Below, piece after piece: positions 1 through 64,000 of a stretch of DNA of 64,000 nucleotides. A model generated the notes under the pieces. That model was not told the origin of the DNA and made no database searches. It was given only the letters and a program-made list of their open reading frames with translations. The stretch comes from an uncultured Chlamydiae bacterium. Lineage in GTDB: Bacteria > Chlamydiota > Chlamydiia > Chlamydiales > SM23-39. Made by a program: the position numbers and the translations under genes. The stretch is taken from assembly GCA_963828125.1 (NCBI GenBank), contig CAWHDP010000001.1, forward strand, positions 320,001 through 384,000. Direction: 5' to 3'. Every line of letters starts with the position of its first letter. Within the stretch, counting starts at the first letter, position 1.

Positions 1-145
1 GACCCAGCGCATTCTGAAGCGATGTCAAAGGAGTTCTTAAAATTCTTTGAAGCTGCGCTCCGTAACATTTGCTATTCACAAACAGGAAAAGCAAGACTTT
101 TTGCACATTTTTGTTCCCGCACAGACCTTCTAACATAAGAAAATT

Positions 146-250
146 GACCTAATTTTTAGTTTATAAAATTCCCCTATGCATCTCTGGCATTCGGGCTGAA
201 CACAGTAGGATGCCACAGAATATGCGTTTTTATAAACTGGTTTTTAGGTT
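146..250. repeat. Long imperfect hairpin / MITE-like element upstream of bioB
   Basis: Arms GACCTAATTTTTAGTTTATAAAA (146-168) and TTTTATAAACTGGTTTTTAGGTT (228-250), with inner pairing TCTGGCATTC/GGATGCCACAGA; similar ends at 59469-59505. Confidence 0.6.
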
Positions 251-324
251 TTATAAAAATCTTTCTAGTTGTCAACCAGATAGACGGACTTTTATCCTCG
301 TTTACACAAGAGGGGAGATGACAG

Positions 325-1290
325 ATGAACGACCGATGCGCTTGGACTAAAGAAGAGATTAGATCGATTCATGACAGCCCCCTTTTGGATTTAATCTATC
401 GGGCTGCAACAATCCATAGGGCACACCATCCTGCAAACCAAGTGCAGATCTGTTCTTTGATCTCCATTAAAACGGGCGGGTGCCCTGAAGATTGCAAATA
501 TTGCCCTCAATCAGCTCGCTATCAAACCAATGTCAGTTCAACCCCGCTCATGCAAGAAAAAGAGATCGTTGACATGGCAAAAAAGGCAATTGTGAACGGG
601 GCCACAAGGGTTTGTCTGGGGGCCGCCTGGCGTTCTGTACGAGATAGCGCTCAATTTGAATTAGTGCTTCGAGCGATCAGGCAAATTACCGATATGGGAG
701 TAGAAGTTTGCTGTACGCTGGGAATGCTTACAGAATCTCAAGCTAACCGTCTGAAGGAGGCTGGACTTTATGCCTATAATCACAACCTCGATACTTCCCC
801 AGAGTTTTATTCTTCGATCACAACAACTCGGAAATACGAAGATCGGCTTAAAACTTTGGATGCTGTAGAGGGCGCAGGGATGAGTGTCTGCTGCGGAGGC
901 ATTATTGGGATGGGAGAGAGTGTTGAGGATCGGGTGGGTCTCATCTACATGCTAGCCAATCGAAATCCTCATCCTGAATCTGTTCCAATCAATCTTTTAA
1001 TTCCCGTGCAGGGAACTCCCCTGCAGGAGAGGTCATTTGTTCCCATTTGGGAAATGATCCGCATGGTCGCAACAGCTCGGATTACCATGCCGAGGGCAAT
1101 GGTTCGCCTGTCAGCTGGCAGGCTTGAGCGTTCTCTAGAAGAACAAGCTCTTTGCTTCTTGGCAGGTGCCAACTCGATTTTTTCAGGAGAAAAGCTTTTG
1201 ACTAGGGCCAATCCTGATTTCGATGAAGACGAGAAGATGCTCCGTCTTTTTGGCCTAAGCCCACGTCCTTCATTTTCGTCTGCCCTATGA
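325..1290 (+). CDS. bioB: Biotin synthase (radical SAM)
   Basis: CPEDCKYC radical-SAM motif, YNHNLDT, PESVPIN. Confidence 0.97.
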   Translation: MNDRCAWTKEEIRSIHDSPLLDLIYRAATIHRAHHPANQVQICSLISIKTGGCPEDCKYCPQSARYQTNVSSTPLMQEKEIVDMAKKAIVNGATRVCLGAAWRSVRDSAQFELVLRAIRQITDMGVEVCCTLGMLTESQANRLKEAGLYAYNHNLDTSPEFYSSITTTRKYEDRLKTLDAVEGAGMSVCCGGIIGMGESVEDRVGLIYMLANRNPHPESVPINLLIPVQGTPLQERSFVPIWEMIRMVATARITMPRAMVRLSAGRLERSLEEQALCFLAGANSIFSGEKLLTRANPDFDEDEKMLRLFGLSPRPSFSSAL

Positions 1291-2360
1291 TGACCACACT
1301 GTTAAAGGCCAGGCTCCAAAAAAGGGAATCTCAAGGGCTCATTAGAACTCTACAGTCCACCACTGGACTCATTGATATGACTTCCAACGATTATTTTGGT
1401 TTTGCCAGGAATTCTCACCAGATCAATAGCGTAGAGGGTATCGGAGCCACTGGATCTCGTCTGTTGACTGGCAATACCCCTTTGTACGAACAACTGGAAG
1501 GAAAAATTGCCCGATTTCATCGAGCGGAAAGCTGTTTGATCTACAACAGCGGTTACACAGCTAATCTCGGCCTTATTTCGACTTTAGGCGTCGAGGATGC
1601 CACGTTTCTCTACGACCTCGAAATTCACGCTTCAATGATCGATGGAATGCGCCTTTCGAACGCAAAAAGCCTTCCATTCAGGCATAACAACGTAGAATCT
1701 TTAGAGGGTAGGCTAAAAAAAGCCACTCCACCTGTTTTCGTGTTAATCGAGTCCGTTTATTCCATTAGTGGTGAACTGGCCCCACTCCAAGAGATAGCCG
1801 CTCTTTGCGTGCGGTATGGAGCGGCTCTCATCGTCGACGAGGCTCATGCGACAGGAGTTTATGGGCCTCAGGGAGAAGGTTTAGTGGTTCAATCAAAATT
1901 AGAGTCATCCGTCTTTGCTCGAGTTCATACGTTTAGCAAAGCGCTAGGAGCTCATGGTGCTTGCGTTCTCGGAAGTCCTCAACTCAAAGAGGTTCTCATC
2001 AATTTCTCGAGGCCTCTGATTTATACCACAGCGCTTCCTCCTTTCGCGATAGTCCAGATCGAATCACAGTATGAAAGGCTTAAAAAAGAGGCAGGGGGCC
2101 ATCAACAGCGCCTGAGAGAGCTAATGGCCTATTTTTATAAAAAGGCATGCATTAGCGGCACTCAAAGCCCTATTCAACCGTTCCCTATCACTGGGATCGA
2201 TCGGGTGCGGGCTCTTTCTAAAATGCTGCAAACGAAGGGACTCGATGTCCGAGCGATTGTGCCTCCAACAGCTGCGCGCGGCAAAGAGTGCTTGCGAATC
2301 GTTCTCCATAGCTTCAATCAAGAAAATGAAATTGATCAGTTCATTGAGGCTCTTGCATGA
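1287..2360 (+). CDS. bioF: 8-amino-7-oxononanoate synthase
   Basis: SNDYFG, GSRLLTG, DEAHATG, TFSKALG PLP-lysine motif; ATGA overlap with bioB. Confidence 0.95.
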   Translation: MMTTLLKARLQKRESQGLIRTLQSTTGLIDMTSNDYFGFARNSHQINSVEGIGATGSRLLTGNTPLYEQLEGKIARFHRAESCLIYNSGYTANLGLISTLGVEDATFLYDLEIHASMIDGMRLSNAKSLPFRHNNVESLEGRLKKATPPVFVLIESVYSISGELAPLQEIAALCVRYGAALIVDEAHATGVYGPQGEGLVVQSKLESSVFARVHTFSKALGAHGACVLGSPQLKEVLINFSRPLIYTTALPPFAIVQIESQYERLKKEAGGHQQRLRELMAYFYKKACISGTQSPIQPFPITGIDRVRALSKMLQTKGLDVRAIVPPTAARGKECLRIVLHSFNQENEIDQFIEALA

Positions 2361-2980
2361 ATCGCATTATCGTTGCAGGCATCCATACGGAAGTAGGCAA
2401 GACGGTCGTCTCAGCTATTTTGGCCGAGGCATTAGATGGATATTATTGGAAGCCAGTCCAGTGCGGACTCCCGGCTGATAGAGATTGGGTAGAAGGGAAT
2501 CTTTCGGCTAAAGGACGTTGCTATCCATCGACCTTTTCACTCTCTACACCTTGTTCTCCCCATTTAGCAGCAAGAAGGGAAAATATTCGGATCAATGCTC
2601 GCGACTTAATTTCTCCAACCCTTGCAGCTCCCTTGATTATAGAGGGAACGGGAGGCCTTCTGGCCCCTCTCAATGCAACGGAAAGCTGGGCCGATGCTGC
2701 CGTTCATTGGAAGGCCCAGTGGGTTCTTGTCCATCGCCACTACTTGGGTAGTCTCAATCACTTTGCTCTGACCATCGAGGCGATGGAAAAGAGAAAAATC
2801 CCTCTTCTAGGAGTGATTTTCAATGGGGAGGGAGATTCTGTCACAGAGGAAATGCTTTTAAAAAAGGCCGCCAGCCGTTGTTTAGGGAGGTTACCATGGC
2901 AAGAACAATTCAGCCCGGCAATTATACGGAGGATCGCCAAAGAATGGAAAGAGACCATTCTCTTAGCCCTTGGGCGCTAA
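2357..2980 (+). CDS. bioD: Dethiobiotin synthetase
   Basis: TEVGKT P-loop, WKPVQCG, EGTGG, LGSLNH. Confidence 0.95.
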   Translation: MNRIIVAGIHTEVGKTVVSAILAEALDGYYWKPVQCGLPADRDWVEGNLSAKGRCYPSTFSLSTPCSPHLAARRENIRINARDLISPTLAAPLIIEGTGGLLAPLNATESWADAAVHWKAQWVLVHRHYLGSLNHFALTIEAMEKRKIPLLGVIFNGEGDSVTEEMLLKKAASRCLGRLPWQEQFSPAIIRRIAKEWKETILLALGR

Positions 2981-4224
2981 GAGACCAGAAGTGTATCTGG
3001 CATCCCTTTACGCAAGCGCAAACAGCTCCGCCTCCGATCCCGATTGTGAAAAGCAAGGGAGCTTATCTATGCGCAGAATCAGGGGAGGTTTACCTCGATG
3101 CTATTTCCTCTTGGTGGGTCAACTTACACGGTCATGCTCATCCATACATTGCTGAAGAAATTTCTGTACAAGCAAAAGAGCTTGAACATGTGCTTTTTGC
3201 GGGATTCACTCATCCTCAAGCCATTACTTTCGCTGAACGGCTTCTCTCCATCCTCCCCAGTGGATATTCACGTGTCTTCTACTCTGATAACGGATCGACA
3301 TCTGTTGAAGTAGCCCTGAAAATGGCTTTTCAGGTCGCGGGCAATGGAAAGCAAATCCTCTCCTTCAAAGAGGCTTATCACGGCGACACGTTTGGCGCGA
3401 TGGCCGCAGCGGGGAAGACCCACTATAATCGCCCTTTTTGGCCTTACTTGTTTTCTGTGCATTCGATCCAACCTCCGCTGCCAGGAAGAGAATCCGAATC
3501 CTGGAGCGCCTTTGAAATAGCCATTAGCACAGGTGAAATAGCAGCTTTTATTTTTGAGCCGCTCATTCAAGGAGCAGGGGGGATGCGCCCCAATTGTGGT
3601 AAAACGTTATCCAGAATGATCAAGGTATGCCAAGCTCAGGGGATCATCACAATTGCCGATGAGGTCATGACAGGATTTGGAAGAACCGGCCCGCTCTTTG
3701 CTTCTAGCACACTCGCTGTTACTCCCGATTTAATCTGCCTTTCCAAGGGAATCACAGGTGGGTTTATCCCCTTGGGGGCTACTGTGGCTAAAGAGTTTTT
3801 ATTCGAAGCCTTTTTGTCCCCGGACGCCACTCGGGCATTCCTCCATGGCCATTCTTATACAGCAAACCCATTGGCTTGTGCAGCGGCGAATGCAAGTCTT
3901 GCTTTATTGCTCCGATCTGAATGTGCAATAGCGAGGGCTATGATCGAGTCAGAGCATCGACAGTTTCAGAAAAAGTGGGGAAAGCACTCCAAATTCATTC
4001 GATGCGATGTAATGGGAACCATTCTCGCAATGGAGTATCGAACGGAAAAAACTTCATATGACCATCCGCTGAAACAATGCTTGATCGAATTTTTCCAAGG
4101 CAAAGGGATTCTTTTGCGTCCTCTTGGAAATGTCCTCTATATCCTTCCCCCTTATTGCATCACCCGCGAGGAGTTACAAAAAATTTATTCTGCCATTGCA
4201 ATCACATTGGAGGAATGGCAATGA
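2944..4224 (+). CDS. bioA: Adenosylmethionine-8-amino-7-oxononanoate aminotransferase
   Basis: WHPFTQ, SSWWVNLHGH, DEVMTGFGRTG, LSKGITGG; start taken at ATG 2944 rather than 2878. Confidence 0.95.
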   Translation: MERDHSLSPWALRDQKCIWHPFTQAQTAPPPIPIVKSKGAYLCAESGEVYLDAISSWWVNLHGHAHPYIAEEISVQAKELEHVLFAGFTHPQAITFAERLLSILPSGYSRVFYSDNGSTSVEVALKMAFQVAGNGKQILSFKEAYHGDTFGAMAAAGKTHYNRPFWPYLFSVHSIQPPLPGRESESWSAFEIAISTGEIAAFIFEPLIQGAGGMRPNCGKTLSRMIKVCQAQGIITIADEVMTGFGRTGPLFASSTLAVTPDLICLSKGITGGFIPLGATVAKEFLFEAFLSPDATRAFLHGHSYTANPLACAAANASLALLLRSECAIARAMIESEHRQFQKKWGKHSKFIRCDVMGTILAMEYRTEKTSYDHPLKQCLIEFFQGKGILLRPLGNVLYILPPYCITREELQKIYSAIAITLEEWQ

Positions 4225-4895
4225 CCAAAGGCTTCATCTCTTTTGAAAAAGAGATAGCTGGTTTAATCCGGCAAATAGTACCTGACCCTACTCTCCATGG
4301 ACTTTGGTTAAATACTCTGTCCTACCTCGAAAATTGTGGAGCTCGTAAAATTGCTTCCTGTGAACACCCAACTTTGGTCAAAGAAGAAATGCTCAAGCAT
4401 GCTGCGGAAGAGTTTCGTCATGCTTTTTATCTTAAGACGCAACTTCGCAGGATTGGCACTTCTTATGAAGACTACCGCAGACCCCATCTTTTAGGTGGAT
4501 GGGCGGCGTATCATTATCTCAACGCCCTCGATCTCAAAACTTCTCGCTATCTCAAAACTCTTGGGATCAGCCCCTATCAAATCAAGCAGCTCGCCTATCT
4601 TTTGGTCACTTATGCAATTGAACTTCGCGCAGGCGAACTATATCCCCTCTACCAATCCGCTCTAAAGCAGTGCCAATCGAAAGTGCAAGTGCAATCCATC
4701 CTTTTGGAGGAAAAGGAGCACTTACAAGAGATGGAGCAAGGGTTAAATTTGGTGCCATCATCGTCGTTGTATATTGAAGCTATTTGCGGACTCGAAGCTT
4801 CTCTATTCAAGCATTGGCTCCAGGCCTGCCTCGCGGAGGGAGTGACAAGCGCCATTGCTATGACAAATTGCATTGCTACTCAGGAGTGGTGCTGA
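4221..4895 (+). CDS. bioE: Ferritin-like diiron protein in the bio operon, probable BioE-type pimeloyl-generating oxygenase
   Basis: ATGA overlap with the bioA stop; two E...ExxH sets (LEN...EEFRH; IEL...EEKEH); WLNTLSYLENCGARKI. Confidence 0.7.
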   Translation: MTKGFISFEKEIAGLIRQIVPDPTLHGLWLNTLSYLENCGARKIASCEHPTLVKEEMLKHAAEEFRHAFYLKTQLRRIGTSYEDYRRPHLLGGWAAYHYLNALDLKTSRYLKTLGISPYQIKQLAYLLVTYAIELRAGELYPLYQSALKQCQSKVQVQSILLEEKEHLQEMEQGLNLVPSSSLYIEAICGLEASLFKHWLQACLAEGVTSAIAMTNCIATQEWC

Positions 4896-4980
4896 AAGAA
4901 GTTTCCTGAACAACCCATGATAAATAGCTTGGATTTCCTCGGACAATATCGACCTGTAAAATCTCTGTAGGCGAGCCATC

Positions 4981-7488
4981 TTAAAACTGCCAAGCGAGTC
5001 CTATATTTAGTTGGTGAGATTGATATTGTATGCCAAATTCGCCCTGGTAAAAGAGGGTACTTGTGGGATAGCAGGCATTTAGCGGATCAAAACTGATTGC
5101 AAGCTGCCCTACTCCTAAATTTTGTGCAGATGATAGCGTTTCTACCGTAAAGGAACCAGGTGAGCCAACGAGGAATCCATTGACTTTGCCTGCATTGAAT
5201 GATTGTGTGTTTACATAACTGATTTTTTCTTGGATGCTAAAATTCCATGATTGAAAAAAGAAGGTTTCATACAAACGCAACCCAGCCTCTGTCCGAAGAA
5301 GCGATCCGTTATAAGCTTTTTGAGCCGCATTAAAGGGGCTGTCTCCCTTTTCTTGATAGCTTTGTTGCCAAGCGTTGGCCCAATCGAGCATGGCAAAGGG
5401 ATTGAGACAAAAATTGTTTGTTTTGGATGGATTCATTATGTTCTTTTTGCAACCTAATTCCAGGTGAGGAAGGAATTGCCATCCATTGGGATGTGATGAG
5501 GAGCGAAATGAAAAGCTGGTCATTTTAGTATTTCGTACTTGATCGATTTGGACGCCTCCCCCCATCACAAGGAGATCGACATAAAATTGTTGATTATCCC
5601 ATGAACTGTAGATAAACCCTTCTTCCTGATTAATATTGCTGTGTCCCTGGCCCTCTTTTTCGTGAATATGGGTAAACAGATACGATATCCCTCCTCCCAC
5701 TCGCAACTCCGGCATAATCATGTAATCGAAAGCCAAGATAGCTCCGCCAGTTGTTGGGTTAAACCTGACGGTTTGGTGTTGCGATTTCTGGTACGCCAAA
5801 GCACCGATCGTTTCGAACCAAATCGAAAAGGGATTGCCGAGAAGAGAATGGCTCGGCGGTTTTTGTTGTACGGATAGCGAAGTCAATAGCTCTTGAAAAG
5901 GCAATGTATTTTCAGCAACAGCAGTCGATTTTTTTTGTTGCCAGAATCTTTCCGATTGTTGATTTCTGATGTGATTTGCAAAGCTCGTCGTCAGATTGAA
6001 TAAGTTGTAGCTTGCGGCGTAGATCGATATCCCATTGCGCGTGGGAGCTGCGCTTTGCAGCGCTCCGTTCAGCGTTCCATCCAAGGTTGCAGGAATGAAA
6101 TAAAACGCATCCTCAGAAGAAAATTCGTTAATATAATTGGCAAAAATTAAATTATTGCCAGATAAAGAGGCGGTGGGAATTTGTGTTAATAGACTAGGTA
6201 GCAATGCTACGGTATTGATCCACCCGTTGATTGTGATACCTCCTGTGAGTGTAAGAGGGGTCACCATGCCGTAAGAAGAGACAAGCGCTGCGTAACCAGG
6301 TTGAGATCCGGTTAGATTCCACCCTCCGATAAGACCATTTCCTTCATCATTGATTGCAACGCTATAGATAATTCCATTATTATCCATATCGCTTCCTAGG
6401 ACAAGCGGGGTTACAGTTCCGGAAGTGGAGATGAGCGCTGCGTAGGCAGGCTGAGATCCGGTCAGATCCTGTCCTCCGATGATCCCCATTCCAGTGGAGT
6501 TAATCGCAACAGAATTGATGATGCCATTCGTAGCCACACCTCCTATCAAGGTGAGAGGGTTCACAGTGCCGGAAGCGGAGACGAGCGCCGCATAGGCAGG
6601 CTGAGAGCCTGTTAGATCTTGCCCCCCAATAATCCCATTTCCAGACAAATTGATCGCTACAGAAAAAATCTCTCCAGTCGTAGATATACCTCCTGCTAGA
6701 TCGAGCAGGTTCACAGTTCCGGAAGGTGAGACGAGCGCCGCATAGCCAGGCTGAGATCCGGTTGAGTCCCGCCCTCCGATCATCCCGTTTCCAGAGGAAT
6801 TAATCGCTACAGAGAGGATCGTTCCATTCGTAGCTACACCTCCTGTTAATGTTAGAGGAGTCAATGTGCCTGAAGGAGAGACGGATGCTGCGTAGGCGGG
6901 CTGCGCGCCGTAGTAACTCTGTCCTCCGATGAGGCCGTTTCCAGAATCGTTGATTGAAACGCTATTAATCACTCCACCCGATGCTATTGGTTCTGAAAAT
7001 GCCAGAGGCACAAGAGGATTTCCTAAAGGAGGAACCAGCGCTGCATAGATGGGTCCAGTAGTGTCTCGCCCACCGATAATTCCGTTTCCAGTGGAATTGA
7101 TCGCAGCGCTGTAGATGATTCCATGGGTCGCTGGCGGTCCGGTAATGATAAGAGGCGTAATCTCCCCTGAAGAAGAGACGAGCGTTGCGTAGGCAGATCC
7201 GGTTTGCCCCTGCCCTCCGATTATACTATTTCCAGAAGAATTCATTGATGCGCTAGAGATGATTCCTCCCATTGCCGCATCTCCTGGTAATGCAAGAGGG
7301 GTGACATCGTCTGAAGAAGAGACGAGCGCTGCGTAGGCAGGCCCAGTTTCGGTTAGATCTATTCCCCCAATAATCGCTGCACTATCCGCAGCAGCATGGG
7401 TGAGTATTATTAGGGACGCTCCTATGGCCCCATAGATTTTCATTCCGTATAGCGAAGATTTTCGTATAGAAGTCAAAAACATAGACAC
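4981..7488 (-). CDS. Autotransporter with an 8 x ~50-aa repeat passenger
   Basis: Hydrophobic N-terminal signal, tandem repeats, amphipathic beta-strand C-terminal region ending in WQF. Confidence 0.85.
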   Translation of the reverse strand: MSMFLTSIRKSSLYGMKIYGAIGASLIILTHAAADSAAIIGGIDLTETGPAYAALVSSSDDVTPLALPGDAAMGGIISSASMNSSGNSIIGGQGQTGSAYATLVSSSGEITPLIITGPPATHGIIYSAAINSTGNGIIGGRDTTGPIYAALVPPLGNPLVPLAFSEPIASGGVINSVSINDSGNGLIGGQSYYGAQPAYAASVSPSGTLTPLTLTGGVATNGTILSVAINSSGNGMIGGRDSTGSQPGYAALVSPSGTVNLLDLAGGISTTGEIFSVAINLSGNGIIGGQDLTGSQPAYAALVSASGTVNPLTLIGGVATNGIINSVAINSTGMGIIGGQDLTGSQPAYAALISTSGTVTPLVLGSDMDNNGIIYSVAINDEGNGLIGGWNLTGSQPGYAALVSSYGMVTPLTLTGGITINGWINTVALLPSLLTQIPTASLSGNNLIFANYINEFSSEDAFYFIPATLDGTLNGALQSAAPTRNGISIYAASYNLFNLTTSFANHIRNQQSERFWQQKKSTAVAENTLPFQELLTSLSVQQKPPSHSLLGNPFSIWFETIGALAYQKSQHQTVRFNPTTGGAILAFDYMIMPELRVGGGISYLFTHIHEKEGQGHSNINQEEGFIYSSWDNQQFYVDLLVMGGGVQIDQVRNTKMTSFSFRSSSHPNGWQFLPHLELGCKKNIMNPSKTNNFCLNPFAMLDWANAWQQSYQEKGDSPFNAAQKAYNGSLLRTEAGLRLYETFFFQSWNFSIQEKISYVNTQSFNAGKVNGFLVGSPGSFTVETLSSAQNLGVGQLAISFDPLNACYPTSTLFYQGEFGIQYQSHQLNIGLAWQF
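6200..7374 (-). repeat. Eight intragenic ~150-bp repeats
   Basis: Unit approx. IIGGQDLTGSQPAYAALVSxSGTVxPLxLxGGxATNGxIxSVAINSxGNG. Confidence 0.9.
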
Positions 7489-7551
7489 TCATTTGTTGAT
7501 GATCCTATCCGCAACGTGGGGCGCCCAGCGCTGAGAAATGGCCAATCTCCA

Positions 7552-7608
7552 GTCTAATCCGACTTCCGAAATAATAACAGCTATTGTTTGAACATTCAGG
7601 CCAGGTAT
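7552..7608 (-). mobile_element. Tiny IS110-family transposase remnant
   Basis: IPGLNVQTIAVIISEVGLD resembles the IPGxGxxxAxxIxxEIG HhH-like motif of IS110 transposases; only 19 codons. Confidence 0.5.
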
Positions 7609-7735
7609 TAAGGATGCAAAACTACTTAACATCATCCGGCAATACCTGAGAGCAGAGATGATGCAGAAAGGGGTATTTATCCCGAGAGAAGAGGGTAGCC
7701 CACAAGGAGGCCCTTTATCTCCGTTACTGTCCAAT
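7607..7735 (+). pseudogene. Group II intron reverse transcriptase fragment
   Basis: Own translation: IKDAKLLNIIRQYLRAEMMQKGVFIPREEGSPQGGPLSPLLSN (GxPQGGPLSPLLxN, RT motif 4); no start codon, no YADD. Confidence 0.85.
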
Positions 7736-7756
7736 TATTGGCAGCTTTGACGCTTG

Positions 7757-7866
7757 CCCAAATTCACACTTTTGGGGTGGCCGCAGTATAGCTTCCTCGT
7801 GATTTGCAAAATCTGGCGTGACAGATTGAGCAGATTTTCCGCGGATGTGTGAGAAACGCGGGCTAG
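7757..7866. repeat. Composite of partial family A and family C palindromic repeats
   Basis: 7757-7790 matches 44705-44738; 7814-7866 is the reverse complement of 31943-31995 (1 mismatch). Confidence 0.9.
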
Positions 7867-8053
7867 CATGGCCTCAACTCACCCATTATTTGTATGAGCT
7901 GGCAGAGAAGTGCAACGTTTTTTTCGAGATTGCAGAGTAGAGAGGATCTTCGAGAAAGAAAAGCGGCTCCTCCACTCCATTGCCTATATAAAATTTCTTG
8001 CATCTAAATAAATATTTTCCTAACATGGCTGCTTCGCATTTTTCGGGGCAGCT

Positions 8054-9742
8054 ATGTTCTATATTCTGGCGCTTCTTTGTCTTTTCATCCCGCTCTCTTC
8101 GGATGAATTTTCTCTAGCTGTCACCGATGATCCTTTAAGCCGCAAGACTGCGATCAGATCCCCGCCATTCAACCAACAAGTGATCGATTTTAACGCCGTT
8201 GGGAATATTTTGAAGATGCAGATCAACGGCGACGAGATGGTTTACACTTATAGCGACCTCTACCAGCTCACCTCAGAATCGGGGCTGTTTGCTCATCATT
8301 ATGCCTATGATTCTGCCTATAACCGCTTACAGAGGGACGCTGAAATATATGAGATCAACGCCCTCAACCAGATCCCTTCCCATCTGCAGTACGACAAAAA
8401 CGGCAACCCGATCCATCACAACAAAGCCACTTACCTCTACGACGCCCTAGATCGGCTAAAGCGGGTCGAAACCGAAGATTGCATTCAAACCTTTACCTAC
8501 GATTGCCTCCATCGGTATCTTTCAAAAACCGTTATCCAAGAAGGGACCCAAAAGACCACCTACTTCCTCTATGACGGACAAAATGAAATCGGCGGTCTGA
8601 ATGAAGAACAAAAGGTCACAGAGCTCAGGATTCTCGGAGAGGCCCCCCACGCAGAGATCGGTGCCGCCATCGCCATTGAACTAAACGGCATAGTCCACAC
8701 CCCCATCCACGATCTGCAAGGAAACCTCGCACTCCTCACACCCGTAGGCTCGGAACCGACAATCTATCGCTACAGCGCCTTCGGTGACGAGAAGATCTTG
8801 GGCGAAACGGTCAGCCCCTGGCGCTTTTCCTCCAAACGGACCGACAGCCAAACCCACCTCGTGAACTTTGGCAGAAGATACTACATTCCCTCCCTTGGCC
8901 GGTGGCTCACCCCCGATCCAGCAGGCTTCGCCGACGGGATGAATCTCTACGCATATGTTCATAACGATCCCCTCAACCACTTTGATGAATATGGACTGAT
9001 CATGACTGGCTGGGACAACAAAACAGCCCAGCAAATGACCAGACCCCCTTGGGAAGGAGAAAGGGCCTGGAGCGCTATTTCGCATTTTGGGAGAAATCTG
9101 GCCTCCAGAATGACCCACGAGCTGTACGACCAATGTGTAGCGCCGATGCAAAGAGATTTTGACCGTTCAGTCGCGTGGTTTGCGAATCAGACTCGAGATA
9201 CGGAACAAAAAATTTGGGACAACAAGCTGGGTATTGACCGATTTTTTGGAACCAATATAGCCACTGCCGACAGACATTCATCTCGATTGGAATTTGCTCA
9301 AGTCGGTATTCCCTTCGGCCCTGGCGGAGTCATGTCTGCTACGAAAGTAGCAACTGCAGTTAGCAAGATATTTCGCAATGTAGGGGCTCTGAGGCCTGCT
9401 CGGAAGTTAAGCGCAAATATAAATGGAGGTAATACTGCAGCGCCTGATTTCATTTGGAATAAAGTAAAACTACAAAATGGCAAAATTTCTGAAGGTTGGG
9501 TCGAGCTACGTTCAACCTTGAAGCGAATAGAAAAAAACCAAAAATATCCTTATCGAAACGATGGCTCAATTTTGAAAAATAGGGAAAATTTGTTGCCAAA
9601 ACAGAATTTTGGATATTATCGGGAATTTGTGCTGCCGACGCCTGGAGTTAATGGTCCGGGACCCCAGAGAATCATTTTGGGGCGAAATACCGAGATTTAT
9701 TATTCACACAACCATTACCAATCGTTTATGCGGATTAAGTAA
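8054..9742 (+). CDS. Shortened Rhs/YD-repeat toxin with a C-terminal guanyl-specific (barnase/RNase Sa-like) ribonuclease
   Basis: YD repeats, GRRYYIPSLGRWLTPDP, NLYAYVHNDPLNHFDEYG core end; CT NRENLLP...YYREF...PTPG...RII...YYSHNHY. Confidence 0.9.
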   Translation: MFYILALLCLFIPLSSDEFSLAVTDDPLSRKTAIRSPPFNQQVIDFNAVGNILKMQINGDEMVYTYSDLYQLTSESGLFAHHYAYDSAYNRLQRDAEIYEINALNQIPSHLQYDKNGNPIHHNKATYLYDALDRLKRVETEDCIQTFTYDCLHRYLSKTVIQEGTQKTTYFLYDGQNEIGGLNEEQKVTELRILGEAPHAEIGAAIAIELNGIVHTPIHDLQGNLALLTPVGSEPTIYRYSAFGDEKILGETVSPWRFSSKRTDSQTHLVNFGRRYYIPSLGRWLTPDPAGFADGMNLYAYVHNDPLNHFDEYGLIMTGWDNKTAQQMTRPPWEGERAWSAISHFGRNLASRMTHELYDQCVAPMQRDFDRSVAWFANQTRDTEQKIWDNKLGIDRFFGTNIATADRHSSRLEFAQVGIPFGPGGVMSATKVATAVSKIFRNVGALRPARKLSANINGGNTAAPDFIWNKVKLQNGKISEGWVELRSTLKRIEKNQKYPYRNDGSILKNRENLLPKQNFGYYREFVLPTPGVNGPGPQRIILGRNTEIYYSHNHYQSFMRIK

Positions 9743-9745
9743 AAA

Positions 9746-10132
9746 ATGAGCCATTTTTTTTATTACAAAGAGAATATTGAGTTAACTGATGTTGCTGCCA
9801 GCAAGATTGTTTTAGTCCCTGTCAATCTTTCTAAAAAAAATGATTTGTTCGATTTCTTTTCTGCAGAACTCGAATTTCCGTCCTATTTCGGGAAAAATTG
9901 GGATGCATTTTTTGATTGTCTGTCTGATTTAAATTGGGTTGAAAAAAAAATAATATGGATTATTCATTGTGATGTTCCATTTCAAAATATAAAAAGTGAT
10001 CGAGAGAAATACATAGAAATTCTTTTCGATTTAACACACGAGCGTTGTTCTAATGAAGCTCATGTATTAAAAATTGCTTTTTTAGAAAAATATAAAAATG
10101 AAATTGAAATGTTTTTAATCCATAAACATTAG
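9746..10132 (+). CDS. Barstar-family immunity protein
   Basis: LEFPSYFGKNWDAFFDCLSDL; starts 3 bp after the toxin stop; AT-rich. Confidence 0.92.
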   Translation: MSHFFYYKENIELTDVAASKIVLVPVNLSKKNDLFDFFSAELEFPSYFGKNWDAFFDCLSDLNWVEKKIIWIIHCDVPFQNIKSDREKYIEILFDLTHERCSNEAHVLKIAFLEKYKNEIEMFLIHKH

Positions 10133-10147
10133 GTGGGCAGTTGATTG

Positions 10148-10361
10148 CAGATTCTTTCCGAGAAAGGCTCTCCACGCAGAGATCGGCGCCGCCATCGCCA
10201 TTGAACTATACTGCGGCCACCCCCTCATCCACGATCTGCAAGGAAATCTCGCACTCCTCACACCCGTAGGCTCGGAGCCGACCACCTATCGTTACAGCGC
10301 CTTCGGTGAAGAGAAGAGTTTTGGCAAAACGGTCAGCCCCTGGCACTTTTCCTCCAAACGA
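10148..10361 (+). pseudogene. Degenerate second copy of an Rhs core segment
   Basis: Close nucleotide match to 8626-8839; carries a family A arm (10207-10223) and is followed by a family B arm (10364-10375). Confidence 0.85.
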
Positions 10362-10457
10362 GTATGAGCCTATCCCTGAACATTGGCGGGCGCATTCCCA
10401 TTTTTTGAATTTTTTTGTAGACAAACACCCTCCCATTTCTGTAAAAGCATATTTGAA

Positions 10458-11330
10458 ATGGACAAGAAGAATAAATTCCCTTTTTTCATTATCATCTCGC
10501 TCTTGGTGATCCTCATCGCAGTCTTGTTTCTGCACGGGAGTGAAAGCGTCGCGGTTCTCCATCCAAAGGGCTGGGTCGGCGTGCAAGAGCGGAACCTGAT
10601 TTTAAAGACTTCATTTATCATGCTGCTGATTGTGATCCCTGTGGTGATTCTCACGATTTATTTCGGTTGGAAGTACCGCGATGGCAATCCCAAAGCGGAG
10701 TACCAGCCTGAGTGGGACAATAGCCACCGTCTTGAGGCGCTTTGGTGGGGCGTCCCTTGCGTGGTCGTCATTGTTTTTGCTGTGTGGACTTGGACGAGCA
10801 GCCATGAACTCGACCCATATAAACCGCTTAAGAGCGATGTGAAGCCGGTCCGAATCCAGGTAATTGCCCTCGATTGGAAGTGGCTCTTCATTTATCCCGA
10901 AGAGCGGATTGCGACGGTGAATTTTATCCAGTTTCCCGAAAATACGCCGCTCAATTTTGAGATCACTTCCGATGCTCCGATGAACTCATTTTGGATTCCG
11001 GAGCTGGGCGGCCAAATTTATGCGATGGCAGGGATGAGGACGAAGCTCCATTTAATCGCCAACCACATCGGCAGCTACAGGGGCGTGTCGGCCAACATCA
11101 GCGGCGAGGGGTTTGCGGGGATGACGTTCGCTGCCAAAGCGAGTACTCAAGAGGAATTCGATGCGTGGATTCAAGAGGTGAGGGGAGCGGGCCAGCCTCT
11201 CAATCAGCAGGTGTACAGCGAACTCATGAAACAAAGTTCCTACAACCCGGTCGCCTATTATGTTTTGGGGGACGACGCCCTTTTTGATCAGGTCATAATG
11301 AAATACATGACGCCAATGGACAAGAGATGA
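10458..11330 (+). CDS. cyoA: Cytochrome bo3 ubiquinol oxidase subunit II
   Basis: LDWKWLFIYP, MNSFWIPELGGQIYAMAGM; no CuA cysteines; ATG 10458 chosen. Confidence 0.95.
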   Translation: MDKKNKFPFFIIISLLVILIAVLFLHGSESVAVLHPKGWVGVQERNLILKTSFIMLLIVIPVVILTIYFGWKYRDGNPKAEYQPEWDNSHRLEALWWGVPCVVVIVFAVWTWTSSHELDPYKPLKSDVKPVRIQVIALDWKWLFIYPEERIATVNFIQFPENTPLNFEITSDAPMNSFWIPELGGQIYAMAGMRTKLHLIANHIGSYRGVSANISGEGFAGMTFAAKASTQEEFDAWIQEVRGAGQPLNQQVYSELMKQSSYNPVAYYVLGDDALFDQVIMKYMTPMDKR

Positions 11331-13297
11331 TTGAATACAGCGATATTTTTGGAAGGCTCACCCTCGAGGCATTCAAGCGGGATATGATTGAGCTCGGCGC
11401 AGGGATGGGAATGCTGATGCTCGAAATCTTCCTCGCGATATTCATCACGTACAAAAAACGGTGGAAATGGCTTTGGCACGAATGGCTCACTTCTCTCGAT
11501 CCGAAAAAAATCGGGGTGATGTATCTGATCGTGGTCACTCTGAGTCTGCTCAAGGGGATCATCGACGTGGTGATGATGCGGGTTCAGCAGGCCCTCTCTG
11601 TGGGCGATTCGTTTGGCTATTTGGAGACGTCCCATTTTCAGGAAATTTTCACTGCCCATGGGACGACCATGGTCTTTTTCGTCGGCATGGGGGCCCTTTT
11701 CGGCCTAATGAATCTCATTCTCCCCCTTCAAATTGGCGCGCGCGACGTCGCCTATCCATTTCTCAATTCGGTGAGTTTTTGGCTCTTCGCGGTCGGAGCG
11801 GCTCTGATTGTCGTCTCGCTCAACGTCGGTTTCTTTTCGAGCGCAGGCTGGGTCGCCTATCCGCCGCTCTCCGAACTCAAGTATAATCCAGGCGTCGGGA
11901 TCGACTACTGGATTTGGAGCGTCCAGATTTCGGGCGTCGGAACTCTTTTGGGCGGGATCAATCTCCTCGTGACGATTTTCCGGATGCGCTGCCCGGGAAT
12001 GACGCTTATGAAGATGCCTCTTTTTGTCTGGGCCTCGGTGGGCAGCTTGATCTTGGTGGTCCTCGCCTTCCCGATCTTAACGGCAACTATTGGCATGCTC
12101 GCCCTTGACCGGTACATGGGGATGCATTTCTTCACCTCCGATTTCGGGGGGAACGCGATGATGTATGTCAATCTGATCTGGGCTTGGGGGCATCCGGAGG
12201 TCTATATCCTGATCTTACCTGCCTTTGGGATTTTTTCTGAAGTGGTGGCCACTTTCTCCAAAAAAAGAATTTTTGGCTACACCTCGATGGTCTGGGCGAT
12301 TTTCTCCATCACTTTTCTCTCCTTCATTGTCTGGCTTCACCATTTCTTCACAATGGGCGCGGGGGGCAATGTCAACGCTTTTTTCGGCATCATGACTATG
12401 GTCATCGCCGTTCCGACTGGGGTTAAAGTATTCAACTGGCTCTTTACGATGTACCGCGGAAAAGTCACGTTCACCACACCTATGATTTGGTTTATCGGTT
12501 TTGTGATCAACTTCACCATCGGGGGAATGGCTGGCGTATTGCTGGCCGTTCCGCCCGCCGATTTTCAACTTCACAATAGCCTCTTCCTCATTGCCCACTT
12601 CCACTCGATGATCATTCCGGGAGTTCTCTTCGGCGTTTTTGCCGGATTGGGCTACTGGTTTCCCAAAATTTTCGGCTTCAAACTGGATGAAACGCTCGGG
12701 CGGGCGGCTGCTTGGTGCTGGATCGTCGGCTTTTTGCTCGCTTTTATGCCTCTTTATTTGCTCGGACTTAGAGGAGCCACTCGCCGTCTAGACCACTACG
12801 ACGCCTCAACGGGCTGGCAGCCTCTCTTCATCGTCGCAGCTATTGGATCGTTCGTCGTGATCACAGGGCTCATCCTCCAAGTCGTCCAGTTGATCTGGAG
12901 CATCCTTCACCGGCAAAAGCTGATGGATCGGACAGGCGATCCGTGGGACGGACGGACCCTCGAATGGTCCACTCCCTCGCCGCCTCCTTTCTACAATTTT
13001 GCGATGATTCCTCATGTTAGTTCCCACGATTCGTTTTACTACACGAAGCACGATAAGCCCCGTCAACCCGTCTACGAACATTTCGAAATGCCGAAAAATA
13101 CGGGGCTTGGCGTCTATATCGGCGGCTTTAGTTTTCTTTTGGGCTTCGGCCTCGTTTGGCACATCTGGTGGCTTGTTCTCGTAGGGCTTTTAGGCGACAT
13201 CATCTGCGTCATCATCCGGGGCTGCAAAGAGCATGTTGAATATGAACTGACAGTGGCCGAAGTGGAGAAAATCGAACAGGAAATGAGGAAGAGATGA
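11327..13297 (+). CDS. cyoB: Cytochrome bo3 ubiquinol oxidase subunit I
   Basis: WGHPEVY, VWLHHFF, AHFH. Confidence 0.97.
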   Translation: MIEYSDIFGRLTLEAFKRDMIELGAGMGMLMLEIFLAIFITYKKRWKWLWHEWLTSLDPKKIGVMYLIVVTLSLLKGIIDVVMMRVQQALSVGDSFGYLETSHFQEIFTAHGTTMVFFVGMGALFGLMNLILPLQIGARDVAYPFLNSVSFWLFAVGAALIVVSLNVGFFSSAGWVAYPPLSELKYNPGVGIDYWIWSVQISGVGTLLGGINLLVTIFRMRCPGMTLMKMPLFVWASVGSLILVVLAFPILTATIGMLALDRYMGMHFFTSDFGGNAMMYVNLIWAWGHPEVYILILPAFGIFSEVVATFSKKRIFGYTSMVWAIFSITFLSFIVWLHHFFTMGAGGNVNAFFGIMTMVIAVPTGVKVFNWLFTMYRGKVTFTTPMIWFIGFVINFTIGGMAGVLLAVPPADFQLHNSLFLIAHFHSMIIPGVLFGVFAGLGYWFPKIFGFKLDETLGRAAAWCWIVGFLLAFMPLYLLGLRGATRRLDHYDASTGWQPLFIVAAIGSFVVITGLILQVVQLIWSILHRQKLMDRTGDPWDGRTLEWSTPSPPPFYNFAMIPHVSSHDSFYYTKHDKPRQPVYEHFEMPKNTGLGVYIGGFSFLLGFGLVWHIWWLVLVGLLGDIICVIIRGCKEHVEYELTVAEVEKIEQEMRKR

Positions 13298-13887
13298 CCC
13301 ATCCGATCACCTATACCCAGAACGAGGCCTATGCCAAAACCCTCTTCGGCTTTTGGCTCTACCTTCTGACCGACTGCATCATGTTCGGGGCGATTTTCAT
13401 CAGCTACGTCGTCTTGCAGAATAACACCTACGGAGGTCCCTCTGCGAAAGAACTTTTCCGCTTGCCGAGTCCTCTTGCCGAATCGATCCTCCTTTTGACG
13501 AGCAGCCTCTTTGCCGGTCTTGCGAGGGTCGAGGCGCTCCGCGATGAAAAATACCGAGCTATGGGCCTTTATGGCCTCGCCTTCCTCTTAGGATTCGTCT
13601 TTTTACTCCTCACCTATCTCGAGAGCGCCTCATTTGCCGCCCGAGGCTATACGTGGGAAATCAGCGCCTTCCTCTCCGGATTTTACACAGTCATTTGGAC
13701 CCATGCCCTCCACGTTATGGCCGGTCTCATCTGGATTCTCATCATCATCGGACAAATCTGGGCCCGCGGCATCACCCCAAATACCTTCCGAAGGCTCTCG
13801 TGTCTCACCCTGTTTTGGCAATTTCTCGCCATGATCTGGGTGTTCACGTTCACAATCGTCTATTTAATGGGCCGAGGAGGCGTATGA
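13294..13887 (+). CDS. cyoC: Cytochrome bo3 oxidase subunit III
   Basis: FGFWLYLLTDCIMF, THALHV; operon position. Confidence 0.93.
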   Translation: MTHPITYTQNEAYAKTLFGFWLYLLTDCIMFGAIFISYVVLQNNTYGGPSAKELFRLPSPLAESILLLTSSLFAGLARVEALRDEKYRAMGLYGLAFLLGFVFLLLTYLESASFAARGYTWEISAFLSGFYTVIWTHALHVMAGLIWILIIIGQIWARGITPNTFRRLSCLTLFWQFLAMIWVFTFTIVYLMGRGGV

Positions 13888-14222
13888 AAGAACCGCAGCA
13901 CATTCCCCACCAACCGCAATGGGGCGGCCATGTGTCGACCCAATCCTACGCGCTCGGCTATGTCGCCTCCCTCTTCCTCACCCTTGCCGCTTTCCTCATT
14001 GTCGGACAAAAACTCCTCTCTGGCTGGCTTTTGGGAGTTACCCTTTTTGCCCTCGCCCTCGCTCAAAGCTGGATTCAGCTTGCTTATTATTTCCATCTTG
14101 GAAAAGAACCTAAGCCTCGCTGGAATCTCCTTGCCTTCTATTTCATGCTCTTCATCCTCGTTATCGTCGTCATCGGTTCTCTTCTGATCATGAAGAGCCT
14201 CAACTACCGGATGGCCTCTTGA
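13884..14222 (+). CDS. cyoD: Cytochrome bo3 oxidase subunit IV
   Basis: YALGYVASLFLT, QLAYYFHL, RWN; ATGA overlap with cyoC. Confidence 0.9.
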   Translation: MKEPQHIPHQPQWGGHVSTQSYALGYVASLFLTLAAFLIVGQKLLSGWLLGVTLFALALAQSWIQLAYYFHLGKEPKPRWNLLAFYFMLFILVIVVIGSLLIMKSLNYRMAS

Positions 14223-15070
14223 ACCTCCGGAGCTACTACCTCCTCACCAAGCCAGGCATCATTCTCGGCAACGCGGTGACCGCGACCGGCGGCTTTGCCC
14301 TCGCCTCCAAAGGCCGCCTCAACCCTTCGCTCTTTTTTTTCACCCTCCTCGGCCTCTCCCTCATCGTCGCCTCCGGCTGTGTCGCCAACAACTACCTCGA
14401 TCGGCATAGCGATCAAAAAATGGCTCGAACCCGCCACCGCCCGCTCGCTACAGGAACCATCCCACCCGTCCATGCCCTCATCGAATCTCTTCTCCTCCTC
14501 CTCTCCGGCGCCCTCCTCCTCTTCCAGACAAACCTCCTCACGACCCTCATCGCCCTCTTCGGATTTCTGGTCTACGTCGCCATTTATACCATCTGGAAAC
14601 ACAAAACCCTCTACGGCACTGCCATCGGCAGCATCGCCGGCGCCATCCCCCCAGTGATCGGCTACTCCGCTGTCACTAACCAACTCGATCTCGCCGCCCT
14701 CCTCCTCTTCCTCATCGTCGTTTTTTGGCAAATGCCTCACTTCTTCGCCATCGCCATGTACCGCTTCGATGACTACGCCGCCGCCTCGATCCCTGTCTTC
14801 CCCGTCGTGAGAGGCATGCACGCCGCCAAAATCCGTATCCTCTCCTACATTGTCGCCTTCACCCTCTCTTCCTCTATGCTGACGCTCTCTGGTTACGTCG
14901 GCTACGCCTATCTCACCGTCGCCTCTCTTCTCGGTCTTGGGTGGCTCTGGCTGGCCCTCCAAGGCTTCAAAAGCACGAACGATACCCTTTGGGCCCGTAA
15001 AATGTTCCTCTCCTCGCTCATCGTCATCATGGCGCTCTCTTTGATGATGTCGGTCGATGGTTTCTATTGA
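14219..15070 (+). CDS. cyoE: Heme O synthase (protoheme IX farnesyltransferase)
   Basis: LTKPGII, NNYLDRHSDQKMARTRHRP, WQMPHF. Confidence 0.95.
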   Translation: MNLRSYYLLTKPGIILGNAVTATGGFALASKGRLNPSLFFFTLLGLSLIVASGCVANNYLDRHSDQKMARTRHRPLATGTIPPVHALIESLLLLLSGALLLFQTNLLTTLIALFGFLVYVAIYTIWKHKTLYGTAIGSIAGAIPPVIGYSAVTNQLDLAALLLFLIVVFWQMPHFFAIAMYRFDDYAAASIPVFPVVRGMHAAKIRILSYIVAFTLSSSMLTLSGYVGYAYLTVASLLGLGWLWLALQGFKSTNDTLWARKMFLSSLIVIMALSLMMSVDGFY

Positions 15071-15124
15071 ATTAAAATAAGAAGGTAAGATAAAATCCTC
15101 CCATTAGGGATAGTTGGGAATGGT

Positions 15125-15556
15125 ATGACAACAAATATATTACATCAGTTCAGTGTACAACAACTCAATACAGCCTTAGAAAGGATACAAGAGAATCTTG
15201 ACCACGCTCGTATACCTTTGGCTTGGGTCGAGGAGGAAGTAACAGCTCGCCAAGTTGAAAAAGGTCCTTGGGCGGCGGTGAGATGGACGATATTGGATAC
15301 GTTAACCGAAAGATTCATTGAGTTGGTTGTTAATTTAGTAAAAACTATTTTGAATGGGTTCGTTGCGCTTGCCTGTTTGTGCTTGAATAAAAAAGCAAAT
15401 AGCCGGCTAAAAAAATCATTTACTGTAATTAAGCAAACTCCGATACAGATCGGTTGCTTGCTCTACGCTCTTTTCAAACCAAAAGAGGGCATGAAGGCCT
15501 ATTATGACTACCGATTGAATCGGAAACCTCCCCTCAATCCGCCAAGCTCTAAATAG
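15125..15556 (+). CDS. Hypothetical protein (AT-rich)
   Basis: 143-aa ORF filling the gap between cyoE and the PiT gene; one hydrophobic segment. Confidence 0.6.
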   Translation: MTTNILHQFSVQQLNTALERIQENLDHARIPLAWVEEEVTARQVEKGPWAAVRWTILDTLTERFIELVVNLVKTILNGFVALACLCLNKKANSRLKKSFTVIKQTPIQIGCLLYALFKPKEGMKAYYDYRLNRKPPLNPPSSK

Positions 15557-16532
15557 CCGATGCGAGCCAGAAGCTCAAAGCTCCGACGACCGCAGCGCCA
15601 GGGAGGGTAAATATCCAGGCGAGTAAAAACATCTGGGGCACTTTCCAGTTGACCGCTTTGTGGCTTTTCGCTGTTCCCACCCCGATAATGCTCCCTGCGA
15701 TCATCTGCGTCGAGCTGATTGGCATCCCCAAAAAGCTGGCGCCTAAGATGATCGCAGAGGCGGAGAGTTCTGCAGTGAATCCTTGCGCAGGTTCCAGCTT
15801 GGTCAGGGAAAAAGCCATCGTATTAATAATCCGGAAACCCCCAGAGGCAGTTCCGAGCCCCATCATCACAGCGCACGCCATGATGACCCAAAGAGGGATG
15901 TGAGTTGTTTCGAGATAGCCCCCTGCAAAAAGGCCAAGCGTAATGATCCCCATGCTCTTTTGCGCATCGTTGAGTCCGTGGGCGAGCGCCACAAAACAGG
16001 CCGAACCGATCTGAAGGTGCCGGAAGAGTTTTTGACCGTGGTCTTGTTCCCGGTAGGAAAGATACCAATGGAGCGCTTTCATTAAAGAAAAGGCCAAAAT
16101 AAAGCCGATCACGGGGGTGACAAACATGGGGATGAGGACTTTGCCGATCACCCCTTTCCAAAGAATCGTCTGAACCCCTTGCTCCACCCAGGCGGCGCCT
16201 ATGAGCCCCCCGATGAGGGCATAGGAGGAGCTGCTCGGCAATCCGTAATACCAAGTGAGCAGATTCCAAGCGATAGCCCCGATCACTGCGGAGAGGACGG
16301 CGATTTGGCTCGTCTCTTGGGCATGGACAAGTCCTGTCGCAATCGTCTGGGCAACGCCGCTGATTTGAGTCGCTCCAATGAAGTTGAGGACGCCTGCCAT
16401 CACGATGGCTGAAAGGGGCGCCAGAACCCCCGTCGCAATCACGGTGGAGACCACATTGGCTGAATCGTGAAAACCGTTTGTGTAGTCGAAAACAAGCCCC
16501 AAAATGACGATCAAAACAATGAGGATATCCAT
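15549..16532 (-). CDS. Inorganic phosphate transporter, PiT family
   Basis: NGFHDSAN, GLPSSSS, HGLNDAQK, PISSTQ. Confidence 0.93.
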   Translation of the reverse strand: MDILIVLIVILGLVFDYTNGFHDSANVVSTVIATGVLAPLSAIVMAGVLNFIGATQISGVAQTIATGLVHAQETSQIAVLSAVIGAIAWNLLTWYYGLPSSSSYALIGGLIGAAWVEQGVQTILWKGVIGKVLIPMFVTPVIGFILAFSLMKALHWYLSYREQDHGQKLFRHLQIGSACFVALAHGLNDAQKSMGIITLGLFAGGYLETTHIPLWVIMACAVMMGLGTASGGFRIINTMAFSLTKLEPAQGFTAELSASAIILGASFLGMPISSTQMIAGSIIGVGTAKSHKAVNWKVPQMFLLAWIFTLPGAAVVGALSFWLASAI

Positions 16533-16598
16533 GATTTTAAGCTTTGCATAAAAGGAGATTTTTGGCACCATTGACCTGTTTTTAACCCCGAGGAATAT

Positions 16599-17159
16599 AT
16601 GGCAAAAGTCTTCGCTTTTTTCATGGCAGCCCTTTTACCCGTTTTTATGTTTGCAGCAGAGGAGAGTGCAATTGTGACAATGACAAAAAATCCAATAGTT
16701 GTTTTTGAGACGAATTTAGGGGTTTTTGAAGCGGCCCTGAAACCCGACGTCGCGCCTAAAGCTTGTGAGAATTTTCTCGGCTTAGTAGCGAAGGGATACT
16801 ACGATGGAGTGATTTTCCATAGAGTGATCAAGAATTTTATGATCCAAGGCGGCGATCCGCAAGGTACGGGCCGAGGAGGTCAGTCGATTTGGGGCAAACC
16901 GTTTGAAGATGAGTGCAAGGCCGATGTAAAGTTCGACAAGCCAGGTCTTCTCGCTATGGCCAATAGCGGTCCAAAGACGAATGGGAGTCAATTTTTTATC
17001 ACTACGGCAACGACCCCCTGGCTCAATATGCGCCATACGATTTTCGGCGAAGTGACCGCCGGTTACGACATCGTGAAAAAAATTGAGGCGTCGCCCACCG
17101 CTCCTGGAGATCGCCCTGTTGAGCCGATCAAGATCAAAAAGGCTTATGTAAAAGAGTAG
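16599..17159 (+). CDS. Cyclophilin-type peptidyl-prolyl cis-trans isomerase
   Basis: FHRVIKNFMIQGGDP, LAMANSGPKTNGSQFFIT. Confidence 0.96.
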   Translation: MAKVFAFFMAALLPVFMFAAEESAIVTMTKNPIVVFETNLGVFEAALKPDVAPKACENFLGLVAKGYYDGVIFHRVIKNFMIQGGDPQGTGRGGQSIWGKPFEDECKADVKFDKPGLLAMANSGPKTNGSQFFITTATTPWLNMRHTIFGEVTAGYDIVKKIEASPTAPGDRPVEPIKIKKAYVKE

Positions 17160-18378
17160 AAGAAGAGAGGTGCGCCGCGAAGATGAGGGCAAGAGCCCAA
17201 CAGACGGGGTGTACCTCTTTTCCCTCTCCTTTGAGCGCTTTTAGAAGACAAAAAGAGACGAACCCGAAGGCAAATCCGAGATAGATGCTGAACGTAATCG
17301 GAATGGTAAAGAGGGTGATCATCGCAGGGATCGCCTCCGTGTAGCTAGTCCACCGGATCGTCCGGATTTCGAGGGCCATAAAAATTCCGATGGCAATGAT
17401 CACAGGCGTTGTGGCGAGGAGAGGGATAGAGGAGATCAGAGGATAAAAAAATAGCCCGACGAGGCAGCAAGCGGCCGCCGTGAGGGCCGTTGTTCTGGTT
17501 CTGCCCCCTGCTTTGATGCCAGCGGTCGATTCGAGGGTGAAGGTGAGGGTTCCCGTTCCGAGCAAGGCGGCGAGCATTGAGCCAGGCCCATCTGGAATGA
17601 CGATCCTGTCGATGTTTTTGATCTGTCCCTTGCCGTCTATTTTGTGAGCTAGCTTTGAAAGGACGGTCAGACTGGCGCTGGTGTCGAATAGACAGATTAA
17701 AATCACAGAGAGGAGAGTGCCCAGCCACTCAAATTGGAGAGGCGAGGCGAAGTCGAGTTGAAGAAAGGTGGGGACAAGAGAAGAGGGGAGGGCGGAGAAT
17801 CCGTGCCACTCGGCAAGCCCGAATGGGATCGCAAGGAGCCAGCAAGCGAAGATCGTGAGTAGGAAGGCGCTGTTTATTTTAAAATAAGAGAGGGAAAAAA
17901 AGAGGATGAGGCCAAAAAGGACGATCCCATGCGAGATCGATGCAAATGGCTGAGGGACGCCGAGATCCTTAAGTCCAACGCAAATCAGGAAAAGGCCGAT
18001 CCCCCCAATCGCCGCCGACTTGATCGTAGCCGGAAGATGGAGGAGGATTTTTTGTCTTACCTTGAAAAGGCTGAGGAGAAAAATCGCAACTCCCGCCCAG
18101 AAAACAATCCCGAGTGCAATTTGCCAGCTGGCGTGTTCTTTTAAAATGACCGAATAGACGAGAAAAGGGCCGACGCTAAGCCCTGGCGCTAAAACCGCTG
18201 GGAAGTCGGTATAGAGGGCGAAAAACAGCGTCGAAAGGGTGATCGTCAGAATCGTTGCGGTGAGGGCGGAGCCAAAGTCGACGCCCCCCTCGCTGAGAAT
18301 TTTTGGGTAGAGGAGAACCAGATAGGCAACCGTACAAAAGGTCGAGAGTCCAGCCAGGAGTTCTTTACGCAGTTTCAG
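17134..18378 (-). CDS. NCS2/AzgA-type purine permease, full length (~414 aa), probable CTG start
   Basis: Frame is open from 18435 to 17134; own translation KELLAGLSTFCTVAY...APGL...LFDT...ESTAGIKAGGRT...PITFSIYLG; no in-frame ATG/GTG/TTG upstream of 17706. Confidence 0.85.
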   Translation of the reverse strand: MKLRKELLAGLSTFCTVAYLVLLYPKILSEGGVDFGSALTATILTITLSTLFFALYTDFPAVLAPGLSVGPFLVYSVILKEHASWQIALGIVFWAGVAIFLLSLFKVRQKILLHLPATIKSAAIGGIGLFLICVGLKDLGVPQPFASISHGIVLFGLILFFSLSYFKINSAFLLTIFACWLLAIPFGLAEWHGFSALPSSLVPTFLQLDFASPLQFEWLGTLLSVILICLFDTSASLTVLSKLAHKIDGKGQIKNIDRIVIPDGPGSMLAALLGTGTLTFTLESTAGIKAGGRTRTTALTAAACCLVGLFFYPLISSIPLLATTPVIIAIGIFMALEIRTIRWTSYTEAIPAMITLFTIPITFSIYLGFAFGFVSFCLLKALKGEGKEVHPVCWALALIFAAHLSSSTLLHKPF

Positions 18379-19214
18379 TTGTTCAATCTCCCGATCCGCG
18401 TCGTGAGATGAGGGTGGATAAAATCCAATACATTGTTACCCGATTCCGTGATATACAGTCTAGCGAGGCGGTTATTTTCCCGTCGATAGAGATTTTGCTG
18501 GCGCATTTTTTCGAGGGCGGACAGGGCCGCCTCGCGAGCGTTTGGGATCTTTTTTGCTAAAATTTCACATCCAACGAGATCGGCCCTCGCTTGAAACATC
18601 CGCTCTGAAACAATGTAGAATCCGACGGTTCCCATGCAAAGAGCTAACCCAAGCATCCAACCGTAAGGGGAGGCGTAAATCGCAAAAAGGGTCGCGAGCA
18701 CGGCGATTTTGATAGCGACCCTCACGAGAATGCTGTTTTCGCTAATTTGCCCGAGTTCCCGGGCGATTAAAAAGCGGGTTTCGTCATCGGAAAAGACCCA
18801 CAATTTGTCCCTGAGCTTCTCCTCTGGTTTTTCTTGTCCGAACGGGCTGTCCCCCTTGCCGGGGCGAAAAAGGTGTTGCAGCGGGATGAAGAGGACAGGG
18901 TCTCCGACTGAAAAGGAGCCGCCGTTATTGGAAAAACCGTCGTTGAGAGCTGTGGCGCTATAAGCGATGACCGTCCGCCGGATTCCTGCGCAGTCGGTCA
19001 GATCACTGATTTCTTGAAGCATCTTCTTGGCGTCGGCAGGGGGCATCATCGGTTGCAAGGAGGGGTCGGCTTGGAGAGGGAAGTAACCGTTGAAAAAAGC
19101 CTCGACAGGCGGGAAAAAATAATAAAGCGCCTTCTTATAAGGATCGATCGTGAAGGCCGAAATACTGCTTGTAAGCTGTTCAAGCCCTTGCAAGGCAGCT
19201 ACTTGTAGTGTCAT
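18375..19214 (-). CDS. M48 peptidase-like membrane protein with a degenerate zinc motif
   Basis: FLIARELGQI in place of HExxH, two TM segments, QARAD, terminal HPHLTTRI. Confidence 0.7.
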   Translation of the reverse strand: MTLQVAALQGLEQLTSSISAFTIDPYKKALYYFFPPVEAFFNGYFPLQADPSLQPMMPPADAKKMLQEISDLTDCAGIRRTVIAYSATALNDGFSNNGGSFSVGDPVLFIPLQHLFRPGKGDSPFGQEKPEEKLRDKLWVFSDDETRFLIARELGQISENSILVRVAIKIAVLATLFAIYASPYGWMLGLALCMGTVGFYIVSERMFQARADLVGCEILAKKIPNAREAALSALEKMRQQNLYRRENNRLARLYITESGNNVLDFIHPHLTTRIGRLNN

Positions 19215-19278
19215 GCCAATCTTTTGCGTTAAATTGAGGACAGTATAGAATAGCGCTGCAATAAAAACACTTGAAATG

Positions 19279-19327
19279 ATGAGCCTATCCGGCCATCTTT
19301 TTCTCCCGACATGGCGGATAGGCTCAT
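19279..19327. repeat. Family B palindrome ATGAGCCTATCC...GGATAGGCTCAT
   Basis: 12-bp perfect arms; also at 21677-21725 and 39471-39518, half copy at 10364. Confidence 0.9.
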
Positions 19328-19399
19328 AGGTGGTTAACTATTAGGTTGTTAAAGATTGTCAGTAAAACACAACTTTTGCAAGTGTTGGTCGATTTTGGA

Positions 19400-19428
19400 T
19401 TGATTGTAATATTTCTGTAGTGTATAAT
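19400..19428 (+). promoter_or_regulatory. Sigma70/sigma66-type promoter (duplicate at 21798-21826)
   Basis: TTGATT-17 bp-TATAAT, 46 bp upstream of the ATG at 19475. Confidence 0.65.
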
Positions 19429-19474
19429 TTTAATATAAAATATTTAATTAACGTGTTGTTTTATTTAGGTAAAA

Positions 19475-21253
19475 ATGCATCCAATTATTCAAGCTGAACC
19501 CAATTCGTTTAAATACTATCAAATGTCTCTTGCCGCGAGATCCCAAAAATCTGCTGTGCGTGAAACGAAAAACGATGTGCCAACACCGCTTCAAGAAAGG
19601 GAGATTGTCGTATTGCCAGAATCCGATATCGGCGTCTCAGTGTCGGCGCCTCAAGCAATCCACAACTCCCTACCCCTCTCCTCAATGGTTTTAGAGCCAT
19701 CTCCTCCTCGGCAAAGCCTGGATCCAGCACAGTTGTGTGAATATGCCGATACAATAAGGCGGTGCATGCAGTCTTCGGATCCAAGCTTAGAGACAGTCAT
19801 TCACCAGACCGGTCGAGAGATCGGCAGACGTTTGTTTGATCCGCATCAATCGGATATAGATCGATGGGCAAAATGGATATTCGAATTGGCTATAGAGCAC
19901 GCAGATATGTTTTTGCAAGAATTTGCGGTACATGTTCCAGAGTCTAAGAAAGAATTTTTCCTCACATTTGCTTTAGCTTCGGGAAAGATAGATTCTGTAA
20001 ACATATTGGCCGATGCTTGGTCCATTGATCATGACACGCTTTTGCGACTCGCTGTTGCAGAGGGGGCTATGGAATGTGTCGAATCCATATTATCACGCAA
20101 GTCGCCTTTCACAGAAGAGGTGATGCAGCAATGCTTACATACAGCTGTTGCTAGAGGCTACGTGGAAATTGCGATCATTTTATCAAAAGGTGACCTTTCA
20201 TCCGTTGCAAATATTGTTTTTCAGGATGAGATAAAATGCGAAATAGATAAAAAGGCATTGACAGATAAAATATATATAATGTATCGCTTAAATTCCGTGC
20301 ATGTTGTTGATGAAATAATGAATGCATTTATTAAATTAATCGATTTGCGTAATGTGGAGAATGTGAAAACAATATGGCATTCCTCAAGAACTCATTGTTT
20401 GAAATGGCTCCCATTTGTATCTCAATACGCAAGACAACATCATTTGAATATTGTCAACATAATGTATCAACAAAACGCAAGGAGCGATTTCTTAAAATTG
20501 GATGAAAACTATGCATGTCAATGTCTAGTTGCAGTGGAACAGTTTGTTGTTCAATTGCGAGACTGCAGAATCATTCGGCCTAGCACACTCGAATATAATC
20601 AATTACCTTCAAGCTCAACTGGAACTCGTAGATTTGCAGCCCTCTTAGAAGCAATGGCATCAAAACGCAATACTATGCGTCCTGGCGATGAAGTTCAGTT
20701 ACGGATGGGGTTCCGTTCATGCTCCACTTTCAAGATGGCAAGATATTATTGGAGTGTTCGTAATTTAAATAAATTTGATAAGAACTGTCACTTCTACATA
20801 AGTAACCAAAACATAGAAAACATACACTTGCTTGCCATGAGCCAAAAACATATCTGGCTTCATGGTCTAGCTCCTGTTTCTTATGCGTGGGAAGATATTG
20901 AAAATATCTTTGAAAACATCATAAGTATGGAATTGAAAACATTAGAAGATGTAAATGTATTTTACAATCAATTGATACGTCTCATCTGGTTGATTGGCAA
21001 TACGACCCCTTTGAATCGGGGCAGCGGAACTGTAGTAGAATGGACATGGGCGCTTGCCCATATGTATCACGGTTTGTCAGTTCCCTTGTTGAAAAAAACA
21101 AACCCCCAGCTAGATCCTATAGGCCTTACTTTATTGCTTCGGGAATATCAAGAACATTTTCGTGAATTTTTTGAGCCTGAGACTATAGGAGTGCGCGCGG
21201 ATCAGCAACCTGTGCGCGGTCAACAAGAGCTTGGCGACCGGAAGGAGCCCTAA
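19475..21253 (+). CDS. Putative secreted effector with ankyrin-like repeats and a C-terminal Fido/AvrB-like motif, copy 1
   Basis: Ser/Pro-rich N-terminus; ALASGKIDSVNIL, AVAEGAMECVESIL, LHTAVARGYVEIAIIL; LIWLIGNTTPLNRGSG. Confidence 0.7.
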   Translation: MHPIIQAEPNSFKYYQMSLAARSQKSAVRETKNDVPTPLQEREIVVLPESDIGVSVSAPQAIHNSLPLSSMVLEPSPPRQSLDPAQLCEYADTIRRCMQSSDPSLETVIHQTGREIGRRLFDPHQSDIDRWAKWIFELAIEHADMFLQEFAVHVPESKKEFFLTFALASGKIDSVNILADAWSIDHDTLLRLAVAEGAMECVESILSRKSPFTEEVMQQCLHTAVARGYVEIAIILSKGDLSSVANIVFQDEIKCEIDKKALTDKIYIMYRLNSVHVVDEIMNAFIKLIDLRNVENVKTIWHSSRTHCLKWLPFVSQYARQHHLNIVNIMYQQNARSDFLKLDENYACQCLVAVEQFVVQLRDCRIIRPSTLEYNQLPSSSTGTRRFAALLEAMASKRNTMRPGDEVQLRMGFRSCSTFKMARYYWSVRNLNKFDKNCHFYISNQNIENIHLLAMSQKHIWLHGLAPVSYAWEDIENIFENIISMELKTLEDVNVFYNQLIRLIWLIGNTTPLNRGSGTVVEWTWALAHMYHGLSVPLLKKTNPQLDPIGLTLLLREYQEHFREFFEPETIGVRADQQPVRGQQELGDRKEP

Positions 21254-21312
21254 ACGCGATCTAGCCGAAAAATTCTTTACCATGATAGACTCCTCCTTAG
21301 AGAGGGCCTCCT

Positions 21313-21612
21313 TTACATAGAAAAGAGCACCAGACCGTCGTTGAAAGCCGTGGCGCTATAAGCGATGACCGTCCGCCGGATTCCTGCGCAGTCGGTCAAA
21401 TCACTGATTTCTTGGAGCATCTTCTTGGCGTCGGCAGGGGGCATCATCGGGTGCAAGGAGGGGTCAGCTTGGAGAGGGAAGTAACCGTTGAAAAAAGCCT
21501 CGACAGGCGGGAAAAAATAATAAAGCGCCTTCTTATAAGGATCGATCGTGAAGGCCGAAATACTGCTTGTAAGCTGTTCAAGCCCTTGCAAGGCAGCTAC
21601 TTGTAGTGTCAT
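21313..21612 (-). pseudogene. 5' fragment of the duplicated M48-like gene
   Basis: First 93 codons match 18936-19214, then the frame runs into the junction sequence. Confidence 0.9.
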
Positions 21613-21872
21613 GCCAATCTTTTGCGTTAAATTGAGGACAGTATAGAATAGCGCTGCAATAAAAACACTTGAAATGATGAGCCTATCCGGCCATCTTTTT
21701 CTCCCGACATGGCGGATAGGCTCATAGGTGGTTAACTATTAGGTTGTTAAAGATTGTCAGTAAAAAACAACTTTTGCAAGTGTTGGTCGATTTTGGATTG
21801 ATTGTAATATTTCTGTAGTGTATAATTTTAATATAAAATATTTAATTAACGTGTTGTTTTATTTAGATAAAA

Positions 21873-23651
21873 ATGCATCCAATTATTCAAGCTGAACCCA
21901 ATTCGTTTAAATACTATCAAATGTCTCTTGCCGCGAGATCCCAAAAATCTGCTGTGCGTGAAACGAAAAACGATGTGCCAACACCGCTTCAAGAAAGGGA
22001 GATTGTCGTATTGCCAGAATCCGATATCGGCGTCTCAGTGTCGGCGCCTCAAGCAATCCCCAACTCCCTACCCCTCTCCTCAATGGTTTTAGAGCCATCT
22101 CCTCCTCGGCAAAGCCTGGATCCAGCAGAGTTGCGTGCATATGCCGATACAATAAGGCAGTGCATGCGGTCTTCGGATCCAAGCTTAGAGACAGTCATTG
22201 ACCAGACCGGTCGAGAAATCGGCAGACGTTTGTTTGATCCGAATCAATCGGATATAGATCAATGGGCAAAATGGATATTCGAATTGGCTATAGAGCACGC
22301 AGATATGTTTTTGCAAGAATTTGCGGTACATGTTCCAGAGTCTAAGAAAGAATTTTTCCTCACATTTGCTTTAGCTTCGGGAAAGATAGATTCTGTAAAC
22401 ATATTGGCCGATGCTTGGTCCATTGATCATGACACGCTTTTGCGACTCGCTGTTGCAGAGGGGGCTATGGAATGTGTCGAATCCATATTATCACGCAAGT
22501 CGCCTTTCACAGAAGAGGTGATGCAGCAATGCTTACATACAGCTGTTGCTAGAGGCTACGTGGAAATTGCGATCATTTTATCAAAAGGTGACCTTTCATC
22601 CGTTGCAAATATTGTTTTTCAGGATGAGATAAAATGCGAAATAGATAAAAAGGCATTGACAGATAAAATATATATAATGTATCGCTTAAATTCCGTGCAT
22701 GTTGTTGATGAAATAATGAATGCATTTATTAAATTAATCGATTTGCGTGATGTGGAGAATGTGAAAACAATATGGCGTTCCTCAAGAACTCATTGTTTGA
22801 AATGGCTCCCATTTGTATCTCAATACGCAAGACAACATCATTTGAATGAGGTCAACATGATGTATCAACAAAAAGAAATGAGCGATTTCTTAAAATTGGA
22901 TGAAAACTATGCATGTCAATGTCTAGTTGCAGTGGAACAGTTTGTTGTTCAATTGCGAGACTGCAGCATCATTCGGCCTAGCACACTCGAATATAATCAA
23001 TTACCTTCAAGCTCAACTGGAACTCGTAGATTTGCAGCCCTCTTAGAAGAAATTGCATCAAAACGCAATACTATGCGTCCTGGCGATGAAGTTCAGTTAC
23101 GGATGGGGTCCCGTTCATACTCCACTTTCAAGATGGCAAGATATTATTGGAGTGCTCGTAATTTAAATAAATTTGATGAGAACTCTCACTTCTACAGAAG
23201 TAACCAAAACACAGAAAAAGAACACATGCTTGCCATGAGCCAAAAACATATCTGGCTTCATGGTCTAGCTCCTGTTTCTTATGCGTGGGAAGATATTGAA
23301 AATATCTTTGAAAAGATCATAAGTATGGAATTGAAAACATTAGAAGATGTAAATATATTTTACAATGAATTGATACGTCTCATCTGGTTGATTGGCAATA
23401 CGACCCCTTTGACTCGGGGCAGCGGAACTGTAGTAGAATGGACATGGGCGCTTGCCCATATGTATCACGGTTTGTCAGTTCCCTTGTTGAAAAAAATAAA
23501 CCCCCAGCTAGATCCTATAGGCCTTACTTTATTGCTTCAGGAATATCAAGAATATTTTCGTGAATTTTTTGAGCCTGAGACTATAGGAGTGCGCGCGGAT
23601 CAGCAACCTGTGCGCGGTCAACAAGAGCTTGGCGACCGGAAGGAGCCCTAA
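21873..23651 (+). CDS. Putative secreted effector, copy 2
   Basis: 592 aa, about 36 substitutions relative to copy 1. Confidence 0.7.
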   Translation: MHPIIQAEPNSFKYYQMSLAARSQKSAVRETKNDVPTPLQEREIVVLPESDIGVSVSAPQAIPNSLPLSSMVLEPSPPRQSLDPAELRAYADTIRQCMRSSDPSLETVIDQTGREIGRRLFDPNQSDIDQWAKWIFELAIEHADMFLQEFAVHVPESKKEFFLTFALASGKIDSVNILADAWSIDHDTLLRLAVAEGAMECVESILSRKSPFTEEVMQQCLHTAVARGYVEIAIILSKGDLSSVANIVFQDEIKCEIDKKALTDKIYIMYRLNSVHVVDEIMNAFIKLIDLRDVENVKTIWRSSRTHCLKWLPFVSQYARQHHLNEVNMMYQQKEMSDFLKLDENYACQCLVAVEQFVVQLRDCSIIRPSTLEYNQLPSSSTGTRRFAALLEEIASKRNTMRPGDEVQLRMGSRSYSTFKMARYYWSARNLNKFDENSHFYRSNQNTEKEHMLAMSQKHIWLHGLAPVSYAWEDIENIFEKIISMELKTLEDVNIFYNELIRLIWLIGNTTPLTRGSGTVVEWTWALAHMYHGLSVPLLKKINPQLDPIGLTLLLQEYQEYFREFFEPETIGVRADQQPVRGQQELGDRKEP

Positions 23652-23719
23652 ACGCGATCTAGCCGAAAAATTCTTTACCATGATAGACTCCTCCTTTCCC
23701 GGTGAAGAGAGGAGGGTAT

Positions 23720-24112
23720 ATGGATTCTATTCAGATCGATTTTTTCACAGTCGTGATCGCTGCGCTACTCAACATGGTCATCGGGTCTGTGTGGTATTCG
23801 AAGTGGCTGTTTGGTCCTACTTGGATGAAATTGCAAAAAATGGCAGTCGATGAATATAAAATGTTGTATCTCGGATATGAGTTGATCATCTCTTTGGTGA
23901 TCGCTTACTTCTTGGCCTTTTTCGAAACTTACCTAAGCGTCACCACTGTGACCGATGGGATGTTTGTCGGATTTTGTTTTTGGCTGGGGTTTGTCGCGAC
24001 TACACAGATTTCTCAGGTGCTTTGGAGCAAAAGTCCGTTGCGGCTTTTTTTCCTCAACACCGGATGCAAACTTCTCTCATTCCTCGTCATGAGTGGTGTG
24101 ATCGGAGCTTGA
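23720..24112 (+). CDS. DUF1761-like membrane protein
   Basis: IGSVWYSKWLFGPTWM; four TM segments; GGAGG RBS. Confidence 0.8.
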   Translation: MDSIQIDFFTVVIAALLNMVIGSVWYSKWLFGPTWMKLQKMAVDEYKMLYLGYELIISLVIAYFLAFFETYLSVTTVTDGMFVGFCFWLGFVATTQISQVLWSKSPLRLFFLNTGCKLLSFLVMSGVIGA

Positions 24113-24168
24113 CATTAGAGAGGGCCTCCTTTACATAGAAAAGAGCACCAGATTGAAAGAGATTTTCC

Positions 24169-25503
24169 ATGCCGACCGAACGATCCGCCGATCTTAAAAT
24201 AAAAAAGCTCCTTCTCATTACGTCGAGTGGAGGGGGAGGGCTGATTCAGACTGCCAACGCGAAAGAGCAGGAAGCCTATGCTAAATATCCCGGCCTACAG
24301 ATTATCCGGAGGGATTTGTTAAAAGATTGGGTGTGGAAACCGATAGGAAGATTCTTTATCTATTTTTGGAATAATGCTCAGAGAAAGGGGAGCATACCGG
24401 CGCAATTGCTCTGTGTATACGGTCAGTTTTTGATCGACCTTTTCCTCCACCCGACGGTTTTCTTTTACGCCCTTTATACCCTTTTTAAAGAAGATGTGGA
24501 TTACGTGATCGACACTCAACCGCTCTGCACTTCTGCTATTGTCAAGGCGATCAAGATCTATAACCGGAAGCGGTCTAGGAAGATCCATCTCGAAAAAGTT
24601 TTAGTGGATCTCCCCACGAAAAAAGCGACCCATTTTTTCCGTGCGATCAAAAAATTGTCTCCGGAAAATCGGCGCCTTGTCCGGTTGACGACAATCGCCC
24701 CTCTCCTCGATGCGGGAGAGACGGCTGAGGAATTTTGGCAATCGACTTGCGGTCTTTCTGAAAAGGCGATCAATCTCGAAGAGGTCTACGTGCGGCAAGC
24801 TTTTCAGCGCTTCAAAAATAAGGGGCGCACCCAAGAACAGATGACGTTCCGGATTGCCTATAAAAATAGTGAAGAGATCCAATGGATGCGAGAATCGTTC
24901 GAAAGGGGGCCTATTCGAGCGAAAGTGGGGGAGAACGAGGTCGAATTTACGGTCGAGCCCGCGGATCGGATGGTCACGATTTTGCTCGGATCGCAGCCAG
25001 CGCGTATAGCGACCCGTAGCTATGTCGAAAAATTGGCTTCACTAGCCAAAGAATATCCGAACACAAGGATCCACCTTTTTGCTTTTTGTGCCGACCATAT
25101 GGAGGGGAAAGAGACGCTTCTCCGCGAGGTCTCACATTTTGCCTCCTCTATTCCCGATTACCCAAAAAACTTGTCGATTGTCCCATTTTCATTCCAAAAT
25201 GAGGCGGTGATCGCCCCTCTATTTTATCGGAGCGATGCGACTTGCACCCGTTCGGGCGGACAGACGGCGATGGAGCTCATGTGTGTCAGTACGGGGGAGA
25301 TTTGGATCCATTCGGAAGCGAATGAGGGACAAGACGTCCTGAAGGGGATCCCTGGTTGGGAGGCTGCGAGCGCTCTCTATTTGCAGAAGCTGAAAGGGGC
25401 CAAAATCGTCACCCCGGCCAAAGTCGCCTTCCATGCTAGGGGGCTATTTCAAAGAGATAATAGACAAGCCCTTGCCAATCGGCAGATACAATCAATGGCC
25501 TGA
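24169..25503 (+). CDS. GT-B glycosyltransferase-like protein (GT28/MGDG synthase-like)
   Basis: N-terminal SSGGGG loop; C-terminal TRSGGQTAMEL. Confidence 0.6.
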   Translation: MPTERSADLKIKKLLLITSSGGGGLIQTANAKEQEAYAKYPGLQIIRRDLLKDWVWKPIGRFFIYFWNNAQRKGSIPAQLLCVYGQFLIDLFLHPTVFFYALYTLFKEDVDYVIDTQPLCTSAIVKAIKIYNRKRSRKIHLEKVLVDLPTKKATHFFRAIKKLSPENRRLVRLTTIAPLLDAGETAEEFWQSTCGLSEKAINLEEVYVRQAFQRFKNKGRTQEQMTFRIAYKNSEEIQWMRESFERGPIRAKVGENEVEFTVEPADRMVTILLGSQPARIATRSYVEKLASLAKEYPNTRIHLFAFCADHMEGKETLLREVSHFASSIPDYPKNLSIVPFSFQNEAVIAPLFYRSDATCTRSGGQTAMELMCVSTGEIWIHSEANEGQDVLKGIPGWEAASALYLQKLKGAKIVTPAKVAFHARGLFQRDNRQALANRQIQSMA

Positions 25504-26011
25504 TCAGAGCCGGGTCTTTTTGAAAGGTTGCAGCCAAGCGCGGAATATTCGAATCGATCCCATTTCGCGCGTGTTCTCTCCTCATCCCTTTGTCTATCCC
25601 ATTGAGAACATCCTCGATATAACTTTTCTTAGTAAAAATGGTCTGCATGGTGTGTTTAGGGATCGCGGCAAGGAGTGCAAATGGGTGAACAGAGGCGATC
25701 TTTTGACCTAATTGGTACAACCGGATCCCAGAGAAGACGACATGCCTTCCCCCCTTGGCGATCGTTCCGAACAGCTCTTTTATTTTTTCCTGTTCTTCAG
25801 CGGTACACTCTATCGCTATTTCGGGCGGCGCAGGGACTGAGGATCCGAGCGGTGTGAAAGGGGTATAAATCCGTTTTTTTTTACAAATAAACGGCGCCAC
25901 ACCTAAGGCGCCAACACTCAAGAGGGCGCACAGTAGGATTTGCTCCTCTTCCTCGTCTCTTTTTTCAAGGCCATAAGGGCTGCTCTCTTCAGTATTTAAA
26001 TGAATGTCCAT
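25436..26011 (-). CDS. Hypothetical protein, paralogue of the upstream gene
   Basis: CTAEEQEKIKE...LGQKIASVHPFALL...DWQGLVYYL. Confidence 0.75.
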   Translation of the reverse strand: MDIHLNTEESSPYGLEKRDEEEEQILLCALLSVGALGVAPFICKKKRIYTPFTPLGSSVPAPPEIAIECTAEEQEKIKELFGTIAKGGRHVVFSGIRLYQLGQKIASVHPFALLAAIPKHTMQTIFTKKSYIEDVLNGIDKGMRREHARNGIDSNIPRLAATFQKDPALIRPLIVSADWQGLVYYLFEIAP

Positions 26012-26012
26012 A

Positions 26013-26528
26013 TTATGACTGTATGAGGAAAAGGACCATTCCTTCCCAATCGCGTGCGTCAAAATAGGCCTTTAGGGCTGGAAATCCATGAGAGGGGATC
26101 TGTAAATCGGCGGCAAAATCATTGATGTAAAGGCCGAGCTTTCCCTTCTCGGCCTCTCCTTCTAAACGGGGGATGAGTCCGTCTAAAAAGTTGTTTCGTT
26201 TGAAGTAGTCGTCCCAGATATAGTACATGCACGATTTCAGGTGAGGGTCTTTAAAGATCGTCGCGAGAAATTTCAGGGGGTGGACATGATTGATTTGGGC
26301 GCCGAGTTCCCTCAAATGCCCTTGTTGAAAGAGGAGTCCCAACTTCCCCTTTTCTCCGACAGTAGAGATGATCTCATGAATTTTTTCCCGATCTTGCGGT
26401 GTACAATCGAGATCTTTATACGATACGTCGGTCGCTTTGACGGGCGGCTTTCGGATGATCGATCCCGCTGCAGGAGGGACAAACATCCCCAGAAAAATAA
26501 ACACAAGCAATAAGCGCTTTCGCAACAT
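26013..26528 (-). CDS. Exported hypothetical protein
   Basis: Signal peptide; CTPQDREKIHE...LGAQINHVHPLKFL...DWEGMVLFL. Confidence 0.8.
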   Translation of the reverse strand: MLRKRLLLVFIFLGMFVPPAAGSIIRKPPVKATDVSYKDLDCTPQDREKIHEIISTVGEKGKLGLLFQQGHLRELGAQINHVHPLKFLATIFKDPHLKSCMYYIWDDYFKRNNFLDGLIPRLEGEAEKGKLGLYINDFAADLQIPSHGFPALKAYFDARDWEGMVLFLIQS

Positions 26529-26624
26529 CCGATCCTCCTCTCGGTCACGCCTTCATGATATTCGAATTAAATTTTTACTGCCAGCTCTTGCACCGAATTT
26601 TTTTTCGCCGTATCCTTAAGTCCC

Positions 26625-27437
26625 GTGAAACGATTTCTGATCTTTATTTTTTTTCTCTCTGCGGTTCTTGCATTGCCGGGAATCGCAAAGCGCCTAACCC
26701 AAGGGTTCCGCCCTGTAAAAATGGATCTTTGCTTTCCTTATCATCCAGATTGGGAGGTTCCTTTGGATCCAGCAATCCTCTCGATCCTCAATCAACCTTT
26801 TTTCTTTATCGGCAAGGGCTCTCAATCCTATGTCTTTGCTAGCGAGGATGGAAAATTCGTCGTGAAATTTTTCCGTTTTGACGACCGGCGGATAAAATTA
26901 TTTCATCAAAGACAAAGGCAGCCGGAATCGGCAAGAGAGAAGGCGGAGATTGTATTTGCCGCGTGCAAAATCGCATACGACCGGCTTCAAGAGGAGACCG
27001 GATTGGTCTACATGCATTTAAATCTCAGTCAAGGAACCTTGCCCATCCTCTATTGCAAAGACGCTTTGGGAAGGCCCTATAAATTCCCACTCGACCAGTG
27101 CCGTTTCGTCCTTCAAAAAAAAGCGACACTGTTTAGAGATGCTCTTCTAGAGGCCCGTTCCAATCCTGACCAGATGCGGGCCCGATTGGATCAATTCATC
27201 GCTCTTCTTCTGTCCCGCACATCGAAGGGGGTCTTTAATACAGATCCCACATTGAGCCGGAACTTCGGTTTTCTCGATCATCAGGCGATCGAGATCGATT
27301 TCGGCAATTACCGGCCGGCGTCGAGCCGTAGCCCGGAGAACGAGGTCAAGCGCTATACGGATCGGCTCCGCGAATGGCTCCTCGAGGAGGCTCCTGAATG
27401 GGTGGGGTATCTAGATAAAAGGATAGAGGAGATATGA
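26625..27437 (+). CDS. Protein-kinase-like protein with an N-terminal signal/anchor
   Basis: IGKGSQSYVF, VVKF, D-x5-N, IDFG. Confidence 0.7.
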   Translation: MKRFLIFIFFLSAVLALPGIAKRLTQGFRPVKMDLCFPYHPDWEVPLDPAILSILNQPFFFIGKGSQSYVFASEDGKFVVKFFRFDDRRIKLFHQRQRQPESAREKAEIVFAACKIAYDRLQEETGLVYMHLNLSQGTLPILYCKDALGRPYKFPLDQCRFVLQKKATLFRDALLEARSNPDQMRARLDQFIALLLSRTSKGVFNTDPTLSRNFGFLDHQAIEIDFGNYRPASSRSPENEVKRYTDRLREWLLEEAPEWVGYLDKRIEEI

Positions 27438-28246
27438 GCCGTTTTTTAAGCGCTTTGTGCGTGGCCCTTGCCCTCTCTTTCATCGCTGATATGCGAACGG
27501 ATGGCTTGGCTCCCTGGAAGATCGAAGGGGGACTCAGCTCTCTTCAAGAAGCCCCATTGAAACCGGAGATCCGAGAGATTTTGTCCCAGCCTTTCCGTTA
27601 TTTAGCAAAAGGGAGGCAGTGCTTTGTCTTTGAAAGCGGAGACGGAAAATATGTCCTGAAATTTTTCAACCAAACCTATTTCAAAATGCCTTGGTATTCA
27701 TTTTTACTCGGCGAAAAGGAATCTGCCAAACGGTCGCTGAGGCGCTCATTTTATCAACACAGCTATGAGATCGCCTTGAAAGAATGCGGAGATGAGATTG
27801 TGTATCTCCACAAAGGGCTCTCTTCCGACCTCCCTGTGATTAAGGCCAAGGGCTATGTAGAATATAAAATGGATCTGAACCGGATCCCTTTTGTCCTCCA
27901 AAAAAAGGGGGAACCATTGTATCCTCGCCTTGAAATGATCTATCAAGCGGAGGGATTAGAGGGACTTTGCCGAGAGATTGACCGGTTTGTTTTTCTCATT
28001 TCGGAGCGGATGGCCAAAAACATCGCCGATGGAGATAGAGACGTAGAACACAATTGGGGATACGTCGAGGGGCGCCTTTTCCACCTCGACCCGGGCAGAC
28101 TTTATTACGACTCTTCGCTAACTGAAGAGAAGCGGCGTCAAAAAGAGTGGGAAAAGAACACTCACGATCTCCAGAAATGGCTGAGACGCAACCATCCAGA
28201 GGGAGCTAGTTATTTAGACCGGACATTGCCCATTTCTCAGCGCTGA
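27434..28246 (+). CDS. Protein-kinase-like paralogue
   Basis: LAKGRQCFVF, VLKF, D-x5-N, LDPG. Confidence 0.7.
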   Translation: MSRFLSALCVALALSFIADMRTDGLAPWKIEGGLSSLQEAPLKPEIREILSQPFRYLAKGRQCFVFESGDGKYVLKFFNQTYFKMPWYSFLLGEKESAKRSLRRSFYQHSYEIALKECGDEIVYLHKGLSSDLPVIKAKGYVEYKMDLNRIPFVLQKKGEPLYPRLEMIYQAEGLEGLCREIDRFVFLISERMAKNIADGDRDVEHNWGYVEGRLFHLDPGRLYYDSSLTEEKRRQKEWEKNTHDLQKWLRRNHPEGASYLDRTLPISQR

Positions 28247-28262
28247 GAAATGCGGGATAGTC

Positions 28263-28667
28263 TTAAGAACCTTGCAGAATGTCGTGTTTAATATCGCTTA
28301 ACATGACCCGTAATGAATCGAGTGTTTGACTAAATTCGGGGGTCCCTTCTTGGCTTTTGAGCGATTCAACCGTTGCGAGCGCTGATTTTAATTCAGAAAT
28401 AAAACTAGGGGCGCTGGCTGGCTGGAGATCGCTCTCTTCAGCTACTTGGAGCATTTGAAGCAAATCATCCTGAATCCGGTTTAAATCGGCGGTAACGGCT
28501 CCCCAATCGGGATCAGAGCTGCTCAGCTCCTGCAAGATTTGATCAACAGGATCCATGTTACTCCCTACGACGTTCGACGGATTTTTTTGCCCGATCGACA
28601 TGTCGCCAAAGAGTTTCATTAACTCTGCCCAGACATTGCTATTTTGTACATTGTTAGTTATTTCCAT
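28263..28667 (-). CDS. Hypothetical helical protein
   Basis: 134-aa ORF with an Asn-rich N-terminus and AT-rich upstream region. Confidence 0.65.
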   Translation of the reverse strand: MEITNNVQNSNVWAELMKLFGDMSIGQKNPSNVVGSNMDPVDQILQELSSSDPDWGAVTADLNRIQDDLLQMLQVAEESDLQPASAPSFISELKSALATVESLKSQEGTPEFSQTLDSLRVMLSDIKHDILQGS

Positions 28668-28809
28668 ACATTCATTGTATATAAATCTGATTTATTTTGC
28701 AACTTTAAGTAAAACTAATATTTAAACCGCTTATTGTAAATATATTACGAACTCATTCTTGCCGATTCCTATACTCTATAAATTCTATTTATGGTACGGT
28801 TTCAAGTAG

Positions 28810-30108
28810 ATGTTTGAGAAAATCCAATATTATTTTCGGGATACCCTCTGGAACTTCCCTTTGAGCCAGGAGAGGGGGTGGCGCCGGGTGGTGTTGAGAT
28901 GGCTCCGGATCGTTTATCTCGCGGGGCGAGGGTTTTATTTGGATAAATGTAGTTTAAGCGCCTCATCTTTAACGTATTATACAATGATGTCCATCGTGCC
29001 GGTTCTCGCCATGGCCTTTGCTGTAGCGCGCGGATTTGGCTACCATGAGACATTGAGAGCGGAGCTGCTTGAGCGTTTTCCCGATCAGAACGAGGCTCTT
29101 ATTGAGCTTTTTAGTTATGCAGAGACCGTTCTTGAGCAGGCGAAGGGGGGGGTGGTTGCCGGATTTGGGTTGGTGATCCTGTTTTTGACTGTCGTCCTCC
29201 TTTTAAGCAATTTGGAATCGATCCTCAACCATGTTTGGGGGGTGAAAAACCTCCGCTCTTGGAGGCGGATTTTTAGCGACTACTTTGCTCTCATGCTCAT
29301 CGCCCCTATTTTTTTTGTCCTCGCGAGCAGCATGGCGGTTTTTGCTGTTGAGAATCTCGAGATCGGCATTCGGATCCTCCCCGTCAGCGGTTGGGCGATC
29401 TCCTGGCTCCTTTTTTTGGTCCATATCATCCCGTACTGTTTATTTTGGATCCTCTTCACTTTTATTTATCTCTTCATGCCCAATACGCAGGTCGATTTCC
29501 GTTCTGCTGCTTTGGCCGGTCTTTTTGCCGGATGTTTGTATTTGGCCGTTCAGTGGGGATACATCTATTTTCAGGTCGGCGTCAACCGGTACGGGGCGAT
29601 TTACGGGAGCATGGCGGCGCTTCCGCTCTTTCTTGTTTGGGTGCAGGTGAGCTGGTTCATCCTCCTTTTCGGCGCTGAATTGAACTGCGCTCATCAGACT
29701 TTAAATGAGCATGAATTTGAAGCTCAGGTGGGGCGGCTCAGCCATAATTTTAAACGGCTCATCAGCCTTTGGATTGTCCATCTCGCCATCAAAAAGGGGG
29801 AGTTTTCGTTGGATTTTTTGACGAGCGCGTACCACATTCCGCTCGCTTTAAGTAAGCCTATTTTACAAGAACTCATCGAGTGTGAGCTATTGTATGAAAC
29901 GAAAGAGAGCTATATCCCCTCTGCCAAAACCTCCGAAATGCGGATTGCCGATTGCCTAGAAGCTCTCGACCGGCGAGGAGAGAATCAATTTCCCTACATC
30001 GATTCAAAAGCGATCGGAGCTTTTGAAAAGGCGTTGGACCATTTTCGAAAAGCGATTGAATCAACCCCAGCCAACATCCGGTTAAGCCATGTACCCCATT
30101 CGATTTAA
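28810..30108 (+). CDS. YihY/BrkB-family membrane protein
   Basis: ASSLTYYTMMSIVP, YGAIYGSMAALPLFLVW, LFGAE. Confidence 0.92.
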   Translation: MFEKIQYYFRDTLWNFPLSQERGWRRVVLRWLRIVYLAGRGFYLDKCSLSASSLTYYTMMSIVPVLAMAFAVARGFGYHETLRAELLERFPDQNEALIELFSYAETVLEQAKGGVVAGFGLVILFLTVVLLLSNLESILNHVWGVKNLRSWRRIFSDYFALMLIAPIFFVLASSMAVFAVENLEIGIRILPVSGWAISWLLFLVHIIPYCLFWILFTFIYLFMPNTQVDFRSAALAGLFAGCLYLAVQWGYIYFQVGVNRYGAIYGSMAALPLFLVWVQVSWFILLFGAELNCAHQTLNEHEFEAQVGRLSHNFKRLISLWIVHLAIKKGEFSLDFLTSAYHIPLALSKPILQELIECELLYETKESYIPSAKTSEMRIADCLEALDRRGENQFPYIDSKAIGAFEKALDHFRKAIESTPANIRLSHVPHSI

Positions 30109-31027
30109 GCCGATCTATCAAACCTATATGTGGGGAGGGGATCGGATTGAGCGGCTCTTCCACCGGAAAACCGATCTGCCTCGCGTGGCGGAGAGTTGGG
30201 AAATTTCCGATCGCGAGGAGGGGATGAGCGTTGTGATGAACGGCCCCCTCAAAGGCAAGACGCTCCACGAACTTGTGGTGGAGATGGGGGAAGATCTGAT
30301 GGGGGTTGGACAAAACTATCGCCGTTTTCCGATTTTGGCAAAGATCATCGATGCGAAAGAGAACTTAAGCATCCAGGTTCACCCCGATGAGGCGAACTCT
30401 CCCAGTTTGCATGGCGAGGCAAAGGCCGAAATGTGGGTGATGTTGGACGACGGATCGGTATATGCCGGCCTTAAACAGCCGCCGGATGAAAAAGAGTTTA
30501 AAAAGGCCATCCAAGAAAATAGAGCGGAGCAGCTCATTGAGAAATTCGATCTGAAAAAGGGAGATGTGGTCAATATCCCTGGCGGACGGGTGCACGCTAT
30601 TTGCGCTGGATCGCTCATCTACGAAGTGCAGCAGAATTCAAATACGACCTACCGGTTATATGACTGGGGACGGCCTCGCGAATTGCATCTCGAGGAGGGC
30701 TTTGCGGCGATCCGCTGGGACGATAAATCTTCGGCCAAAGTCTCCCCACGCCATTTGAGCAGCGATCTCCATCACCAATGGGTGATTCTCGTCGAGACCC
30801 CCTACTTCATGGTCGAGCGGATCGATGTTTTCGATCAGCTTCACATCGCCCCAATTCCGAAGAGCTTCCAGATTTTATATTGCTTAGACGGGGAGGGGGA
30901 GGTTGGCGTCGACGGGAATCGGGAGCCGTTCCATCTCGGAATGACCTATTTGATCCCCGCCGCTTGTCATTCCATCGATCTGAAGGGGCCATGCCAGGCG
31001 TTAAGAATTCGGATGCCGCTCGGATGA
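30089..31027 (+). CDS. manA: Mannose-6-phosphate isomerase, class I
   Basis: WGG, LSIQVHPD, KAEMW, EVQQNSNTTYRLYDW. Confidence 0.92.
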   Translation: MYPIRFKPIYQTYMWGGDRIERLFHRKTDLPRVAESWEISDREEGMSVVMNGPLKGKTLHELVVEMGEDLMGVGQNYRRFPILAKIIDAKENLSIQVHPDEANSPSLHGEAKAEMWVMLDDGSVYAGLKQPPDEKEFKKAIQENRAEQLIEKFDLKKGDVVNIPGGRVHAICAGSLIYEVQQNSNTTYRLYDWGRPRELHLEEGFAAIRWDDKSSAKVSPRHLSSDLHHQWVILVETPYFMVERIDVFDQLHIAPIPKSFQILYCLDGEGEVGVDGNREPFHLGMTYLIPAACHSIDLKGPCQALRIRMPLG

Positions 31028-31887
31028 AGATAGAGCCGCTCTCTTTGATGCACCAGGCCCTTCTCGCCCCTAAATGGGGGGCTTTGGCCCTCCCCCTTTC
31101 CGAATATAGCTTTGCCAGCCGCTATCTTTTCCGGCGAGGACACGATCTTCATGTGGTTTGGATCGGGGAGCGGGTCTGGCTCAAGGGGAAGATGAGAGAT
31201 GGCACTCCCTATTTAATGCCGACGGAAGATATGAGGGAAATTCCAGAGGCGGAGCTTTGCGAAACGGTGAAAGGGGTCGATTGTTTTTATCCGATTCCAG
31301 AGGAGTGGATTCCGTCTTTCCAAAGATTCCAAATCCATTTCGATCGGGACGATTCCGATTATCTGTACACGAGAGAGCAAATTGCCGATTATCCTGGAAG
31401 GCACTTGAGCGCCAAACGGAATTTGGTGAAGCAATTTCAGGCGGCTTATACGGCGGAGATCGTAGAGTATCAGCCCCGTCTTGCTGAAGACGCCCTATCG
31501 ATCCTCCATGCATGGCAAGGCCGGTTCGACGGCAAAGAATCCGACTTTCTCCCCTGTCAAGATGGGATCCGGCTCTTCCTCGAATTGGGTTTAAGCGGGT
31601 ATTTAGTATACATCGAGGGGAATCCTGCTGCCTTGATCCTCGGCGAGTCGTTCGGCTTTTGTTTTGTGGTCCATTTTGCGAAAGCGTTGACCGAATATAA
31701 AGGGATATACCCCTACCTTTTTCAAGAACTCGCCCGCCGCCTCCCCGTTGAAACGATCCGTTGGCTCAATTGGGAACAAGACCTCGGCCAAGAGGGATTG
31801 CGACAATCGAAACTCTCGTATCAGCCCCATCAATTGGCGTCTAAATATCGGCTGTCCATTTATACTGCGGCCACCCAAAAAGTGTGA
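31024..31887 (+). CDS. DUF2156 / lysyltransferase C-terminal-like GNAT protein
   Basis: DYLY...GRHLSAKRN, VHFAKA, NWEQDLGQEGLRQSKLSY; ATGA overlap with manA. Confidence 0.85.
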   Translation: MKIEPLSLMHQALLAPKWGALALPLSEYSFASRYLFRRGHDLHVVWIGERVWLKGKMRDGTPYLMPTEDMREIPEAELCETVKGVDCFYPIPEEWIPSFQRFQIHFDRDDSDYLYTREQIADYPGRHLSAKRNLVKQFQAAYTAEIVEYQPRLAEDALSILHAWQGRFDGKESDFLPCQDGIRLFLELGLSGYLVYIEGNPAALILGESFGFCFVVHFAKALTEYKGIYPYLFQELARRLPVETIRWLNWEQDLGQEGLRQSKLSYQPHQLASKYRLSIYTAATQKV

Positions 31888-32136
31888 ATTTGGGGTGGCC
31901 GCAGTATAACTAGACATTGGCCATTTATCAGTGCTGGGCACCCTAGCCCGCATTTCTCACACATCCGCGGAAAATCTGCTCAATCTGTCACGCCATCTTT
32001 CGCCAATCGCTCGTCGCTAATCTGTCAAGCGATTTGCAAAATCTGGCGTAACATCTTGAGTACCTTTTCTCGCATCTGTGTGAGAAATGCGGGCTAGCTA
32101 TTTGCCTCGCAACGCCGATAAATGACCAATGTCCAG
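31861..32136. repeat. Nested palindrome/MITE cluster: family A (31861-31908), then family D ends (31910-31931, 32117-32136) enclosing family C (31943-32097)
   Basis: A: TATACTGCGGCCACCC..GGGTGGCCGCAGTATA; C: 21-bp perfect TIR CTAGCCCGCATTTCTCACACA; D: GACATTGGCCATTTATC / GATAAATGACCAATGTC. Confidence 0.92.
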
Positions 32137-32269
32137 TTTAATTTTAAATATTTTATTAAAATGCTTACAGTTTTAGGTAAATTTTTTTTTAATTAATATC
32201 TTTTTTATTTTAATATATTGTAAACGGCCTAGTTAGGTAGAATGTGAAAGGAACTAAAATGAGGATCTT

Positions 32270-32686
32270 ATGGCAATACAAGATACATTAACATTACTTG
32301 AACGGACTGTGAATCAGTATATGAATGTAATATCTAGATATCAAGAGTTTGATGATGAGCCTGAATTCACCCCGTACGGTGGCGTATTCGAACCCTCTGT
32401 TTCAGGGCTATCTCCGGAGGAAATAAAGGGGAATAAAAAGGCGAACAGACAAATAAGAATGCTCGATGTGGCTCATGAGCTCCATGAGACGGAAGATGGG
32501 CAGGGAAATATATTTGCCAAAATCGCGTTTATAAATAGATTAATAACTGCTGTCAAGAAAGAGTACCCGTCTTGTCAAGCCATTCAAGACAAGACATTAA
32601 GGGAGCGCGTCAGAAAAGTTCTTGAGGATGCTAAAGGAGTTCGTGATGATATGAACAAGATCCTTAAGTCTATGGGTTTTAAATAA
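32270..32686 (+). CDS. Hypothetical protein
   Basis: 138-aa ORF with GAGG RBS after a very AT-rich promoter region. Confidence 0.75.
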   Translation: MAIQDTLTLLERTVNQYMNVISRYQEFDDEPEFTPYGGVFEPSVSGLSPEEIKGNKKANRQIRMLDVAHELHETEDGQGNIFAKIAFINRLITAVKKEYPSCQAIQDKTLRERVRKVLEDAKGVRDDMNKILKSMGFK

Positions 32687-32768
32687 GTGATTGACTGCTG
32701 TCTTTTAATTTGCTGTTTTATTGTTTTTGTGTTATTTTTTACTGAAAAAAACAAATTTTAGGAGCCAT

Positions 32769-33755
32769 GTGAATAGTATTAATTCCAATCAACCGCCAGA
32801 AATGCTCACAACACCGCCGGTTCAGACGCCTGAGGTAAGCGACTCTCGAAAGCTTGTTGCTCAAATACGGCTGAATAAAAAAAAATTGAATGTGCAAATA
32901 GAGACAGGAAGTCAGGGCGGTAGCCCAACCAATTCACTGAGTCGCCGTGCTCTAGCTAGCCCTGCTAATAAAAGCGGCGGCAGTAGTCCAAGTAGTGCCA
33001 GTAGTGCGAGTTCGGCTGGTGAGCTGAATTGGCAAGCACTTCCCAAGGGTTTTGATTTGTCTCAAGCAGGTCCACCACTCAGAATGGCCCGGCATGGCAG
33101 TGTCGTTGATGAATCGACAGTGGATCAGAATTCATATATCAAACTGGGCAAAGATCAACGAGAAGCTCAGTGTTCAATCACAGTTAAGAATGGAAAAATA
33201 ATGCACAATGAAAACCCGCTCAGCACAGACGGTCCTATGAATTTTGTGTTGTTAGATACTGGAAAAATCTACATAGCCAACTCTGTCAATGAACAAATTT
33301 TTCACTCGAGCTTAGTACAAGATGACGAAGATGTGTGTGCAGCTGGTACGTTAAAAGCGGTCGATGGCGAGCTAACCTATATGGATGAAAATTCAGGCCA
33401 TTACAAGCCGTACAATCGCGTCGGATATGCAGCAGCTAGGCTCAGGGACATGGGGTGCGATACTTCACAACTCACGGTGCAGATTTCTCGTCGCGCCCCT
33501 ATTTCCGATGACGAGCGTTCGCCATCGACCTCAAAAGAGCGGCTTAGCAAGCTCGCGGCGATTTTAACAAAGAAGGGCCAGTCGCAGACAGGCTCTGCCC
33601 CAGCTTCTCCTACAGCCACTTCTACACCCCGCTTTTCCCGAACAAAGGAGGAGACCAAAGATAACCGCTTTTTGCCCAGTCCTAAGCTGGTACAGCTAAA
33701 AAATCCCAAATTGGCAGCCATACAACAACAACAAAAGCCACCTGAACCCCAGTAA
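32769..33755 (+). CDS. Putative type III effector with an HSS...AAG...SGHYxP domain
   Basis: GTG start after AGGAG; Ser-rich low-complexity termini; FHSSL, AAGTL, ENSGHYKP. Confidence 0.7.
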   Translation: MNSINSNQPPEMLTTPPVQTPEVSDSRKLVAQIRLNKKKLNVQIETGSQGGSPTNSLSRRALASPANKSGGSSPSSASSASSAGELNWQALPKGFDLSQAGPPLRMARHGSVVDESTVDQNSYIKLGKDQREAQCSITVKNGKIMHNENPLSTDGPMNFVLLDTGKIYIANSVNEQIFHSSLVQDDEDVCAAGTLKAVDGELTYMDENSGHYKPYNRVGYAAARLRDMGCDTSQLTVQISRRAPISDDERSPSTSKERLSKLAAILTKKGQSQTGSAPASPTATSTPRFSRTKEETKDNRFLPSPKLVQLKNPKLAAIQQQQKPPEPQ

Positions 33756-34733
33756 TCAATGCTGACCGAGCTTTGCGAGCGCCTGTTTGGCGAGGGCAAG
33801 CCCGCTCAGTTCGCTGATCCGGTCCCCGATCGAGCTGGCCTCGATGCGGCAGGACTGGACGTTCTCTCGCCAGGCAAAGCGGGGGAGCTGTTTTTTCAAG
33901 GGCTCCAGCAAGAGGGGCCCTGCGTGGATGGCGATGGTGCCGAGGATGACGACTTCGGGATTGAAGTTCATCAAGACGACGCCGATCCCTTGAGCGAGGC
34001 GGATGATGAATTCATCCCACACTTTAAGGGCATAGCGATCCCCTTTTTTCACTGCATTGACAAGACAAGCCGCATCGACTTTGCTTAAGTCCCCATTGGC
34101 TTCGATGAGAATATCAGTCTGAATCCGTTCCCCTTGGATCTCTTCTTGCATTTTTTTTGCAAGGGCGGCTCCTCCGCAGTAGACTTCAAAACACCCTTTT
34201 TGACCGCAGGGACAGAGAGGCCCGTCAATATCGAGGACAAAGTGGCCCACTTCGGCTGCCGTATCAGATACTCCCTGCACGAGGGCTCCGTTGACGATCG
34301 CCCCTCCGCCCATTCCGGTGCTACAGGTGAGGTAGACTAAATTAGGGGTTCCCTTAGAACTCCCAAATTGAAATTCGGCGACGCCCGCTGCATTGGCGTC
34401 GTTATTCATCATCACGGCTTTGTGAAAAGCGTCTTTAAAATACTGGACAAGGGGAGCGTTTTCCCAGCCGGGGAGATTGGGGGGCTTTAACATTTTCCCC
34501 TCTCTCGTCGAGATGGGGCCTGGCGAGGAGACGCCAATGGCGCCGATTTGGTTTAAATCGATCTGTTCCTCTCTCAACATGTCTTGGATGAGCGTCTCAA
34601 TGGCCTTGAGTCCGTTTTTCCAGTTTTTGAGCGGCTGAGTGAGGATCCTCTTGGAGGCGATGATTTTCCCGGTATGATCTCCGATGCAAACGCAAATTTT
34701 TGTCCCTCCGATATCGACGCCCACTAAATGCAT
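33756..34733 (-). CDS. ROK-family sugar kinase (glucokinase-like)
   Basis: GVDIGGTK, NDANAA, TGMGGG, EVGH, CPCGQKGCFE. Confidence 0.93.
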   Translation of the reverse strand: MHLVGVDIGGTKICVCIGDHTGKIIASKRILTQPLKNWKNGLKAIETLIQDMLREEQIDLNQIGAIGVSSPGPISTREGKMLKPPNLPGWENAPLVQYFKDAFHKAVMMNNDANAAGVAEFQFGSSKGTPNLVYLTCSTGMGGGAIVNGALVQGVSDTAAEVGHFVLDIDGPLCPCGQKGCFEVYCGGAALAKKMQEEIQGERIQTDILIEANGDLSKVDAACLVNAVKKGDRYALKVWDEFIIRLAQGIGVVLMNFNPEVVILGTIAIHAGPLLLEPLKKQLPRFAWRENVQSCRIEASSIGDRISELSGLALAKQALAKLGQH

Positions 34734-35555
34734 ATCCAACCTTGCCCTATTCAAAATTTGATGCTACCATTACCCTCAGATATGCTGCAACTGACCGCTG
34801 TTCTCTTGTTTGGATTGGCTTGGTTTGGGGGAGTCTCGCTCTTGAATGCGGCGGCCCACAAGCTCCCTTGTCCCCGCTTGATCCATTGGATTTATGCGAT
34901 GACTTTTGAGACGCTCGCTCTTCTTTCCGTTTTGTTGATGCGCTTTTTCCCCATATCAAAAAAAGTCAAAGGGAACGGGCGCCCGATTCTCCTCATCCAC
35001 GGCTATCTAAACCATGGCTCAGTCTGGCGTTTTCCGAAAAGGAGGCTTGAGGGTCTCGGGTTCGGACCGATTTACACAATCAATCTGGGCCATCCGTTTC
35101 GCCCGATCCGGATCTACGCCGAAAAAGTAGCCGTCCAAGCCGAAAAAATCGCCAAAGAAACCGGAAGGAAAGATCTGATTCTGATCGGCCATTCGATGGG
35201 AGGGCTGGTCGGGGGCTATTATGCGACTCATCTAGCCCCTCCTCACACCGTCACAGATGTGATGACTCTCGGCACGCCCCTGTTCGGCACCCCGCTGGCC
35301 CGGATCGCCCTCGGCCCGAACGGAAGAGAAATGGAACCCCGCTCCCTTTTTTTAAGGGCGCTCAGGGAGGCGATGGCTGCTCACAGGAGCCAAATCCGAT
35401 TCTATCATATTGCCACTCAAAGCGATCAATTAGTGATTCCCGGCGAATCGGCAGTGATCCCTGAACATCCGCACCGGATTTTCGAAGATATCGGCCATGC
35501 GAGTCTCCTCTATTCCAAACGTGTGATCCACCAAATCAGCCAATGGCTTTTATAA
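34728..35555 (+). CDS. Alpha/beta hydrolase (lipase/esterase); true start probably further downstream
   Basis: LIHGY, GHSMGG, DQLV, GHASLL. Confidence 0.88.
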   Translation: MHIQPCPIQNLMLPLPSDMLQLTAVLLFGLAWFGGVSLLNAAAHKLPCPRLIHWIYAMTFETLALLSVLLMRFFPISKKVKGNGRPILLIHGYLNHGSVWRFPKRRLEGLGFGPIYTINLGHPFRPIRIYAEKVAVQAEKIAKETGRKDLILIGHSMGGLVGGYYATHLAPPHTVTDVMTLGTPLFGTPLARIALGPNGREMEPRSLFLRALREAMAAHRSQIRFYHIATQSDQLVIPGESAVIPEHPHRIFEDIGHASLLYSKRVIHQISQWLL

Positions 35556-35636
35556 AGGAGCGCATTCCTGTTTGCTAGCCCGCATTTCCTGGGAAGAAAC
35601 CGGCCGCGGTTTTCCCTTGAGAAAGCCATATGTCCT

Positions 35637-36098
35637 CTATGAGATTTCGGCCGAATCGCCGGTGACCGTGATCTGAATCCAAAGATCGCGCGGATCGAGG
35701 GTGACCGTCTCCTCGTGGCTCGTGCTGCGCGGCCAGGTGTTTTGGCCATGGCTCACTTCCCACTGGAGCCTATATTTGCCTGGCGGTTTTTGAAAACTCG
35801 CTTGACCTCTGTAACCGTAAATATCGCGCGGCTTTAGGGGAATCTGTGTCCCATCAAAGCCGGCGCTGAGAATGGCCGCCCCGTTTGGATTCGGATCATT
35901 GTAGACGAGTACTTGAACCCGAACCAAATCGGGATTTCCTGGGAGTTTTTCATTGGGGCCCAGATAGGTGTTTGTATTTTGGGCGACGAAATTTGCATGG
36001 CGGCCAGTTGTCATAGGGTCAAAGATGAGGAGAACGGCGAAGATCAGTAACATCGTGCCGAAACCTAGGAGGCATTGAAAGAATTTTTGAGCGCCCAT
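35637..36098 (-). CDS. Membrane-anchored hypothetical protein
   Basis: N-terminal TM segment followed by a beta-rich domain. Confidence 0.7.
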   Translation of the reverse strand: MGAQKFFQCLLGFGTMLLIFAVLLIFDPMTTGRHANFVAQNTNTYLGPNEKLPGNPDLVRVQVLVYNDPNPNGAAILSAGFDGTQIPLKPRDIYGYRGQASFQKPPGKYRLQWEVSHGQNTWPRSTSHEETVTLDPRDLWIQITVTGDSAEIS

Positions 36099-36200
36099 AA
36101 CTGGATCTAATCAAGGGGTCTCATTTTATTCAAGCTTGATACTGAAGTTTGCAAAAATTAGTCAGAGACGGTATGAACACATTTTCTACCGGAGTGATTT

Positions 36201-37001
36201 ATGCATGCTCTTTTATCGACCCTCATCCTTGCTGTCATGGCAGTAACCCCATCCGATTCAAACATTTCTAGCATACGGACTATGCCGGTTGCTAGGACGC
36301 CCGAATCGAGCACCATTATTTTGAGGATCGCGATCCCTCAGGATGGGGAGCTGGTCGGCAGTCCGACTTGGATCCAATTTCGGATCGATGGCTTTGCCCT
36401 CGGGGCCCCCTCCCAGTTTGGCAGAGCCTCTGAGATTGTTCAGACCGATATGGGACAAACTGTCCACGTTGTCATAGATAATAAACCCTATTTCCCAATC
36501 AATGAGCCGGCTCTTGATCCATTTGATGAAGGGGGCTATTTTTACGACATGAGTTACAAGTTCGAAGTCCCTGATCGGCTAGATCCAGGGATGCACACGA
36601 TCCGGATGTTTCCTGCCCGATCTTTTGGGGAGAGCCTCAAGGGGGAGAATACATTCGCCGCCATCAATTTTTATGTGGGAAAAGAAAAAAACAAACCGGG
36701 TAGAGACCTCTCTCTTCCCTATATTACTTATAATGAGCCGAGCGATCAACTGCCCCTCTCCGCGAATCAGCCTGTCCTCCTCGACTTCTACGTGACGAAT
36801 GCCGAATTGAGTCCAGATGGGTATAAAGTCCGGCTCACCATCGATGGGAAAACGAATCGAACGATCACCTCTTGGCAACCTTATTATATTTACGGCCTCA
36901 CATCGGGCAAACATACGATTCGCCTCGAACTGCTCGATAAAGAGAATAAACCGGTCGCCGGGGAATTCAACGATGTTACTCAAACAATTTATATTAAATA
37001 G
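36201..37001 (+). CDS. Exported hypothetical protein with two Ig-like halves
   Basis: Signal peptide; repeated LxxGxHTIR. Confidence 0.75.
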   Translation: MHALLSTLILAVMAVTPSDSNISSIRTMPVARTPESSTIILRIAIPQDGELVGSPTWIQFRIDGFALGAPSQFGRASEIVQTDMGQTVHVVIDNKPYFPINEPALDPFDEGGYFYDMSYKFEVPDRLDPGMHTIRMFPARSFGESLKGENTFAAINFYVGKEKNKPGRDLSLPYITYNEPSDQLPLSANQPVLLDFYVTNAELSPDGYKVRLTIDGKTNRTITSWQPYYIYGLTSGKHTIRLELLDKENKPVAGEFNDVTQTIYIK

Positions 37002-37044
37002 AAATTATTTTATATTTTTTTATGTATGTTGTTTTTTTCTGATA

Positions 37045-37071
37045 AAAGTTCAGGCCCCGAAGGGGAACTTT
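37045..37071. terminator. Hairpin between convergent genes
   Basis: AAAGTTC-AGG-CCCCGAAGGGG-AACTTT. Confidence 0.4.
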
Positions 37072-37140
37072 TACACTACAGCTATCCCAAGAAAAGGGGG
37101 CCGCAGCATACCTTCTCTTTTAGACTTCACATCAAACGTC

Positions 37141-38706
37141 TCATTCCTCCCGTCTAAACTTCTCAAAAAGGATGCCGCCTGAGGGGGTAACAGCGATCTG
37201 TTTGACGCGGGGGCTGCATAGGGCGGGCGAGCTCCAGTGATAAATGGGGGCGAGGGGCGTATCACGGACTAAAAGCTCTTCTGCTTCCATCAGAAGACCG
37301 GTTCTTACCGAAGATATCGCCACAGCCGCTTCATTGAGGAGGCGGTTGTATTCGGTTCTTTCCCAGCCAGGATAGTTTTTTAAATGGGTTCGATCCCTGA
37401 ACCGATCGAGGAGGCTGATGGGATCGTCAAATGGGGCGATCCATGAGGCGAGGGAGAGCAGATAGGTTTTAGCTTGCAATTGAGCTGCGTGGCTTTTGAA
37501 ATCGAGTTGCCCCAGTTGGACGGTCACTCCCAACACCTCTTTCCATTGCTGTTGGAGCGTTTGTGCGAGTTGTTTGTCTATTAGGCTCGTTTTAAAATAG
37601 AGGATGAGTGTTTCAAGCTCTTGAGGTTTGATCCCCAATTCGGCAAGTCCCTGTTCGAACTCAATGCGGGCTTTCGTCGGATCGAAAAGGGGGAATGATT
37701 GGCTCGAAAAGGAGGGGGGAAGGACCGATCTGGCGGCTATTTGTCTTCCTTGCGTCACTCTTTGGACGATCTCTTCTCGATTGATCGCGAGAGAAAAAGC
37801 TTTTCGCAAATGGATGTTATTGAAAGGAAATGTCTCGGTGTTGAAGGCGCAGAAGGTGGAAGCTGAGCAGGGGAGATATTGGATCTGATTTTGGAGCTTG
37901 TCAATTGCATCTGGGGGCAGAGGGGAGACGGAGCCTCCCAGCCAATCGAGATCGCCCCGTTCGAACATTTGCAAAGCGGTCATCTCATCGGAGACGATAC
38001 TGATGTGGATTTCGTCGAGGGAGATCTGGTCCCGGTTCCAGTAGCTCCCATTTTTTTTCAGGACGATTTCGCTATTCATGGCTATTTTTTCGATGCGAAA
38101 GGGGCCGCTGTAAAGGGTCAAGTCATCTTTAGCTGGAAGGAAGCTCGGAAAGGCAGTCAGAGAGTAAAAATAGGGGGTCGGGCGCTCCAATTCGACCCGT
38201 AAAGTTCGGTCATTGAGAGCCTTGATCCCTACCTCTTCAACGGAGATTTTCCCCCGAGCGCATAGCTCAGCATTTCGGATCGGATAAAACAGATAGGTGC
38301 AGCTCGATGGCTGGGAGAGGATCTGTTTCCACGACCTTTCAAAATCGGCTGCAGTGATGACTTGCCCATCGGTCCAATAGGCTTTCCGCAAATGGAAAAG
38401 ATAAACGGTCCGGTTGGCGGAGATTTCGAGCTTTTCGGCGAGGGCCAATTCCACCTCTCCCCCCCCTTTGCAGCGAGTCAACCCTTCATAGATCATGCAG
38501 ACTAAGGTAGATGAGGTAAAATCGCCCGCCTTCCTCGGATCGGAGCTCGTCGGGTGGCAATTAAAGGAGATTTTAAGAGAGCGTCTGGGAGGATCGCTCT
38601 TCGAGCAACTGGCAAGAATCAATAACCCGCTGAGAAACCATGTGATCGCGCTTGTCAAAGTAAGCCATTTTTTGTAACGTAGTGGAATAGTATAGCAGGT
38701 TTTCAA
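37141..38706 (-). CDS. oppA: Oligopeptide ABC transporter substrate-binding lipoprotein (start uncertain)
   Basis: LASC lipobox, YEGLTR, WTDGQVITAADF, LRKAFSLAINR. Confidence 0.88.
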   Translation of the reverse strand: MKTCYTIPLRYKKWLTLTSAITWFLSGLLILASCSKSDPPRRSLKISFNCHPTSSDPRKAGDFTSSTLVCMIYEGLTRCKGGGEVELALAEKLEISANRTVYLFHLRKAYWTDGQVITAADFERSWKQILSQPSSCTYLFYPIRNAELCARGKISVEEVGIKALNDRTLRVELERPTPYFYSLTAFPSFLPAKDDLTLYSGPFRIEKIAMNSEIVLKKNGSYWNRDQISLDEIHISIVSDEMTALQMFERGDLDWLGGSVSPLPPDAIDKLQNQIQYLPCSASTFCAFNTETFPFNNIHLRKAFSLAINREEIVQRVTQGRQIAARSVLPPSFSSQSFPLFDPTKARIEFEQGLAELGIKPQELETLILYFKTSLIDKQLAQTLQQQWKEVLGVTVQLGQLDFKSHAAQLQAKTYLLSLASWIAPFDDPISLLDRFRDRTHLKNYPGWERTEYNRLLNEAAVAISSVRTGLLMEAEELLVRDTPLAPIYHWSSPALCSPRVKQIAVTPSGGILFEKFRREE

Positions 38707-39098
38707 TGAATTACCTCAAGAGCTTAGTCATAAACTTCTTAGTCATCTTCTTTTCGGACCATATCCTCCCCGGCATTCAAGTCATAGATCAGACGAAGCT
38801 GCCCCATATTGGCGGCGATATGATTTTGGCTGTTGGACTCGGATTCCTCAATTCTCTCATTTATCCGGTCATGAAGGGGCTCCACAAAGACCCCTCTTCT
38901 ATAAAAATTGCCTTTTCTGCTCTGATTTTGAATTTTGCGGCCTATGGCCTTGTGAAGTTGCTCCCTCTCGGGATTGCGATTTCGAGCGTTGAGGGGTATA
39001 TTCTCGCCTCCGGGATTGTGGCCGTCGGCAGCTTTTTGACCAATTTCTTCGAAATGAAGCGGCATGCGTCGCACGCAACGGGGATCGATTCACAATGA
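38706..39098 (+). CDS. 4-TM membrane protein (phage-holin superfamily IV-like)
   Basis: LPGIQV, LGFLNSLIYP; paralogue of the next gene. Confidence 0.65.
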   Translation: MNYLKSLVINFLVIFFSDHILPGIQVIDQTKLPHIGGDMILAVGLGFLNSLIYPVMKGLHKDPSSIKIAFSALILNFAAYGLVKLLPLGIAISSVEGYILASGIVAVGSFLTNFFEMKRHASHATGIDSQ

Positions 39099-39466
39099 AT
39101 TATCTGAGAAGCTTTTTTTTGAATTTTCTGATCGTATTTTTTATCGATCGAGTCTGTCCTGGCGTAGAGATCGCGGGCTATGAGGAGGTTCCGAATATTG
39201 GCGCTGATATCCTTTTTTCTCTCGTTCTTGGCTTCCTCAATTCCTCCATCTTTTTTTTCTTGGCTCTGCTCGAATTGACCATCAGTGATCTCAAGATGGC
39301 TCTGATCAGTTTTGTCGTCAGTTTTGGGGCCTTTATCCTCATTGGGATCATCCCCTTTGGGGTGAGAGTGGTGAACCCTTGGGGAGTGATCCTCGGCGGC
39401 GGCGTCGTGTGGATTGTCGCAGTTTTGACGAACCACCTCGAATGGAAACATTACAAAAGAATTTAA
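39095..39466 (+). CDS. 4-TM membrane protein, tandem paralogue
   Basis: MNYLRS/MNYLKS, PGVEI, LGFLNSSI shared with the previous gene. Confidence 0.65.
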   Translation: MNYLRSFFLNFLIVFFIDRVCPGVEIAGYEEVPNIGADILFSLVLGFLNSSIFFFLALLELTISDLKMALISFVVSFGAFILIGIIPFGVRVVNPWGVILGGGVVWIVAVLTNHLEWKHYKRI

Positions 39467-39470
39467 TTTT

Positions 39471-39518
39471 ATGAGCCTATCCCCAGATTTTTTGCCCCAC
39501 ACTACCGGATAGGCTCAT
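39471..39518. repeat. Family B palindrome containing the MFS stop codon
   Basis: ATGAGCCTATCC...GGATAGGCTCAT. Confidence 0.9.
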
Positions 39519-40660
39519 TTGTCGATCATAGCGGGGGCAGGCCGCTTGAGGCCGCACACTCCTAGAAGAAGGGAGATGAGCGATAAGAAGTAGAACACCC
39601 CTGCTGCGCCGAATAGATCCATAGCAACTGGGGCAATCAAGGGGCCGACAATCGCCCCGAGGCCATAGGAGAGGACGAATCCCCCTGTGGCGGAAACAAT
39701 TTCCGTCTCTTTCACCCGCTCGCAGGCATAGGCCATGCAGACGGGGTACAAAGTGAAGGCAAAGCCGCCAAATAGCCAAGCGAGGACAAATAGGAGCCAC
39801 GTGGTTGGGGCCCATGCAACCCCCATCGCAAGGCAAGCGGTGGCGAAGCTGATGATTTTGATCACGCGGCGCCTATCTCCCCGATCGGCCCATTTGCCAA
39901 TCGGGAGTTGGAGGCTGAATCCGCCGAAAATCAGCACCGCCATGAAAGTGCCGATCTCTGAGACGCCCATGCCGATTTCTTTTGCGTAAACAGGGACTAG
40001 GCCATAGGTGACTGCCAGCACGATCCCGGAAGCGACTCCCCCGATAAACCCTAATGGGGAGATCCTATAGAGCTGAATCAAGTTGAGCCTCGCGCCGCTC
40101 TCCCCAATTTTGGGTTCGGCGATTTTTTTCATAGATATAGGGAAGATGGAGCAGACGACCAAAAGGGCCGTGATACAGAAGGGAAAAATTCCATTGGGAT
40201 CGGAAAGATCGATCAGGAACTGACCCGACGAGAGAGCCCCATAGAGGACCGCCAGATAGATCGATAGGATTCCGCCCCTCATATTGGGAACGCTTTGCAT
40301 TAAAAGCCAACTCTCTATGACGACAAAGACCCCCGCTGTGCAAATGCCTCCCATAAACCTCAGACAAGACCAGTACCAAGCGTTGAGCCAGAAACTTTGA
40401 CACAGGACAATCGCTGCAAGAGATGCAGCCAGAGCGACAAATGAGCGGATGTGTCCGATTTTCGAGATCCACCGATCGATCCTAAATGAGCCGACCAAGA
40501 TGCCGAGATAAAGGGCTGAGGTGACGACGCCGATCGTTTCCGGGGTGTAACCTGCCATCTCCAGTCGAATCGACACGAATGTATTGAAAAGACCGCTCCC
40601 CATCATCATAAAGAAGAGGCTCAGCAGGGGGGCGGCAACGAGTCGAATCAAAGGCAGCAT
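39515..40660 (-). CDS. MFS transporter (YcaD-like)
   Basis: ~12 TM segments, VIESWL, PIGKWADRGDRR. Confidence 0.9.
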   Translation of the reverse strand: MLPLIRLVAAPLLSLFFMMMGSGLFNTFVSIRLEMAGYTPETIGVVTSALYLGILVGSFRIDRWISKIGHIRSFVALAASLAAIVLCQSFWLNAWYWSCLRFMGGICTAGVFVVIESWLLMQSVPNMRGGILSIYLAVLYGALSSGQFLIDLSDPNGIFPFCITALLVVCSIFPISMKKIAEPKIGESGARLNLIQLYRISPLGFIGGVASGIVLAVTYGLVPVYAKEIGMGVSEIGTFMAVLIFGGFSLQLPIGKWADRGDRRRVIKIISFATACLAMGVAWAPTTWLLFVLAWLFGGFAFTLYPVCMAYACERVKETEIVSATGGFVLSYGLGAIVGPLIAPVAMDLFGAAGVFYFLSLISLLLGVCGLKRPAPAMIDK

Positions 40661-40811
40661 AACTCCATCTACACCACAGAGCCGATTTTCTGCACAGAAA
40701 ATTATTTAAACGTGAGGGGAGCGTTGCTATGCTATAGTAAATATAAACTACTGTTGTTTAGTATTATACGAATTTATTGAATTAAAATACGATGTGTATC
40801 ATAATTAAATT

Positions 40812-43007
40812 ATGAAACATAAAATAAAAGAAACTATCGATGTACAAGATGCAATGGATAATTTAGCTGCCATTGCTAGTATTGATATTGAGAATCCCCC
40901 TCCTCTCGGCATTGTGAAAAAGCACAGGATTGTGACTACCGAGGAGGAGTTCGGCCCTGATACGATCCAGTGGTTAGGCGCTGAGGGAGAGCAATCGATC
41001 ATAGATATTCTAGATCTGACCTATCGCGCTATTCACGCCCATCTTTTAAGGCTGTATGAGAGTGCCGAGATGAATTGGGAGAACGAGAAGAGCCGGAAGG
41101 GGATTGCGGCCATGATGGATCTCGTTGGCGAATCGGCAGATAAAATGGACGCTTTTTTGACCCTTCGGACAGGGAAGAAGCCAGCTGAACCGATTGCGGA
41201 GCTCGAAGAGTTTAAGTTGCTGCAAAAATTTTATTCCCGCCATTTCGTGGCGAAATTTTCAGGCGGCGTAGAAGGGGAGCGGGTTTGGGGAGAAGAGTGG
41301 GAAAAAAATCCGGAGGCGGAGATTCTCGATCTCTCTAAGAGTGGGTTGAAGGATTTTGAGACGGTTCGAAGAGATCTTGAGTATGAGTTATTTTATATTC
41401 GAAATGAGGATGGGAAACCCTATTTTAATGCCGAGCTGCTCCGGAATATCAAGCTGAGCTGCGATTTTGATTTGGATGGGGAGTCGTTTGAAGAGGATCC
41501 TCTCTTAAAAATCAGGGCGATGCAAGATCGGGATCTTCATGCCTCTGCGGCGCAGATTTTAGGGGAGTGCCATTTAGCCATTGCCGATTATTACAAGATC
41601 GCCCGCAAAATCGAAGGCAATGAATTTGGTCAATCGCTCGGGATGGCGATCATCGCCCTTTTCATCGCTGCAAATCCCCGTCATCTTGTTCAAAACACGA
41701 TGGGGAAAAGCTGTCTGCAGTATTTTGATGATTTTCACTGGTTTCTCCGAAGAGCGATGAAGACCTCTGAATATCAAAAATTGATCGCCTATCCGCCCGA
41801 TGCGACTGATAAAGCGTCTCAGCTTCTCCTCTATCTCGTTCACGCTCTTTCGAAGAGCTTTTTTGAGCGGGTCGGAGGAGTGAAACTAGAATCGATCGGG
41901 TTGATTCATCGGGCGATGCGCCGAGGCGAAGAGATTAAGCAAAAAGAGCAAAAGCATATTTTGAAGGGCGAGACAGTTTGGAATCAATTTTTGCTCGACG
42001 ATGAAAAATTCCGGACGCTTCTTGCCAAATTCCCAAACGGACCTCTATTCAAAATTCTCGATTTGATTCGGGAGGAGCAAGAGGAAGATGTGGGCGTCCC
42101 ATTCGATCCAATCGGTCAAGAAAATCTCCCTTCCCGCCTTTATGAACTACAGAGAAAAGGGAAAAAAATCGATATCCTTCGGCTTCCGTCGCCGACCCGC
42201 CAATCGCTCATTCACAAAGTCGAGGTGATCGAGGAGTTTCGCGGATTTCTCCGCTCTTTAACGCAAGAGAGTCCCGTCAGACGGCATCTGATCATCAATT
42301 TACAGGATCGGACTTCATGGAGAGAATATGCCCGGAGCCGATCTCTGGAAACGCTCCAGATGAACGCCGAATTCAATCATCAATTGATTGTAATGACTCT
42401 TCCCAAAGATACCGATTTTTACCATCAGAGCAATGAATATCTCAATCTGAATAAGGCGGACGATTTCTTAAAGGCGTTTTTAGAACAATTAGCAACACCT
42501 GAAGAGTGCGGCTATTTTTTCCCGCCCCAACTGAAGAAGACCGAGTTTACCCGCTTTGCCGAAATGGTCCTGCCCGCCATCCACGAACTGTTTTTTCACA
42601 ATAAAAATACTCTGACTCGCCGGAATCGGGAAGATTTGATTGAGATTTTTTATCAGTTTTTGATTTTGAAATGCATCGACATGGTCGAGCCGAATTCGGT
42701 CAGCTTTACGTGCAAAGACGCGATCGACGCCGGCGCTGCCGCAAGCGGCACGTTTTATGGATTTATCAAGCGGCTCACTTCAGATTTTTCTTCCAAAGAG
42801 GAGTTTGATTTTCTCCGCTGGCTTCTCTACACTCCCGCCCTTTTCATCCGAGAGCGGGCTATCGATGCCGAGCGGTTCAATAGGGCGGTTTCAGCCCTGG
42901 AGCGGATCGATAGCGAGATGGCCGAACAAGGGAAAATGATCTCGCAGACATTCGGTGAGTTTTACCATCCTCAAACTCTTAAAACTCTAGAAGTTAAGCA
43001 CTTATAG
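40812..43007 (+). CDS. Large hypothetical protein with a degenerate CX5R-like loop
   Basis: 731-aa ORF; SFTCKDAIDAG. Confidence 0.8.
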   Translation: MKHKIKETIDVQDAMDNLAAIASIDIENPPPLGIVKKHRIVTTEEEFGPDTIQWLGAEGEQSIIDILDLTYRAIHAHLLRLYESAEMNWENEKSRKGIAAMMDLVGESADKMDAFLTLRTGKKPAEPIAELEEFKLLQKFYSRHFVAKFSGGVEGERVWGEEWEKNPEAEILDLSKSGLKDFETVRRDLEYELFYIRNEDGKPYFNAELLRNIKLSCDFDLDGESFEEDPLLKIRAMQDRDLHASAAQILGECHLAIADYYKIARKIEGNEFGQSLGMAIIALFIAANPRHLVQNTMGKSCLQYFDDFHWFLRRAMKTSEYQKLIAYPPDATDKASQLLLYLVHALSKSFFERVGGVKLESIGLIHRAMRRGEEIKQKEQKHILKGETVWNQFLLDDEKFRTLLAKFPNGPLFKILDLIREEQEEDVGVPFDPIGQENLPSRLYELQRKGKKIDILRLPSPTRQSLIHKVEVIEEFRGFLRSLTQESPVRRHLIINLQDRTSWREYARSRSLETLQMNAEFNHQLIVMTLPKDTDFYHQSNEYLNLNKADDFLKAFLEQLATPEECGYFFPPQLKKTEFTRFAEMVLPAIHELFFHNKNTLTRRNREDLIEIFYQFLILKCIDMVEPNSVSFTCKDAIDAGAAASGTFYGFIKRLTSDFSSKEEFDFLRWLLYTPALFIRERAIDAERFNRAVSALERIDSEMAEQGKMISQTFGEFYHPQTLKTLEVKHL

Positions 43008-43036
43008 ATGGATCCTCCATAATAAAATTGGCTCGC

Positions 43037-43080
43037 TGCGGGCTAGGGTGCGCAAGCGGTGAGAAATGGCCAATGTCCAG
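43037..43080. repeat. Partial family C end plus family D end
   Basis: TGCGGGCTAGGGTGC...GAGAAATGGCCAATGTCCAG, reverse-complement-like to 31910-31952. Confidence 0.75.
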
Positions 43081-43215
43081 CTACGGTTCGATTGAGCAAT
43101 GTTTATGAAAAATGACCCTGTTTGACCCAGTTTTGAAGAGCGGTTGCTTGAAAAAGCGAGAAGTGGCACACTAGCTCGTCCTTACTCTCATACAGAGCAA
43201 ACTGGAGGTGCATCT

Positions 43216-44649
43216 ATGCATAAGACGCAAAAAATTGGATGGGCTTTTCTGATAGGAGTGCTTTTGGCATTCCCTCTGGGCGCCTATGCTGGATCCGCTC
43301 ATCAGCCTGTTTCCACGGAACCAGCGCAGCCGATTGTGCTATTCAAGGCGTCTGGGGTCGAATGGGTTCGGAAGTGTGTTGATCAATATCCCGAAATTCT
43401 CTGGTTAGCGGACGCCAAAGTGCGCAAGACGGAAGAGGGGGTTGCTACTCTGCAAGGCGCTTATTCAGAGCAACTGTTTGGTCAGAAATTCATAGAGTTT
43501 GATCGAACGATCATGACTCTTCATTGTTTGCAGTTGGTTCTCGATGGTAGCGATAAGGCGTACCAAGAATTTACTGCGGCACAACCTGAAAACGGAAAGC
43601 TCTCAAAGGAAAGTTTTAATAAACTGCATCTGCAGGGTGTGAGCTTGCTTCAGTCGAAATATCAAGGAATGTCCAAATTGGAAATGATGCAGGCTATGGA
43701 AGCCTCGCTTGTGCTTGGTGATATAGGGAAAAGTGAACAGGCGAGGGCTGTGTTTAAACCGTATGGAGCCGGAGCACCTGATCATGATGATTTTCATGGT
43801 GAGGTTATGCAGATTCTGCAAAAAAATCCTAGGCTTTGCCCGACTTTTGCTCTCCTGACTCCAGCGGCTAAAAAACTTCTTCTTCAGTCAGCAAATTTGG
43901 CTCACTATGGACACATTACCCATCTCGAAGGCGGCCCCGCTATGTTTGCGCATTTGAAACAAAGTGGTGTGGCAGTAGATTCCCCAGTGGCTTTGTCTTT
44001 TGATCTGTTCGTTCATACTTGTGATGTGGCGGGAGCTTTGGGCCATGTGAATAACCAATCTTCTTTGGTTTATACGGAACTTGTCTCTCGCGCGATGCAG
44101 GGAATGACAGACGCTTGTAAAGTGCTCGGCGATCCAACCAAAACGGAAATCGATGCTTACGATGCCTACCTGGCGCTCCGAGCTCATTGGCTTGGGTTAG
44201 ATCCTCAAGATCGCACTTGTCGCGCTCTGGCGAGAATGGGAGCTATGCTCCGCTTGTTTACTCCCGAAGAGGGCCTAATTTTGAAACAGGCTGTTTCAAA
44301 GTTGGATCCTGATATACAGGCTCGAATGATTGCTCAATTGGATCTGCGGGATGGCAGAGAGTTTGGACGTACCCCAACATATATGCCTGCTGTGCTTGTG
44401 AACCTCGCAAATAACCCTGAGTTGGGCCCTTCAAAAGAAGAGAGGCTGTCACAGGCGGTGATTTTAGGGCTGCCGTTTGTTGCTCGCGTTTTGGAAAAAC
44501 ATAAGCAGAACCTGGCGGATCATACAGCAGATCCTACTATCCCCCTAAACTTCAATAAAGCTGCAGGAACAGCAAAAAATGCTCCTCATACACTTGCAGG
44601 GGCGTTCAGTATAGATTTGGAGGGGAATGTATGCATTTCTGGGCATTAA
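43216..44649 (+). CDS. Exported hypothetical protein, possibly HD-fold-like
   Basis: GGAGG RBS, signal peptide ending AYA, LGDIGK, DHDDFH. Confidence 0.75.
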   Translation: MHKTQKIGWAFLIGVLLAFPLGAYAGSAHQPVSTEPAQPIVLFKASGVEWVRKCVDQYPEILWLADAKVRKTEEGVATLQGAYSEQLFGQKFIEFDRTIMTLHCLQLVLDGSDKAYQEFTAAQPENGKLSKESFNKLHLQGVSLLQSKYQGMSKLEMMQAMEASLVLGDIGKSEQARAVFKPYGAGAPDHDDFHGEVMQILQKNPRLCPTFALLTPAAKKLLLQSANLAHYGHITHLEGGPAMFAHLKQSGVAVDSPVALSFDLFVHTCDVAGALGHVNNQSSLVYTELVSRAMQGMTDACKVLGDPTKTEIDAYDAYLALRAHWLGLDPQDRTCRALARMGAMLRLFTPEEGLILKQAVSKLDPDIQARMIAQLDLRDGREFGRTPTYMPAVLVNLANNPELGPSKEERLSQAVILGLPFVARVLEKHKQNLADHTADPTIPLNFNKAAGTAKNAPHTLAGAFSIDLEGNVCISGH

Positions 44650-44690
44650 ATTCTCTTGCATCGGATGCGCTATCATCGCTTTAGGCTTGA

Positions 44691-44738
44691 TATACTGCGG
44701 CCACCCCAAATTCACACTTTTGGGGTGGCCGCAGTATA
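44691..44738. repeat. Family A palindrome
   Basis: TATACTGCGGCCACCCCAAA-TTCACACT-TTTGGGGTGGCCGCAGTATA, 20-bp perfect arms. Confidence 0.95.
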
Positions 44739-44927
44739 ACTGTCAATCAGAGAGGGAAGTATAGCAAAACAGCGAAAAAAAAATAGCTTTGTGTTTATCA
44801 TCGAAAGTGATGAAGAACATGTGGTCAGCTAGTTTATATAGATAAATCGATGCGAATTTTTCATTCATTTACGCAATTTTTACGCAGTAGACTGAATGAA
44901 ACCGGATTAAAATTCTCGAAAGGCCTT

Positions 44928-46085
44928 CTATTTTCCATCAAGGTGAGGCAGAAAGCCCTTGTCTCCCAGCACCTTCATGATGCCTCGAAGCAAGTAGTTG
45001 TCTCCGAAACTGATAACGTAGTCTTTGAAGCCGATGCGTTGAAGCATTTTCTTATCCACAAGCCTCTTGATTTGTCGAGATAATTCTGCGCCGTGCTTTC
45101 CTTGAAAAATCTCTTTTAAGTCACTCGATTGGATCGTTTTTTTCTCGATAGCCATTCTCAATATTTTTGCTTCGACATCGGTGATATACTTTCTTTCGAG
45201 AGAAAGATTGATCGTGGGCACCAAAATTTCCTTGGCCAGATAGTCATAGTCGAGAAGCTTGTCGATTTTTTCGATCTCCTCTTTTAGACCACGGAGTACG
45301 TATTCACACCAAGCTAGAATGCCCGATTTTTCTCCAGTATCAGCCTGCTCGAGGTACTTGTAGTAATTATTTCGGTGATTACAGAAAACGGCCGTAGGGT
45401 TGATGATTCTCCCTACGTTTACATTGAAGCCGAGCTTGATTAACATTGCGTAAGTGAATAAACGTACTGTCCGTCCGTTGCCATTGCCAAATGGATGTAT
45501 CCATACGAATCGATGGTGAGCAATCGCTGTTTTTAACAGATCGAATTTTGCGCTGCTGTCCCGATTGATGAAATCAAATAATTCATTCATATATTCATCA
45601 ACGAGCACCCACTCTGGCGGTAGATGCTTAGATTTTGTGATTTGTAAATTTGACTTCCTGTATTGACCTGGAGTTTTATCTCCCTCCCCATTTGGCGAAG
45701 TAGGTAATCCCTCGACAACTATTCTATGAATTTCACTGACAAAAGCTCGATTGATCGGATGCTTTTTTACGTTATTTTCAATGAAATCCATGGCGCTTTC
45801 GATGTTTTGGATCTCTTTGACTCCCATAGGCACATCGACCTTCTCCTCCAACTTGGTCTCTATATACTCAAGAAGCGAGGTGTTGTTTCCCTCTATGCGA
45901 GCTGAGCCGATACTCTCGAGTATATGGAAAATGCTCTTGAGATTGAAAAAAACCTGGGGGGGAGTCGTCCCACCTAAACGTTGTTTTCGAAGATGATTCA
46001 AATCGATAATAAGGTCTGTCAGAGGAGAGTCAAAAGCGGGCTCTATCAAGGTCAAGTCATAGTGTTTAAATTCGGCCTTTGTCAT
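44928..46085 (-). CDS. Fic-domain protein (class II, N-terminal inhibitory motif)
   Basis: HPFGNGNGRTVR; SARIEGN. Confidence 0.93.
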   Translation of the reverse strand: MTKAEFKHYDLTLIEPAFDSPLTDLIIDLNHLRKQRLGGTTPPQVFFNLKSIFHILESIGSARIEGNNTSLLEYIETKLEEKVDVPMGVKEIQNIESAMDFIENNVKKHPINRAFVSEIHRIVVEGLPTSPNGEGDKTPGQYRKSNLQITKSKHLPPEWVLVDEYMNELFDFINRDSSAKFDLLKTAIAHHRFVWIHPFGNGNGRTVRLFTYAMLIKLGFNVNVGRIINPTAVFCNHRNNYYKYLEQADTGEKSGILAWCEYVLRGLKEEIEKIDKLLDYDYLAKEILVPTINLSLERKYITDVEAKILRMAIEKKTIQSSDLKEIFQGKHGAELSRQIKRLVDKKMLQRIGFKDYVISFGDNYLLRGIMKVLGDKGFLPHLDGK

Positions 46086-46535
46086 TTAACATCCCTTTCC
46101 TTCGATCTTTAACATTCGTAGCGTCAAAAGTTTAACGCAAGATATTGTAAGTGTCTTAAAAACAGCTGAATACGATTATATCCAAGGATATGAATTTTAA
46201 CAACGCGTTTTTTGGATATTTAGCATCGCCCTCTGGAATCCTTGCGGCAGGAGGTAGTGTAACATGCTTATCAGCGTAAGAAGTGCGTAATTTATCCATG
46301 ACAATATCTAATTATCGTTGAATATGAACCTATCTCTGTATACTTATTCAAATCTTAACAATGGTCATTTTTGGGCAAACAAAAAACAGGATGCACAAGA
46401 TCAGGCATGATGCACAGGATGCAGGGAAGCCCTGCATCCCAAAAATATTAAATTATCCTTTGCATCATGCCGCTTGCGATCATGCATATCCCGTTCCTTG
46501 TATTGGTTATCAGACAATTGCAACTAAAGTTAATA

Positions 46536-46883
46536 TCATGTTAAGAATGAGGAGATAGACTCATCCGTTAGGCTCTCTCTATTAAGCAACTTCCCAGGTA
46601 GAAATTCCATAAGAATAGCCCCATGAAGGTCATCCTTTGGAGAAATCTGCTGAATAATGCGGGGAGTCGGAATCTTCCCATGAAAATGATTCAAAAAATA
46701 GGCTTCTCGGAAGTAGTCGCCAGCGCGAGAACAGATTTTTAAAATGAACTCTTCGCCATTGGGCTGGGTGACTTTAAAAACCGTCGCAACCATTGTATCT
46801 TCATGGTCAATTAGGGCGAAATGAGCCTTTTGAAAATTCATCCGTCCTTTGTACACGGAAATAAGGGGATCAGTTTCTTTCAT
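46536..46883 (-). pseudogene. Truncated aminoglycoside phosphotransferase-like gene
   Basis: N-lobe only (FILKI, REAYFL, ILMEFLPG); no HGD or DF motifs. Confidence 0.75.
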
Positions 46884-48661
46884 GAGGGTATCTCAGGTAA
46901 GAAGCCTCCTACCTGCATATTCCACATGAGAGCGTATAGTCCTCCCTTGCCCATCAAAGAAGCATGCGTGCCTTCTTCTACAATCTTTCCTTGATCAAAT
47001 ACCAAAATCCGATCCATACGAGAGAGCGTTGAAAGACGATGTGCAATCACAATCGTAGTTCGATTTTGCATGAGTTTTTCGAGACTATCCTGGATGTATT
47101 TCTCTGTGACAGAGTCCAAAGAAGAAGTAGCTTCATCCAAAATGAGAATGGGAGCATCTACGAGGATTGCCCGAGCAATGGCAATTCTTTGCTTTTCTCC
47201 CCCAGAGAGTTTTGTCCCTCTCTCTCCGACTTTTGCTTCATAACCAGCTGGAATATTGTGAATAAATTCATCGCAGTGTGCTAACTTAGCCGCAGTAAAA
47301 ATCTCTGCTTCTGTTGCTTCAGGCTTTCCGTAAGATATGTTTTCACGTAGTGTTCTGTGAAATAGCACAGGATCTTGGGGAATCAATGCAATTTGGCGTC
47401 GCAAGGACTCTAAAGTTATATCTGCTATATTCTGCCCATCGATGAAAATCTTGCCACCATGCAATGGGAAAAATCGTAGAATGAGGCTAATGAAAGTGGA
47501 TTTTCCAGCTCCCGTAAACCCCACTAAACCGATTTTTTCTCCTCCGCGGATATGGGCCTGTTTGTTGGAGAAGAGTTTTTTCTCTCCGTAATGGAATGAC
47601 ACATTTTCAAAAACGATTTCGCCGTCTTGGATTTTTAATTCTTTAGCATCAGGCTTATCTCCCATGTCTTGGGGATCAAGCATCACAGAATAGGCTTGTT
47701 TTGCTATGCCAAAGGACTGGAAGAAAGCAGGTAAAGCTCCACCTACAGCCCACATGACTGCTGCAATGTTCCACATAGTACCGAAGACTTGGGCGACTTC
47801 TCCTGTCGTGATTTGGTGCTGAAGCCATAAATAGATGACGAATCCGTTGATTCCTATAAAACAGATAGTGGCATAAAAGAGTGATGTAACGCTGCGCATT
47901 TTTTCGACATATCTTCTAGCCGAAATATTTGTTCTCTCTTCTTCATTCTGGTAGGGAATCAATGCGTTTTTTTCAAATTTAAATCGATAGAACAGATTAA
48001 CAGCAAAATAGTTGGTCAGGCTATCGACGATTTTCCCCAGAAGGGTACTACGCGATTCACCATGCCGATGCTCATATAAATCGCATGTCCTACTGAACAT
48101 CAAGCAGATGCTCAAATGGACAACAATCCATAAAAGCAAGATTCCTGAGAGGATTGGGTGGACAAACCAAAGGAAAATCGCACCAAAGAGAGACATAGCA
48201 ATAGAGGAAACAATAGGCCAAAACAGCTGTTGAAGAATCGATTCAACCGCAGTGGTCATGTCTGTGATTTTATTTGCTAAACTTCCAGCAAATCGTTCAT
48301 TAAAATAGTGTGGAGAATGTTCTTGAACATGATCAAACATCGTCATGCGGATATCGGCTTGCAACCTAGGGATTGCTTTTGCCATGAGAAAACCCATAGA
48401 GCGAGAATTGATTTCGGTAAAGATAATAAGGCAAATACTTATGATCATCGGCGCTTGAAGAGATTCCCAGGCGAGTGCACGATTTACTTCATTTTGAGTG
48501 AAAATATCGATCACCCACCGCAAGATAAATGGCCAAAGGAGAGAATCCAATGTATTTATACAGTCTTGGATAAAAATAGAAGAAAAGGTCCACCTTTGCT
48601 TCCTGATAAATTTCCAAAAGAAGCCAATTAATTCCTTGTAAGAGACTATTTTTTGGTGCAT
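46880..48661 (-). CDS. ABC transporter, fused permease/ATPase (ABCB type)
   Basis: 6 TM segments, GFTGAGKST, LSGGEKQR, ILDEATS, AHRLST. Confidence 0.95.
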   Translation of the reverse strand: MHQKIVSYKELIGFFWKFIRKQRWTFSSIFIQDCINTLDSLLWPFILRWVIDIFTQNEVNRALAWESLQAPMIISICLIIFTEINSRSMGFLMAKAIPRLQADIRMTMFDHVQEHSPHYFNERFAGSLANKITDMTTAVESILQQLFWPIVSSIAMSLFGAIFLWFVHPILSGILLLWIVVHLSICLMFSRTCDLYEHRHGESRSTLLGKIVDSLTNYFAVNLFYRFKFEKNALIPYQNEEERTNISARRYVEKMRSVTSLFYATICFIGINGFVIYLWLQHQITTGEVAQVFGTMWNIAAVMWAVGGALPAFFQSFGIAKQAYSVMLDPQDMGDKPDAKELKIQDGEIVFENVSFHYGEKKLFSNKQAHIRGGEKIGLVGFTGAGKSTFISLILRFFPLHGGKIFIDGQNIADITLESLRRQIALIPQDPVLFHRTLRENISYGKPEATEAEIFTAAKLAHCDEFIHNIPAGYEAKVGERGTKLSGGEKQRIAIARAILVDAPILILDEATSSLDSVTEKYIQDSLEKLMQNRTTIVIAHRLSTLSRMDRILVFDQGKIVEEGTHASLMGKGGLYALMWNMQVGGFLPEIPS

Positions 48662-48864
48662 AAATACTTCCCCATCGCTCGATCATCTGGATGAGTAGGC
48701 TCTCCATCTGGATTATTAAAGGGCATCTCGGTATAATCAAGCCTTTTATAAAAGAGATAGGCATTTGGTGAAGCTTCTGTTTGAAGAAGTACTATTCCCT
48801 GTTTTTTGAGTACCTCTTCGCAACAATCCATAATACAGTGTGGGGTGATAAACGAGGTCATCAA
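48646..48864 (-). pseudogene. C-terminal GNAT fragment
   Basis: LQTEASPNAYLFYKRLDY; lacks motif A. Confidence 0.6.
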
Positions 48865-49470
48865 TCATTTCCTTTGGCTCTTTTTCCATTCATTTTGCTT
48901 GAGACGATAGAGAACATGCCTTTGTAATTTATGACCTTCTGGAAGCTTAGGATGATCGAAATCATCTCCCGGATCGTGACGCATGCCTATTTTTTCCATA
49001 ATGCGTCTGGAACGCATGTTTTGCATAGCCGTAAAGGAAACAATCTCATCTAGATTCAAAGTTTCAAACCCATATGTCAGGGCGGCTTTTGCGCCTTCTG
49101 TTGCGTATCCTTTGCCCCAGTAGTCGATGGCGAGCCTCCAACCTATCTCAACGGCAGGTATAAAATGTGCTTGGCAATAGACGTCTTCCAAGCCAATAAA
49201 CCCAATGAATTCATCAGATGCCATCAGGGAAACCGCCCAAAATCCCCATCCGAACCTGTTGATATGCCCAGACATGAGCTTGATGGATCGTTCGCATTCT
49301 TCGCGACTCATCAGGCCAGGGAAAAATTCCCTGACTTTAGAATCAGCATTCATCTTTACAAACGGTTCCAGATCCTCTTCTCTCCATTGGCGAAGGACAA
49401 GTCTTTCTGTTTTAATGATTGCATTTTTTGTCATAGGGTTCATAAAGAGCATGTTAGCATGTTTGTCCAA
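48865..49470 (-). CDS. RimJ/RimL-type GNAT acetyltransferase
   Basis: TERLVLR, EIGWRL, WGKGYATE, SRRIMEKIGM. Confidence 0.92.
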   Translation of the reverse strand: MDKHANMLFMNPMTKNAIIKTERLVLRQWREEDLEPFVKMNADSKVREFFPGLMSREECERSIKLMSGHINRFGWGFWAVSLMASDEFIGFIGLEDVYCQAHFIPAVEIGWRLAIDYWGKGYATEGAKAALTYGFETLNLDEIVSFTAMQNMRSRRIMEKIGMRHDPGDDFDHPKLPEGHKLQRHVLYRLKQNEWKKSQRK

Positions 49471-49774
49471 TCAAAAATACTCAAACTTATGAAAGCCTCC
49501 AAATTTAGCTTGATAACCCTGCTTATCCTGCTTTGTCGTGTATAGAGAAAAAAAAGAAGAGGAAACACAGATGATGGAAGAGTGCCCCAAAGATGATATG
49601 ACCCCTACGCAGCTTGTCAAAGACCCTTGTTGCCCATTCAGCAAGCGAGCTTTGTACTGGCATATTTGGAGAGCAGGAATCAATGGACTTGCTAGTGTGT
49701 TTTGGAAAAAAATCCCTACCTTCAAAATGTTTCGGAGTCGTAAGATGTTCCATTGTCTTTGTGAGAACAATTTC

Positions 49775-52468
49775 ATGGATATTGAACACTCAAGGCAGGG
49801 GGTTCCTGCCGAATTGAGCTTGTCGCCGGAGGGACGCGTCTATTTCAATCAGAATAGCCAGCCAGGCGAGCAGTTGCTTCCGGACGAATATACCAAAATC
49901 CAGGAGCTTTTTGCTCAAGATCCCGCTTGGGCTCTTCTGCATCTGGGACTTCGCGATTTCGGATCGTCCTTGCCCCCCAGTTTCTCATTCTGGCAGACCT
50001 TTTCACGGCAATTCATTACTCGTCTTTGCAGGCTTCAAAGTGCTGAAAATCAAGGAAGGATTGCTATCGATGAGCCAAAAAGCGCCGAACTTCAGGCGAT
50101 GGTGGACAGGGTGCCATTTATACGGGGCGCCAAATATCTTTCGGAAGAAGTACTTACTGCCATTTGGAGGCAGATGGAGACAGTTTTAGACCATGAACTG
50201 CGTGTTTTTTCTGGATCTTTACAAGACTACCTGGCGCAATTTAGCTCTCAATGGAATCAGGTAGGAAGAGTGTGTTTTCACCTGGCAGAAAATAAAAACA
50301 ACGAAGATAGACCCTTTGCCTTTTTGGCCACCTACACAGCGATGAGTAGTTATGGCGCAGTTACGCAGCATCTGCCTTTGAAAAGGGCGCTACAGGAATT
50401 TATGGAGGAAAAAGCGGCTCTTCTATCGCTTCTCATTCCAGTGCAGAAAGCAGCCGGTGCGAGTTCTTTTGTGAAGAACCTGGTCGATACAGGAACAATT
50501 TTTGAAGCGGTTGCATGGACAGCACAGGACGCTCACTCCTTTTTACGGAATATCCCCCTGATGGAGGCAAGCGGCATCGTAGTTCGCGTGCCGAATTGGT
50601 GGAACCCGCAAAAACCTCCGAGATTGAAGGCGGAAGTTCATCTCGGAGGGGCGTCTGCTTCAACGCTTGGTTTGGACAGTCTGCTCGAATTTGATATTCG
50701 GCTGACGCACGACGGGGAATCACTGACTGAAGAGGAGTGGGCCCTGATCAAACAGGGAGGGGGAAATTTCATTCAAATGAAAGGGCGGTGGGTAGAGATC
50801 GATCGAACCAGACTCGATTCGCTCCTGTCCCAATGGAACCACTTGAAAAAGATGCATCAGAGTGGTCTAACAATTGCGGAAGGACTCCGTCTTTTGGCCG
50901 GAATGAGTCCGCAGGAGGTCGGGAGCTCTGCTCTAGCAGATTCTTCTGCCGAATGGTTTCAAATAACGGCTGGCAGCAGGCTGAGAACCCTTTTAGAGCA
51001 GCTGAAAAATCCAAGAGAGTCGACGGAAGTGGAGGAAGCTCTGGGCAGGCGCCTTTGCGCGACTCTCCGCCCCTATCAGAAAAAGGGTGTCCATTGGCTC
51101 TGGATGTTGTATCGATTGCGCTTGGGAGGCTGTCTTGCAGACGATATGGGGTTGGGGAAAACCATCCAGGTGCTTTCCTTGCTGCTGGCGATCAAGGAAA
51201 CTGTCTCCACAGATAAGCCGCATCTTTTAGTGGTTCCTGCCTCGCTACTGGGGAACTGGCAGTCGGAAGCGGCCCGTTTTGCCCCAACATTAAAACTCTC
51301 GATCGCCCATAGTTCAGTGAGCCGAAGTGAAGACCAAAGTGAAGATAGAGCCGATCTGATTATCACAACCTATGGGTTTTTGCAGCGCGCCGAATGGTTG
51401 AAACAAACGGAGTGGAATCTGGTCATTTTGGACGAGGCGCAGGCAATCAAAAATCCCAATGCGAAACAGACTTTAGCGGTGAAAGGATTGAAGGCCGATG
51501 TCCGTTTGGCTCTTACAGGTACGCCTGTTGAAAATCGTATCGGCGATTTGTGGTCGCTTTTTGATTTTACCTCGCCGGGGCTTCTCGGCTCGGCCAAGGC
51601 TTTTGCCGACTACTCTAAACAGGAATGTTTTAACCTCGCATTGCGCAAGTTGACGCAGCCATACATTCTTAGGCGGCTGAAAAGCGATAAAAACATCATT
51701 GCCGATCTTCCCCAGAAAACGGAAATGAAGACCTATTGTCATTTAAGCAAGGCGCAAATTCGCCTCTACGCGCAGACAGTTGAGGAGTTGACAGGGTTGT
51801 TGGGACAAGCTGAAGGGATCAAACGGCGGGGGATTGTTTTATCTTTTTTAATGCGTTTTAAGCAGATCTGTAATCATCCTGCCCAATGTTTAGGGTTTGG
51901 CGAGTTTGACGAAGGGGGGAGTGGTAAATGGGTTCGCCTGCGGGAAATTTGTGAAGACATTGCAGACAGCCAAGAAAAGGTATTGGTTTTTACGCAGTTT
52001 AAAGAAATCATCCCCCCGCTTTTTTCATTTTTAAGCGGCTTATTTGGAAGAGAGGGGTTGATTCTTCATGGAGGGACTGCTGTCCCGAAGCGAGCAGCCC
52101 TGGTAGAGCAATTCCAACAGGATCTGGGGCCGCCTTTTTTTCTTCTTTCTCTGAAAGCGGGAGGAACGGGGCTCAACCTCACGAAAGCTTCCCACGTCAT
52201 TCACTTTGATCGCTGGTGGAATCCAGCTGTGGAAAACCAGGCGACTGATCGCGCCTACCGGATTGGACAGAAGCGCTCTGTATTGGTGCATCAATTTATT
52301 TGCCGCGGTACGATTGAAGAAAAAATCGATACTTTGATTGAGTCAAAAAAGAATTTATCAAAAGAATTGCTGGAAGGAGAGGGAGAGATTTCTCTTACCG
52401 AGTTGTCGAATGAACAGGTGCTGCAAATGGTCAGCCTCGACATCCAGCGTGCCATGGGAGAAAAGTAA
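49775..52468 (+). CDS. SNF2-family helicase (HelZ-like)
   Basis: LRPYQ, ADDMGLGKT, DEAQ, TGTPVEN, DRWWNPAVENQATDRAYRIGQ; ATG 49775 chosen. Confidence 0.93.
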   Translation: MDIEHSRQGVPAELSLSPEGRVYFNQNSQPGEQLLPDEYTKIQELFAQDPAWALLHLGLRDFGSSLPPSFSFWQTFSRQFITRLCRLQSAENQGRIAIDEPKSAELQAMVDRVPFIRGAKYLSEEVLTAIWRQMETVLDHELRVFSGSLQDYLAQFSSQWNQVGRVCFHLAENKNNEDRPFAFLATYTAMSSYGAVTQHLPLKRALQEFMEEKAALLSLLIPVQKAAGASSFVKNLVDTGTIFEAVAWTAQDAHSFLRNIPLMEASGIVVRVPNWWNPQKPPRLKAEVHLGGASASTLGLDSLLEFDIRLTHDGESLTEEEWALIKQGGGNFIQMKGRWVEIDRTRLDSLLSQWNHLKKMHQSGLTIAEGLRLLAGMSPQEVGSSALADSSAEWFQITAGSRLRTLLEQLKNPRESTEVEEALGRRLCATLRPYQKKGVHWLWMLYRLRLGGCLADDMGLGKTIQVLSLLLAIKETVSTDKPHLLVVPASLLGNWQSEAARFAPTLKLSIAHSSVSRSEDQSEDRADLIITTYGFLQRAEWLKQTEWNLVILDEAQAIKNPNAKQTLAVKGLKADVRLALTGTPVENRIGDLWSLFDFTSPGLLGSAKAFADYSKQECFNLALRKLTQPYILRRLKSDKNIIADLPQKTEMKTYCHLSKAQIRLYAQTVEELTGLLGQAEGIKRRGIVLSFLMRFKQICNHPAQCLGFGEFDEGGSGKWVRLREICEDIADSQEKVLVFTQFKEIIPPLFSFLSGLFGREGLILHGGTAVPKRAALVEQFQQDLGPPFFLLSLKAGGTGLNLTKASHVIHFDRWWNPAVENQATDRAYRIGQKRSVLVHQFICRGTIEEKIDTLIESKKNLSKELLEGEGEISLTELSNEQVLQMVSLDIQRAMGEK

Positions 52469-53397
52469 TGGGATATTGGGCTCCATATGTGCCAGTTGCC
52501 AAAAAAAAGGCGCAGGCTGCCAAGCATGTAAAATCAATGAAGGCGAAAGGTAAAGTGCTTAATCCTATCGAGATCATTGGGCGTCAAATCGCGAATACTT
52601 TTTGGGGAAAAGCTTGGTGCGATCATTTAGAAAATTATAGCGATTATGAGAATCGCCTGCCACGAGGGAGAACCTATGTTCGCAATGGCGCTGTGATCGA
52701 TCTCCAAGTGTCCGTTGGGAAAATCCACGCAAAAGTGATGGGCTCTTATCTTTATGAGGTCGATATTGAAATTAAGCCAATGAGTTCTGCTAAATGGAAA
52801 AGCCTGGTCAAGGCATGCTCTGGAAAAATCGATTCTCTAGTCGAGCTGCTGCAGGGGAAATTTTCAAACGGCGTCATGGCGATGATCATTGATCAAAACA
52901 ATGGCCTGTTCCCCCGTCCCAATGAAATTGAGATGGAATGCACCTGTCCCGATGGAGTGGGGATGTGCAAACATACTGCTGCGGTCCTTTATGGCATTGG
53001 CGCATCTTTAGATCGCTCGCCGGAATATCTCTTCATGCTCCGGCACGTTGATCACCTTGAGTTGATTGTCCAGGCAAGCGCGAAAGGGATCATCGCTCCA
53101 TCTCGACCTAGTACAGATACTTTGGCAGAAAGCGACCTCTCGGCTCTATTCGGCATTGAGATGGCTGGAGCTGTAAAACCTCTCGTAGAAAAAAAGGTAT
53201 TCCCTCTTAAAAAACCAGTCCCTGAGGAGCGAATTGAGATTTCCATTCCGCAAGCAGCCGTACTTCTGAAAATTTCCGAACTGCGTCTGAAAAAACTCCT
53301 CGATGAAAAAATCATTGTCTGCCGCCAAGCAGGCAAGCAGCGTTGGATTGATTTTGAAGAAATCATTAGATATAGGAAAGCCCAAGAAAAAGTATGA
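52468..53397 (+). CDS. SWIM zinc-finger protein with a C-terminal excisionase-like HTH
   Basis: NRLPRGRTYVRNG, CTCPD...CKH; ISIPQAAVLLKIS...GKQRWI. Confidence 0.88.
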   Translation: MGYWAPYVPVAKKKAQAAKHVKSMKAKGKVLNPIEIIGRQIANTFWGKAWCDHLENYSDYENRLPRGRTYVRNGAVIDLQVSVGKIHAKVMGSYLYEVDIEIKPMSSAKWKSLVKACSGKIDSLVELLQGKFSNGVMAMIIDQNNGLFPRPNEIEMECTCPDGVGMCKHTAAVLYGIGASLDRSPEYLFMLRHVDHLELIVQASAKGIIAPSRPSTDTLAESDLSALFGIEMAGAVKPLVEKKVFPLKKPVPEERIEISIPQAAVLLKISELRLKKLLDEKIIVCRQAGKQRWIDFEEIIRYRKAQEKV

Positions 53398-54074
53398 GAT
53401 TCATCTTCTGTATGCTCGTTTTAAGTGCTTCTTTTTTGGCGGAGGCCCAAGAGGCGCAAAAACCATTGTCTGTTATTTTTCTGGATATAGATGGGGTATT
53501 GATTGGAGCTCGGGATTTGGATCCTCTTTCGACATGGATACGACAAAAATTGGTTGAATTGTTTGGCTTAAAAGAAGAGCCATATAGAGGATATACAGAA
53601 TTACAGTGGAGGATAGCAGCCAGTCATTTTCTGGATGAATGCGCTGTAAAAAATCTTGAAAAATTGATTCAGCGAGTGAACGATGTGTCATCGGTAGCCA
53701 TCGTTCTTTCATCGGCTTGGAGGTTAGATGGGACTGCTGACGAAATCAAGAATCAGATGTTCAGAGGAGCATCTTTTGCTCCGTTCATCATAGATAAGAC
53801 GCCAGATGAAGATTGGTGGAGAAGAAGAAACGGCGAAGAGGAACTGTCCCCAGACGCCTTAAAAAAATATGGATTTGCGCTCAGAACAAGGGGCTCGGAG
53901 ATCAATTACTGGCTCTTGGAGAATCGGGAGAAATGGAATATCCAAAACTTTGTCATTCTTGATGATGTTGATTATGGAATATCAGAGCGATACCCAGATC
54001 ATTTCGTGGAGGTCTGCTGGCTGCTCTCCGAGGCGGATGTTGAAAAAGCGTACGATATTTTGACTAGGCCTTGA
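53394..54074 (+). CDS. HAD-family protein (Swiss-Army-knife RNA-repair-like) with a signal peptide
   Basis: FLDIDGVL, VLSSAWR, RGSEI, VILDD. Confidence 0.85.
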   Translation: MRFIFCMLVLSASFLAEAQEAQKPLSVIFLDIDGVLIGARDLDPLSTWIRQKLVELFGLKEEPYRGYTELQWRIAASHFLDECAVKNLEKLIQRVNDVSSVAIVLSSAWRLDGTADEIKNQMFRGASFAPFIIDKTPDEDWWRRRNGEEELSPDALKKYGFALRTRGSEINYWLLENREKWNIQNFVILDDVDYGISERYPDHFVEVCWLLSEADVEKAYDILTRP

Positions 54075-55332
54075 ATTTGAATTTTGAGTGAATCAGTACT
54101 TGTTTGCCTTTGAAAGCAAAACCAAGGTATCTATAGAGATCGCCTACTTCGATATTGGGTATCCGTAAACGGCAATTAGCTCTTTGAGAAGGGGGTGCAT
54201 CGATCGTTACATACCCGCTATAGAGGAGTACAGACCAGATGGCATTAGGGCTTTTTTCCAGATCGGGGAATATGATTCCTTCTTCGATTGTTTTTTCAAC
54301 AACGCCTCCCCTAAGAAGCTCCTCAATATCGACCTTCAAATCATCGGTTCCTCTAGCTATCAGATGTTTCATGAGCGCATTATCGCTCGTATTCACCCAA
54401 TATGGAGATAAGACTCCCATTTCAGCAATGCATTTTAAAACAGACCAAGGATTATAAATCCCACCGCAGGATCCAATGCGATAGCCATCATACCACTGAC
54501 TTATTTCGGATAATTTGGAGTCAAGTCCATAATCTTCGAGAAGGATTTTTACCTCTGATTCAAGGAGTCCGAATTGGTTGCTAAATGGTTCGTTTAGGAT
54601 TGTGAAGGTACTGATGTTATTTGCTCCTGAAAAAATACTTTCTTTTGCAATCCGCAAAATCCCGGTAAGCACGCCTCGTTCCAGATGGATATTGTCTTTA
54701 AAGCCTTTGGACATCCAATTTCGTAGGATTTCGATGATCTGGTCGTAGTATTTCCAAATATAGGCAGCATGTGCTGGCGCATCATATTCATCAACCAGGA
54801 GAATGACTCGTTTTTTATGATAGCGGTGTAGCCATTCTGAAAGAAGAAGAAGGCTTTCTTCAAGTAAGAGTGGGTCGTTATCTTCAGAAAGAACCTTAGA
54901 AAATAGTTTCTTTTCCCGTTCCGTTAAAAGCTCTTTTTCCAGAAGATATCTATGATGCTCATATTCTTTTGCAACCAATTTGCGGAAAGCTCCAAGGGTC
55001 TTTTCTAACGAGGAGTGTTTTACATCTTTGAGCGAGATGGAAACAACAGGGAACTGTCCCTGCAGAGCTCTGTACTTCTCGTTTTTCCAAATATTTAGAT
55101 CTTTGAACAGGTAGCTTGTATCCTCTTCACTCTTCTCAAAGAAATAGCGCAACATTGAAAGGTTCAATGTTTTGCCAAAGCGGCGTGGGCGTGGAATGAG
55201 GGCGACTTCAGTTCCTTTCTCTACAATTTCCTGCACCAAGAGGGTTTTATCCACATAGGCGTAGCCCCCATCTCTCAGTTTTTTGAAATCGCTAATCCCG
55301 ATAGGGAGTGGTTTTTTCGTACTGTTTTTCAC
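54064..55332 (-). pseudogene. AAA-ATPase-like/PD-(D/E)XK protein with the nuclease domain deleted
   Basis: PIGISDF, YVDKT, RPRRFGKTLNLSML, DEYD, YNPWS, IPNIEV followed directly by terminal LGFAFKGKQV. Confidence 0.8.
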
Positions 55333-55426
55333 AAGATCTCCTATCAGAGAGGATACCTATTTTGGGGTAAAAGATGTAGAGAATTCAGGCTGATACGCCT
55401 ATCTCCGGTCATTAAACCTTAGCGCA

Positions 55427-55690
55427 GTGGACCAGATACTGTTCGTCGCTGACGGGGCCCACTGGATATGGGACTCGGTGCAACTCGCCAGGAAAATGCT
55501 CGACATGGGTGGCGTACGCTGTAAAATCCTGGAGTTAATCGATTTTTACCATGCGGTGCAGCATTTGCATGCGTTCGCGGAACTGAAGCGCCAATGGTCC
55601 AGAAGAAAGCGGAAGCAATGGATATCGCGGCAGAAACACCTGCTCAAGAACGGTGGGACCACTCAAGTGATCGAGAATTTACAAAATGAG
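55427..55690 (+). mobile_element. ISKra4/ISLre2-like transposase internal fragment
   Basis: ADGAHWIW, IDFYHAVQHL. Confidence 0.8.
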
Positions 55691-56165
55691 TTAGTTTGTC
55701 GAAACGTATCCCCTGAATTGCAGAGTGTTTTTCCATCAATTGCAATGACTCCCTCGACCGTTGCCGCAATTGTACGAATCCAGTGCATGAAACATTCGTG
55801 AAAACTCTTTGGGTCAAGGAGTCGAAATACCCTATTGAGAGTGTCGTGGGAAGGAACTCCATTCAAACACAATCCAACAGAAGCAAGCCAGTCCCGTCGA
55901 AAGTAGGCCCATCTGTAAACAGAGACAAAGTCATTCGCATCAGCAATAATTCCCATGATGGTGATGGCAACTATATCGATCAGAGGGTAACTTTGGTTTC
56001 GTTTTTTGCGGGGATCGGGAAGCTCTCCGAAGGCGAGAAGAAGAGGGGCATTTGCCGGTAATGAAAAACTCATGTGTATCTCCAGGTTATAAAAAACCCG
56101 TAAAGTACACACTTATAAAGAATTTCTTGTCAAAAAGATTCAAAATTTTTCATGCCATTTCCCTG
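55688..56165 (-). mobile_element. ISAs1-family element, left end plus truncated transposase (ATG 56073)
   Basis: LPDPR, GVPSHDTLNRVF, IAIDGKTL; end sequence CAGGGAAATGGCATG at 56165-56151. Confidence 0.88.
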
Positions 56166-56305
56166 ATAGGAGCAAACATGGAACAAAAGGAAAGCCTTTC
56201 ATTTTATGCTTCTAGCTTTTTCAATCCAAGCAAAATGGAAGATTTTTCACTTCGAAATGAGCAAATGCATCTGCGATCATACGATTGCATCACAACAAAA
56301 ATCAG

Positions 56306-57376
56306 TTAGGTCTTTTTGGTGATTTTGTGGCATTGAGGACATCCGACTGGGCTACGGTCGAGAGCCATGAGCTGGAAGGTAGGTGTTTGACATTTGAGAC
56401 AGGGCAAGGGTTCTGTTCGATGGGTTTTAGGGTCCCATACGATTTCAATCGGAATACGGGCGCCTTGATGAATAAGGGTAATCGGGGTCGCGATTTGAAG
56501 CTGTTCGATCCAGAGGACATTGACCAGGCGGATCTCCGTTTGCAGGGAGTTCTTTTTTTGCAAATCAGCAATTCGTGCCTTCTCCTCCAAGTCGATTGTT
56601 TGCAACTGTTGGGAAAAACGAGAAAAATCTTCGCCCTTGACTTTTGCTTTTTCTTGACGAGTTAGCAGCTCTTCTCTGAGTTCGCTAAAATATCCTTTTA
56701 GCCTTTGTGATTCTTTAGCAAAAGTAGTTTGCAGCTTTTGTTTTAGCATGGCTGTTCCGGCCTTGGCCTTTCCTGAGCACTCATTCCAAGCGATCATATA
56801 GCCCTCTTCTCGAGAGATAGAACTGGCATCGGGGTAGGGGAGGGGACGACAATAGGTGGTCTCTGAAGTATCCAGGAGAGATTCAAGGTGACGCGCTATT
56901 CTTCCAAAATGAAGATCGATGCCAACGGAGAGGAGTGTTTGCTGTTTTTCATCGCTTAAGTAAGTGATTTGAAAATGAAATAAAGCTTTCGAGAAATAAA
57001 GAGGGCGGGGAGTTCCAAAAGATAAGGTCAAATTAGGCGTAAGAATCAACGCCTGTCTGATTGAGGCTTCCAGGTTTTGAGGGGACCAGTTAGATTCCGA
57101 TAAGAAAATACGAGAGGATCTTCCGGCATCGACTGATTTTTGGAAGAGCTCATCGAGAGCAGGATCTCCCAGGGCCAAAAGCCGCGAGCCGGGATGTTCG
57201 GGGATAGCTTCCGGATCAAAACAGAAGCGAGTGAAATCTGCCTTTTTCCCATGGGCCAGAATTTTGCTTAATTCGCTGGGCAAAAGAGCGTCATAGACCT
57301 TGGATTCGACCTCTTCCCAAGGCACATCTTCAGCGTTGAAATAGGAGAGGAGAAATGATTCAAGAGGATGGGTCAT
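56306..57376 (-). CDS. YqhG-like partner of a SNF2 helicase
   Basis: Coupled to the helicase; coiled coil RLKGYF; C-terminal CxxC...CxxC. Confidence 0.65.
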   Translation of the reverse strand: MTHPLESFLLSYFNAEDVPWEEVESKVYDALLPSELSKILAHGKKADFTRFCFDPEAIPEHPGSRLLALGDPALDELFQKSVDAGRSSRIFLSESNWSPQNLEASIRQALILTPNLTLSFGTPRPLYFSKALFHFQITYLSDEKQQTLLSVGIDLHFGRIARHLESLLDTSETTYCRPLPYPDASSISREEGYMIAWNECSGKAKAGTAMLKQKLQTTFAKESQRLKGYFSELREELLTRQEKAKVKGEDFSRFSQQLQTIDLEEKARIADLQKKNSLQTEIRLVNVLWIEQLQIATPITLIHQGARIPIEIVWDPKTHRTEPLPCLKCQTPTFQLMALDRSPVGCPQCHKITKKT

Positions 57377-59469
57377 TCAGACACCGTAAATTTAGATCCA
57401 AAAAGCTCCTCTTCGTACTCTTGGCCTTTCAAATAGGTCTTTTTGGCATCGACAAGCTGCGATCCAAAGTCATCCATTTTATCGTGAAATTCTTCAGAAG
57501 TTTCCGTGTTTTGCCAGAGTTCAAGAATTTGATCTTCAAAGTCTTTTTCCTCTTCCATCTGGCCGAGAATCATATCCATTTCTCCCATGACCAGTTCGAA
57601 GAGGTTGATTTTTGCCTCTAGCAGATGAAGAATTTCCTCTTCGACAGTTCCTGCCGTGACAAAATTCAAGATGTGGACATCTCTTTTTTGACCAATACGG
57701 CTTAGACGACCGATTCTTTGCTCGATTCGCATGGGATTCCAGGGAAGATCGAAATTGCATAAAATATTGCAAAATTGTAAGTTTCTTCCTTCGCTTCCTG
57801 CGTCGGTGGAGAGCAGAATTTGTTTTTCTTCCCGGAAGACTTGAATTGCATGTTCTTTTTCCAGGCGGGATAATCCTCCATGGAATACGGCTGTACGAAC
57901 GCCCGCTTCTTCCAGTGCTTTATGTAATACTTCCTGAGTAGCACGAAATTGAGTAAAGACGACGGCTTTATCGCTCAGGCTTTTTGCCCATTCAACAAAT
58001 GCTTTCGTCTTTGCACAAGAGGGAAGGTTTTTAGCGGCTAGAGCAAAGGGAGCAAATGCTTTTTTCCCCCCCGTCTCGATAGTCTTGGTGAAAGCCATGG
58101 GCGTGCTACCCAATAGGCGTTGCAAAGAGAGAATCCCCATGCCGGTGGCATCTTCCAGGTTGGCGCCTTTTTGAAGTTGCTTTTTTGCAAATGCAGTGAA
58201 TTCTTGGTAAAAAGCAGACTCTTCTTGAGAAGGGGTGATGCGAACAGTCTTTGCAAATCTCTTGGTGAATTGGATTCCTATGGAGGATCTCCGGTTTCTG
58301 ATCATTGCCTCTTCTACAAGGCCATGGAGCTGGCCGATGTTTTTAGCTTTGAACTTATCCTTTGAATCCATGAATCGTTTTTTGAAGTTGGAATGGGTGC
58401 TAAGCAGGCCGGGTTTGAGCAGCGTAATGAGATTATAGAGATCTTCCAATCCATTTTGAATGGGAGTCGCCGTTAAAAGCAAGATGTACTTTTTCTGCAG
58501 AGCGCCCACGAATTTCCACAGTAAAGTCGAGCGGTTGCGTAGGTGATGGGCTTCATCCACAATGACCAGATCCCAATTCCTGGCTTCAATGAGGGATCGA
58601 TGTGGATCGCGTTTGGCTGTGTGATACGAGGCAACGATTAAATCAAATTCCTGCCAAGGATTCTTTTTTTCGAGGAAAGCTGCGTCGAAAGAGGCGGTAA
58701 AGTCTAGTCCGAATTTTCGCTGCATTTCTCCCTTCCACTGCGCCGTAAGAGCAGGGGGTGTGAGGATCAAAATATTTTGGCAAAGCTTCCTTAAATGAAG
58801 CTCAAGAGTAATAAGACCTGCCTCAATCGTTTTGCCCAGGCCCACTTCATCGCAAAGAAGCGCCTTTCCTCTAAATCGGTTCAGGACAGTTCGAGCTGTT
58901 TTAAGTTGGTGGTCATAGGGCTCCACCTCCTTCAAAAAAGGGAGGCTGATTAAGTTGTCAAATCCAGCAATCGTTAAGAACTGAGCCGCCTGTTTTGCTA
59001 GTTGAAACTTTTCCCATGAAGCCGAGGGGGCGTTCAAGATTTCGAAATCTTTCGGAAGAGGCTGTAATTCGCTATCTATTGGGGCAGTGGATCGAATCTG
59101 CGTTTCTTGAAGGTTGACCAAACGAAAGATCAGAGGAAACTCTTGTGTCAATTCCAGTGTATGGCAAGGCGGCAAGATTGTCTTTTTTGCAAATACAAAA
59201 GAGGGGCTATCCGCATCGAAACGGGCCTCGATCTTCTTTCCATCGGGACTTTCGATGTGGAGAAGTGCATCGGGTTCTAAGATTACAGTCCATGAGCTGT
59301 CTAACAGCAGCCGATCAGGTCTAATCGAACCTGAGGGAAGAGTCCAACGATCTCCGCAGCGAGCAAAGGGGTGCAAAAGAAGCCTCCTCCAAAAAACATA
59401 AGACAAGAGTTTATTCCGAAAAAGATACTTATGCAAGAGCTGCATGAGGATCGACTTGAAAAGCAACAA
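57373..59469 (-). CDS. SNF2/RapA-like helicase (YqhH-like); start uncertain
   Basis: DEVGLGKTIEAG, DEAHH, TATP, EGRNLQF, DLPWNPMRIEQRIGR. Confidence 0.92.
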   Translation of the reverse strand: MLLFKSILMQLLHKYLFRNKLLSYVFWRRLLLHPFARCGDRWTLPSGSIRPDRLLLDSSWTVILEPDALLHIESPDGKKIEARFDADSPSFVFAKKTILPPCHTLELTQEFPLIFRLVNLQETQIRSTAPIDSELQPLPKDFEILNAPSASWEKFQLAKQAAQFLTIAGFDNLISLPFLKEVEPYDHQLKTARTVLNRFRGKALLCDEVGLGKTIEAGLITLELHLRKLCQNILILTPPALTAQWKGEMQRKFGLDFTASFDAAFLEKKNPWQEFDLIVASYHTAKRDPHRSLIEARNWDLVIVDEAHHLRNRSTLLWKFVGALQKKYILLLTATPIQNGLEDLYNLITLLKPGLLSTHSNFKKRFMDSKDKFKAKNIGQLHGLVEEAMIRNRRSSIGIQFTKRFAKTVRITPSQEESAFYQEFTAFAKKQLQKGANLEDATGMGILSLQRLLGSTPMAFTKTIETGGKKAFAPFALAAKNLPSCAKTKAFVEWAKSLSDKAVVFTQFRATQEVLHKALEEAGVRTAVFHGGLSRLEKEHAIQVFREEKQILLSTDAGSEGRNLQFCNILCNFDLPWNPMRIEQRIGRLSRIGQKRDVHILNFVTAGTVEEEILHLLEAKINLFELVMGEMDMILGQMEEEKDFEDQILELWQNTETSEEFHDKMDDFGSQLVDAKKTYLKGQEYEEELFGSKFTVSE

Positions 59470-59652
59470 ACCTAGAAATTTTTGACTTCTGGTATTTTTT
59501 AGGTTCGATGACTGCAGAAGTGCACAACTGCGTATTTTGCATTAACCAATGATTAACAGCAGAAATCAGATCTTGAAGAAGTTTTGGAGGTTGACGTGCT
59601 GCTTTCTAAAGTTAAAGCTCTGAGCAAGCAAGAATGTGCCAAACTTTTTAAA

Positions 59653-59946
59653 CTACTCAGTAGCCAAGATGACATGCACTAATAGGGCTAAGGCAAAAAA
59701 GAAGATGGGTATACCCCAACACAAGCGGGTGATACTATAATAGGTCTTTGAATAACTGAACCACATCAAAAAAAAGCTTAGTGGCATTGCAAAAATGGGC
59801 AATAGATCAATGAAACCAAGCAGTTTATTCTTGAAGGTCGCATTGATTGAATTAGCTCCGACAAATGGAGCAAAGAAAAAAAACAAAAACGGAAAAAGAA
59901 ATAAATAGGTAAGCCCCCAAACGATCCAATTGGCAATCAATCGCAT
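59653..59946 (-). CDS. Small 3-TM hypothetical protein
   Basis: 97-aa hydrophobic ORF. Confidence 0.55.
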   Translation of the reverse strand: MRLIANWIVWGLTYLFLFPFLFFFFAPFVGANSINATFKNKLLGFIDLLPIFAMPLSFFLMWFSYSKTYYSITRLCWGIPIFFFALALLVHVILATE

Positions 59947-60459
59947 TAACTAACAGCAGACAGTTTAGCGGCTTATGAGATTTCGATCTACTGTGATCTT
60001 GAGCGATCTGCTGTGGTCTTTGGGGCTTTAGTGGTCATCCAATGGTCATTTGAGGATTTGGGACTTGAGGCCGAACATAGAAGAGCTTGAACGCTCACTG
60101 CTTCCATGTTCATTGCGATCTTTGGGTTTCCTATCGTTTAAATCGACCCAGAAGAGCAACCCCGAAGAACCCCGAAGCGAAAAATTTCGGGGTTGGTTTT
60201 CAGGGTTCAACCTTAGGTAAAATAAAGACTTTAAGAGGATCAAAAGGACCTTTGGAGAGTTCGACTAACAGCCCCTCAATCCATAGGAGGATATCTGTGT
60301 TTTTGTGCTTTTTCTTGGTTTTTTGAATTTAACATACAAAAAATAAGCATGTTATAAGAACGCAAACCTTGTGTTGCATTGTGTTCTTTGTGTTTTAAAA
60401 ATCAAGCAATCGCCCTAGAAGAATTGATTCGTATACGCTATAATCGTTTTGGGCTTGAT

Positions 60460-60720
60460 ATGATCGATCAAAATAAAGAAAAAATTTTCATTCGCTTAGC
60501 TTCCAAGGATGACTTTTCTGCGATTCAGACTCTCATGAAGGAGTCTATGCAGGTCTTGGGACAGGGCCATTACTCTACGCAACAAATTCAATCTTGTTGT
60601 CAATACGTATGTGTTCCAGATCTTCGGCTCATTGAAGATCAAACATTCTTTGTAGTCACTACTGGCCCTGAGAAAACAATTGTTGGCTGCGGGGGCTGGA
60701 GTTTCCGAAAAACCCTTTAA
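60460..60720 (+). pseudogene. Truncated GNAT acetyltransferase
   Basis: IRLA...LIEDQTFFVV...IVGCGGWS, stops before motif A, 18 bp from the IS end. Confidence 0.8.
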
Positions 60721-60904
60721 TGAAAAGGTAAATAGATGGCAACTGCTCATAAAACTGAGGTAATCACCCCGAAGCGGGGCCCCGATTACCTCGATTTCAT
60801 GGGCACTGTTTTTCACCGTCTAATCTGTGTTCGTTGAATAAAAAATTTAGGTGATTGTTTTCTAAACATTTGCTATTGTATCCAGCCATACAAGGCATGC
60901 ACAA

Positions 60905-62761
60905 ATGCAAGATTCCTCAAAAGTTCAAATTTCCTCTTCTCTTATCGATCAGCTTTCTAACGAAAACTTCCAACTCCGTCAACAAATTGATACAATGACC
61001 AATGCCTTGGCTGCACAAAAAGAACTGATCCAGCAACTCAAAGATGAAATTGCTCGCCTCAAAGGACAGAAGCCAAAACCGGACATTCCCCCCAATAACC
61101 TGGAAGGGAAAAAGAACAAGCCCGATCTATATAAACGAATTAGCCTCATCGATGTCCACGAGATGCGCGTTTTGTTCATTTCACCCGCGCAATTCACAAC
61201 GAGTTTTGATGTTTCATTGTCGTCTCGCGATTTTTTCATAATCACTTCACCTTTGTTGCAAGAACGAACAGTTGAACTTTCTCGATTAGCTAGACTGATG
61301 ATCAAAAATATTAGGAGAATTGGAAAACCTGGGCAACCAAGAGGCAAGAAACGTAAAAAGAAAAAAACAGTACTAGAAATCCACACCAAATTGGAAATTC
61401 AGCCTGAAAATATTCCGGATGGCGCTAAATTCAAAGGTTATTGCCATTATACAGTGCAAGACATCCTCCTTAAACCACACAATATCCAATACAAATTGGC
61501 TCGATGGGAACTACCTGATGGCACTTACGTAACAGGGCAACTCCCTAAAGATATCCATGGGCACTATGGCCCAGAATTGGTGACTTACATCCTTCACCAA
61601 TACCATGCTTGCCGTGTTACAGAGCATCTTCTATTAGACCAGCTACGCGCTATCGGTATTTTGATTTCCGCAGGCCAACTGAACAATATTTTAATTGAGA
61701 ACAAGAACCCTTTCATTGAAGAAGCTGCAGAGCTAATGCTTGCTGCCACAAGTGTAGAAAACCAGGTGCAAGTGGACGATACAGGCGGTCGGCATAATGG
61801 GCAAAATCAGTACACAACGGTCATAGGGAATCGTTGGTTCAGTATTTTTACAACGACAGAAAGTAAGAGCCGGAAAAATTTTCTCCAATTGCTTCAAAAT
61901 GGAAAAGAAGAATATGTGATCAATCAAGATACCCTGGAATATCTGTCACATGTGAACGTTGCTGAGTATCTGCCTGGCTATGTCTCTCTGTCCTTAAATA
62001 GCAAATTTGCAACACTCGCAGAATGGGAGCAATTTTTAAGGGAACGTAATGTTACGAAGGAATCAGAAGTTCGTTTTCTCACAGAAGCAGCTTTGTATGC
62101 ATCTGTGATACAAAATGGAATCTCACGCGAACTGGGTGTGCATAGTGATGATGCAGGGCAGTTTTATGTATTTCAACATTCGCTATGCTGGATTCATGAA
62201 GATAGGCACTATAGAAAGCTCCTCATGACAACTGACAAGTCTCGATCTGAATTGGAACAAGTCAGAGAGCAAATATGGGATATCTATCAAGACCTTAAAA
62301 CCTATAAAGAATCACCCTCTCAAGAAGTTGCAGAGAGCATAAGCAAAAAATTTGATGCCATTTTTCAGCAGAAAACGTCCAGTCCTACCTTGAATCACCA
62401 ACTGGAGAAAACTCGTGACAAAAAGCAAGAACTACTTATGGTTCTGCGGAGGCCGGAGACGCCTTTGCATAATAACAGTTCGGAAACATGTGCCCGTGCG
62501 GCAAAAATAAAGCTGAAAATTTCTGGGGGAACTCGTAGTGAAATGGGGCAGAAAGTTAGAGACACCTTTTTAAGTCTAAAACAGACATGCCGAAAACTCG
62601 AGATCAATTTTTTGTCCTTTTTACAGGACAGAGTACGTGGGAAATATGCGATTCCTCGTTTAGCAACCGTGATTTTTGACCGAGCGCTAGCGGCTGCTGC
62701 AGACCCACCCGCACGAAACTCAAATGAAGCTGTAGAACATTGTTTGCCTCTCGTTGGGTAA
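60905..62761 (+). CDS. IS66-family transposase
   Basis: N-terminal coiled coil, VDDTG, SDDAGQF, LCWIH, PLHNNSSE, KISGGTRS, TCRKL. Confidence 0.92.
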   Translation: MQDSSKVQISSSLIDQLSNENFQLRQQIDTMTNALAAQKELIQQLKDEIARLKGQKPKPDIPPNNLEGKKNKPDLYKRISLIDVHEMRVLFISPAQFTTSFDVSLSSRDFFIITSPLLQERTVELSRLARLMIKNIRRIGKPGQPRGKKRKKKKTVLEIHTKLEIQPENIPDGAKFKGYCHYTVQDILLKPHNIQYKLARWELPDGTYVTGQLPKDIHGHYGPELVTYILHQYHACRVTEHLLLDQLRAIGILISAGQLNNILIENKNPFIEEAAELMLAATSVENQVQVDDTGGRHNGQNQYTTVIGNRWFSIFTTTESKSRKNFLQLLQNGKEEYVINQDTLEYLSHVNVAEYLPGYVSLSLNSKFATLAEWEQFLRERNVTKESEVRFLTEAALYASVIQNGISRELGVHSDDAGQFYVFQHSLCWIHEDRHYRKLLMTTDKSRSELEQVREQIWDIYQDLKTYKESPSQEVAESISKKFDAIFQQKTSSPTLNHQLEKTRDKKQELLMVLRRPETPLHNNSSETCARAAKIKLKISGGTRSEMGQKVRDTFLSLKQTCRKLEINFLSFLQDRVRGKYAIPRLATVIFDRALAAAADPPARNSNEAVEHCLPLVG

Positions 62762-62851
62762 TTCGCTGCCAGGAGAAATCACATTGCAAGATGCTTGCCT
62801 CCTGGGCTAGAATAATCCAGTTTTAGCAAGCTTTCAGAAGCGAATTAGAAA

Positions 62852-63328
62852 ATGTGTAAATGTAAAACAAGTTGTTCCACATATCGATGCGATTGTCTAA
62901 AAAACGGTCAAGGATGTACTGAGAAATGTCGTTGTGTTAATTGCCATAACCCTCTGAATGGACAAGACACGGAACATCTGGCATTGTGTGCTATACAAAA
63001 TATTCGTATCGTCAAAGACCTTAAAGATAAAGAATTATCCAAAGAAATACTACTGCCGTGTGAATGCGAAAGCGTTCCCTTGAAATCCTTGCTGGGAGAA
63101 TATGACTGTTCTAAATGCCAAGAAACTTATTGGTTTTCTTTTTGCTGGAACGATGTAGCTGCAGACAATTGTAGTTGGCATTGTGAGATTTGCAAAACAT
63201 GTAGAGATTGGAGAGAGTGGCATTGTGACAAATGCAATAGGTGTACTTATGGTGTGTCACTTCCTTGTGAACATTGCGGCAAAAGGGTCCATATGCAGAT
63301 TGGTAACCGAGTCCCATTTCTGGAGTGA
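62852..63328 (+). CDS. Cysteine-rich multi-zinc-finger protein (24 Cys in 158 aa) with an N-terminal CXC-like cluster
   Basis: [50 protein letters not shown]; stop lies inside the right TIR. Confidence 0.85.
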
Positions 63329-63353
63329 TTACCTCAATTTTATGAGCACTTGC

Positions 63354-63422
63354 AATTTTTCCATCCTGAATAAGCCAGTATATAGTTGTATAGATGGGAG
63401 GGTTTTCATTGTTTTTTGGCAT
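63354..63422 (-). pseudogene. 5' stub of a probable immunity gene cut by the IS66 end
   Basis: AGGAG RBS plus ATG 8 bp after the toxin-like stop; MPKNNENPPIYTTIYWLIQDGKI. Confidence 0.4.
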
Positions 63423-63430
63423 TTCAGCTC

Positions 63431-63583
63431 CTATTTGCCTGTGGGAATTTCATCGGCTCTTGGTTCTCTAACGTTGGGATTTCCTGGTCTTGGACCACTA
63501 GGAGATGGATTGTTTTTATTTTCTTTCACATTTGGTCTAGGTATGGGCCCATGCGGCTTGCCAGATCCTCGATACTGTTTCCA
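63431..63583 (-). pseudogene. Polymorphic toxin C-terminal remnant (Ntox24-like)
   Basis: KQYRGSGKPHGPIPRPNVKE...VREPRADEIP. Confidence 0.5.
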
Positions 63584-63926
63584 TCTTGGTTTTTCATGAG
63601 TTGGGAGTCTCATTGCTTGAGCTTTGTAAAATTCGGGATTTGGAAATGCTGCAAGGCGCATTCACCGATTCCTTAACCAGGGAGATAGCCCATTTTTGGG
63701 GATGTAGATCTCATTTCCAACAACGATTTCCAAACTTTCTGGCAGGTCAATACTGGCAGGGACTGTTTTGTTGTGAGTAAATGGTCTATTCCATGGAGTA
63801 ATATCGTCTTCCTCGCTCACCCTGAGATGCATTCCAACGACGCGGCCCTTCCTTTCAGCAAGCGAGACAATCGTCTCGGCTTCCTGACGAGAAATCTTTC
63901 GTAATCCCGACAGGAATGCCCATTGA
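63584..63926 (-). pseudogene. Fragment of an AEP-primase/SF2-helicase (TOTE-type) gene, frameshifted
   Basis: Own translation: QWAFLSGLRKIS...PW...EIYIPK[fs]LSPWLRNR*MRLAAFPNPEFYKAQAMRLPTHEKPR. Confidence 0.7.
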
Positions 63927-64000
63927 TGTCAAGCGACACCAGAAAGTGACCCACCGGCGACATTGAAAAGTGACCCACCCCCAATCTTTTCTTTAATGAC
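63927..64000 (+). mobile_element. IS21-family element end, runs out of the window
   Basis: TG terminus with tandem GCGACA..AAAGTGACCCACC repeats. Confidence 0.8.

Follow-up and report, generated by a model that had tools for sequence, protein, structure and literature searches.

The locus

An insertion sequence of the IS66 family, 2,615 bp in length, probably of the transporter type and with ISBst12-like ends, occupies positions 60739..63353 (plus strand) of the 64,000-nucleotide stretch of DNA analysed here, which we call the window. It is bounded by a left terminal inverted repeat (TIR) at 60739..60790 (plus strand), which begins GCAAC, and a right TIR at 63302..63353 (minus strand), which begins GCAAG on the minus strand. 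Between the ends lie two genes on the plus strand: an intact open reading frame (ORF) for a 618-aa DDE transposase with an N-terminal coiled coil (60905..62761), and an intact gene for a 158-aa protein with 24 cysteines (62852..63328), referred to here as the passenger, which runs into the right TIR and has its stop codon (63326–63328) inside it. An earlier reading, made from the letters alone, had claimed this co-oriented pair of ORFs and TIRs of 52 bp; we confirmed both ORFs, and the recomputed identities between left and right TIRs (41 of 52 positions, and 27 of 29 at the outermost stretch) bear out the repeats. Only 166 bases separate the left end from the transposase start, and no tnpA or tnpB ORFs occur there. 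A weak promoter-like site (62784..62813, plus strand; 9 of 12 consensus positions) lies 39 bases 5' of the passenger; because 8 such sites were found compared with 5.2 ± 2.3 in shuffled sequence, it is not above chance.

Ends, copies and activity

GTAA-type ends are a hallmark of the IS66 family. Here the terminus reads GCAA and is otherwise near the printed end of ISDge4 and the GTAA end of a diverged relative (L076, see below). The leftmost 72 bp (60739..60810, plus strand) form a hairpin, in which the terminal motif occurs twice, in facing orientation, around a palindrome (−13.9 kcal/mol, z = −3.06, compared with z = 0.21 at the right end); from this arrangement, the hairpin probably represents two transposase-binding sites. 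Similar hairpin ends are present in relatives without the passenger. An alternative terminus, GTAATC...GATTAC at 60760, was rejected because target duplications flank the element outside 60739 and 63353.

The genome (2.37 Mb in 2 contigs) contains 8 full-length copies, 0–2 bases apart and with both ends in common, and both ORFs are intact in all of them. The sequence-only reading had proposed a check for further genomic copies with 8-bp target-site duplications; such copies exist, and direct repeats of 8 bp flank 5 of the 8. Four of these five interrupt a frame of more than 130 codons, and the five duplications are AT-rich with no further common motif evident. Target duplications are missing from the other three, the window copy among them, and the flanks of these three do not pair with one another. 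Partial derivatives also occur in the genome (two left-end stubs and one right-end stub), together with a 72-bp mini-element that has its own 8-bp duplication. The insertion sequence is recently active in this genome. No RNA holder is listed; the contigs of four runs contain pieces of both genes, none of which bridges the two.

The transposase matches PF03050 (E = 1.5 × 10−12, 48 bits, cutoff of 23.1) and scores 104 bits with NF033517, below the cutoff of 180 for that model. Its candidate catalytic residues (D291/D292, D415 and E527) are invariant in 62 sequences, as are C428, W429 and H431 of a CWIH motif at residues 428–431. The structural model (pLDDT of 77) has the ISCth4 DDE transposase as its best match (E = 2.2 × 10−7), and 1,508 homologues were found among 8,000 candidates scored. 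The assignment to the IS66 family is thus upheld by the PF03050 match above cutoff, the invariant acidic triad and the 8-bp duplications. By the chemistry of its family, this transposase would recognize the terminal motifs of 21–29 bp and insert the element with an 8-bp duplication.

The passenger protein

The passenger comprises a CXC cluster (residues 2–33), a helical or zinc-ribbon middle, tandem WHCxxC fingers (residues 109–142) and a tail (residues ~144–158); it begins at the first cysteine, with no N-terminal extension. Of 285 candidates of similar length, 283 proved homologous, most of them at 55–65% identity. We aligned 62, and this copy keeps all 35 columns that are invariant in the alignment. 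The Pfam TCR match of this copy (E = 2.9 × 10−4, 21.5 bits) is below the cutoff of 23.5; among the 62 aligned members, 61 match TCR and 37 match MSL2-CXC at E ≤ 0.05. The nine-cysteine CXC consensus, as set out in the part of PMC3447885 used for comparison, fits residues 2–33 in 61 of the 62, and Asn33 is kept in every one. The best solved relative of the N-domain is the CXC of LIN54 (E = 9.7 × 10−4). The CXC-like pattern pointed out in the sequence-only reading is a real domain. Arg12, conserved in 60 of 62 members, aligns to the MSL2 arginine that precedes the fourth cysteine; in the numbering used in the relevant part of PMC4248295 this is R543, the one base-reading residue. By analogy, the CXC domain probably reads DNA through the conserved arginine as MSL2 does. 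The structural comparison with MSL2 itself is weak (VIA Z = 2.0, rmsd 2.4, 39 aligned).

The C-terminal half holds an invariant WHCxxCxxCRxWREWHCxxCxxCxYG stretch, and the many invariant residues that are not ligands include S96, W99, W109, R118, W120, R121, E122, W123, Y133 and G134. For these fingers a likeness to the CTCHY/ZCCHC4 type had been proposed, which recurs across comparisons but is weak in each: Pirh2 CHY was matched at E = 0.8, and ZCCHC4 is a weak structural neighbour of residues 71–142 (Foldseek E = 0.1; VIA Z = 3.5, rmsd 3.8, 59 aligned). Foldseek searches of the PDB and BFVD returned no match at E ≤ 0.001, which is not evidence of a new fold. The model is confident and ordered (pLDDT of 87.8) except for residues 146–158 (<50). 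Among the six nearest homologues listed, five have lengths of 143–149 aa, and given these lengths and the low pLDDT, the tail within the TIR is read-through; the last codons and stop do lie in the right TIR as had been claimed, but as read-through and not as a conserved feature. The product would be a multi-zinc protein in which the invariant C-terminal fingers may form a second binding surface. The whole passenger has a median net charge of −8, and its N-domain one of +2; an acidic whole protein is not typical of a strong DNA binder.

Movement of sister elements without the passenger

The sequence-only reading had suggested a two-gene transposon. In a phylum sample of 400 genomes scored, the transposase occurs in 28 and the passenger in 2, this genome being counted in both; the other passenger-bearing genome belongs to the same order and contains the stretch found at a locus described below (L005). 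The terminal pattern was found in 13 of 102 other genomes of the same family. Within the flanks fetched, some of which are short, the passenger is absent at 28 of 28 other transposase loci and at 25 of 25 other TIR loci. Single-gene sisters with the same ends are 1.70–1.98 kb in length; their transposases are ~54% identical to that of the window element and are without its 60-residue insert. In one complete, single-contig genome (G111), all five intact single-gene copies examined (1,753–1,755 bp) share these ends and are flanked by 8-bp duplications, and the genome has no match to the passenger. Because same-ended sisters are single-gene and multiply without it, the gene is probably a passenger and not a required second subunit. 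We see no sign that it is needed for movement: the ~54%-identical sisters dispense with it, and by comparison the window element presumably could. An obligate two-gene IS66 system is not supported, given the transposase in 27 other genomes, the passenger in 1 other of 400 and the single-gene copies of G111. The CXC gene would be an addition to an insertion sequence that otherwise has the transposase as its one gene, placed between that gene and the right end.

Other vehicles of the passenger gene

To place the gene in context, we assembled 85 loci, consisting of 5 genome loci and the best 80 of 243 metagenome matches, a redundant set. Two candidates (L006 and L007, E = 3 × 10−4) were dropped, having no score with the family profile. 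Hand-assigned classes placed 18 loci inside insertion sequences, 10 in cassette-like settings, 28 by defence or toxin–antitoxin genes and 29 elsewhere (14, 5, 9 and 25, respectively, over 53 clusters at 90% identity); among the last group, 15 have less than 700 bases on one side and contexts are ordinary or too short. Overall, 67 of the 85 loci lie outside any recognized insertion sequence. As to whether homologues are unlinked to transposases, which the earlier reading had set as a refutation of its proposal, the answer is divided: only 2 of the 85 loci are tied to this transposase family, and 16 more are inside ISKra4-family elements.

Carriage of the passenger inside the TIRs holds in 8 of 8 copies in this genome and in the diverged IS66-like element L076, which is 2,619 bp long, has a perfect 25-bp GTAA-type repeat (25 of 25) and the same gene order, and is 44% identical to the window element in the transposase and 58% in the passenger. 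At L005, the 3' half of the passenger, a broken gene, is followed by the right end of the window element (23 of 24). An ISKra4-like clade of 15 loci has left repeat, passenger, transposase and right repeat in that order; its transposases score 186–201 bits with NF033572 (7 full-length proteins; cutoff of 205), and both ends are present in 8 contigs, with a target duplication in 1 of the 8. In a further element (L087), an ISKra4 transposase (361 bits) and a 291-aa ORF with a weak likeness to DUF4338 precede the passenger, and the set is enclosed by repeats with a 9-bp duplication.

The passenger also travels as an integron cassette. At L085 it is the first cassette, adjoining a split integron integrase, and a cassette signature is present at 9 of 84 loci compared with 1.0 (maximum of 4) in 300 shuffles. 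Three of these nine (L002, L003 and L024) have no attC and are left out of the 10 cassette-like loci, which include L037, L057, L008 and L015, added by inspection. Hairpins resembling attC were recognized by inspection in 8 of 10 folded loci, with fold z-scores that are best-of picks and hence overstated. The strict attC pattern found no passenger cassettes, missing them because their core sites are atypical; a complement test and folding brought them to light. At L022, the passenger has a 120-aa partner. Defence-type neighbours in a raw neighbourhood count include PglZ, type I restriction–modification subunits, Schlafen-AlbA, DNA methylases, AbiE and HicB. None of four family members matched PADLOC 2.0 (library of 2023) at E ≤ 0.01. 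Few genomes carry the gene (in the phylum of G402, 1 of 401), and searches of viral contigs (8 candidate stretches, 0 matches), plasmids and phages gave no match to the passenger. Named bacterial homologues come from Desulfonema, Magnetomorum, Desulfotignum and Desulfobulbaceae, which are sulfate-reducing and sediment bacteria.

Counterparts in eukaryotes

Using the family profile, we retrieved 707 representatives at E ≤ 0.001, and several long proteins match the whole module (E = 10−16 to 10−24). Judged by these profile matches, oomycetes, fungi and other protists or eukaryotes have the module in full; named sources are Globisporangium, Thraustotheca, Ancoracysta, Lophium and Ramularia, and most of an Atlas cluster at 0.90 comes from rotifers. 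We scanned 68 longer or distant homologues and found TRF2/HOY1 PH-like (7), RING (4), chromo (2) and HMG box (1) domains, and a transposase domain in none of the 68. A search for longer proteins gave 5 matches among 3,934 candidates, with no transposase fusion.

The eukaryote-type domain, the presence of the module in protists and fungi, and a host genome that is probably chlamydia-related would together fit an effector delivered by a chlamydia-related symbiont to the nucleus of its eukaryotic host, which had been suggested. We regard this as very unlikely: the passenger occurs in 2 of the 400 phylum-sample genomes and has no N-terminal extension, and the named homologues are from the sulfate-reducing and sediment bacteria listed above.

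The cysteine content (24 in 158 aa) and net acidity are also what a metallothionein-like buffer of zinc, cadmium or oxidants for the host would show. CXC-like Zn3Cys9 clusters occur in metallothioneins, according to the part of PMC3447885 that treats them, and in one lineage (L079/L082) the passenger adjoins a cation-efflux gene. Against such a metal or redox cargo, the invariant residues that are not ligands and the ordered model point to a specific binding surface, a metal transporter is 1 of 107 neighbours scanned, and fusions to RING, PH, chromo and HMG domains occur among the eukaryotic homologues; we consider this reading improbable, although less so than a nuclear effector.

Selection and history

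Eight ISKra4-type elements give a median dN/dS of 0.066 for the passenger, with 15 of 28 pairs unsaturated, and of 0.069 for the transposase, with 18 of 28 unsaturated. In this one ISKra4 clade, purifying selection on the passenger is as strong as that on the transposase. The two genes co-diverge over the same elements (Mantel ρ = 0.70, P = 0.009). For the window passenger and L005, dN is 0.065 and dS 0.93 (dN/dS of ~0.07). The C-terminus eroded into the TIR and the broken gene in L005 could suggest a neutral hitchhiker, captured at some time and now without a function in this element. The latter dN/dS and the 35 of 35 invariant columns kept make this highly improbable, and the gene is intact in 8 of 8 copies, although the copies are too young to test selection.

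In quick trees, the window passenger groups with P0001–P0006 and separately from L076, L087 and the ISKra4-like clade. A test on a quick tree of 56 of 105 rows did not reject a single clade of passengers borne by insertion sequences (p-AU = 0.141), and the tree is thus no proof of independent capture by different elements. The two transposase families, IS66-like and ISKra4, have no profile similarity (probability of 0.1), so the passenger has changed vehicle at least once. A search of 301 genomes for ISKra4-like transposases gave 5 loci. Two of them (L132 and L135) show the left repeat of the clade, and the passenger is present in both; a third locus is represented by its 3' end only, and the more distant L133 and L136 are without the passenger.

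These results bear on whether the passenger is an optional accessory factor that binds the ends, a promoter or target DNA, tunes or aims transposition, and has been adopted by several DDE lineages. Its position inside the TIRs in four element types (the window element, L076, the 15 ISKra4-like loci and L087), its presence at both loci that show the left TIR of the clade, and its co-divergence with and selection equal to the transposase would all be expected of such a factor; the IS66-like model, moreover, resembles a Mutator-fold transposase, the superfamily in which the relevant part of PMC3942029 places ISKra4. Co-divergence is expected of any long-held passenger too, however, single-gene sisters multiply without the gene, and L133 and L136 lack it. 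The profiles of the two transposase families do not resemble each other, no transposase domain was found among the 68 homologues, cassette and stand-alone copies exist without a transposase, and the five duplications have no evident motif except AT-richness. We therefore judge an accessory role rather unlikely, although it is the main rival to our preferred reading and has more weight than the metal or redox one.

A probable transporter insertion sequence with candidate defence or stress cargo

Between the two options raised from the sequence, a targeting or regulatory factor or cargo, we prefer cargo. We lean towards a transporter insertion sequence with a nucleic-acid-binding and probably defence- or stress-related passenger. 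The CXC gene is observed to travel also in ISKra4-family elements and integron cassettes, and the same gene in other mobile elements looks like useful, free-standing mobile cargo. From its genomic context, its most likely role is a defence or stress function that benefits the host and would repay carriage; according to a preprint, phage resistance can be encoded by integron cassettes that had no known function (bioRxiv 10.1101/2024.07.02.601719).

CXC clusters are a known feature of chromatin proteins in eukaryotes, and no bacterial description was found in the literature searched. Here one compact CXC protein is under strong selection while it moves among integron cassettes, defence regions and transposons of two families; that different mobile elements repeatedly pick up a gene is usually a sign of its value, which makes this a small, ready test object. 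The passenger would be either a defence or stress module common to bacteria and eukaryotes or a portable regulator of transposition, and it comes with an active IS66-type element that has natural versions with and without it. More speculatively, the CXC and CTCHY-like module may be an unrecognized general accessory of bacterial mobile DNA, repeatedly recruited by IS66-like and ISKra4 transposons as a regulator or targeting aid and kept by integrons and defence islands as a single-gene unit whose counterparts occur in protists and fungi; we hold this broader proposal to be doubtful.

Comparison with known systems

The element is of a known kind; the passenger is undescribed in the literature searched and unusually mobile. 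Among the matches listed for CXC or tesmin in bacteria, transposases, integrons and mobile elements, no title concerns this gene, and we found no account of ISKra4 elements with anti-phage cargo. The portion of the BREX review PMC12839542 that was available has no mention of CXC or tesmin.

In its nine-cysteine spacing, signature asparagine and MSL2-type arginine, the passenger resembles the CXC domains of LIN54/tesmin and MSL2, from which it differs in joining a single CXC to CTCHY-like fingers in a free bacterial protein of ~150 aa, a putative DNA binder. The C-terminal fingers of ZCCHC4 and the CHY–CTCHY fingers of Pirh2 are the best structural neighbours of residues 71–142; unlike those proteins, the bacterial passenger has no methyltransferase or RING domain.

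Like the ISBst12 group of the IS66 family, the element has a single PF03050 DDE transposase, an 8-bp duplication and ends near that of ISDge4 (GTAACTGCTCAGCA), which is described in part of PMC12898284 as a single-ORF member of the group with an 8-bp duplication and a printed end. It differs in ends that start GCAA rather than GTAA or GTGA, in a transposase of 618 aa compared with 449 aa and below the NCBIfam cutoff, in its second gene and in its 72-bp left hairpin. As is typical of the group, one transposase ORF suffices in the same-ended sisters of 1.70–1.98 kb, to which the window element adds one passenger. The classical three-gene IS66 group has upstream tnpA and tnpB, which are absent here.

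Members of the ISKra4 family (p-MULT 4, comprising the ISAzba1 and ISKra4 groups) are known to carry between one and three additional ORFs without an assigned function, according to the relevant part of PMC3942029. There is no mention of cysteine or zinc in the main text consulted and no CXC or cysteine term in the supplement parts searched; the passenger may stand as a hypothetical gene within those supplements. The window element is not ISKra4, whereas L087 and the 15-locus clade are in or near that family. With transporter insertion sequences (tIS), which the accessible parts of a TnCentral preprint and PMC9330008 describe as restricted to the IS1595 and IS66 families, the element shares a passenger gene inside the TIRs that moves with it, in 8 of 8 copies. 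It differs from known tIS in the passenger itself, which is of a eukaryotic CXC type and is common to ISKra4-family elements and integrons.

Copies, mini-elements and sister elements

The terminal motifs of the IS66-family element also occur together apart from its genes. In the genome that contains the window, a 72-bp mini-element (G000:C2:1098594–1098665) consists of both motifs flanking a palindrome, and is itself flanked by its own 8-bp duplication. Mini-elements of 115 bp with the same ends are found in G111, the genome with passenger-free sister copies, with a duplication at the one examined. Elsewhere in the window genome, two copies of the full element sit back to back with 2.7 kb between them (G000:C1:416774–424726). 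The pair is a potential composite transposon; one copy has its own duplication, so the two arrived separately.

Adjoining the window copy on the left is a 113-amino-acid open reading frame (window 60379–60720) that stops 18 bases short of the element. By motif, we take its end to resemble a truncated GNAT acetyltransferase; Pfam and NCBIfam scans give this assignment no support, and a second copy of the frame was not found in the genome. The frame may reflect a deletion adjoining the element, since the window copy lacks a duplication.

One sister element (L101) has near-perfect terminal inverted repeats of 148 bp (968–1115 and 2797–2944). A copy of the single-gene sister, 3,670 bp long (L167; G111:C1:1121300–1125200), contains an inserted 486-codon frame that resembles a group II intron reverse transcriptase.

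A possible partner and homologues of the CXC gene

One lineage has, immediately upstream of the CXC gene, a conserved 120-amino-acid gene that matches no known family (L022:5608–5967 and 13 other loci). The two possibly form a two-gene module, and Schlafen-AlbA and PglZ genes adjoin them. Seven eukaryotic homologues of the CXC protein (P0337, P0341, P0350, P0355, P0358, P0394 and P0400) end in CaaX-like tails, CCIM, CVIM and CTIM among them; CaaX is a prenylation motif.

Other features of the window

Mobile-element debris is abundant around window 54064–56112, where Pfam identifies an AAA-ATPase-like frame (PF09820) and a fragment with DDE_Tnp_1_assoc. The start of a second repeated element, which has 23-bp direct repeats (D6) and several genomic copies, lies at window 63927–64000 and resembles an IS21-type end. 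At window 56306–59469, a 698-amino-acid SNF2-type helicase is followed by a 356-amino-acid frame with YqhG and zinc-ribbon matches, both weak, in Pfam/NCBIfam scans; we take the two to resemble the yqhH/yqhG pair.
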